Assembly (NCBI GenBank): GCA_043747815.1
Contig: JAYTOL010000262.1
Location: 1-32,000, forward strand
Origin: Deltaproteobacteria bacterium
GTDB lineage: Bacteria > Myxococcota_A > Polyangia > Polyangiales > Polyangiaceae
Reading direction: 5' to 3'
DNA: 32,000 nucleotides
A program made the translations under genes and the position numbers. This document shows, piece after piece, positions 1-32,000 of this stretch. Every line of letters starts with the position of its first letter. Positions within the stretch are counted from its first letter, which is position 1. The notes beneath the pieces are model-generated. The model did not search any database. It had not been told where the DNA came from and saw only the letters and a program-made list of their open reading frames with translations.

Positions 1-64
1 GAAACTCGCACGGAATTTCCTCGCGTTCCTTCACCTGGCCTCCGCCTTGGTGTGGCTGGCCTGA
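1..64 (+). CDS. Possible 3' end of a CDS that starts upstream of the window (tail KLARNFLAFLHLASALVWLA*)
   Basis: The frame beginning at position 2 is open from the window edge to TGA at 62-64. By hand count 16 of 20 codons end in G/C. It is too short to identify. Confidence 0.25.
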   Translation, partial: KLARNFLAFLHLASALVWLA

Positions 65-109
65 TCGAACGAAAGAGGGGTTTGAAAACACTCCCTAGGT
101 AACGAGGCC

Positions 110-1408
110 ATGAAATTGCGACGCCACGTGCTGGTGGTGGGTGGAGGTTTTGGTGGCCTGGGCGTGACGCGGGCGCTCGCGCGGGAGCCCGTGCACGTCA
201 CGTTGATCGATCGGGCCAACCATCACCTGTTTCAGCCGCTGCTCTATCAGGTGGCCATGGCAGGCCTGGCGCCTAACGAGGTCGCTGTGCCCATCCGCGC
301 GGTGCTCAGCGCGCAGGAGAACGCTCGCGTGCTCTTGGCCGAGGTGACGCTGATCGATCTCTCGGCTCGGCTCGTCAGCTCGAAGCAAGCTCTGCCGCTC
401 ACGTACGACTACTTGGTGGTCGCGACCGGCGCTGAAAACACCTACTTCGGTCATGACGAGTGGCAGAGCGTGGCCCCGGGCTTGAAGGACCTCGACGAGG
501 CGCTCGAGATTCGCCGGCGCGTGCTCTTGGCGTTCGAAGCAGCGGAGCGCGAGCCTGACCCCGCCGTGCAACGCAGGCACCTGACGTTTGTCGTGATCGG
601 CGGCGGCGCGACGGGTGTCGAATTGGCCGGCGCGATCGCGGAGCTCGCGACCTTCGTGCTCGCGCGCGACTTTCGCGCGATCCACTCGGACGCGACCCGC
701 GTGATCTTGCTGGAGGGGGGGACGCAGATCCTGGCGAGCTTTACGCCGACGCTCTCGGCGAGCGCTCAGAAGAGCCTCACCGCCATGGGCGTGGAGGTGC
801 GTACGGGCCGGCGTGTGACGGCCATCGATGCCACGGGCGTTTGCTGCGGGGAGGAGCGCATCGAGGCCTCGACGGTCTTGTGGGCAGCAGGCGTGCGAGC
901 CTCGCCCCTGGCTGCCCGCATCGGGCTCGCGGTGGATCGCCAGGGTCGCGCGCTCGTCCAACAGGACTGCTCGGTCAAGGGCCACCCCGAGGTCTTCGTG
1001 ATCGGAGACGCCGCGAGCTTTATCCCCGAGGGTCAGGAAAAAACCTTGCCCGGAGTGAGCCCGGTCGCGATGCAACAGGCCCGCTTCGTCGCGCGGCAGA
1101 TCGCCCGTAGCCTGGACGGGCTACCGCGCGAGAGCTTCAAATACGTGGACAAAGGCTCGATGGCGACGATCGGCCGCAGCCGCGCGGTGGCCATGCTGGG
1201 TCGCCTCGAGCTCAGCGGGTTCGTCGCGTGGCTCGCGTGGCTCGCGCTCCACATCTTCTACCTGATCGGCTTCCGCAACCGCATCGTGGTGCTGCTCGAC
1301 TGGGCCTGGGCCTACTTCGGCTATCGCCGCGGCTCGCGCCTGATCACGGGCCATCGGCTCGAGCCCGGCGCACCGATCGATCCTCCCAAGTCAGAGCGCG
1401 CGCTCTGA
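110..1408 (+). CDS. ndh: Type II NADH dehydrogenase (NDH-2), FAD-dependent pyridine nucleotide-disulfide oxidoreductase
   Basis: 432 aa with two dinucleotide-binding GxGxxG motifs (VLVVGGGFGGLG at the N-terminus, FVVIGGGATGVELAG mid-protein). It has a GD motif (VFVIGDAA) and a hydrophobic C-terminal membrane-association segment (FVAWLAWLALHIFYLIGF). GAGG lies just upstream of the ATG. Confidence 0.9.
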   Translation: MKLRRHVLVVGGGFGGLGVTRALAREPVHVTLIDRANHHLFQPLLYQVAMAGLAPNEVAVPIRAVLSAQENARVLLAEVTLIDLSARLVSSKQALPLTYDYLVVATGAENTYFGHDEWQSVAPGLKDLDEALEIRRRVLLAFEAAEREPDPAVQRRHLTFVVIGGGATGVELAGAIAELATFVLARDFRAIHSDATRVILLEGGTQILASFTPTLSASAQKSLTAMGVEVRTGRRVTAIDATGVCCGEERIEASTVLWAAGVRASPLAARIGLAVDRQGRALVQQDCSVKGHPEVFVIGDAASFIPEGQEKTLPGVSPVAMQQARFVARQIARSLDGLPRESFKYVDKGSMATIGRSRAVAMLGRLELSGFVAWLAWLALHIFYLIGFRNRIVVLLDWAWAYFGYRRGSRLITGHRLEPGAPIDPPKSERAL

Positions 1409-1423
1409 GAACATGGCTGCCCT

Positions 1424-2959
1424 TTAGAAACCGCTCGGCGGCTTCGATTTCCCGAACAGCCGCCTTAATTTCCCGAACAGGCTGGGCCTGAAATCCGCGT
1501 CCAAATCGTCGCTCGTGCTGGACTCGGAGTGGGGTGCCAGGCTGGGCGGCGCGAAGTTCTGGGTGTCGAAGCCTGGGCTCAGGGACGCTGGGTCGTGGGC
1601 GGGGGTCGGGGGTGGATACGCTACGGCGGACGCTCTGACGGGCGGCGCCGGCGGCGAATGTAGCGGTGGTGTGTGTGGCGCCGGAGGCCCCGGATAGGTG
1701 GCGGTCACGGGCGCTGGAGTGGACGTTGAAAAGCCCTGGGGCAGGGGCGGAAAGCTGATCGGCGCGCGGCGGGCGGGCGGCTCCGACGGTGGCCAAAAAG
1801 GCTCGGCAGGCTCCTCCGCCGCAGCTCCCGCGCGGTGCTCGGCGGGGGCAGGTGTCGGCAGGGGCGCTGACGGCTCCCGGCTGGCTGCTGGTCGCCGTGA
1901 GCTCGGTTGCTCCAAGGTGACCGGCTCCCCAGGCGCGACGCTATGACGTGCGAGCAAGGCGTCGAGCAGTGTCACCAAGCGCTGCGCGTCGAGCCCGTGT
2001 CGGGCCGCCTCGGGATGCAACATGCCGAGCACCAGGTCATTGACGGCCGGGGGGACCTCGATCGGGGTGTTGCATTGTGCAAAACTGAGGGGCGGCCCAT
2101 TCGGCCCCGAAGCCCCGAACGAATCGAGAACGAAGGGGGGCTGGCCAGCGATCATCTCGAAGCTGATCACGCCCAGCGAGTACACGTCGATGGCGGGGCT
2201 CGCACCCGTCAGATCGGCGGGCAGATACAGCCGGGTCCGGAGCGCCAGCCGCCGCGCTTCGTCTTCGTTCGGTGCCACGGCGCGCAGGTTGACGGGGATG
2301 CCTGCGATCCCAAAGTCGACGACCTTGATCAGATCCCCCGGGCCTGCGCCGCCCTGAACGAGCACGTTCTCCGGCTTGAGCCGGCCGTGAGCGATATCTC
2401 GAGCGTGCGCAGCGGCCAACGCCGAGGCAATTTGTCGAGCGATCGACAGCGCGCGCCGCACCGGCAGACCGCCCCCCCGCAGGATCGTGCGCAACGTCAC
2501 GCCGGGCACGCGCCCTCGGCTCACGAAGGCGCTGCCGTCGGAGAGCGCTCCAAAGTCGTTGATGGGTGCGACGTGGGGATGATCGAAATGCGCGAGCGCG
2601 AGGGTTTGCCGAACCTGCCAGGCGAAGTGCTCGAGCGGGAGCTCCGCGGAGCGCGGCAAGAGCTTGACCGTCACCTGACGGCCGCGCGACGACTCGGCCT
2701 CACAAGCGATACCCATCGGCCCGCGCCCGAGCACGCTCGTGATCCGGTAGCGGCTGCCGAGCACGCCTCCGATCAAGCCTTCGGGGCGCGCGAGCCAGTC
2801 CGCGGGGATCTCTGTCGCTGCCAGGGTGGACCCCGTCACACCCTGGGAGTTGGGGGGAGGGGGTCCAGCAGCCACCGACCGAGCGGTGCCGGAGAGCTCC
2901 GCGTTCGCCTCGCCCTCGGGCGTCGCCAGTACCTTGGGAGGCGGCCAAACCATGAACAT
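1424..2959 (-). CDS. Hanks-type Ser/Thr protein kinase-like protein with Pro-rich low-complexity C-terminal tail; catalytic loop degenerate (probable pseudokinase)
   Basis: Motifs present are the G-loop LGRGPMG, the beta3 lysine in VTVKLL, DFG (VVDFGIAG) and DVYSLGV. The catalytic loop reads HGRLKPEN instead of HRDLKPxN. The C-terminal roughly 200 aa are Pro/Ala/Ser-rich. An alternative ATG lies at 2953. Confidence 0.85.
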   Translation of the reverse strand: MFMVWPPPKVLATPEGEANAELSGTARSVAAGPPPPNSQGVTGSTLAATEIPADWLARPEGLIGGVLGSRYRITSVLGRGPMGIACEAESSRGRQVTVKLLPRSAELPLEHFAWQVRQTLALAHFDHPHVAPINDFGALSDGSAFVSRGRVPGVTLRTILRGGGLPVRRALSIARQIASALAAAHARDIAHGRLKPENVLVQGGAGPGDLIKVVDFGIAGIPVNLRAVAPNEDEARRLALRTRLYLPADLTGASPAIDVYSLGVISFEMIAGQPPFVLDSFGASGPNGPPLSFAQCNTPIEVPPAVNDLVLGMLHPEAARHGLDAQRLVTLLDALLARHSVAPGEPVTLEQPSSRRPAASREPSAPLPTPAPAEHRAGAAAEEPAEPFWPPSEPPARRAPISFPPLPQGFSTSTPAPVTATYPGPPAPHTPPLHSPPAPPVRASAVAYPPPTPAHDPASLSPGFDTQNFAPPSLAPHSESSTSDDLDADFRPSLFGKLRRLFGKSKPPSGF

Positions 2960-3051
2960 TCACATAAAGCAAAAGCCCACTCTCCTGCAAAACATCGCGT
3001 CGATTTCGCGCGCCGAGCGCGAGGTGCGCGCGTGTGTGCGGGGGCCCCGCC

Positions 3052-6000
3052 TCAGCCTTCTGCGATCTCCTGCAGCATGCGCCGTGCGAGCTCCAGGCCG
3101 CCGGCGCTGCGTTCCCGTTCAGTAGCCCGTCTCACGACCTGGCCGTGCGGAGTGACGCGATACACCTCGGGGCGCTCGACCGCGAGCTGGGTGATCTTGG
3201 CCGTATTCAAGGGTGTATCGTCTCGCAGGTGCAGGGTGACCGCGCGCGCGCTGGCCTCGCAACCGAGCACCTTCAGCTTGCGCAGGTTCGCCTTGAGCTG
3301 CATCAGCTCGATCAGGTTCTGCGCCGTGCGCGGCAAGGCCCCGAAGCGGTCCTCGATCTCGATCGAGAGCTCGATCACGCGAGCCTCGTCACTGGCCCCT
3401 GCCAGCCGCTTGTAGAGCGACAGCCGGACGCCCACCTCTGGCACGTAGTCCGCCGGCAAGAGCGCTTCGATGTCGACGCTGATTTCTGGATCGACGTCGT
3501 GCTCCACCTCTTGACCGCGGAGCTCCTGGGTGGCCTCGGCCAGCATCTGGCAAAACAGGTCGAAGCCGACGCTCGCCACCGCGCCACTCTGCTCGGCGCC
3601 GAGGAAGTTGCCCGAGCCGCGCAGCTCCATATCCAGCTCGGCGATCTGCAAGCCCGAGCCGAGCTCCGCGTAGCGGGTCAGAGCATCCACGCGCAGGCGC
3701 GCCTCGTCGCTGAGCTCACTCGGCGCCGGGACCAGCAGGTAGCAGTAAGCGCGTTCGCTCGAGCGACCCACGCGCCCGCGAAGCTGGTACAGCTGGGCCA
3801 GCCCAAACAGGTCGGCTCGGTCGATGATCATCGTATTGGCGCGCGGGATGTCCAGGCCACTCTCCACGATGGCCGTCGCGACCAGCACGTCGAAGTCGCC
3901 CTGGACGAAGCCGAGCATGGTGCGTTCCAGCACCGTCTCCGTGAGCTGGCCGTGCCCGATCGCGACCCGGGCGCGGGGCACCAGGGCTCGGATCCGCGCC
4001 GCTCGTTCGGCGATGCCCTGGACGCGATTGTAGACGTAGTACACCTGACCGCCGCGGCTGAGCTCCCGCTCGATCACGCTCTGCACCAGGCTGTCGTCGT
4101 AGCGGGCCGTCGTGGTGCGCACCGCGCGCCGATCCAGGGGCGCCGTGGCGATGATCGAAAGATCCTGCATGCCGCCCACCGCCAGCTGCAGCGTGCGCGG
4201 GATGGGCGTCGCGCTCAAGGTGAGCACGTCGATGTCCTTCTTGAGCTGTTTGATGCGTTCCTTCGCCACCACACCGAAGCGTTGCTCTTCGTCCACGATC
4301 AGCATGCCGAGGCGCTTGAAGTGGACGTCCTTCGAGAGCAGACGGTGCGTGCCGACGACGATGTCGACGCTGCCCGCGCGCAGCGCCATCGCCACCTGTG
4401 CCTGAGCCTTCTTGTTCCTGAACCGGCTCAGCATTTCGACTTTCACCGGGTACTCGGCGAAGCGGCGCTGGATGGTCTGATAGTGCTGGTTGGCGAGGAT
4501 GGTGGTCGGGCAGAGCAGGGCCACCTGGTGCCCCGCCATGACGTGACGGAACGCAGCTCTCAGCGCCACTTCCGTCTTGCCGAAGCCGACGTCGCCGCAG
4601 ACCAGACGGTCCATGACCCGCGGCCGCTCCAGGTCGGCCATGATGTCGGCGATGGCCGTCGCCTGATCGGGCGTCTCTTCAAAGGGAAACGCCGCTTCGA
4701 ACGCCAGGTATTCGGCGTCGATCGCAGGCAGCGTCGAGCGTTCGGTGGCGGCGCGCTCCGCGTACAAGCGCAGGAGCTCGTCGGCCATCTCCCGCACCTT
4801 GCCTTTGACCTTGGCCTTGGTCTTGGCAAAGGTCTGCCCCCCGAGCCGATCCAGCCGCGTCTCGGCGTCGCCGCCGCCGAGCTTCTGCACCTGGTTCATG
4901 CGGTAGACCGGCACGAACAGCTTGTCACCGCCGCGGTACTCGACGACCAAGAGGTCGACGGAGGCGCCGGCGAGCTGTTTGTGTTCGAGCCCGAGGTAAC
5001 GCCCGATGCCGTGCTCCACGTGCACCACGTGATCACCGGGCGCGAGCGCGCGCAGATCTTCCAGCGCGGCGCGGGCGCTCTGCTTGCGCGGTGGGGAGCG
5101 GTGAGCGCGGCGACCAAACACCTCTTCTTCGGTGACGAAGACGTAGCCCAGGCTCTCGGCGATCAAGCCGCGCGTCAGCCCGCCCACGCGCACGCTGACG
5201 GAGCCGGGGCTAGCAGAGCTCTCGCCCTCCCGCAGCCGGATGTCGCGGTCGGAGAGCAGCGTCGACAGGCGCCGCGCCTGAGTGTCGGTGCGGGCCGTGA
5301 AGATCACGGATAGCCCGAGCTCGCGCCACTCGCCCAGCCGTCGGATCAACGGGGCGAGGGTCTGGTGACCGCCCTGCCCGCGTTGACCCATGGCGCGCTC
5401 CAGCTCTGCTTGATCCTCGAAGCCCAGAGTCGGCGTCTCTAGCGGGCTGAGCTCCAGCGCGGCCAAGCCCTCGGGGCTCTCGTGGCTCCCCACCGTGCTT
5501 TGATGGGCGAGGATGGCGCGCGCCGCCTCGATTTGGGCGACCAGCTCTGGCTCGCTCAGGAACAACTCTTCGACGGGGAAGCGTGGGTACTCGGCCTGGC
5601 GCTCGTAGCTCGCCTGCATGGCGGAGAGGGTGCTCTTGATCTCCGCCACGACGTCCGCGGGGCGCTCGAACAGGCTGATGCAGCCAGCCGGCAAGTAGTC
5701 CCAGAGTGAGACCAGGGGGTAACAGGCGGGCAGGTAGCCCTCCGCACCAAACAAACTGTGACCGTCGACCAGATCCTCGAGCAGCCGCCGAGTCTTGCCG
5801 CTCGGAAAGTTGGCGGCGTCACACAACGCGCGCAGGCGCGCAACGGCGCGTTCTTTCACGTCTCCCGTTACCAGCAACTCGGTCGCCGGCGGCAACCAGA
5901 CGTGGTCGACGCTTTCACCGGTGCGTTGCGTGTCGGGGTCGAAGCGCTTGAGGCTGACGATGCTGTCCCCCGACAGCTCGATGCGCACCGGCAACGCGGC

Positions 6001-6627
6001 GTCGGCGGGCCAGACGTCGAGCAGGCCACCGCGCACCGCAACGCAGCCCGGGTCCTCCACGACCGGGTGCCGTTGATAACCCGCGCGCGTCAACGCGCTC
6101 ACCACTTCGCTCATGTCGAGCGTGGCATCACGCCGCAGGGTGAGGGCGTGCGCGCACAGGGGGGCGGGCGGGATGACGCGGCGTAACAATCCCGCTGCGC
6201 TGGTCACCAGAAAGCGAAACGGGCGTTTTTCCGCTAGCGCCGTCAGCGTGCTCAAGCGCTGCATCGCGGGGCGTCGGTCGGGGTGGACGTGATCGTAAGG
6301 CGAGCTCTCGCTCGGCAAGAGCAGCCGCACCGGGTCCGGCATGGGCTCGGCCTCGGCGAGGCTCAGGCGCGGATCTCCGAGCAGGTAACGCAGATCGCGC
6401 GCCGCCGCCTCGGCGCTCTCGGCGTCTGGCGCGACATACAAGATCGGCGCCTGCGTGTGGCGGGCGGCAGCGATGCCGAGGACGGGCGCGCCGGCTCCGC
6501 GCACCCCGCCGATGTGGAAAATTCGGCGTGCCCGCCCGGCTGAGTCGCTCTCTGCGCCCCGCTCGCCCAGGGTCGCGACAAACGCGTCGAGCGTGCAAAG
6601 GCTCGTCGGGTGCTCTCGAACCTGCAT
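3052..6627 (-). CDS. mfd: Transcription-repair coupling factor Mfd
   Basis: About 1190 aa with a CarD-like segment [18 protein letters not shown]. It has Walker [12 protein letters not shown], a DEEQRFGV box and helicase C motifs ([26 protein letters not shown]). I prefer the ATG at 6627 (MQVREHP...) over the track start 6675, which would overlap the upstream gene by 25 nt. Confidence 0.95.
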
Positions 6628-6650
6628 GCTAGATGGAGGCGCCGCTTTGC

Positions 6651-7535
6651 TCACTCGACGAGCTGCGCGCCGCACGCGGCCAGGTAGTTCTGAGCGCGCA
6701 GCGTCCAGGGACCGTCTGGGGAAATCTCGAGGTGCATGCGCAGCTCACCTGCAGACTCGGCCGGGGCTCCGCGCTGATATAGGAGAATGCCCCGCGCCAA
6801 ATGACGCGGATAGTCTTGATCATGCTTGGCCAGGGCGGCGACATAGCCCAACTTGCGCTGTAAATCGCCGTCGGCATCGGGCGCCTCTCCTATGGGGCGC
6901 CCCAGCAGAAAACGGTAGTAAGCTCGCCATTCGTTCAGCGTCGGCGCAAACGGCTGACCTTGGGTCAGCCCGAGCGTGTCCGTCCAATAGATTCGGAACA
7001 GCGTGCGCAGCTCTTTGTCGTCGGCGCCGAGCGGTGCGGGCTCGAACCAGCCCCGGCCGACGCCGATGGCGAGCAGGCTGCCCCCCAGCTCCCTTTGCTC
7101 GGACGTCGGCTCGTCACCCGAGCGCTGAGAGATCGCCTGCGCGAAGAGCTCGGCTTGCAGGGCCCGGAGCTCTAGCAGGCGCTCGGGCCCGTGGCGCTCG
7201 AGCGCCACATCCAACAGCCGATGCAGCTGTTTTCGGTTCTGGGATGTGGTTTCCGAGCCTTCAAAGGCGGCCCGACCCACACGCCGTAACGCCTCGCCGA
7301 CAGCCCGAACCTCGATCGGCAGACCCGCTCGGCCGAGCTCGAAGCGCTGTCGCTCCGCTTCAAACGTGCGACGTTGCTCGGGGCGGTCGATCACGGGGGG
7401 CGGGACTGAATCCGGCTCGACTTTGCGCGGGACCACGAGGGCCGCGCTCAGAGCACACAGAAAAACGATCCAAAGCCCTACCGGCCAACCCTCGAGCTGC
7501 TCGCCCATGCGACGGACAATGGGATGGTCGCTCAT
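6651..7535 (-). CDS. Hypothetical membrane-anchored protein (single N-terminal TM helix WPVGLWIVFLCALSAALVV)
   Basis: The frame is open for 304 codons and I prefer the ATG at 7535 (MSDHPIV...). The gene ends 23 nt before the mfd start on the same strand, so co-transcription is likely. I recognise no domain. Confidence 0.6.
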   Translation of the reverse strand: MSDHPIVRRMGEQLEGWPVGLWIVFLCALSAALVVPRKVEPDSVPPPVIDRPEQRRTFEAERQRFELGRAGLPIEVRAVGEALRRVGRAAFEGSETTSQNRKQLHRLLDVALERHGPERLLELRALQAELFAQAISQRSGDEPTSEQRELGGSLLAIGVGRGWFEPAPLGADDKELRTLFRIYWTDTLGLTQGQPFAPTLNEWRAYYRFLLGRPIGEAPDADGDLQRKLGYVAALAKHDQDYPRHLARGILLYQRGAPAESAGELRMHLEISPDGPWTLRAQNYLAACGAQLVE

Positions 7536-7612
7536 GCGCGCCCCGGTAATGCTGCTGGACACCACCGGCCTGGCTGTTTATGAGCGAGATGCACCGACCG
7601 TAGAGTCATATC

Positions 7613-7915
7613 GTGACCGAGCAACGCAAGTATCATCGAGTTCCCGTCGACCTCAGCGTCACCTGCCTGCTGGGCGAGGAGGAGTTTGAAGGCTCGGTCA
7701 AGGATCTGAGCGTGGGCGGCATGTTCATCGAGTGTGAGACGCAGCCCCCGTTCGCCAGCAAGCTCATTCTGCTGATCCCCGGCATCAGCGCTCGGGAGCT
7801 GCGCATCCCCGCGGTCGTACGCTGGGCAGAGCCGCGCGGCTTTGGCGTTCAGTTCGGCTTGCTCGGGGGCTACGCTACGCACGCCATCGTGGATCTGGTG
7901 AAGAAAAGATCGTGA
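7613..7915 (+). CDS. PilZ domain protein (putative c-di-GMP receptor)
   Basis: 100 aa with both PilZ signature motifs, RxxxR (RKYHR) and DxSxxG (DLSVGG). The start is GTG and the stop overlaps the GTG start of the next gene (GTGA). Confidence 0.85.
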   Translation: MTEQRKYHRVPVDLSVTCLLGEEEFEGSVKDLSVGGMFIECETQPPFASKLILLIPGISARELRIPAVVRWAEPRGFGVQFGLLGGYATHAIVDLVKKRS

Positions 7916-8577
7916 TTGTACCCGAGCTCCCAGAGCAGTTCTTGGTCGAGTTTGTGCCGCGCTACTTCGCGGAGCTGACGGCACGAAAAGCCCCGGCGTC
8001 GGACGCGGGGGGGGGGCAAAGTGATGGCGGTGGTCGGCGCAGCGGGCGCTCGCCGGCGCCGGTGGGGGTCCTCGTGCGCGTCGTCGGGTCGGGGGAGTGG
8101 ACGCTGCGCCTCGTCGCCGACCGCCTGGAGGTCACGCCGGGTGTGGCGCTGGACGTGGCGCTGGCCATCAGTCTGTTGGCTCGCGATTTTGCGCCGCTCG
8201 TGGTGGAGCCCGTGCGCCGCGCGCTCGCGGCTGCGGCATCCGAGGGCGGCGTGGCCAAAACCAGCGCCGCGGCTGCGAATGGCATTTGGGCGCGGCTCGG
8301 GCGTTGGGATGAAGAGACCGTCGATTTGCTGCGGCGCCAGACAGGTCGCATCCTCGTGCGCGTGGACGACCTCGGAACGAGCCGCAACGTCGCCTTGACC
8401 CCGGGAGCGCAGGCGTTCTCGCTCGAGGAGGCAGAATGCAGCATTCAATGCGAGCTCGCCGACCTCTACGAGCTGCAGGCCAAAAGAAAAAACCCCCTCG
8501 ATCTGTTTTACGAGGGGCAAATCCGGATCACGGGCGACGCGCAAATCGCGCTGGCGATGGCCGGCCTGTTCCTCTGA
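7912..8577 (+). CDS. SCP2 / sterol-carrier-like lipid-binding domain protein
   Basis: 221 aa with an SCP2-type C-terminal signature (DLFYEGQIRITGDAQIALAMAGLF). It is translationally coupled to the PilZ gene. Confidence 0.65.
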   Translation: MIVPELPEQFLVEFVPRYFAELTARKAPASDAGGGQSDGGGRRSGRSPAPVGVLVRVVGSGEWTLRLVADRLEVTPGVALDVALAISLLARDFAPLVVEPVRRALAAAASEGGVAKTSAAAANGIWARLGRWDEETVDLLRRQTGRILVRVDDLGTSRNVALTPGAQAFSLEEAECSIQCELADLYELQAKRKNPLDLFYEGQIRITGDAQIALAMAGLFL

Positions 8578-8619
8578 CGCTCCCCATTTCTCCGCTACGA
8601 GCCCGAGAGGAGAGCGAGA

Positions 8620-9570
8620 GTGGCGGACCCCGGAGAACCAAGCCGGTGGTCTGCCAAACACGATCGCGGAGGGCTCGCGATTGAAGCTCGCGCCATCAGC
8701 AAGGTGTATCGGGGGTGGCTCGGCAGCGGCGACCGGCAAGCGCTCTCGGATCTGAACCTGTCCTTGCCTCGCGGGACGGCGTTCGGGCTGATCGGTGCCA
8801 ATGGTGCCGGCAAGACCACCTTCGTCAAGACGCTGCTCGGAGTGGTCACCCCGTCGGGTGGCGAGCTTCGGGTGCTTGGCGGGGAGCCGGCGGAGGTGAC
8901 GGTGCGAGCCCGCATCGGCTATGTGCCGGAGCGGCTGGCGCTCCCTCCGGCGTGGACGGGGCGGGCCTATTTGCACAGCGTGGCCCGCCTCAAGCGCGTG
9001 CGCGACGCGCGCGCTGACGTCACGCGCCAGCTGGACAGGGTCGGCCTCGGCAGTGAAGCGGAGCGCCGCATCGGACAGTTCTCTAAAGGTATGCGCCAAC
9101 GTCTGGCCCTCGCCGCGGCGTTGCTCGGCGCGCCCGAGCTCTTGATCCTGGACGAACCTACCGACGGCGTGGACCCGCTCGGGCGCGCCGAGATCCGCCA
9201 GCTCTTGACCGAAGAGCGCGCGCGCGGAGCGACGCTATTTCTCAATTCGCACCTGTTGTCCGAGACCGAACGCATGTGCGACGCGATCGGTATCCTATCG
9301 CGCGGTAGCCTCGTGCGGCAGGGCAGCGTGCGCGAGCTCTGCGGCGCGCCTGGCGTGTGGCGCGTGCGTTTTGAGCTCGGCAGCGACGCCGCCCTGGAGC
9401 CCTCCAGTTTTCAAAGCTGCCCGGACGGTAGCTACCGCGTGCGCGCTCGCGACGCCGCGGCGCTCGATCGAGAGCTCGGCCTCGCCAGGTCCTCGGGTGC
9501 GCTCCTGATCGAGCTCAGGCCCGACGCCAAGGAGCTCGAAGAGGTGCTGGCCGAGGTGATGTCGGCGTGA
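8620..9570 (+). CDS. ABC transporter ATP-binding protein (ABC-2 exporter type)
   Basis: Walker A GANGAGKTT, signature-like FSKGMRQRL, Walker B LLILDEPTDGVD and H-loop NSHLL. The start is GTG, preceded by GAGGAGAG. Confidence 0.9.
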   Translation: MADPGEPSRWSAKHDRGGLAIEARAISKVYRGWLGSGDRQALSDLNLSLPRGTAFGLIGANGAGKTTFVKTLLGVVTPSGGELRVLGGEPAEVTVRARIGYVPERLALPPAWTGRAYLHSVARLKRVRDARADVTRQLDRVGLGSEAERRIGQFSKGMRQRLALAAALLGAPELLILDEPTDGVDPLGRAEIRQLLTEERARGATLFLNSHLLSETERMCDAIGILSRGSLVRQGSVRELCGAPGVWRVRFELGSDAALEPSSFQSCPDGSYRVRARDAAALDRELGLARSSGALLIELRPDAKELEEVLAEVMSA

Positions 9571-10400
9571 GAGCGGTCTTCAGCCTGATGCTCGACACCT
9601 TGCGCGAAGCGGCAGCGCGCCGCTGGTTCTTTGCCTTCGCCGTGGTGCTGACGTTGCTCATCCTGGCCCTCGTGCTTGGTCTACGGATGGACGTGGTCGA
9701 CGGAGCCCTGGCAGCCACGCGCCTTTTTGGCAACGACGTGAGCCACGACGTGCGTTCTGCCGACGTAGCGCTGCGCAGCGTGTTCGAAGCGGCGACCTAC
9801 GCCGTATTTTACGGCGGCCTCTGTTTTGGTGTGCTCGCCTGCTCCGACTTCGGCCCCGAGCTCTTGTCGCCGGGCCGTATCGAACACTTGCTGAGCTTGC
9901 CCATCCGCCGCGTCGAGCTCCTGCTCGGCACGTTCTTGGGCGTGATGGCGCTGTGCCTGCTCGGCATCGCGTACGGGGCGGGTGGCTTCTTTCTGGTGTT
10001 GTGCGCCAAAGCACAGCTGTGGACGCTGCGCCCGCTGCTCGGGGCGTCGCTCGCGATGGTGGCGTTTTTCGCGGTGTACGCCTGCATGCTGTCATGTGCC
10101 GTGTTCGTGCAGAGCGCCTCGCTGTGTGCAGCGGCGGGCGGGTTATGTCTGCTCGCGGGCGTCGTGGCGGGGCAGCGCGAGGCGCTCGCCGCGTTGCTCG
10201 AGCCAGGCTTCGGTCGTCAGGCGCTGCTCGTCGTCTTGGCCCCGCTGCCGCGCGTCTCCGAGCTCGGTGAGGCGGCGGCGTCAATCGCGATCGGCGGAGC
10301 AGCGCCAGAGTCGCTCTGGCGCCTGGTGACTGGCACGCTCCTGTTTGGCTTGTCAGTATTGGCAGTGGGCGCATGGCGGTTGAGGGACAAGGATTTCTAA
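9567..10400 (+). CDS. ABC-2 type transporter permease (multi-pass membrane protein)
   Basis: 277 aa with about 6 hydrophobic helices. The GTGA start/stop overlap links it to the ATPase gene. An alternative start lies at 9588 (MLDTLRE). Confidence 0.7.
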   Translation: MRAVFSLMLDTLREAAARRWFFAFAVVLTLLILALVLGLRMDVVDGALAATRLFGNDVSHDVRSADVALRSVFEAATYAVFYGGLCFGVLACSDFGPELLSPGRIEHLLSLPIRRVELLLGTFLGVMALCLLGIAYGAGGFFLVLCAKAQLWTLRPLLGASLAMVAFFAVYACMLSCAVFVQSASLCAAAGGLCLLAGVVAGQREALAALLEPGFGRQALLVVLAPLPRVSELGEAAASIAIGGAAPESLWRLVTGTLLFGLSVLAVGAWRLRDKDF

Positions 10401-11431
10401 GGCGTTGGGGCTGGCTGCTCGCCGCCCTGGGCTTGCTGCTCCTGGCCGCGATCGCGTTGGCGCCACCCCCCGCGCGGCGCGTGGCACAGAAAACGCTCGC
10501 CTTCCCGCGCTACGCACGCCCTCACGAGATCGAGCGGCAAGAGCAGCGCAGCCACGCGCCGCCGCGCGAGCGACGAGGCGATGCCGGCGTGCTCGAGGTG
10601 CCGGCGCGCCCGGACTTCGACCCGATGCACGTCGCGCTCTCTGGCGGCGAGCTCGCGCTCGTGATCGAAGCGGGGGTTTTGAAGGACTCCCCCATCGGGC
10701 GCAAGCTGCTCGCGTGCCTATCGCCGGCTCAGCTCGAAGGCCTCGGCGAGCTCGAGGGCAAGCTCGGCTTTCGGCCGCTCGAGCGCATCGAGCGCATCGG
10801 GCTCGCCGGCGGCTCGATGCAGGAAGAGCCGGTGCTCCTGCTCAGCGGCGACTTCACGGGCTTTGACCCCAAGCGCTTCGGCGACGAAGCCAAGTTCGAG
10901 AGCTACGGTCGACACACAGAGCTCGCGAGCGGTGAAGCTTCGTCCGTCGCGCTCTGGGACGAGCGGGTGCTGCTCATCGGTAAGCCCCAGGGCGTCCTTC
11001 TGATCGTGGAGAAGCTCGAGGGCAACTCCCCAGTTGAGGATGCCTTCCCGTCGAGCGAGGCCTACGGGGAGGTCTATGGACGCATGAGCGGGGCGGCGCT
11101 CAGTCAGCTCCTGCCCGAGCAATTCAGAGAGCGCGTGGGCCAGGCCGCAGAGCGTGTGCTCTTGCACATGGACGCCACCGACGATCTGCTCATGGTGGCT
11201 GAAGTGCGCGGCGACGCCGCCCAGGTGAAAGATCTCGGGACCGCGCTCGCGGGCGCGCTCGCCATGGGGCGCCTGCACGCCGTCCAACAGCAAGAAACCT
11301 TGCTGGCCGAGCTCCTCGATCAGTCGCGCGTCATCCCGGGCCAGGCTGGCTTCCAGTTGGAGATGGCGTTGCCCCTGTCCGCCATCGAAGACCAGCTGGG
11401 CGAGTGCGCTCGACAAAACTCGCCGCCCTGA
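10373..11431 (+). CDS. Hypothetical exported or membrane-anchored protein, last gene of the PilZ-SCP2-ABC operon
   Basis: 352 aa with an N-terminal signal/anchor (WGWLLAALGLLLLAAIALA). It overlaps the permease gene by 28 nt. I recognise no domain. Confidence 0.6.
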   Translation: MAVEGQGFLRRWGWLLAALGLLLLAAIALAPPPARRVAQKTLAFPRYARPHEIERQEQRSHAPPRERRGDAGVLEVPARPDFDPMHVALSGGELALVIEAGVLKDSPIGRKLLACLSPAQLEGLGELEGKLGFRPLERIERIGLAGGSMQEEPVLLLSGDFTGFDPKRFGDEAKFESYGRHTELASGEASSVALWDERVLLIGKPQGVLLIVEKLEGNSPVEDAFPSSEAYGEVYGRMSGAALSQLLPEQFRERVGQAAERVLLHMDATDDLLMVAEVRGDAAQVKDLGTALAGALAMGRLHAVQQQETLLAELLDQSRVIPGQAGFQLEMALPLSAIEDQLGECARQNSPP

Positions 11432-11435
11432 CCGG

Positions 11436-11451
11436 CAGGAGCGCCCTCCTG
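11436..11451. terminator. Hairpin between convergent genes (CAGGAG-cgcc-CTCCTG), possible bidirectional terminator
   Basis: A perfect 6-bp stem with a 4-nt loop sits in the 45-nt gap between the stops at 11431 (+) and 11477 (-). There is no clear U-tract. Confidence 0.3.
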
Positions 11452-11476
11452 ATGGGGCAGGCCCGATGAGCAGGGC

Positions 11477-12061
11477 TCACGCGTCGAAGTCGCCGCCAAA
11501 ACCGCCACCGTCATCGACCCCGTCGAGGCCGTTCCCGTCCTCTGCGTAGTTGGCGTCGACCCCGCCGTCCGCGTCGCCAGCGGACGCCGTCGCGCCGGCG
11601 TCACCGAAGGTGTCCGTACCGAAGCCACCCAGCGCCGAAAAGAAACTCTGCGCCACCAAGCTGCCGACGAAGCCAGCGGCGAAGCTGCTGAGCAGACCGC
11701 CACCGAAACCGATGCCAGGCCGGGCGAGCGTGCGCTCCATGACGCCCGGTTGTCGGATCTCCGCTCGCGTCGCCACGCGGGCCATGGCCTGTGGATCGTC
11801 GCTCGACGTCGCCTCGATCGCCGCACGTTCGCGCACGGGAGCCATTTGAATGAGATCTGTCAGCACCTGACGGCGCGCCTCCGGGGACAGCTGAGCAAAT
11901 GCCTCGGCGTGGGCTTGCTCGATCGTCTCAGGTGGGGCGGTTTGCAACATGTACCGATAGCGCGCGAGCGCCTGGTCACCCCCTCCGACGGACGGAGGGG
12001 ACCGACGTGCGCCGCCTTCCCGTTCCTCATCGATGCCCAACAAGCGGCTGAAAAAGCCCAT
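11477..12061 (-). CDS. Hypothetical protein with Gly-rich, acidic C-terminal tail
   Basis: I prefer the ATG at 12061 (MGFFSRLLG...), which has AGAGGA about 7 nt upstream. The track start at 12142 lacks an RBS. The central segment is helical-looking (YRYMLQTAPPETIEQAHAEAFAQLSPEARRQV). It is followed by a Gly/Phe-rich hydrophobic segment and a D/G-rich tail. Confidence 0.6.
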   Translation of the reverse strand: MGFFSRLLGIDEEREGGARRSPPSVGGGDQALARYRYMLQTAPPETIEQAHAEAFAQLSPEARRQVLTDLIQMAPVRERAAIEATSSDDPQAMARVATRAEIRQPGVMERTLARPGIGFGGGLLSSFAAGFVGSLVAQSFFSALGGFGTDTFGDAGATASAGDADGGVDANYAEDGNGLDGVDDGGGFGGDFDA

Positions 12062-12159
12062 TTTTCCTCTTACTGTCGCGCTCGTGACGACTCCGGTGGC
12101 TGATCTGTCACCCGCTGGCGTGCTAGGTTCGTGCCAAGCCACGGGTTCCGCGGAGGCGG

Positions 12160-13494
12160 CTACGGCTGCGCTGGCGGCAATGCGGCCCAGCGCAACGACT
12201 CGCCGTCACGGCTCGAGATCTTCTGCGTTTTCCCGCTCTTCAATGACTTGACGTACAAGCCCTGCTCTTTGCCGCGCGTCGAGAAGAAGGCGATCAGCCG
12301 CCCGTCAGGGCTGCACGCCGGATACGAGTTCGAGCCTTCGCCTTGCGTCAGTCGCGCCGTGTTGCCACCCGTTTCGTTGGAGCGCACGAGGTCCTGCGCG
12401 TTGTTGCCCACGGCGACGGCGTAGATCAGGTAGACGCCGTCCTCCGTGTCGCAGAAGGTCGGCGCCGCTGCGGAGAAGCTCGCGGGCGACACGGCCTTGC
12501 CCTCCACGTACACGCGTTGCCCAATCTTCTGACCCCCGCCGCCGATCCAGGCCAGCTTGCCCGAGGGACTGAAGACGGGGTGTGTGGCCACCTCCGTGTT
12601 GGAGACTTGCTTCATGTTGGTGCCGTTGGCGTTGCCCACGTAGACCGAGCTACCGACGTCGGTCCCCACGGCCACGGCCAGCTTCTTGAAGTCACTGCTG
12701 AAGGCGGCGCTGTAGATGGAGGTCTTGAAGGGCAGCTGCACGCCCGCGCCGTCGAGCTGCACCAGGCGAAAGGGCGAATATTTACGGCTCTGCGAATAAA
12801 ACAGCGTGCCGCCCGCTCCCCACATCGGAGCGACGCTCGTATCCGTGCCCAGCGTCAGGGAGCGGATGTTATGCCCGTCCGCGTCGACAGTATAAATACT
12901 GGGGTTTTTGCCCGACTTCGCCGAGAACGTGAGGTGGCTGGAAAATCCGCCCTCGCGCCCCGTGATGGCACCAAGCAAGGCGTCGGTGATGCGGTGCGCG
13001 GTCGGGCGCACCTGGTCCGCCTTCACTATCAGCGTCTTTTCGTAGACCGGCTCCTTACCGTGGCTCAAAAAGTAGCAGACGCCGAAGATCTTCACGCTAT
13101 CGGGGCCCTGCTTCTGAGCGGCCACCTTGATGATGACCTCCGCCCCGAGCTTGCTCCAGGCCTTGATGTCGACCGGGTCGTTGAAGCCGTACAGGCCTTC
13201 GGGCGCCTTGGCGTCATCGAGCACCTTGAACATGCCGGTGAGCTCGAAATCACGCCGCACGACTCCGCGCACGATCACGTCTTCCAGATCGGGAGAGAGC
13301 GAGGGCAACACGGCCAGCGGCGTCACGTGTTCTTGCGAGTCGCCGGTGATGAGCAACTCGCCGAGCACGCTCTCGTCGGCGGGGGGCGCCGGCGTTTGCG
13401 CGCCGGCGCTGAAGCTGAGCAGCAGAGTACACACGCCATGGGCGAGGAGCGCCCACGCACGCGTTCGCTTCGGCGCCCTCGCTGTCGGAGTCAT
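12160..13494 (-). CDS. tolB: Tol-Pal system beta-propeller protein TolB
   Basis: Signal peptide followed by a TolB N-terminal domain. Repeated propeller-blade motifs are present (HPVFSPSGKLAW, YPACSPDGRLIAFFS). The start at 13494 gives an ATGA overlap with the upstream gene, and an ATG at 13500 is also possible. Confidence 0.9.
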   Translation of the reverse strand: MTPTARAPKRTRAWALLAHGVCTLLLSFSAGAQTPAPPADESVLGELLITGDSQEHVTPLAVLPSLSPDLEDVIVRGVVRRDFELTGMFKVLDDAKAPEGLYGFNDPVDIKAWSKLGAEVIIKVAAQKQGPDSVKIFGVCYFLSHGKEPVYEKTLIVKADQVRPTAHRITDALLGAITGREGGFSSHLTFSAKSGKNPSIYTVDADGHNIRSLTLGTDTSVAPMWGAGGTLFYSQSRKYSPFRLVQLDGAGVQLPFKTSIYSAAFSSDFKKLAVAVGTDVGSSVYVGNANGTNMKQVSNTEVATHPVFSPSGKLAWIGGGGQKIGQRVYVEGKAVSPASFSAAAPTFCDTEDGVYLIYAVAVGNNAQDLVRSNETGGNTARLTQGEGSNSYPACSPDGRLIAFFSTRGKEQGLYVKSLKSGKTQKISSRDGESLRWAALPPAQP

Positions 13495-14297
13495 TTGCAT
13501 TGGTCGTTCTTTCCCTGGAACGTGGGGTGAACCACGTCATCCAGTATGTCCGGGTAGTTGGGGGGCGGAGGCGGGACTTTCTGACCCACACGCGCGTCCA
13601 TCACCCGCCGCACTCGCGCGTCGAAGATGGCGTTTCCGCTCGAGATCATGTCGTAGCTCGACACCGACCCATCGGGCGCGAGCCGTGCGTTCACGCTGGC
13701 GCGGAGGTCCCGCAGGATGGCGCAGGGGACTTCCTCCGAGGGGGAAGCGAAGCCTTGTTTGAACCAGCCGATCAGCTTCATTCGGTACAGGTCGACGGCG
13801 CGTGCCTTGAGCGGATCCTTTTCCGTTCCTTCTTCGACACCGTCGGCAGCTCCCTCTTCGGGTACGTTCGGCTCGTCTTCTTCTTCTCTCTCGACCTCGA
13901 GCACGGGCCTGTCCACCTGCTCTGCCACTGGCGCCTGTGGATCGGCCGGCTTGTCTTCGGGCTTTGGCTTTTTTTCCTGCTTGTCGGGCAGGTTTTCTGC
14001 GGTCTTCGACGCGAGCGGCGTGGGCACGTCCTTCGGCTCGACGCGCTTGACCGGGACCGGCGGCTTCCATTTGTCTGGCAGCTTGTTGGGCCGGGGTTTG
14101 CCGCCCTTTTTTAGGAGTGGCAGGTCGAGCATCGGCTTGACAGCGATCGACATCTCACGGGGCGGCGGCTCCGGCCGCGGCATCGAGCCTACCGCGTTGT
14201 GGGCCAGGAGCATGAGCACGACGAGCACGCCCTGCACCAACGCCGCGAGCGAGGTGGCGGCCCACACCTGGCCACTCGAGAACGCCCGGGTCCTCAC
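13491..14297 (-). CDS. tolA: TolA-like / TonB-family energy transducer (N-terminal TM, Pro/Lys/Glu-rich linker, TonB_C-like C-terminus)
   Basis: N-terminal TM helix (LAALVQGVLVVLMLLAH) and a long linker rich in P, K and E. Its position between tolR and tolB fits TolA. The GTG start overlaps the tolR stop (GTGA). Confidence 0.75.
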   Translation of the reverse strand: MRTRAFSSGQVWAATSLAALVQGVLVVLMLLAHNAVGSMPRPEPPPREMSIAVKPMLDLPLLKKGGKPRPNKLPDKWKPPVPVKRVEPKDVPTPLASKTAENLPDKQEKKPKPEDKPADPQAPVAEQVDRPVLEVEREEEDEPNVPEEGAADGVEEGTEKDPLKARAVDLYRMKLIGWFKQGFASPSEEVPCAILRDLRASVNARLAPDGSVSSYDMISSGNAIFDARVRRVMDARVGQKVPPPPPNYPDILDDVVHPTFQGKNDQCK

Positions 14298-14746
14298 TGC
14301 GGCGTCTCGCTCTTGCCCTGTTCTCCTTCGTCCTCGTCCGCTCCTTCCGGCTCTACGAGCAAGTTGAGCGAGTCGACCCCGCTGCGCCGCGCGGCGGCCA
14401 CGACCTCCGCCACGTCGCCGTACTTGGCGTTCTTGTCGGCTCGGATATAGAGCTCGCGCTCCTGCTGGACTCGGGCGTTTTGGCTGAAGGCATCGAAGAC
14501 GCGGCCGGTCACCTCTTCATCGCCGAACATCACCTTGCCTTCGGCGGTGACGGTGACCAACAGCCGACCGTCTTTGACGGGCGTATTGGCGGCCTGCACG
14601 TTGGGCAGGTCTATCTTGAGGCCGGTGGTGAGGAGCGGCGCCGTGACCATGAAGACCACGAGCAACACCAGCATCACGTCCACCAGCGGCGTGACGTTGA
14701 TATCGCGAAATCCCCGTCTACCCGAGCGACCCGCTTGCGCCCCCAT
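14294..14746 (-). CDS. tolR: Biopolymer transport protein TolR/ExbD
   Basis: 150 aa with the ExbD/TolR signature INVTPLVDVMLVLLVVFMV followed by a periplasmic domain. Confidence 0.9.
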   Translation of the reverse strand: MGAQAGRSGRRGFRDINVTPLVDVMLVLLVVFMVTAPLLTTGLKIDLPNVQAANTPVKDGRLLVTVTAEGKVMFGDEEVTGRVFDAFSQNARVQQERELYIRADKNAKYGDVAEVVAAARRSGVDSLNLLVEPEGADEDEGEQGKSETPQ

Positions 14747-14748
14747 GC

Positions 14749-15489
14749 CTAACCTCCGTAGCGGGGCTGTTGCGAAGGGCGCTGCGGGGCAGGATTTACG
14801 GGTGCGAGGCTGCTGCGCCGCTCGGCGGCGTCAGAGGCCAAGATCTCCACCCAGGTTTCGCTAGAGGCTTCTACCGTGGCCATCAAGTCGGTGATGCGCT
14901 GATCGATGTAGTTGTAACCGATGGTGGCTGGAATGGCAGCGACCAAGCCCACTGCCGTGGCGATCAACGCCTCACCGATCGCGGGGGCCACTACGGGCAA
15001 CGAGGCGCTGCCTTCGACCCCGATCCGCAAGAACGCATCCATGATGCCCCAGACGGTGCCGAACAGACCGATGAACGGCGCCGATGACGCGATGCTCGAC
15101 AGCGTCGGCATCAGCACTCCGGCGCGCTGCTGCTCGCTCACGATGGCGCGCTTGGCCACGCTCGCCAAGAACTCGGCGGTCAAGTTCGAGCGCGGCCGCT
15201 TCGCCATCTCCACGACGATGCGCCCGCCGGGGGCGCCTTTGTGCTGGATGCCCAGCGCGACCAAGGCGGAGGCTTCCGCCACCTCCGAAGCGTCGCGCTC
15301 GAAGCGATCCTGCGCCGCTTGCAGCCGGCGCAGTTGCATCGACTTCAAAAACCAGATCAGCCACACCGCGAACGAGGCGACGATGAGCAAGGACAGAACG
15401 ACCAGCACGACTCCCGACGCCTGGCGCACGAGCGACAACGGGTCGAGAGCGGGCGCTCCAGCGGGCGTGGGGGGAGCGAGTGCGGACAT
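14749..15489 (-). CDS. tolQ: MotA/TolQ/ExbB proton-channel protein TolQ
   Basis: 246 aa with three TM helices. Conserved segments are APFIGLFGTVWGIMDAF and EALIATAVGLVAAIPA. The stop lies 2 nt before the tolR start. Confidence 0.9.
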   Translation of the reverse strand: MSALAPPTPAGAPALDPLSLVRQASGVVLVVLSLLIVASFAVWLIWFLKSMQLRRLQAAQDRFERDASEVAEASALVALGIQHKGAPGGRIVVEMAKRPRSNLTAEFLASVAKRAIVSEQQRAGVLMPTLSSIASSAPFIGLFGTVWGIMDAFLRIGVEGSASLPVVAPAIGEALIATAVGLVAAIPATIGYNYIDQRITDLMATVEASSETWVEILASDAAERRSSLAPVNPAPQRPSQQPRYGG

Positions 15490-15606
15490 CTAACTTCTTA
15501 CCAATCGGCGCTCGTCGTTCACCTGCGACTGAGCGCCGCAGGTGAACACTGGGTAAACACGGCGCAAAAACACAGCTTTGCTTACGAGTGGGGCACGCCG
15601 GTGGCG

Positions 15607-16149
15607 TTAGTCTGCCAGGATGACGTCCACGCGCCGGTCTTCCGACCAGCCCGATTCGTCCGTGCCGCTCGAGTCCATCTCGCCGCGCGACGTCGTCTCT
15701 GCCTGGCGATCGGGCAAGCCCTGGGTCGCCAGGTACGACCTGACGTTGTCGGCGCGCTTACCGCCGAGGACCATGTTGTACTCCGCTTCACCGCGAGGAT
15801 CGGCGTGGCCTACCAGGCGCATGGTGCGGCCGCTGAGCTTACCCGTCGTAAAGCACTGAACGAGCTTGTTCAGCACGGGCTGGTCACCCTTTTGAACGCG
15901 AGCCGAGTCGTACGAGAACTTCGCTTCGGCATCGGTAATGCCGCAGGCGAGGGCGATCTCGTCGGAGACGTTGATCGTGCTCTGGCGCGGGTCGTCACCC
16001 GGTTTCTCCGGAGGCGGAGGCGGAGGCGGCTCCGGCGGCGGCGGCGCCTCTACCAGGGGCGTCGGAGCCACCGGCGGTGGTTTTGGATCGGACCCACACG
16101 CCAGAGCGGCCAATGCCGCCAGCACGTAGAAGCTACGCTGAACTGCCAT
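15607..16149 (-). CDS. pal: Peptidoglycan-associated lipoprotein (Pal, OmpA_C-like domain)
   Basis: I prefer the ATG at 16149, which has AGGAGG 9 nt upstream. It has the lipobox LAALAC|G, a Pro-rich linker and an OmpA-like domain (LVGHADPRGEAEYNMVLGGKRADNV ... RRVDVIL). Confidence 0.85.
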   Translation of the reverse strand: MAVQRSFYVLAALAALACGSDPKPPPVAPTPLVEAPPPPEPPPPPPPEKPGDDPRQSTINVSDEIALACGITDAEAKFSYDSARVQKGDQPVLNKLVQCFTTGKLSGRTMRLVGHADPRGEAEYNMVLGGKRADNVRSYLATQGLPDRQAETTSRGEMDSSGTDESGWSEDRRVDVILAD

Positions 16150-16610
16150 CTCCAGAATCCTCCTGAACACTCTCAATTAGAACAGTGACGTCAAAAAGCA
16201 CAATCGCGTCCCGCCGTTGCATACGCGTTTCGCGTTCCGCCGAGGCGAGCGCGCGGCCATGCCCGGTGGACCTTCTCCAGCGCCGTTACCTGCAGAAGCG
16301 CGAGGGGAATCACGAGCTTCCAGCCTGCGAACGACCTGGCTCGCGAGTTTATAGTACCAAAGGCCCAAGGCCGGCAAGCACACGACAATCTATCGCACGG
16401 CGACTCGGAACCGCTGCGTTTTCTCCCTCGCCGCGCCTGTCGCGAGCTGACACAGAGGTCGGATTCGGCGCTGGCGGCAGGGGAAAGGCCTCCCTTGCTG
16501 AGAGGCCGCGGCCAGAGTCGGGTTCGATGGCGTGGGCCGCAGTCGCGAAGACGACCGCGCCCAAGGCGCCGAAAGTGCCCAGGAGATGAGCGCAGAGATG
16601 AGCCACCAGG

Positions 16611-16637
16611 CAAAATAGCCTGCGGGAAGCAGCCTAC
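16611..16637 (-). terminator. Intrinsic-terminator-like hairpin downstream of the Cys-rich gene
   Basis: The minus-strand RNA would read GUAGGCUGCUUCCCGCAGGCUAUUUUG. That is a 7-bp stem with one C-C mismatch, followed by AUUUUG. It lies 33 nt after the stop at 16670. Confidence 0.4.
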
Positions 16638-16669
16638 TGGAATAGGCGCTTAGACAAGCGATGCCACCA

Positions 16670-17113
16670 TCACGGGCGGAGCTGCTCGAGGAGCCTCCGG
16701 CTCATTTCATAGTAGGTCGAGCGGTCGTAGGGCTGGTTGAGGATGTAGTAGTCCTTGTGGCTCAGGCCCACGCAACCGAAGCAGTAGTTGCACTGGGACA
16801 TGCCCGCACAGCGCGTCAGGTACGAGCAGCCGATCGAGCTCTGCGTGTCGGTGCAGTGGTGGCAGGAGAGCAGCGCCCGCGACGCCTGGCAGTGCGATGA
16901 GTCCGTGCACTGCTCGCACTCCACGCAGTAGTGGCAGCGGAGCAGGTGCTGACAATGTCGGCAGAAGGTGCTTTGCGTGCAGCCGCTGCAGTGCTGGCAC
17001 TGGACGCAGCGGTCGTTTTCTTTCCCTGACTCGTGCGTGCGCAAGAGCTCTCGATACTGGACCTCGAACTCGTGTGCCGTCAGCACGGTGACCTCGCGAC
17101 ACGGCGCCGTCAC
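16670..17113 (-). CDS. Cys/His-rich protein with strict 3-residue Cys periodicity (putative metal-binding); family not recognised
   Basis: 147 aa with no signal peptide. It has 18 Cys at residues 36-114, all at positions divisible by 3 (CVQCQHCSGC...CRHC...CHYCVECEQC...CHHC...CNYCFGC). The start ATG overlaps the stop of the upstream gene (ATGA). Confidence 0.75.
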   Translation of the reverse strand: MTAPCREVTVLTAHEFEVQYRELLRTHESGKENDRCVQCQHCSGCTQSTFCRHCQHLLRCHYCVECEQCTDSSHCQASRALLSCHHCTDTQSSIGCSYLTRCAGMSQCNYCFGCVGLSHKDYYILNQPYDRSTYYEMSRRLLEQLRP

Positions 17114-17958
17114 GCGCCGTGATGCACCCGCATCGAGCGACGCAGTGCGCCCGCAGCGTCACGCGTGATCGGATCTTCCGCTGACTGCTCCAGGCGACGC
17201 AGGCGTTGATCCAAGACCGGGCGCTTGATGGGAGCTTCTTTCTGGAGCAGCTCCGCCATGACGAAGACGGCGTCGCGAGCCCGGTGCTCGTTCTCGTGCT
17301 CGAGCAGCTGGATCTGCACCTCTTGCCGCCTCGGAGCCACGAACTTGCCATCCCAAAGATCGTCCGCCGCCCGTGAGATGGCGCCGCGACCTTGGCTGCG
17401 GACCAAACGATCGAGCAGCTGTTGCTCGCGGTTGCCGGCTGGCGTGAGCACGCTGTCCGTCAGCTTGACGATCCGCACCGCGCGGCGCCGCACGCCCTCC
17501 GGGCGAGGTGTTTCGGACGCACCCGCCTCGGCAGCGCCTTCAGAAAAGCCATTGCTCGAGAGGCCACCATTGCCGTCGGGGTCAGCGTCGCTCGCGCGGG
17601 CACGGCTACCCTCCTCCGAGAGCTCAGCGCCGCTCACCCTGGCCAGGCTGCTGCCAAAGCCATTGGTCACGGCGTGCCCGTTGCTCTTGCCTTCGCTTTG
17701 CCCGTTTTGAGGCGAGCCCGCGGTAAAAGAGGCCGCGTCTCGCGGAGGAGCGCCAAAATGAGCTGGCCGCGCCGATGCCAGGGCGCCGTGCTTGGGCTGC
17801 GCGGAAGCCACCACGGAGTGGAAACCGTTCTTCAGCAAAGGAGAATCCGGACGCCGAGCGACGATGAGCACGGGCTCGGCCGCCGCCTTGTTGCGCGGGT
17901 TCTTCGACTTGCGGCGTTGGCGGCGCCTGCTGCTGGTTTTCTCTCGTTGTCCTTCCAT
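17110..17958 (-). CDS. Hypothetical protein: basic N-terminus, long low-complexity region, helical C-terminal roughly 110 aa
   Basis: I prefer the ATG at 17958 (MEGQREKTSSRRRQRRKSK...), which has GGAGGA 8 nt upstream. The track start at 18204 adds 82 residues with no RBS. It is coupled to the Cys-rich gene. Confidence 0.6.
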   Translation of the reverse strand: MEGQREKTSSRRRQRRKSKNPRNKAAAEPVLIVARRPDSPLLKNGFHSVVASAQPKHGALASARPAHFGAPPRDAASFTAGSPQNGQSEGKSNGHAVTNGFGSSLARVSGAELSEEGSRARASDADPDGNGGLSSNGFSEGAAEAGASETPRPEGVRRRAVRIVKLTDSVLTPAGNREQQLLDRLVRSQGRGAISRAADDLWDGKFVAPRRQEVQIQLLEHENEHRARDAVFVMAELLQKEAPIKRPVLDQRLRRLEQSAEDPITRDAAGALRRSMRVHHGA

Positions 17959-18678
17959 GATCATTTCCTCCGACGTCATGCGCCGAATCACTTTCGTTTT
18001 GGCGGCCCTGCTGGGAACCGCGACGTTGCTGCTTTGGGCCGCCGCTCTTTGCGAGCGGCGCCCCAGGTGAATCTGATGTGCCCATGTGATGTGCGACAGC
18101 GTGGCCCCGTACCCGAATGGGCCACTCTGCTGAGCGATCGCGTAATATGTAACTGGCCGCCCGTGCGCTGCCGTCGCAGGGGCTGACTCAACCGGACCAC
18201 ACATTTCTCAGCCGCATGTGTTTAGAGCGGCTCTACATAGAAATTCTGTTGGGATTGCCGTGCAGCACTTTTGCGAGTTGGCTGCGGCGGGGCGCGCTGA
18301 CGGCCGTGGACCTGCCTTGCTGCAAGACGGGGGCCCGCCAGCACCCGTGGGGCTAGACCCCGGGGTACGATTAGAGCGATGGGCGGCAAAACAGCCCCTG
18401 TCTTTGGCGGCCAGCTGCCTTCGAAGAGCATGCTGGCCCCGAGCAAATGTCCTGGCGTCGGAACGGCTGCAACGGCAAACCTCGAAGCTGCAGGGGGTCG
18501 TGAATGGAAGCGCCACGACTATTCCGAGAAGCGGCGCGGAGCCATCGCGGGCCCACCGCCGTCCAGAGCAAGCGGGCGAGTGCCGCGCACACCCAGGGCG
18601 CAGCTAGGTCCGCGCCGACCATGTCTGCGCAGCACTGACCCGCGTTGCAGTTGAGCCACACCGCGCCCGCGGCCCGTG

Positions 18679-18723
18679 GCCACATTGCCCCTCGCCACAT
18701 TGCCCCTGGCTACATTGCTCATC
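18679..18723. repeat. 3 x 15-nt tandem repeat (GCCACATTGCCCCTC / GCCACATTGCCCCTG / GCTACATTGCTCATC)
   Basis: Direct reading. Copies 1 and 2 differ at 1 nt and copy 3 is degenerate. Confidence 0.9.
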
Positions 18724-18749
18724 ACAGGGCTCTCGACGATACCGTTGGC

Positions 18750-18809
18750 GGCAACAGATTTGCTGGCGACAGGGCGGCTGGCGACAGGGCGGCAGGCGAC
18801 AGGGATATG
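18750..18809. repeat. 4 x 15-nt tandem repeat (GGCAACAGATTTGCT / GGCGACAGGGCGGCT / GGCGACAGGGCGGCA / GGCGACAGGGATATG)
   Basis: Direct reading. The two central copies differ at 1 nt. Confidence 0.9.
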
Positions 18810-19057
18810 CCGCTCATGTCACGCTGCTCACGATTACGTCGCTCATCAATCTCTTGCTCGCTGCCGGCTCGTGTCACTCGTTTAAGCCCGCCCTACCGAA
18901 AGTCAACTGCCGGTCGGCCACGCCGTCCGCCCGCGACGTGACGCGCACGTTGCCGAGAACCCGAAACCTGTCCGGGCGATCGCGGCCAAGATCGCGCTGG
19001 GAGAAAGGGGCTGCTTCACCCTGAGCTCGCCGTAGTGCTGGCCTCTGTCGCTGTGTG

Positions 19058-19098
19058 TTTCCGACGCTGTGCATTTCCGACGCTGTGCATTTCCGACG
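19058..19098. repeat. 2.6 x 16-nt tandem repeat (TTTCCGACGCTGTGCA, two perfect copies plus TTTCCGACG)
   Basis: Direct reading. The preceding GTCGCTGTGTG (19047-19057) resembles the unit tail. Confidence 0.9.
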
Positions 19099-19219
19099 TT
19101 CCGGACCTGTGAATTACCTGCGCTGGGTTCCGAAGGCGGCTTTCTGCAACCGGCTTCCTGCAGCGATGAGCTCCGCAGCCCTCGAACGATCTGGGTCGAG
19201 CCATCACTCAGCGACCTAT

Positions 19220-19294
19220 GATCCAACGCTGTTCCGATCCCAATCCTGCGATCCAACACTCTGACCCAACCGCGGTCCTCACTCAACCTGCTCC
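19220..19294. repeat. Array of five imperfect GAYCCAAC-type motifs at 13-18 nt spacing
   Basis: GATCCAACGCTGTTCC / GATCCCAATCCTGC / GATCCAACACTCT / GACCCAACCGCGGTCCTC / ACTCAACCTGCTCC. Confidence 0.7.
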
Positions 19295-19464
19295 GAACGG
19301 CCTTACGTTGAAACCACGGCTTCGCACGCACCGCCGCCGACGACTTGGTTTGTGCCGCGAGCCATTCCGCTGATCGCCACATCCTGCCCTCGAGCGACCC
19401 CGGAGCGGCTGAAGCAGCTCGCGCGGACGTTGCCGTTGCAGCACTGAGCCTTCAACTCCCGATT

Positions 19465-19488
19465 CGGATCATGATGCGGATCATTTTG
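19465..19488. repeat. 2 x 12-nt tandem repeat (CGGATCATGATG / CGGATCATTTTG)
   Basis: Direct reading. Confidence 0.8.
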
Positions 19489-19646
19489 ATACGAGTGACC
19501 GCCGGCGTTCGGCGTTAGAGGCAAATGGTTAGGGCGTTCTGTAGCCGAATGCACACCGAGCCCATGCAGGGGCAGCCACACAGAGTCTCCGGCGCTTGCT
19601 GCGCCTAAGGCAGTTGTGGAGCAGTTCACCGCCTGCACCGACGTTG

Positions 19647-19694
19647 CTTTCAACGGGTTCGCCTTTCAACCGGTTCTACGTGCAACGGGGTATA
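19647..19694. repeat. 3 x 16-nt tandem repeat (CTTTCAACGGGTTCGC / CTTTCAACCGGTTCTA / CGTGCAACGGGGTATA)
   Basis: Direct reading. The third copy is degenerate. Confidence 0.75.
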
Positions 19695-19735
19695 CTTGCG
19701 ACGACGTGCCGGGAGATGTGCCCGCTCCGCGGTAC

Positions 19736-19765
19736 CTCTCAAACCAACATCTCTCAAACCACCCC
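19736..19765. repeat. 2 x 15-nt tandem repeat (CTCTCAAACCAACAT / CTCTCAAACCACCCC)
   Basis: Direct reading. Confidence 0.85.
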
Positions 19766-20571
19766 GGTGATGAACCGAGGCACTGCGCAGCGCTCTTGAA
19801 CAAGACGGCCTTGAACTAAACAGGTTCGTATTCGACGGACGCCCCGCCACGACTCATCGTCCTGACCTATCAGGAGCGTCCTAGTACCTGGAGACGTAAT
19901 AGCTGGCGACTGGAAACCGAGCGCCCGAGGTAGGCCGGACTAGTAGTAGCCGGGGTAAGCAACCTCGAGATCGCCACCGCTCATTAACCTGAGATGGCCC
20001 AGGGGCATAGCGCAAAAATCTGAGCGCGCCCAGCCCTTACAGTAGATAGCACACCGGTTTCGGGGATGCGGAATAAAAATCTGAAGGCTTTGGCTTTTTG
20101 CTCTGCGCAAGCAGCGTGACCTCGGGCTCGTTCACGCTGGTTCTCGACGAACCGTGTCGGAGAAACTTTTTGGAACGTCGTTCGGCGGCTTCAGACACGT
20201 GTGCTCCCGGAGTGTTCGTAGCAGCATGATCGTACTGTCTCGGATCGCTCGAGAATTTTCACGCGCGCAATGGCTTTGCTCCTGGGATTGAGCGCGCGTT
20301 TGCCCGTTGGTGGGTGGGGGCGGAAGCGTGAGCGCTGACGTCCGTTCGCCGTCGCGACGCGATGGCATGCGCCGAGATTTGTGGGGGCGGCGGGTGCGAT
20401 CTCCGAATGGGGTCGCCTCCTCGATTGTACAGAAGTGCTGAGCACGTCAATGAGAGGCCTCTCGCCTCAGCGGCTGGGGCCCGGGTGAACCTGGTACGAA
20501 CCGAGGACACCGCAGCAGGTGGAGTGAGCTTTGGGCTGCGAAAGACCAGCGCTCCGCCCCGCTCTGGGAAC

Positions 20572-20601
20572 GAGTCGAGGCGCCGGGAGTCGAGGCGCCG
20601 C
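20572..20601. repeat. 2 x 15-nt tandem repeat (GAGTCGAGGCGCCGG / GAGTCGAGGCGCCGC)
   Basis: Direct reading, with 14 of 15 identical. Confidence 0.9.
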
Positions 20602-20731
20602 CCGCCGTAGAAGCTGCCGTGGCCTTCCGGGGCACGCTTGCCTTCCCGAGCCGCTCGGGCGCGACACGCGGTTTGGGCCAGCCCCTGCCGTCAGGTCAAT
20701 GCCTCCGGAATTTTGCAGGCCGCGGCCACTT

Positions 20732-20746
20732 TGGCAGGCGGCTTGC
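20732..20746 (+). promoter_or_regulatory. Sigma54-type -24/-12 promoter-like element (TGGCAG-N5-TTGC) upstream of ilvE
   Basis: It matches the TGGCAC-N5-TTGC consensus at the GG and GC dinucleotides with correct spacing. It lies about 90 nt upstream of the ilvE ATG. It is a single-motif match only. Confidence 0.25.
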
Positions 20747-20837
20747 GTGACCGTTGGCCTGCGAAGAGTAAAGTAGAGCGGCGCACGGCAGGAACAAACG
20801 CCTCCCTCGAGAGAGCGCGACAGGTTGGAGACGCAGC

Positions 20838-21773
20838 ATGGCAGAATATGGCTCGCGCATCTGGTTGGACGGAAACATAGTCGACCGCGAAACGGCCGGG
20901 CATGTCCCGTTGCTCACCCATACGCTGCACTATGGCGTCGGGGCGTTCGAGGGTATCCGCGCCTACCGCCGATCGGGCGGAGAGACGATGATTTTTCGGC
21001 TCGCGGATCACGTGCGGCGGCTGTTCGACTCTTGCCGCCTGGTGATGATCGAGCCCACGGTCACAGCGGAGCAGGTCTGCCAAGGTTGTGTGGACGTGCT
21101 GCGTCACAATCAGCTCGCGGCCGGGTATCTGCGCCCGCTCGTCATCCTCGGTGAGGGTGCCATGGGCTTATTTCCACAAGGTAACCCGGTCCACACCTAT
21201 ATCGCCGCCTGGGCCTGGGGTGCCTACTTGGGGCAAGACGCGCTGGAGAAGGGCATCGCCTGCAAGGTCTCGTCTTATGCGCGGCCGCATCTCAATGTAG
21301 GCTTTTCTCGCGCCAAGCTGACCGGTCAATACATCGTCTCCGTGATGGCCAAGCGAGAGGTAAAGCTCGCGGGTTATGATGAAGCCATCTTGCTCGATCT
21401 GAATGGCATGGTGGCGGAAGGTTCAGGAGAGAACATCTTCATCGTAAAAGGAGGGCGGCTGATCACGCCGCCGCTCGGCTCCTCCATCCTCGCTGGCATC
21501 ACGCGTGACACCGTGATCACCTTGGCGCGTGAAGAGGGCATTCTCGTGGTGGAACAGGGCTTCCCGCGGGACGACCTGCTGCTCGCCGATGAAGCCTTCC
21601 TCACCGGTACGGCCGCGGAGATCACGCCCGTGCGAGAGGTGGACGATCGGAAGATTGGCGACGGCGGCGTGGGGCCCGTGACGCGGCTGCTGCAGGAGCG
21701 CTACTTCGCGCTGGTGCGTGGAGCGCGTCAAGATCACCCCGAATGGCTGACCCTGGTGAGCGCTGGGGTTTGA
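20838..21773 (+). CDS. ilvE: Branched-chain amino acid aminotransferase (class IV PLP enzyme)
   Basis: 311 aa with conserved segments HYGVGAFEGIRAY, AEGSGENIFIVKGG and ILAGITRD. GGAG lies upstream of the ATG. Confidence 0.92.
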   Translation: MAEYGSRIWLDGNIVDRETAGHVPLLTHTLHYGVGAFEGIRAYRRSGGETMIFRLADHVRRLFDSCRLVMIEPTVTAEQVCQGCVDVLRHNQLAAGYLRPLVILGEGAMGLFPQGNPVHTYIAAWAWGAYLGQDALEKGIACKVSSYARPHLNVGFSRAKLTGQYIVSVMAKREVKLAGYDEAILLDLNGMVAEGSGENIFIVKGGRLITPPLGSSILAGITRDTVITLAREEGILVVEQGFPRDDLLLADEAFLTGTAAEITPVREVDDRKIGDGGVGPVTRLLQERYFALVRGARQDHPEWLTLVSAGV

Positions 21774-22432
21774 CGCCGAGCGCCACATCGCTGCGCCGCG
21801 CGGGCTTTTGGCCGATGTGCGTCGGGGCCTGGTTTTTGGCCTGCGCGTCCTCGAGCGCAACGGCACCCCGAGCACCCCGATCCGCCACACCCGCTCCGGC
21901 GGGCCCACGCGAGAGCGGCCTGTCCGCAGGGTTTCGCAGCATCGAGGCGCTGGGGCAAGGTTTGGAGATCGACTTGCCGGACGCGAGCGGCTGGCGGCGC
22001 GACGCTCGCGAGACGCAGAGCTGGGTCGCCCTGCATCGGGCTACCCAGTCGCGCTTGATCGCGCGCGCCTGGCAACACGACGCGGTCGCCCGGATCGCAG
22101 ACTGTGAACGGCAAGCGCGCCTGTGGCGGAGCGATCTGCCCGAGCTGGACTCTTCGCAGCTCGTCGAGGCGCGCGAGTTGACTCTGGCAGGCGTCTACTC
22201 CGGGCAGATCCGCGTTGGCGTCGCCGCCAGCGGCGCCGATGGGATGCGAGGCGACGTGCTGGCGTTCGGAGGCTACGGGCGCGACTGCTTGATGCTGGCG
22301 TTTACGACGCAGGCGGCGGGGCCCGGAGCCGCGCGCGTCGTGGCTGAACGCTTGAGCGTGTTCTCCGAGCTCGTGTTCGAACGCGCCCGCCGCTTGAATA
22401 TCGGCGCACGCGTCGTCGTGCCACGGCTCTGA
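21770..22432 (+). CDS. Hypothetical lipoprotein
   Basis: It has the lipobox WFLAC|ASSS. The start is uncertain. A TTG at 21770 overlaps the ilvE stop and gives a basic n-region (SLRRAGFWP). An ATG at 21815 is the alternative. I recognise no domain. Confidence 0.55.
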   Translation: MTPSATSLRRAGFWPMCVGAWFLACASSSATAPRAPRSATPAPAGPRESGLSAGFRSIEALGQGLEIDLPDASGWRRDARETQSWVALHRATQSRLIARAWQHDAVARIADCERQARLWRSDLPELDSSQLVEARELTLAGVYSGQIRVGVAASGADGMRGDVLAFGGYGRDCLMLAFTTQAAGPGAARVVAERLSVFSELVFERARRLNIGARVVVPRL

Positions 22433-22486
22433 ACGGCCGAGCTTGGGGCCCAGCCGTTTCGCGGCCGTGCGGCGCCACAGCTCGGC

Positions 22487-23776
22487 TCAGGTGTAGCCGA
22501 GCGTCAGCTGTTTCAGCTTCTCTCGGTTGCGCTTGGACTGCGCGCCGACCGCCACCACGTTCAGGCCTGATGCCGAAAAGAGCAGCCGCGCGGCCTCCAT
22601 CACCTCGTCCCGGGTGACCTGGGCGAGCTGGTCGCGCCGCTCGGCGGGGTGCTGCTGCGTGCCCGCCAGCTCCGACATCGCGAACAGGCTAGCGACCTCC
22701 TCCGGGTCGTCGAGCATCATCGAGAGCTGCCAACGGTGGCGTTGCTTGGCCTTGTCGAGCTCGGCCAGCGAGGGACCTTCGTCCCGCAGCCGCTTGACCA
22801 CGGCGAAGAGCTGCTCCAGCACCTCGGCAGCGCGCTCGTTGGCGCTGTCTGCCGAAAGATCGACCATGCCCACGTCTTCGTAGGCCTCGTAACCCGCGGC
22901 CACGTCGTAACACAGGCCGCGGCGGTCACAGATTTGCTCATACAGCCGAGTCGAGAGGCCATCGTCGAGCACCCTGACGAGCAGCTGAGTGGCGGGCTCT
23001 CTCGGGTCGAGGAAGCTCGGCGCGCGAAAGCCGACGCGCAGACACGTCTGACTTGCCGCGTGCGCCACGAACCGGAACGCCGGTACCGTTTGCGGGCTCG
23101 GAGCCTCCACCTCGAGCCGCCGACCCTGCGCCAGGCCGCCAAACAAGCGCTCCAGCTCGACCAGGATGGCCTCCGGCTCGAAGGGGCCCGCGGCCACGAT
23201 GACCGTGCTCTTGCCCACATAAAATGCGTCGTGGTGCCGGCGCAGCCGCGGCGAATCGAAATCCCGCACCTGGTCGGGCGAGCCGGTGATGGGCAGCCCG
23301 AGGGGGTGACCGGGAAACGCCACGCTGCCGAGCAGATCGTCGGCGTCGATCAAGTTACCGCCCTCGTCCAGCGTCTCGAGGATCTCCTCGTGCACGATGC
23401 CCCGCTCGATCTCGATGCCGCTCATGATCGGAGCTTGATACACCTCGCTCACGAGCGGCAGCACGGCGCCGAAGCGCTCGGGGGGCATGGCGATTTGCAT
23501 CGAGCCAAAGTCCTTCGCGGTGGCCGCCTGCAGCGTGCCTCCGAGCGTCTCGAACGCGAGCGCCTGGTCGTGGGCGCTCGGGAAGCGCGGTGTGCCGCGG
23601 TAGAGCATGTGCTCGAGGAAGTGGCTGATGCCGTTCTCCCCCGGGCTCTCGAAGCGAGAGCCGATGCGGATCTGCGCTTCGAGCACCGCGCGGTGCACAT
23701 GTGGCATCGGGATGGCCAGCAAGCGCAAGCCGTTGGCGAGCACGGTACGAATGGGCGTGAGTTCAGTTAGCTCCAA
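22487..23776 (-). CDS. M16 family (pitrilysin/insulinase-like) zinc peptidase
   Basis: 429 aa with the inverted zinc motif HxxEH (HFLEH) near the N-terminus and the two-domain M16 length. The start is TTG, with GGGAG about 10 nt upstream. Confidence 0.88.
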   Translation of the reverse strand: MELTELTPIRTVLANGLRLLAIPMPHVHRAVLEAQIRIGSRFESPGENGISHFLEHMLYRGTPRFPSAHDQALAFETLGGTLQAATAKDFGSMQIAMPPERFGAVLPLVSEVYQAPIMSGIEIERGIVHEEILETLDEGGNLIDADDLLGSVAFPGHPLGLPITGSPDQVRDFDSPRLRRHHDAFYVGKSTVIVAAGPFEPEAILVELERLFGGLAQGRRLEVEAPSPQTVPAFRFVAHAASQTCLRVGFRAPSFLDPREPATQLLVRVLDDGLSTRLYEQICDRRGLCYDVAAGYEAYEDVGMVDLSADSANERAAEVLEQLFAVVKRLRDEGPSLAELDKAKQRHRWQLSMMLDDPEEVASLFAMSELAGTQQHPAERRDQLAQVTRDEVMEAARLLFSASGLNVVAVGAQSKRNREKLKQLTLGYT

Positions 23777-23903
23777 AAGGCTCTGCTCCCGAGGCCGGTG
23801 ATGGCACGCGGCCGCTGGTTATTGGGCAATTGTGCCGTCCTGCTTTGGAGCCATCTCCGGACCAAATGGGGACGCTGTGCGGCGAGCTCGTACGAGACGG
23901 TGT

Positions 23904-25592
23904 TCAAGAGTCGTTGCCGGGGTCGGCCTTGGCTTCCAAGAAACGCTCATTGATGCTGATTTCGCTCTCGCGAGCTTTACGCAGGCGGCCCACGAACGCC
24001 GTGAGCGCTTCGGCTTCCACTTTTTCTTTGAACTCGCCGATGATGTCAGCTTTGTTCTTCTCGAAGTCCTCGCGCTTGGCCGGCTCTTTGTCTTTGAGTT
24101 GTAGCACGGCCAGGCCCTCGCGGGTCTCGATCGGCTCCGAGTAGACTTCGCCCACTTCCTTCAGGGTGAACGCCAGCTGCTTGGCGGCCGCTCCAGAGAT
24201 CGCGTTGGGAACCGGGTTGGCCACGCCCCCGCGCGAAAAGCTCGAGCTCACGTCCACCTGGGGCCGATCGCGCGACTCGAGCGCGGCCGTTTCGAGCTCG
24301 CTCGGCTTGCCGCCGGCCTTCGGCAGGCTCAGCGTGAGGGGGCTGGTGGCGATGGCGCTCGCCGTCAGCTCGTCCACGGCCTCCTGCATGCCCTTGCCGC
24401 CGGCCAGGCTGGCCTTCAAAGCCTCGGCGAACTGGCGAGTCAAAGTGTCGGCCGCGGCGCGGGCGGCCTCGGGCCGTGCCACGTACGCGCGACCCACGTT
24501 GGCGAGCTCTTCTTTCGGCACGCGCTGCTCCAGGCGCAGCAGGTGGAAGCCACGGGGGAGCTCCACGAGCTTCGACAGCTCACCGGGGGCTAGCCCCTCG
24601 ACGGCTTTGACGAGCTCCGCGCTCTCTTCGCTCTCGGTGGCCGACAAGCAGCCGCGTTTGCCGCCGTAGCTGGCGCTGGGCGCCGCGCTGTGAATGCGAG
24701 CCAGGACGTCGAAGCTCGCGGCGGATGCCTTGGCCGCCTCGCCCGCGACCCGTTCGGCGCGGGCGCGAGTCTCTTTTTCATCCTGCTCGTCTGCTGCGGG
24801 CGGGAACGCAAAGAAGATCTCGCTCACGAGCGGGCAGTTTTCAGCGTAGGTCGCTGCCTGCGCCGCAACGGCCGCGTCGATGTCGGCCGCGTGAGCCGTC
24901 ATGTGAGCGCGCAGCGCCTCTTCCGAGAGCGCCACTCCGAAACGAGCGAACCAGTCCGCCGCGAGCTGCGCCACGCGCACCGTGGCCTTGGCGCCAGCCT
25001 GCTCGAACTGCTCATAGGCCTCCGCCTCGGAGACGCGCACCGCCGTCTTGGACAAGTCGCGCATGCGGCTCGCGATCAGCTCATCGGTCTGATAGGCCTT
25101 GAAATCCTTGCTGCTCATGCGGGCGTAGTTGCGCACGACGCGCTGGTAGATCTCGAAGTTGAAGGCCTCGGTCTCCGGATGCCGGACGTTGACGTACGTC
25201 AGCATGGGCAGCTGACCGTCGCGCTCCGCGGGCAGAGAGAAGTGGAAGCGCCCGAGCGCCAGCTCGGCATCGACCTTCTCTTCGCTGATCGAGATGCCGA
25301 GGCGCTTGGCTTCGGAGATCAAGAGCTCGCGCTCCACCAGCCCTTCCAGAATCATCTTGCGGATGCCGAGGCGCTTGATCTCCTTGGGCGTCAGATCCGG
25401 CCGCACCGACATCTGAAACGCAGCCGTAAAGTCACGGGGAGCCACGCAGGCGTCGCCGACTCGGGCGGCACACTCGGCTTCGTAGTTGGACTTCGGTCCC
25501 CGGGAGTCCAGGGCGAAGGCCGCGATGATCATGAGGATGACGCCGCCCATTATAAACTGGATGACGCCGCCTTTGCGGAAGCTGTTCAGCAT
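23904..25592 (-). CDS. ppiD: PpiD/SurA-like periplasmic chaperone with parvulin-type PPIase segment, N-terminally membrane-anchored
   Basis: N-terminus MLNSFRKGGVIQFIMGGVILMIIAAFAL is typical of PpiD anchors. The middle is long and helical, like a SurA N-terminal region. A parvulin-like stretch ends in PRGFHLLRLEQR. Confidence 0.78.
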   Translation of the reverse strand: MLNSFRKGGVIQFIMGGVILMIIAAFALDSRGPKSNYEAECAARVGDACVAPRDFTAAFQMSVRPDLTPKEIKRLGIRKMILEGLVERELLISEAKRLGISISEEKVDAELALGRFHFSLPAERDGQLPMLTYVNVRHPETEAFNFEIYQRVVRNYARMSSKDFKAYQTDELIASRMRDLSKTAVRVSEAEAYEQFEQAGAKATVRVAQLAADWFARFGVALSEEALRAHMTAHAADIDAAVAAQAATYAENCPLVSEIFFAFPPAADEQDEKETRARAERVAGEAAKASAASFDVLARIHSAAPSASYGGKRGCLSATESEESAELVKAVEGLAPGELSKLVELPRGFHLLRLEQRVPKEELANVGRAYVARPEAARAAADTLTRQFAEALKASLAGGKGMQEAVDELTASAIATSPLTLSLPKAGGKPSELETAALESRDRPQVDVSSSFSRGGVANPVPNAISGAAAKQLAFTLKEVGEVYSEPIETREGLAVLQLKDKEPAKREDFEKNKADIIGEFKEKVEAEALTAFVGRLRKARESEISINERFLEAKADPGNDS

Positions 25593-25819
25593 GCTTCTCG
25601 GGTTACTTCCTGGGTGACTTTGCTACCTCGGGGACCCGCGCCGGGACCCTGTCGGTCGGCCTTTGGCCGCGACACGAGCGCCGCTGATAGCACGCCGCCC
25701 CGTGGGGTCCAACTCACGCCGGGGGCGCCGTTCTGGACGCGCTGGACGAAGCGCACGGGCTCGCTGGCCGGGCGGATTGGAGCCCTTGCAGTTGCCGCTC
25801 GGGCGTCCAGTGGACCAAC

Positions 25820-27946
25820 ATGGGTGAACAAATGGGTGCAGCCGATCTTTTGGGACCTGCTGGCCCGTTCGCCGACGCGATGCCCGGCTACGAGGCGCGC
25901 CCGGGACAGCTGGAGATGGTGGCGAGCGTGGAGCGCTGCCTGCGCAACGACGGCATCGCCATGATCGAGGCCGGGACCGGCACTGGCAAGACGCTCGCGT
26001 ACCTCGTGCCCGCCTTGCTCGAGTCGCGCCGCAAGAAAATCGTGATCAGCACGGCGACGCGAGCCTTGCAGGATCAGATCTTCTACAAAGATTTGCCGCT
26101 CGTCGACCGCGTCCTCGGCTTCAACGTGCCCTCGGCGCTGATGAAAGGCCTGCCGAACTACGTGTGTCGGCGGCGCTACCATGAGTTTAGCTCGAGCGCG
26201 GAGTCGCTCAAACCCGAGTGGTCGTCGAGCTTGGCCCGCGTCGAGGCCTGGCTGGACGCGAGCCCGACGGGCGCTCTCGAAGACATGGCCGCGCTCGCGG
26301 AGGACGACCCAATCTGGGGCCGCATCTCGGCGTCCAGCGAGAGGCGCATCGGCCAGGGGTGTGCCTATTTCGAGAGCTGTTATGTCACGCGCATGAAGCG
26401 AGCGGCCGCCGATGCACGCATCGTGGTGGTCAATCACCACCTGTTCTTTGCCGACCTCGCGCTACGAGGCGCGCACCCGGCGAGCGTGATCCCGGACTAC
26501 GATGCCGTGATCTTCGACGAAGCGCATCAGCTCGAAGACGTGGCCACCGAGCACTTTGGGGTGAGCGTGTCGAGCGCGCGCGTGGCGCGGCTCTGCAGCG
26601 ACGCCTGGCCGCTGCTCGAGCGCCAGCTCGGGGCCGCCGCCGCTGATCACGCGCGCCGCATCTCAGCGTCGTGCGAGGCTTTCTTCGACGCCGTCGGCAG
26701 GTCCGTGCAGGGCGCCGAGGGGCGGGCGCTCCTGCCGGCAGAGGCCTGGGCGGGTGACGTCGAGGGGCACTGGTTTGCGCTCGACACGGCGCTCGAGGGC
26801 CTCGGCGGTCGCATCCACACGAGCGACGGGGCGCGTGAGCCTGCGGAACAGCTGTTCTCCGTCAGCGCGGCGCCCACCGGCAGCGAGGCGCTCTCCGCGC
26901 TAGCGCGGCGGGCCAGCGCGCTGCGCGACGATCTGGCCAGCATCGCCCGAGGCGCGCCGGGCTCGGTGGTGTGGTTCGAGGCGGGGGCACGCTCTCGCAA
27001 GCTGACCGCCTCGCCCGTACGGCTCGCGAGCATCTTGCAGAGCCGCCTGTTCGACGTCGTGCCCGCCATCGTGCTCACCTCCGCCACGTTGTCGAGTGGT
27101 AGCGTGAAGCCCATGCCTGAGCCCGCGCTCGCAGAACCGGCGTTCGTGCGGGACGATGAAATGAGCCTGGAGGAGCCGAGCGGCGATGTGTCGAGTGATA
27201 CAGCGCGCCCGACGCTCTCCGGGCCTTTTCGCTTCCAGCGCCAGCGCCTGGGCCTCGACAGCGGCCTCTACCGCGTCGAGGAGCTGTGCGTGCCCTCGCC
27301 CTTTTGCTTCGAGGAGCAAGCGCTCTTGTACCTGCCCAATGATCTGCCCTCGCCCGACGACGTAGGCTTTCTGGCTCAGGCGGCGGAGCGCGCGGCGGTG
27401 CTGATCGACTCCTGCGACGGCGGCGCCTTCGTGCTCACTACCTCGCTGCGCTCCATGCACGCCTTTCATCGGGCGCTCGAGGGGCGCCTCGGGCCGCGCT
27501 TACTGCTCTTGCAGGGGCAGGCTCCCAAGGCGACGCTGGTTCTGCGCTTTCGAGCCGCCGAAAACGCCGTGCTCGTGGCCACCTCGAGCTTCTGGCAGGG
27601 GGTCGACGTGCCGGGCGCTGCGCTCAGGCTGGTGGTCTTGGAGAAGGCGCCGTTTCCGGTCCCCAGCGACCCGATCGTCGAGGCGCGCTCGCGCGAGCTC
27701 AGCCTGGCGGGCGAGTCGCCGTTTACGCGGCTGCATCTGCCCTTGGCGCAGCTCACGCTCAAGCAAGGCTTTGGGCGCCTGATCCGCAGCCAGACCGATT
27801 ATGGGGTGGTGGCGCTCCTCGACGGGCGCGTGCACCGCAAAGGGTATGGGCGGCGCTTGCTCGAGGGCTTGCCGCCGGCGCGCCGGGTCACTGAGCTCAG
27901 CCTGGTGGAGGACTTCTGGGCACGGCATCGGAGCGCGGGCTCATGA
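25820..27946 (+). CDS. dinG: DinG/XPD-family ATP-dependent DNA helicase
   Basis: 708 aa with motif I AGTGTGKTLAYLVPAL and motif II VIFDEAHQLED (DEAH). C-terminal helicase motifs are ATSSFWQGVDVPG and QGFGRLIRS. There is no N-terminal exonuclease domain. Confidence 0.88.
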   Translation: MGEQMGAADLLGPAGPFADAMPGYEARPGQLEMVASVERCLRNDGIAMIEAGTGTGKTLAYLVPALLESRRKKIVISTATRALQDQIFYKDLPLVDRVLGFNVPSALMKGLPNYVCRRRYHEFSSSAESLKPEWSSSLARVEAWLDASPTGALEDMAALAEDDPIWGRISASSERRIGQGCAYFESCYVTRMKRAAADARIVVVNHHLFFADLALRGAHPASVIPDYDAVIFDEAHQLEDVATEHFGVSVSSARVARLCSDAWPLLERQLGAAAADHARRISASCEAFFDAVGRSVQGAEGRALLPAEAWAGDVEGHWFALDTALEGLGGRIHTSDGAREPAEQLFSVSAAPTGSEALSALARRASALRDDLASIARGAPGSVVWFEAGARSRKLTASPVRLASILQSRLFDVVPAIVLTSATLSSGSVKPMPEPALAEPAFVRDDEMSLEEPSGDVSSDTARPTLSGPFRFQRQRLGLDSGLYRVEELCVPSPFCFEEQALLYLPNDLPSPDDVGFLAQAAERAAVLIDSCDGGAFVLTTSLRSMHAFHRALEGRLGPRLLLLQGQAPKATLVLRFRAAENAVLVATSSFWQGVDVPGAALRLVVLEKAPFPVPSDPIVEARSRELSLAGESPFTRLHLPLAQLTLKQGFGRLIRSQTDYGVVALLDGRVHRKGYGRRLLEGLPPARRVTELSLVEDFWARHRSAGS

Positions 27947-29604
27947 GCGTGAAGTCGGCCGCGCCTTTCGTCGACCTGCTCGGAGGCGCGCCGCGGCTGC
28001 GCCTGAATACGGCGGGGTTGCGCCACAGCCTGACGTTTGCGTTCAGCGCGGGGGGCAGCCAGGCGGATCTCGCGCGCAGCGTGTCCGAAGCCAAGCCGGG
28101 ACAGTCGCTGTGGAGCGCCGAGTGTTTCAGCGATGATTTGTTCCTGGCGCCGCTCATCGAGCGCGTGCTGTGGCGCGGCCGGGGCGCGCCGCGTTCTTCG
28201 GCGAGCGCCGGCGTGCGGCGCTATCTCCTCGGCGTGCTCGCCGCACCGCCCTCGGGGCCCGACGCGCTGCAAGTGGTCGGCTTTCGCCAGGCCATCAGCT
28301 CCGAGCTCGATCGGGTGCCCGCGCTCCGGCAGCACGTCGCGGGGTTCGTGGGCAAGATCGAGGCGCTGTTCGAGCTGCTCGAAGCGGGCGGAGTCGGGGT
28401 CCGCCTCGACCCGGTTCGCCGCGGCCTCGACGTGCTCGCCGCAGCCAAGACCGTCGTGGAGGAGGCCGCCGGGTTTTCGGGCGCGACGTCCGGTTTGCGC
28501 CGCATCGCGGAGTGGTCCGACGCGGTTCGAGCGGGGGCGGGCTACGAGAAGCTCAGAAATCTGCTCGACTACGACGGGCGCTTGGCCAACGTGCAAGTCA
28601 ACGTGCGGCTCGGGCGCGAGGGCGACGTGCGCAGCATGCAGGTCGTCCGGATCGACGAAAACGTGGCGAACCCCTTTCACGTCTCGCCCTGGCGCCGCTT
28701 CTGGGGCCGTCTCTCGCTAGGCTTTCGCGGCTACCGGTTGCGCAAAGAAGAGGTGTTTGCGCGGCTCGTGCACGACACCTTCGACGAGGTGATGGACGTG
28801 TTTGTCGCGTCGCTGCAGTTGCTCGCGGATCTCGAATTTTATCGCCTCGGCGGCTCGCTCGCCGAGTTTGCGCGAAGTCGAGGCCTCGAGGTGTGCCTGC
28901 CCCAGTTCGTGGGGGAGAGGCGCCGGCTGTCGGGGCTGTTCAATCCTTTCCTGTTGCTCGAAGAGCGGCCGCCGCGGCCCTGTGATCTCGCCACCGGCGG
29001 GCTCGGCGCGATCGTCATCATCACGGGGCCCAACTCGGGCGGCAAGACGCGGCTGTTGCAGGCCCTGGGTGTGGCGCAGGTGCTGGGTCAGGCGGGGCTG
29101 TTCGTGCCCGCACAGGCAGCGGAGCTGCCCTGGCAAGATGGCCTGTTCGCTTCGCTCGCGGTCCTGCCCGAGGTGGATCAGCGGGAAGGGCGGCTCGGTA
29201 CGGAGCTGCTCAGGATCCGGCGCATGTTCGAGAAGCTCGAGGTCGGCGCGCTGGTGCTCGTCGACGAGCTATGCTCCGGCACGAACCCCGCCGAAGCAGA
29301 GGAGCTGTTTCGCATGGTGATCGAGCTCCTGCACGAGCTCTCGGGGCAGGCGTTCGTCACCACGCATTTCCTCGAGTTTGCCGCGCGGCTCGAGCAGACC
29401 CGCCCGCTACCGGGGCTCGAGTTTTTGTGCGTGGGGTTAGATGCCGAAAAACGTCCGACGTATCGCTTCGAGCGCGGCGTGGCCGAGAGCGCTTTAGCCC
29501 AGCAGACGGCGCAGCGCTTGGGGGTCACTCAAGCGGAGCTATCCGCGTTGGTGGTCGCGGCCAGGCAGCGCCAGAGCGAACGCCCGAAGGGGCCCTTGCC
29601 GTAG
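27943..29604 (+). CDS. MutS-related protein (MutS domain V ATPase; no mismatch-recognition domain, no Smr domain)
   Basis: 553 aa with Walker A ITGPNSGGKTRLLQALG, Walker B LVLVDELCSGTNP and TTHF. The ATG overlaps the dinG stop (ATGA). Confidence 0.8.
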   Translation: MSVKSAAPFVDLLGGAPRLRLNTAGLRHSLTFAFSAGGSQADLARSVSEAKPGQSLWSAECFSDDLFLAPLIERVLWRGRGAPRSSASAGVRRYLLGVLAAPPSGPDALQVVGFRQAISSELDRVPALRQHVAGFVGKIEALFELLEAGGVGVRLDPVRRGLDVLAAAKTVVEEAAGFSGATSGLRRIAEWSDAVRAGAGYEKLRNLLDYDGRLANVQVNVRLGREGDVRSMQVVRIDENVANPFHVSPWRRFWGRLSLGFRGYRLRKEEVFARLVHDTFDEVMDVFVASLQLLADLEFYRLGGSLAEFARSRGLEVCLPQFVGERRRLSGLFNPFLLLEERPPRPCDLATGGLGAIVIITGPNSGGKTRLLQALGVAQVLGQAGLFVPAQAAELPWQDGLFASLAVLPEVDQREGRLGTELLRIRRMFEKLEVGALVLVDELCSGTNPAEAEELFRMVIELLHELSGQAFVTTHFLEFAARLEQTRPLPGLEFLCVGLDAEKRPTYRFERGVAESALAQQTAQRLGVTQAELSALVVAARQRQSERPKGPLP

Positions 29605-29630
29605 CGGCACTCGATGGGTGGGAGCTCCGC

Positions 29631-30203
29631 TCACTGCGCGCGGACCAGCGAGATGGCAGTCTCCAAGTTGAGCGGGCTGCCGTCGAGGGGCAGCGGCAGC
29701 GCATTGCTCATCTGGACGTAGTCGACGCCGAGGGTTGGCAAGTCGAACGGAGTGCCTCCCGGCATATACATGATGCCAAAGAGCCAGTAGTTGCCCTCGA
29801 GCCCCGCGTCCGTCAGCTCGAACTTTTGCGTCTCCCCAGGCGTCACGTCGGCTGACGGAAAAAGGCCCGCGTAGGCGTTGGGCGGGTGGGTGGGCGGATC
29901 GGGCGAGTCGTAAATGACAAACTGGATGCTCGCCGGAGTACCCGCCATGTCTGACGGGACCGCCAATTTGGCGCAGATCGTGTGGGGCTGAGTGCAGGTC
30001 TCGGAGCTCTCCAGCAGGCGTCCGACGGTGCCCGTCAACGACGGTCCGGTGCCAGCGGCTCCTGGCGGCGCCTCAGCGGGGTCCTCCGATGTCGCGCAGG
30101 CGCTGGCCGCAAACGCGACGAGCAAGCTGCAAAAACACGGAGCGAACGAGCGGATGCCGCGGCGCGCCGCCCTGGTGTGAGAGTCATTGTGTCTGTAAAT
30201 CAT
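29631..30203 (-). CDS. Hypothetical lipoprotein
   Basis: 190 aa with a signal peptide and the lipobox FAASAC|A. The ATG overlaps the stop of the upstream sensor kinase gene (ATGA). Confidence 0.65.
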   Translation of the reverse strand: MIYRHNDSHTRAARRGIRSFAPCFCSLLVAFAASACATSEDPAEAPPGAAGTGPSLTGTVGRLLESSETCTQPHTICAKLAVPSDMAGTPASIQFVIYDSPDPPTHPPNAYAGLFPSADVTPGETQKFELTDAGLEGNYWLFGIMYMPGGTPFDLPTLGVDYVQMSNALPLPLDGSPLNLETAISLVRAQ

Positions 30204-31999
30204 GATGCTGTTTCCTCGAAAGTGTGGCTTTTACGCTCGGCGAGCTCTTTGATTCGGCTCATGGGGCTGGGCTCGAGCGCCTCCTGAGCAGAGCCGTCTG
30301 CCTCCGGCTGCGCGAGCGCGCGGATCGGAAACAGGAAACTCCAGCGGGTGCCCTGGCCCTCGGCGCTCTCGAGCTCGATTCTACCGCCGATTGCGGCCAC
30401 GACCCTTCTGACGGCAGCCAGCCCGATGCCGCGGCCCGACACCTCGGTGGTGCTGCTCTTGAGCGAAAACCCGTCCGCCAGGAGCGCAGCCTCGAGATCG
30501 CTGTGCGACGCGTGCGCCAGCCCGCGCTCGCGGGCGAGCTGTCGAACTTTGTCCCACGCAATCCCGCGACCATCGTCTCTGACCTCGATCAAGAGCTCGT
30601 CATTGCGCATGCGGGTAGACAGCCAGATGCAGGCGGGGATGGGCTTGCCGACCGCCTGGCGCTCCTCATCCGACTCGAGGCCGTGGTCGGCCGCATTGTT
30701 GAGCACGTGCGACAACACGCTCCAGAACGGCGCCAGGGGCCCTGGGGGCAAACGCAAATCGCCGTGGTCCATCACGATCGTGGGCAGAGCTTTGCCGAGC
30801 TTGTTGCAGACGACCTCGATGGCGTCTCTGGCGCGCTCGAGGCGCCAGGCGGTGGGTTCGCTGCGCAGACCGGTCACCAGCGCCTCCAGCAGCTCAAACG
30901 AGCTGTGCTCGCGCACGGCGCTGAGTAGGCGCAGGTAGTCTTCCTTGGAGATCTCCACGAACCCCGTCGCGCCTAGCAAGAGCGGGTCCATGCGCTCGCG
31001 CAAGGCTCCCCACATCGCCTCTAAATCCCCGCGCTCGGCCGTACCATCGCGGCCCTCCTGATACGCGTCTTCGAGGCGATGACAGAGGGTGGAGAGGCGG
31101 TTCAGGCCGAACACGCGCGCGTTGCCCTTCAGCGTGTGCAAGTCTCGCTTGGACGCTTCGGTGGGCTCGCCGATACCCCGGATGAGCTGCGCCGCCTCCC
31201 GCCAGAATTCGACAAAGGAGCGGCGATTGCGCACAAAGTGGTCGACGAGCGTGGCGAACTCTTGCTGCTCGGCGAGCGTACGCTGGTGCTCCACTCCTGC
31301 CGTGACATCAGTCAGCACGAGCACGACGCGGTCGAGCTCTTCACCCTTGGAGACGGTGTGATAGCCGACGTCGAAATGCTGACCGGCGCGCTCCAGGCGT
31401 TTCGGTAGTTGATCCAGCGACATGTCCAATGGCAGCATGCCGGCGAGCAGCTGCTCCCAGGCGACGTGGAACCAATCCACGACGCGCGGGTCGATGCGGC
31501 CCACGACGCCCGAGACCGTTTCGTCGGCTGACAGAGGCCCGAACCAGGTGTCGAGGATAGCCGAGCGCTCCGGCAGCAACGTGCCGTCGGGCAGCACGGT
31601 CAAGAAGCCCTGGCGGACGCTGTCCAAGATGAGCTTGAGCTCGGCGTTGCGGACGCCGAGGCGAGCCTCACGATCGCGCACGGCTTCAGCCATATCGCCG
31701 AAGGTGGCCGCCAGGCGGACCACTTCGTCCTCGACCCGAACGCGCTTAGCATCGCCTTCGGGCACGACGCGCTCTCCGTGCGCCAGCCTCTGCGCGGCGG
31801 AGTCCAAGCGTTTGACGGGCCTGATCACGACGCCGTTGATGACCCAGAGAATGGCGAAGATGAGGCACAGCGCAGTGCCCGCAGACACCCAAAGAATCTG
31901 ACGCGCGAGCTGCGCCAGGGCGGTGGTCTCGCGAGCCGTCGAGACCCGCGCGGTGATCGCCGCGACCACCTTGCCGTCGGGGTTGATTACGGGCTCCAC
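30200..31999 (-). CDS. Membrane sensor kinase with HAMP, CheA-type Hpt and HATPase_c domains; N-terminus lies beyond the window
   Basis: A TM helix is followed by a HAMP-like segment (VIRPVKRLDSAAQRLAHGE). The Hpt H-box is HTLKGNARVFGL. It has a CheA-like N-box HVLNNAADHG, G1 DDGRGI and G2 SGRGIGL. No CheW-like P5 domain follows. The ORF is open to the window edge. Confidence 0.85.
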   Translation of the reverse strand: MEPVINPDGKVVAAITARVSTARETTALAQLARQILWVSAGTALCLIFAILWVINGVVIRPVKRLDSAAQRLAHGERVVPEGDAKRVRVEDEVVRLAATFGDMAEAVRDREARLGVRNAELKLILDSVRQGFLTVLPDGTLLPERSAILDTWFGPLSADETVSGVVGRIDPRVVDWFHVAWEQLLAGMLPLDMSLDQLPKRLERAGQHFDVGYHTVSKGEELDRVVLVLTDVTAGVEHQRTLAEQQEFATLVDHFVRNRRSFVEFWREAAQLIRGIGEPTEASKRDLHTLKGNARVFGLNRLSTLCHRLEDAYQEGRDGTAERGDLEAMWGALRERMDPLLLGATGFVEISKEDYLRLLSAVREHSSFELLEALVTGLRSEPTAWRLERARDAIEVVCNKLGKALPTIVMDHGDLRLPPGPLAPFWSVLSHVLNNAADHGLESDEERQAVGKPIPACIWLSTRMRNDELLIEVRDDGRGIAWDKVRQLARERGLAHASHSDLEAALLADGFSLKSSTTEVSGRGIGLAAVRRVVAAIGGRIELESAEGQGTRWSFLFPIRALAQPEADGSAQEALEPSPMSRIKELAERKSHTFEETAS

Positions 32000-32000
32000 G

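Follow-up and report, generated by a model that had tools for sequence, protein, structure and literature searches.

In the 32,000-nt stretch of DNA from a Deltaproteobacteria bacterium analysed here (the window), the gene-free spacer upstream of ilvE is unconstrained over ~95% of its length and evolves at a roughly synonymous rate, and purifying selection within it is limited to one AT-rich element of ~100 bp, the core (20005–20100). The spacer has a single origin, in the common ancestor of a clade of Polyangiaceae-like soil myxobacteria, and has since been kept at 1.7–2.9 kb, its content turning over via 10–19-nt tandem duplications and deletions. The explanation we prefer, tentatively and at somewhat less than an even chance, is a neutral spacer around a single sequence-constrained element that would serve mainly as protein-bound control DNA (promoter or operator). 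The core is probably a gene-control site or a small RNA, not yet catalogued.

Extent and composition of the spacer

The gene-free gap spans 2,858 nt and exceeds the island delimited by an earlier sequence-only reading (18205–20837), because the left-hand ORF that set the earlier boundary (17110–18204) is over-extended. The start of the left gene is probably at 17979, from which the gap at 17980–20837 follows (Table 1). The first 75 codons of the long ORF have a flat GC1/2/3 of 0.63/0.61/0.68, against 0.71/0.53/0.75 for 17110–17979; homologues of the left gene in relatives are 253–290 aa long; and DNA conservation with lineages L084 and L088 is restricted to 17110–17498 and 17792–18006, stopping at 18006. 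The left gene, described in that reading as Cys-rich, encodes one cysteine only. The genes downstream of it in the left operon are OmpA-like, ExbB/TolQ, TonB_2 and TolB (Pfam).

The description of an ORF-poor, lower-GC island is borne out. Within 18205–20837 the largest ORF is 159 aa, and each of the six frames contains 17–25 stops. The listed features lie where they had been placed, namely TAGTAGTAG at 19941–19949, the palindromes at 20435–20445 and 20452–20463, and three hairpins. GC is 0.629 in the island and 0.671 outside it, and the drop noted at 19861–20100 is measured as 0.558; the eight lowest-GC 240-nt windows of the full 32 kb all begin between 19861 and 20061. GC by codon phase is flat across 17900–20820, and the island ORFs have GC1/2/3 of 0.57–0.72/0.56–0.63/0.63–0.68, compared with 0.68/0.45–0.53/0.75–0.82 for real genes. 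Six-frame translation of 17950–20860 gives no Pfam match at E ≤ 1, and tblastx of the spacer against 80 loci gives nothing credible. In Rfam 15, no family reaches the gathering threshold in the window, and the scan that had been proposed for the island returns no match in 17900–21100 even at E ≤ 10, nor any in the loci of eight relatives. ARAGORN detects no tRNA or tmRNA, the plasmid, phage and viral collections contain no match to the spacer, and no dispersed copies occur within the window or among the other fetched loci.

Logan contigs of run SRR23617292 reproduce 16128–22790, the sole difference being two bases inside a 16-nt repeat; both contigs (L081 and L082) end inside this tandem repeat (19049–19098). 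Frameshift errors, whose removal by resequencing had been envisaged as a way to restore one long ORF, are therefore unlikely, although the run may itself be the source of the window, so that the agreement is not a fully independent confirmation.

Table 1. Features of the spacer and its flanks (window coordinates).
Feature	Position	Strand	Description
Left gene	17110–17979	−	289 aa, without Pfam domain; opens the leftward Tol-Pal-like operon; revised probable start (listed ORF runs to 18204)
Spacer	17980–20837		Gene-free, between divergent operons; bulk evolving at roughly neutral rate
Tandem micro-duplication	18661–18718		15 nt × 2.7, GCCACATTGCCCCTC; TRF
Tandem micro-duplication	18762–18804		15 nt × 2.9, GCTGGCGACAGGGCG; TRF and repeat search (family D1)
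Tandem micro-duplication	19049–19098		16 nt × 3.1, CGCTGTGCATTTCCGA; TRF; short-read contigs break here
Tandem micro-duplication	19461–19484		12 nt × 2; TRF
Leftward extension of core	19880–20004		Alignable only within window/L083/L084/L090; includes the TAGTAGTAG micro-duplication
Conserved non-coding core	20005–20100		In all ten long-spacer lineages; orientation to ilvE constant; 269–768 nt upstream of the ilvE ATG
Near-invariant blocks	20022–20079		GAGCGCGCCCAGCCC 20022–20036; TAGATAGCACACC 20043–20055; TTT 20058–20060; GATGCG 20065–20070; AAAAA 20075–20079
Variable segment, then T5 run	20080–20099		13–17 nt across lineages, 15 in window; sharp end of conservation in every pairwise comparison
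Three short hairpins	20103–20153		Present in the sequence, not conserved; conservation ends at the T-run
Tandem micro-duplication	20572–20600		15 nt × 1.9, GAGTCGAGGCGCCGG; TRF
Sigma-54-like −24/−12 match	20732–20747	+	TGGCAGGCGGCTTGCG (TGGCAG-N5-TTGC), 9/11 with GG and GC; begins 106 nt upstream of the ilvE ATG
ilvE (branched-chain amino-acid aminotransferase)	20838–21773	+	Pfam Aminotran_4, E = 4.6e-55; syntenic in all relatives; heads the rightward unit

Descent and turnover of the spacer

The relatives are metagenome contigs (labelled L###), among which ten long-spacer lineages were fetched. These Polyangiaceae-like myxobacterial lineages, with ilvE 76–87% identical at the amino-acid level, carry a gene-free spacer of 1.7–2.9 kb at the same syntenic spot (2567 nt in L084, 2046 in L177, 1880 in L171, 1835 in L175, 1724 in L088 and about 2700 in L179). 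The conserved gene order runs TolB, TonB_2, ExbB, OmpA-like, two unknown genes, spacer, ilvE, unknown gene, M16 peptidase and SurA-like. Distant relatives have a shorter gap and no core (about 450–670 nt in L001–L004, 888 nt in L178). The search for an intact gene by synteny, which the sequence-only reading had suggested, finds no extra gene at this position in the ten close lineages or in seven distant relatives (L001–L004, L091, L092 and L178).

No ORF is conserved across the spacers of the ten relatives; alignment of spacers between lineages fails outside the core, and tblastx similarity between lineages occurs at the core only, in all frames. The L171 and L175 spacers share descent over their entire length and are 67–73% identical with many indels, against 76% identity at the 4-fold sites of ilvE. 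A long structured RNA spanning all 2.6 kb, one of the options originally proposed, is not supported, as the bulk evolves at or above the synonymous rate; a short RNA from the core is the part of that proposal that may hold.

Tandem micro-duplications are concentrated in the spacer. At a TRF score of at least 40, five arrays are found in its 2.86 kb (1.75/kb) compared with four in the remaining 29 kb (0.14/kb); at a score of at least 24, six arrays are found, compared with 1.0 ± 1.1 in Markov-1 simulations. With two or three weaker duplications seen by eye (about 19640–19680 and 19737–19766), the earlier count of at least eight is a fair one. The spacer of each lineage carries 1.1–2.9 arrays per kb (period 11–19), against 0.14–0.66 outside it (TRF), and the repeat units are lineage-specific, with no unit common to two lineages. 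Between near-identical strains (0–3 substitutions over 1.3–1.9 kb), the only internal indels are one 14-nt and one 10-nt tandem duplication. Turnover by duplication and deletion in unconstrained DNA accounts for the micro-duplications and likewise for stops in every frame and the lack of motifs, and the repeats look like by-products of a mutational process rather than a defined element. The suggestion of a protein-binding array made of the tandem repeats is not supported, and what may be protein-bound is the core; an iteron-type array is likewise not supported, as each array has its own unit, none is shared between lineages, and arrays vary between near-identical strains. Mycobacterial MIRU-VNTRs are intergenic VNTR/minisatellite loci of GC-rich bacteria. 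Like them, the intergenic tandem repeats of the spacer vary between strains by whole units and reach 11 copies in relatives; unlike them, the units are 10–19 nt long, differ at every site and in every lineage, and do not form a dispersed repeat family.

A size of 2–3 kb would fit one or two genes, and gene callers place ORFs of 200–300 aa without Pfam domains in the spacers of some relatives. That the island is the wreck of one or more genes acquired or lost in the ancestor of the clade, with the core as a leftover, is nevertheless very unlikely: the decayed gene that had been offered as an explanation leaves no Pfam signal, the spacer ORFs of the window and those checked in L179 are without coding GC1/2/3 composition, the similarity between lineages is confined to the core in every frame, the synteny comparison finds no gene at this position, and the core itself evolves unlike coding sequence. 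A still smaller chance attaches to a degenerate mobile element, or to an integration hot-spot whose attachment site would be the core. It could draw on the length of the spacer left of the core, which varies between 1070 and 2018 nt, and on a 16-nt, 88% inverted repeat that brackets the island (18176–18191/20673–20688). By our estimate, however, chance alone would yield about five inverted repeats as good as this in 3 kb of the same composition, which puts this one at chance level, and it is not common to the relatives. The earlier statement that nothing of the kind flanks the island needs amending for this repeat only, and stands for transposase and integrase domains (absent from the six-frame Pfam search) and for tRNA. 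The core is single-copy in all sequence searched. Every close relative has the spacer, which in L171 and L175 is of common descent throughout, and it is, as had been stated, not an obvious mobile insertion.

The conserved core

A profile of the core (nhmmer) matches L083, L084/85, L088, L090, L169/170, L171–174, L175, L177 and L179/180 (E = 1e-23 to 1e-27); in the other fetched loci (about 160) and in L178 it finds nothing significant. Across the 32 kb, GC is at its lowest where the core lies. Ten aligned core sequences contain 44 invariant columns and, in a gapless block comparison, the near-invariant blocks are spaced by variable stretches that do not change in length; the A5 and T5 tracts begin 20–22 bp apart. 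The layout of A5, variable segment and T5 is kept in position, a stable hairpin being formed there in only about half of the lineages. Around the core, the pairwise identity of L084 and L090 is 70–100% from −210 to +87 relative to the anchor. The hairpins and palindromes that had been singled out from sequence are conserved in no relative.

RNAalifold gives −0.9 kcal/mol for the plus strand of the core and −8.0 kcal/mol for the minus strand, with one covarying pair, and the covariation term of the subgroup fold is +0.69. The folding z-scores (+0.76 and +1.22) indicate no excess folding energy over shuffled sequence, the native core hairpins are no more stable than chimeric ones, and the C-rich block has no long-range pairing partner. 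No covariation supports a conserved structure in the core across lineages. As regards a riboswitch or structured leader, neither covariation-backed structure nor folding energy above background is found.

With −35/−10 hexamers and a 16–18 bp spacer, no sigma-70 site occurs on either strand of 17900–21100. The best candidate by eye, TGTGC-TATCTA on the minus strand, is extended −10-like, without a T at −7 and without a TTGACA-like −35. Within the core, TAGCAC-N5-TTTC lacks both critical sigma-54 dinucleotides (GG at −24/−25 and GC at −12/−13). The sigma-54-like match nearer ilvE does not recur upstream of that gene in the relatives and is probably due to chance.

Candidate roles of the core and its distance to ilvE

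The island is a long intergenic spacer that parts two divergent units, the leftward Tol-Pal-like operon and rightward ilvE. In the explanation we prefer, what matters in the core is mainly its sequence: bound by protein, it would be control DNA and form a promoter/operator hub where the spacer melts most easily. From there it could set ilvE transcription via long untranslated leaders, and perhaps that of the divergent operon too; transcription from the core may run in either direction. The promoter/operator role is read from the conservation pattern, AT-richness and position of the core. The Lrp/IHF nucleoprotein complexes at ilv promoters of Enterobacteria are regulatory hubs in divergent regions of amino-acid biosynthesis genes. 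The core resembles them as an AT-rich, protein-sized conserved block between divergent units, one of them an ilv gene, with blocks at fixed-length variable spacing, A/T tracts and no RNA-structure signal. It differs from them in matching, on inspection and motif search, no Lrp, IHF, sigma-70 or sigma-54 consensus, in lying 269–768 nt from the ilvE ATG and 1.1–2.0 kb from the other operon, and in a spacer about ten times the usual length.

Several observations sit less easily with control DNA. About sixty near-invariant bases is long for a transcription-factor site, neither strand has a recognisable sigma-70 site, and the distance to ilvE is not constant in every lineage. The sharp right boundary at the T-run would also fit the 3′ end of a small RNA, and a minus-strand hairpin with U-run in L084, L090 and L083 would fit a short leftward RNA.

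The main rival is a small RNA: the core may be the gene of a small trans-acting RNA, the rest of the spacer being filler, which we consider rather unlikely. Such an RNA would be either plus-sense, ending at the T-run (20095–20099), or minus-sense, starting inside the core and ending ~120–140 nt to its left. Family-level conservation of an intergenic block of ~100 nt, in which long invariant stretches are single-stranded, recalls the seed regions of sRNAs; conservation ends abruptly past the A-rich tract, variable segment and T5 run; and the variable segment yields a good hairpin in L084, L169, L171 and L175. For the minus-sense version, a GC-rich hairpin followed by U4–5 lies 118–140 nt downstream, left of the core, in L084, L090 and L083 (U3 only in the window). 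A small hairpin (GCAUC…GUGUGC) tolerates C-to-U changes as G–U pairs and shows one C–G to U–A change. Besides the family-level conservation and the A-rich tract, variable segment and U-run at one end, the core shares with terminator-ended trans-acting sRNA genes their size (about 100–220 nt) and intergenic position. It departs from them in lacking a terminator hairpin at the T-run in about half of the lineages, covariation, folding better than shuffled sequence, a recognisable or conserved promoter, and an Rfam family in the window and eight relatives. The minus-strand terminator candidate is limited to one subgroup, and an independent gene would leave the near-constant distance to ilvE unexplained. 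The orientation of the core, always that of ilvE, and the roughly constant distance in several lineages would suit the 5′ part of a cis-acting ilvE leader RNA (riboswitch-like, attenuator or processive antitermination), in which the variable segment and T-run would be the expression platform; an aptamer with its terminator is usually laid out in this way, as a conserved block, then a variable segment resembling a hairpin, then a U-run. Antitermination by NusG paralogues is known to use short conserved elements within long leaders; those of the ops/JUMPStart type are short sequences that such paralogues recognise in long 5′ leaders. Like these, the core is short, orientation-dependent, conserved in sequence and unstructured, in a long and otherwise unconserved untranslated region, which may be transcribed, upstream of an operon. 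Unlike them, it has no sequence similarity to ops (GGCGGTAG), and no NusG paralogue is seen within the window. With neither conserved secondary structure nor covariation, with unconserved sequence intervening before the start codon and no terminator in about half of the lineages, and with ilvE plus one gene making a short operon for antitermination control, a leader RNA is improbable. Very unlikely is a minus-strand micro-protein (…FFFRIPETGVLSNVRAGRA…) encoded by the core. In the nine lineages compared (the set before L179 was added), no frame but minus frame 1 stays open across the core, and several differences are synonymous in it (CGC/CGT, AGG/CGG and TTC/TTT). However, the variable sites, 7/21, 10/20 and 10/21 by codon position, show no concentration at third positions (compared with 0.39/0.23/0.93 for ilvE in the same taxa), a stop lies three codons upstream of the conserved part in L088 and a frameshift just downstream of it in L090, there is no conserved start or ribosome-binding site, and the invariant codons CTA, TCT, AAT, GTA and AGG are those we would expect to be rarest at 67% GC.

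The distance from the core to ilvE looks length-constrained. It is 641, 654, 657/660 and 661 nt in four deep lineages (~655), and elsewhere 269 nt in L088, 395 in L083, 732 in the window and 768 in L084; the sequence in between is not conserved across lineages, and in the four deep lineages the distance is kept although substitutions there are saturated. The apparent constancy of ~655 nt suggests a cis relationship with ilvE. That this part of the spacer is free to drift in sequence and held in length, anchored on an uncatalogued, ultraconserved, clade-specific element of ~100 bp, is a bolder proposal that we think unlikely. If true, it would point to distance-dependent control (such as DNA looping or wrapping, or a leader of critical length), the alternative being a new class of regulatory RNA, with either acting on branched-chain amino-acid metabolism in myxobacteria. 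The length of the spacer left of the core is widely variable, and in the stretch from the core to ilvE, L171 and L175 differ in length by 3 nt, as their indels of 129 and 132 nt cancel.

A long gene-free spacer between divergent transcription units

With a minus-strand Tol-Pal-like operon on its left and plus-strand ilvE on its right, the island is the intergenic region of two divergently transcribed units, in a myxobacterial window of about 67% GC. The ORF at 17110–18204 (minus strand, 364 aa), which the sequence-only reading had taken as the left boundary, is over-extended: its first 75 codons lack coding composition, conservation and coding composition begin only at about residue 76, the homologues are 253–290 aa long, and DNA conservation stops at 18006. 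The most probable start of the gene is 17979, which makes the gap 17980–20837 (2,858 nt). Its product, described at first as Cys-rich, contains a single Cys and has a low-complexity middle part. In relatives' contigs, ExbD (PF02472) is called at the position of the operon's short ORF, and the two genes without a Pfam domain that head the operon keep their syntenic place in the Polyangiaceae-like relatives retrieved. The 229-aa gene after ilvE, which as listed shares 31 nt with the 3′ end of ilvE (21743–21773), has no Pfam domain and is syntenic in relatives at about 30–37% identity.

Much of the original description of 18205–20837 stands. The longest ORF is 159 aa, each of the six frames carries 17–25 stops, and TAGTAGTAG lies at 19941–19949. 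The GC content is lower, at 0.629 versus 0.671 elsewhere and 0.558 at 19861–20100, and the eight lowest-GC 240-nt windows of the whole 32 kb all start within 19861–20061. The three hairpins at 20103–20153 and both palindromes at 20435–20463 are present where they had been located, but none of them is conserved in relatives. A 16-nt inverted repeat (88% complementary, 18176–18191 and 20673–20688) brackets the island as originally delimited almost exactly; by our own estimate it is at chance level, and it is absent from relatives. The island contains no tRNA (ARAGORN) and no Pfam match in any of its six translated frames at E ≤ 1, and the window and eight relatives give no Rfam match at the gathering threshold or at E ≤ 10. 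Comparison of the island with 80 genome loci (blastn and tblastx) returns only noise, and a literature search on Sorangium, intergenic regions and small RNA yielded nothing relevant.

Close lineages, with ilvE 76–87% identical, were gathered by protein search, contig look-ups and a metagenome scan. Wherever their flanking sequence is long enough, a long gap without genes occupies this site (Table), and on one further contig the gap is about 3.3 kb. The distant relatives (loci L001–L004, ilvE 65–67% identical) keep the gene order, with about 450–670 nt between ilvE and the final residue aligned in the left gene, and in a lineage at 75% identity (L178) the gap is 888 nt. The long spacer is therefore a feature of the clade and not a recent insertion at this site. 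Gene-caller ORFs inside some relatives' gaps have no Pfam domain, and those checked in the L179 spacer have flat GC1/2/3 profiles. Useless DNA is thought to be purged quickly from bacterial genomes; at this one locus, 2–3 kb of apparently neutral DNA is kept while the ilvE protein diverges by 13–24%.

Features of the spacer and its flanks in the window and in the loci (L numbers) of relatives
Feature	Locus	Position	Strand	Content or length
Tol-Pal-like operon	window	12160–17979	minus	two unknown genes without Pfam domain, OmpA-like, ExbB/TolQ, short ORF at the ExbD position, TonB_2-type, TolB
Right side	window		plus	ilvE, 229-aa unknown gene, then M16 peptidase, SurA-like, helicase, MutS-like
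Sigma-54-like candidate, left spacer part	window	18321	minus	
Sigma-54-like candidate, left spacer part	L084	2496	minus	
Sigma-54-like candidate, left spacer part	L171	3471	minus	
Sigma-54-like candidate, left spacer part	L169	166	minus	
Core, near-invariant block	window	20022–20036		GAGCGCGCCCAGCCC
Core, variable	window	20037–20042		six bases
Core, near-invariant block	window	20043–20055		TAGATAGCACACC
Core, variable	window	20056–20057		two bases
Core, near-invariant	window	20058–20060		TTT
Core, variable	window	20061–20064		four bases
Core, near-invariant	window	20065–20070		GATGCG
Core, variable	window	20071–20074		four bases
Core, near-invariant	window	20075–20079		AAAAA
Core, variable stretch	window	20080–20094		13–17 nt across lineages
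Core, T-run	window	20095–20099		T5
Minisatellite-like array	L175	3396–3549		14 nt × 11
Minisatellite-like array	L175	4732–4861		15 nt × 8.7
Minisatellite-like array	L177	2334–2426		15 nt × 6.2
Gap	L084			2567 nt
Gap	L177			2046 nt
Gap	L171			1880 nt
Gap	L175			1835 nt
Gap	L088			1724 nt
Gap	L179			about 2700 nt

Neutral turnover of the spacer by tandem duplication

The bulk of the spacer is neutral and turns over by duplication. In the closest informative pair, L171 and L175 (ilvE DNA 90% identical), homology runs the length of the spacers, which are 67–73% identical with many indels, against 76% at the four-fold degenerate sites of ilvE; between L084 and L090 the right-hand part of the spacer is 57% identical versus 70% at four-fold sites. 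The spacer thus evolves no more slowly than synonymous sites do, which rules out the long structured RNA or gene that had been entertained for the whole island.

The reported enrichment in tandem micro-duplications is confirmed: at a TRF score of ≥40 the 2.86 kb hold five arrays and the remaining 29 kb four, and at a score of ≥24 there are six in the island against 1.0 ± 1.1 in Markov-1 simulations. Tandem arrays occur in the spacer of every lineage, with periods of 11–19 nt (mostly 13–16) and a density of 1.1–2.9 per kb versus 0.14–0.66 per kb in flanking DNA; the units are different at each site and in each lineage, and some arrays reach 6–11 copies. The clustering of periods at 13–16 nt across lineages may point to a particular mechanism of duplication. 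Where contigs encode an identical ilvE protein, 1.3–1.9 kb of spacer shows 0–3 substitutions between them, and the only internal indels are tandem duplications of 14 nt (L171 4330–4357 versus L173), directly after the T-run of the conserved core, and of 10 nt (L174 versus L171), further left. Tandem duplication is thus a live polymorphism in the spacer. The micro-duplications, being lineage-specific in their units and arising between near-identical strains, are footprints of the dominant mutational process and not the protein-binding array once suggested. The locus offers a clean view of neutral-DNA turnover through 10–19-nt tandem duplications, visible between strains. As a whole the spacer is like no defined family; it resembles intergenic VNTR loci in its repeat dynamics but differs from them in having no repeat family.

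Two Logan contigs of run SRR23617292, which may be the window's own source, reproduce positions 16128–22790 with two differing bases, both within the 16-nt repeat at 19049–19098, where both contigs end. One contig carries a variant copy of this repeat (16 nt × 3), with TG for CA at 19072–19073; repeats of this kind break up assemblies of the spacer.

A conserved core upstream of ilvE

Alignment of the spacer between lineages (blastn, tblastx, global and multiple) recovers nothing but one block, the core, bounded at 20005–20100 by profile search and at 19997–20104 by pairwise search. Strong purifying selection acts on the nucleotide sequence of this single element, whose orientation is fixed. 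With an nhmmer profile, all long-spacer lineages (L083, L084/85, L088, L090, L169/170, L171–174, L175, L177 and L179/180) give a match to the core at E = 1e-23 to 1e-27, always on the same strand relative to ilvE and 269–768 nt upstream of its ATG, and there is no significant match among the other fetched loci (about 160, including L001–L004 and L178). The short gaps of the distant relatives have no element in common with it. The core is AT-rich and falls where GC is lowest in the entire window; variable stretches of fixed length set its conserved blocks apart. On the right, conservation ends abruptly just past the T-run in all pairwise profiles; on the left, a subgroup retains it further out, as far as about 19880 in the window and about −210 relative to the TAGATAGCACA anchor in L084/L090. 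The suspicion of functional non-coding content is borne out for about 4% of the region, but the features first highlighted are mostly mutational noise. This element of about 100 bases, far better conserved than the neighbouring enzyme gene, is in no catalogued RNA family and makes a small, concrete experimental target.

In the multiple alignment from the core to ilvE, conservation is confined to the core and the beginning of ilvE. Four deep lineages (loci L169, L171, L175, L177 and L179; window equivalent 20101–20837) have an unalignable intervening sequence, and the distances from core to ATG are 641, 654, 657/660 and 661 nt. Elsewhere the distance is 693 nt (L090), 768 nt (L084), 732 nt (window), 395 nt (L083) and 269 nt (L088), and the part of the spacer left of the core measures 1070–2018 nt. 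Between the right-hand parts of L171 and L175 the indels, which include a 122-nt tandem array, add up to 129 and 132 nt and leave a net difference of 3 nt. The near-constant distance may be a coincidence, or length rather than sequence may be constrained; the latter, if true, would represent an uncommon way for bacteria to control genes.

Candidate functions of the core

We tentatively propose that the core works mainly as a DNA site occupied by protein: a promoter/operator hub that would sit at the easiest-melting point between the two divergent operons. Three observations taken together are best accommodated by this quite possible reading: RNA structure gives no signal, conserved blocks alternate with variable spacers, and distance suggests a link to ilvE. 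The core is akin to the multi-site regulatory region of an amino-acid biosynthesis promoter. It is also akin to an sRNA gene, and a small RNA gene is the main rival, though a rather doubtful one. The sharp boundary of the core at the U-run favours it, as do minus-strand hairpins followed by U4–5 in L084, L090 and L083, 118–140 nt left of the core; the minus-strand terminator scan gives candidates only in these three lineages and is weak in the window. A canonical terminator at the T-run seems unlikely, the hairpin from A-run to T-run being present in only about half of the lineages. RNAalifold likewise finds little structure in the core (−0.9 kcal/mol on the plus strand, −8.0 kcal/mol on the minus strand, one covarying pair). 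Native core hairpins gain no stability over cross-lineage chimeras, a long-range pairing partner for the C-rich block is no better than in shuffled sequence, and on either strand the 225-nt region around the core is less stably folded than shuffled versions of it (z = +0.76 and +1.22). A cis-acting leader element for ilvE, in favour of which the constant orientation of the core speaks, is improbable.

Coding and mobile origins are far less credible. Minus frame 1 is open through the core in the nine lineages checked (a set outside which L179 falls), with a stop three codons upstream in L088 and a frameshift just downstream in L090. Within the core, 7 of 21, 10 of 20 and 10 of 21 sites vary at codon positions 1–3, with no third-position excess, against 39%, 23% and 93% in ilvE of the same taxa, and no conserved small ORF occurs elsewhere in the spacer; a micro-protein gene is very unlikely. 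We give hardly any credence to a decayed gene, and sequencing frameshifts are an unlikely cause of the missing ORF, since the Logan contigs reproduce the locus. The remnant of a mobile element is equally remote: plasmid, phage and viral-contig collections hold no match to the island, and no dispersed repeat is found within it or between it and the rest of the window. From sequence comparison, then, we class the core as a putative regulatory element, conserved, non-coding and uncatalogued, within a neutral spacer that is unusually long and has been kept persistently. In its testable features it falls outside Rfam families, structured leaders, canonical promoters and small proteins. The ilvE enzyme supplies branched-chain keto acids to the iso-fatty-acid and signalling chemistry that myxobacteria need, and to our knowledge gene regulation in this group of organisms is almost unexplored.

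Known DNA signals were also compared with the core. A sigma-70 scan gives 0 sites; for sigma-54, the site at 20732 in the window is unconserved and the look-alike in the core lacks the GG and GC. Compared by eye, the motifs of Lrp, IHF, CRP, the DnaA box, dif/Xer, parS, ops and the Myxococcus C-box provide no convincing fit. A GC-skew switch at the core, considered as a sign of divergent transcription, is seen in the window but is inconsistent across lineages. On the minus strand of the left spacer part, sigma-54-like −24/−12 matches (9–10 of 11, with GG and GC) face the Tol-Pal-like operon; these are candidates, and their distances differ. We note that a second, degenerate ATAGCNCA copy lies on the plus strand exactly 39 nt upstream of the invariant ATAGCACA (20004–20011, ATAGCGCA, in the window; TAGATAGCCCA in L171/L175). 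This copy matches almost perfectly in L171/L175 and is degraded in L169 and L177; it may be an additional binding site or the relic of an ancient duplication.

Follow-up and report, generated by a model that had tools for sequence, protein, structure and literature searches.

The 15-nt periodicity found upstream of ilvE in this Polyangiaceae genome most probably stems from ordinary short tandem duplications. We put at about 0.8 the probability that positions 18672-18813 are non-coding and consist of two adjoining minisatellite-type arrays, which arose by tandem duplication and slippage and were later eroded. Positions are those of the window, the whole 32,000-nt stretch of DNA analysed here. 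The reading draws on direct observation of how the arrays are built, of a region that lacks both coding signal and homologues, of a surrounding spacer that is not conserved, and of the spectrum of tandem-repeat periods across the genome. The two arrays are as follows.

18672-18723, no strand assigned: array A, about 3.4 head-to-tail copies of the 15-nt unit GCCACATTGCCCCTC
18724-18813, no strand assigned: array B, six 15-nt units of the ACAGGGCGGCTGGCG type, two of them nearly identical

The first-pass annotation had described a 15-nt periodicity across about 14 units at 18679-18888, and the fourteen 15-mers that it quoted agree with the actual sequence. Autocorrelation against dinucleotide-preserving shuffles gave a significant 15-nt peak over the same positions (lag-15 identity of 0.50, z = 7.35); in the shuffles, the maximum z across all lags has a 99th percentile of approximately 3.4-3.6. 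The periodicity is confined to about nine units. Positions 18672-18813 reach z = 8.7 at lag 15 against dinucleotide shuffles, but the last five of the annotated units (units 10-14, 18814-18888) reach only z = 1.4-1.5, which is not significant and is exceeded by other lags. These last units fall outside the arrays. Units 4-6 taken alone give z = 3.5 at lag 15, and the spacer without 18672-18813 gives z = 2.8, under the family-wise threshold. The periodic signal is thus far beyond chance, and it ends at 18813.

Array A was recovered by TRF at 18679-18718 (unit GCCACATTGCCCCTC, period 15, 2.7 copies, 92% matches). A repeat-family search (family D3) placed the start of the first copy at 18672, and the GTG at 18676 sits within the repeat. 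Units 1-3 form one family with a mutual identity of 11-14/15 in a unit-by-unit identity matrix, the third full copy being diverged (11-12/15). TRF recovered array B at 18762-18804 (unit GCTGGCGACAGGGCG, period 15, 2.9 copies, 96% matches); this near-identical core is accompanied by decayed outer units at 18724, 18739, 18754 and 18799. Identities of units 4-9 to the B consensus are 10, 7, 11, 15, 14 and 6 out of 15, against a mean of 3.98/15 for random 15-mers of the spacer. Units 4, 6, 7 and 8 (10-15/15) belong to family B, including units 4 (10/15) and 6 (11/15), since a match of at least 10 has a chance of 0.002; units 5 (7/15) and 9 (6/15) are weak matches. The B unit also has a sub-period of 7/8 nt, GGCGNCNG, seen in the TRF rows at periods 7 and 8.

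Neither unit was found elsewhere as a homologous copy. A blastn search of the spacer against its own genome returned the spacer itself and a single 40-nt GC-rich match of 85% identity in a coding Ala/Pro-rich stretch, and an exact-pattern search for the A-unit dimer found no match across a collection of genome contigs that may omit the window's own genome. Matches to the B unit in G005:C21 (same genus) and in G000:C134 (from the genome of the window) were considered as homologues and rejected: they proved to be a low-complexity array rich in GC and a stretch of Ala/Pro-rich coding sequence.

It had been argued in the first-pass annotation that the units stay phase-locked in one register although their sequence changes, and that slippage cannot explain a register shared across unit families. 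This argument does not hold. Arrays A and B adjoin at 18723/18724. A common period of 15 is enough to hold both in one register under 15-nt cutting, as it would be for any pair of adjoining arrays with that period. The shared register is therefore uninformative in itself, and only the common period of two neighbouring arrays needs explaining. The units themselves are not aligned in that register, where the A and B consensus sequences match at 3/15 positions, below the background of 3.98. Their best match is 9-10/15 with B rotated by 12 nt, a 3-nt offset. If the A and B units are related at all, they are therefore separated by a 3-nt shift, and the match at this offset may indicate a common origin of A and B rather than independent duplications.

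Under the preferred reading, a 15-nt segment would have been duplicated in tandem, separately for each array. The copies would then expand and contract through slipped-strand mispairing at replication, with point mutations eroding the outer copies while ongoing slippage would keep the inner copies alike. The near-identical cores, the decayed edges and the 7/8-nt sub-period of B fit this account. The arrays would be neutral, lying in a fast-evolving and apparently unconstrained spacer that collects duplications. Contigs from the Logan collection provide a further view of the locus. The main contig of two runs from a single sediment-metagenome study (depth of approximately 13-14) is identical to the window, and a 45-nt contig of depth 3.3 with three differing letters covers 18761-18799. 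A length of 45 nt is that of a cycle of fifteen k-mers at k = 31. Read from its length, this contig is a weak hint of ongoing change: it may represent a minor allele in which perfect B copies are more numerous (three or more). The contigs of the same two runs also break at a 16-nt array downstream (19049-19098), where extra contigs of 46 and 37 nt (depths 9.9 and 4) are as expected of a repeat cycle and are possibly copy-number variants.

A common period of 15 nt needs no protein repeat, because the duplication lengths of this genome (G000) peak at 13-16 nt, with 15 the commonest. TRF detected 1340 merged arrays in the whole genome, of which 345 have period 15, the commonest period, with unrelated units and up to 10 copies; these array counts and copy numbers are lower bounds. 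Examples of period-15 arrays lie at C169:16482-16632, C25:42174-42305, C265:26510-26706 and C199:28278-28819. Exact tandem duplications of at least two copies number 61 at 12 nt, 40 at 14 nt, 247 at 15 nt, 22 at 16 nt and 67 at 18 nt. The genome-wide spike at 15 nt was considered as a coding-independent feature and rejected as such, most of these arrays lying in long ORFs with atypical codon usage. Within frames of at least 1200 nt, TRF arrays number 196 at period 15, 82 at 18, 73 at 21 and 35 at 12, and periods that are not multiples of three are rare (p15 0.34). Arrays without a spanning frame of at least 450 nt number 13, 16, 11 and 13 at periods 13, 14, 15 and 16 (p15 0.11). A flank-only criterion, by which neither flank has codon bias and no frame is open through both flanks, gives 10, 9, 21, 12 and 4 arrays at periods 13 to 17 (p15 0.24), and the exact duplications selected in this way number 18 at 15 nt versus 4-8 each at 13, 14, 16 and 17 nt. 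Strictly non-coding DNA thus has a 2-3-fold excess of exactly 15 nt by the flank-only criterion (Poisson P = 3e-4) and none by the spanning-frame criterion, and periods 12 and 18 are not raised alongside 15. The mode of short-duplication lengths is 13-16 nt, and the in-frame requirement makes 15 dominant within genes. Beyond this, exactly 15 nt may be intrinsically favoured, between one-fold and three-fold, and such a sharp preferred length is not explained by a simple slippage model.

The long spacer that holds the arrays upstream of ilvE has the following features and neighbours.

12160-13500, minus strand: tolB, Tol-Pal cluster (12160-16176)
13491-14297, minus strand: TonB_2/TolA-like gene, Tol-Pal cluster
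14294-14746, minus strand: tolR, Tol-Pal cluster
14749-15489, minus strand: tolQ, Tol-Pal cluster
15607-16176, minus strand: Pal-like OmpA-family gene, Tol-Pal cluster
17110-18204, minus strand: ORF of 364 aa, no Pfam family
18032-20861: gap of 2830 nt free of coding signal, from the coding-signal mask
18205-20837, no strand assigned: non-coding spacer between the minus-strand gene at 17110-18204 and ilvE
19049-19098, no strand assigned: 16-nt tandem array, CGCTGTGCATTTCCGA, 3.1 copies (TRF, repeat family D2)
19461-19484, no strand assigned: 12-nt tandem duplication, 2 copies (TRF, score 41)
19647-19680: weaker 16-nt duplication, read by eye
19735-19765: weaker 15-nt duplication, read by eye
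20572-20600, no strand assigned: 15-nt tandem duplication, GAGTCGAGGCGCCGG, 1.9 perfect copies (TRF, repeat family D6), unrelated to A and B
20838-21773, plus strand: ilvE (Pfam Aminotran_4)

The 2830-nt gap is one of six gaps of at least 2.5 kb without coding signal in the 10-Mb genome. Arrays A and B included, the 2.6-kb spacer holds seven tandem duplications (periods 15, 15, 16, 12, 16, 15 and 15); that four of the seven have period 15 is not significant given a p15 of 0.24 (P = 0.065). The density of arrays is approximately six times the non-coding average (four arrays scoring at least 50 in 2.8 kb vs 0.24 per kb), which is not predicted by neutrality alone. On the far side of the spacer from ilvE, the ends of the 364-aa minus-strand ORF are kept in relatives (17110-17500 and 17790-17987, 75-81% DNA identity, positive codon log-odds) and its middle (17500-17790) cannot be aligned to them. 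Either a rapidly evolving linker within a gene or a true start near 17990 could explain the pattern.

Named relatives of its ilvE indicate that the window stems from an uncultured myxobacterium of Polyangiaceae-like type. The same position was compared in four close same-genus genomes of uncultured Polyangiaceae-like Myxococcota (G013, G001, G006 and G008). The flanks are syntenic on both sides in all four and align at 75-82%. Window positions 17987-20004 cannot be aligned to any of the four, and this interval measures 2.0 kb here vs 0.9-1.3 kb there. The extra 1 kb of the present genome was searched for mobile-element boundaries; it showed nothing beyond short inverted and direct repeats of the kind expected by chance, and this origin was rejected. 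A long spacer is nevertheless kept at the same position in the four genomes and also in G005 and G011. Short tandem repeats are also present in the spacers of the relatives, 5-12 per spacer; their periods range over 9-20 nt, their units are unrelated, and neither the A nor the B unit occurs in these spacers. Periods of 10, 11, 13, 14, 16 and 17 nt in these spacers are not multiples of three and therefore cannot be codon repeats. The position is a long-lived, fast-changing non-coding spacer that repeatedly gains short tandem duplications.

Only one part of the spacer is conserved in the four same-genus genomes, an element of approximately 100 nt at 20004-20106 with 77-84% identity. Its alignment comprises 181 columns, covering approximately 160 nt around the element, of which 56 are invariant (core GAGCRCGCCCAGCCC...TAGATAGCACACC...GGGATGCGGAATAAAAAT), and it lies at a variable distance of about 275-800 nt upstream of ilvE. 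A six-frame comparison of the spacers found no match beyond this element, which matched on both strands and in several frames and is therefore conserved at the DNA level. Rfam returned no match to the element and neither strand showed covariation, which makes a putative DNA-level regulatory site more likely than a structured RNA.

Coding tests across the arrays bear directly on the suggestion, made in the first-pass annotation, that the periodicity could be the relic of a pentapeptide-repeat-type gene. The translation given there for the plus frame that starts at GTG 18676 is correct (ATLPL ATLPL ATLLI...), and the hand-counted third-position GC was close to the mark, with a computed value of 0.61 vs 0.75 for ilvE and 0.85 for tolB. 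Across the three codon positions, GC is 0.63/0.57/0.61 in the ORF at 18676-18885 and 0.68/0.45/0.75 in ilvE. With a codon table derived from 1296 long ORFs of the same genome, codon log-odds are -0.38 per codon for the ORF and +0.30 for ilvE. A GC frame plot has no codon-position signal from approximately 18030 to 20860, though the third-position signal is strong in the Tol-Pal genes and ilvE. The statement that every frame is closed within about 70 codons is roughly right: ORFs of 69 aa and 98 aa span the arrays, and the longest stop-to-stop frame spanning them is 414 nt. No match at E <=10 was returned by hmmscan against Pfam-A for six ORFs over the arrays on both strands, the pentapeptide-repeat profile included. 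A search of 5.8 billion proteins of 37-121 residues returned no homologue for the product of the 69-aa frame, nor did six-frame searches of 17 same-genus genomes. Six-frame searches of 60 same-family genomes gave just two chance-level matches (per-genome E of 0.003 and 0.01), so that none of these 77 related genomes yielded a homologue. Nor was a paralogue of the spacer recovered from the 10 Mb of its own genome, either as DNA or as protein.

Searches for RNA and transcription signals were also negative. Rfam gave no match in the whole window at gathering thresholds, nor in the spacer at E <=1, and a tRNA/tmRNA scan found nothing. A promoter scan found no sigma-70-like promoter, and terminator-like sites occurred at the level of shuffles. 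C-rich copies of A are paired with G-rich copies of B in the minimum-free-energy structure, but the folding energy does not stand out from that of shuffled sequences (z = -1.2 and -0.2 for the two strands).

These results can be set against three other explanations of the arrays. The relic of a coding gene with a five-residue repeat, of the pentapeptide or another type, would carry a 15-nt period that was fixed under translation and outlived the gene. It would account for a period that is a multiple of three, in a genome where period-15 arrays lie mostly in long ORFs, and for the superficial likeness of ATLPL ATLPL ATLLI to A(D/N)LXX; the 3-nt offset between A and B, if they are homologous, would also keep the reading frame, as one offset in three does by chance. 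Against this stand the missing Pfam match, the lack of coding statistics in every frame, the failure to find a homologue in the protein database or in the related genomes, and orthologous spacers that are also non-coding and without protein-level similarity. Other arrays in the same spacer have periods of 16 nt, which is not divisible by three, and 12 nt, and the near-perfect copies are young, yet any surrounding coding signal is wholly gone. The finding that 12 and 18 are not raised with 15 in strictly non-coding DNA counts against coding relics as a general source of such arrays. A relic is therefore highly improbable here. Also hard to sustain is a product expressed today, whether a small repeat protein from the 69-aa or 98-aa ORF or a structured non-coding RNA. 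Open frames do cross the arrays and A can pair with B, but negative codon log-odds, flat GC3 and the want of homologues speak against a protein, folding at shuffle level and the empty Rfam search speak against an RNA, and we consider such a product extremely unlikely.

A functional DNA element is the remaining alternative: either repeated binding sites of the operator or iteron kind, or a contingency locus that tunes the spacing or topology of divergent promoters for ilvE and the minus-strand gene. The arrays do lie within a divergent intergenic region, the long spacer is retained in the four relatives as well as in G005 and G011, and the arrays are crowded approximately sixfold. However, the units are unrelated to the spacers of the relatives and to the rest of the genome, the A and B units differ, so that one protein could not read both, and the only conserved piece of the spacer lies elsewhere, at 20004-20106. 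The arrays are also approximately 2 kb from the start of ilvE, and no sigma-70-like promoter was detected. Such an element is very unlikely. The array density, the kept long spacer and the length mode neither demand a function of the arrays nor exclude one. The first-pass annotation had offered a DNA-level periodic element as its other possibility. This was right in kind, but the element "of unknown function" is explained as ordinary short tandem duplication; the protein-relic reading is unsupported.

Bacterial minisatellites and VNTR loci are short tandem repeats of approximately 10-100 nt that are made and resized by slipped-strand mispairing and are used in MLVA typing. The arrays described here resemble them in being head-to-tail, intergenic and of few copies, with a unit of 15-16 nt and a significant period (z = 8.7), as well as in their near-identical inner copies, decayed edges and units that are unrelated between loci and species. 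They differ from typical loci of this class in that several unrelated arrays crowd a single spacer whose length of 2.6-2.8 kb is unusually great for bacteria. The likeness to pentapeptide-repeat proteins (PF00805) is limited to the five-codon period and a mid-position Leu in a few units of one frame. Unlike genes for such proteins, the arrays have no profile match, coding signature, gene-length open frame or homologues, and they comprise only about eight units of two unrelated sequence types. As membership in this family would entail a tandem A(D/N)LXX profile match and a coding frame or recognisable pseudogene, the hmmscan result (Pfam-A, six ORFs, E <=10), together with the GC3 of 0.61, the log-odds of -0.38 and the maximum spanning frame of 414 nt, places the arrays outside it.

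Other classes of repeat also fit poorly. An iteron or operator array is not indicated, as the A and B units differ and neither occurs in the spacers of the relatives. Dispersed repeats of the REP or MITE type are not indicated either, as the own-genome blastn search of the spacer gave no further copies, and the units are contiguous, with no spacers between them as in a CRISPR array. In-frame tandem duplications in prokaryote genes have repeat periods in multiples of three (bioRxiv 10.1101/309039). The same genome is strongly enriched in arrays of periods 15, 18 and 21 within long ORFs, in line with that pattern; arrays A and B, unlike these, lie outside any gene, and their period of 15 comes from the same length spectrum without the frame filter. 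Adjacent arrays that share a period, even one that is a multiple of three, are thus no evidence of a past protein repeat when the duplication lengths of the genome peak there. The ilvE-upstream pair shows no sign of function and is of little importance by itself.

The duplication tendency differs between lineages. Exact duplications in 500 kb scanned from G005 (same genus) number 11 at 15 nt, 3 at 12 nt and 3 at 18 nt, and 300 kb from G011 (same genus) contain none at 15 nt and 4 at 18 nt. Within the same family, 400 kb from G078 contain 8 at 15 nt, 8 at 18 nt and 6 at 24 nt, and 400 kb from G083 none at 15 nt. Loci outside Polyangiaceae, Labilithrix, Kofleriaceae (629 kb) contain none at 15 nt and 8 at 12 nt. 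Tandem arrays of 15 nt are unusually numerous in G000 (about 345 in 10 Mb) and in some of its close relatives; the pattern is common to G000 and G005 and is not seen in G011 or G083. A full-text literature search returned no report of a 15-nt preference in myxobacteria. It is conceivable, although we regard it as a tentative and rather doubtful proposal, that a clade-specific mutational process with a preferred duplication length (mode of 13-16 nt, with a possible sharp extra at 15) operates in G000 and G005 and in the spacers of G013, G001, G006 and G008. Such a process, if real, would fill unconstrained spacers with unrelated mini-arrays, the locus studied here being one footprint, and would insert five-residue repeats in hundreds of proteins. 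An intrinsic preference for 15 nt, if true, would suggest that replication or repair uses a molecular ruler and would be a steady source of pentapeptide insertions.

Several further observations concern the arrays of G000 at large. Most of its period-15 arrays lie in long ORFs, which corresponds to hundreds of proteins with recent five-residue tandem insertions. A second mostly non-coding island at C197:183101-185644 holds arrays of period 15/30 (6.9 copies), 15, 15 and 17 (8.3 copies); it is like the ilvE-upstream spacer in kind, although the two sequences show no similarity. Another contig opens with a perfect array of 6.3 copies of a 15-nt unit (C163:1-95), and tandem arrays probably end some of the contigs of the assembly.
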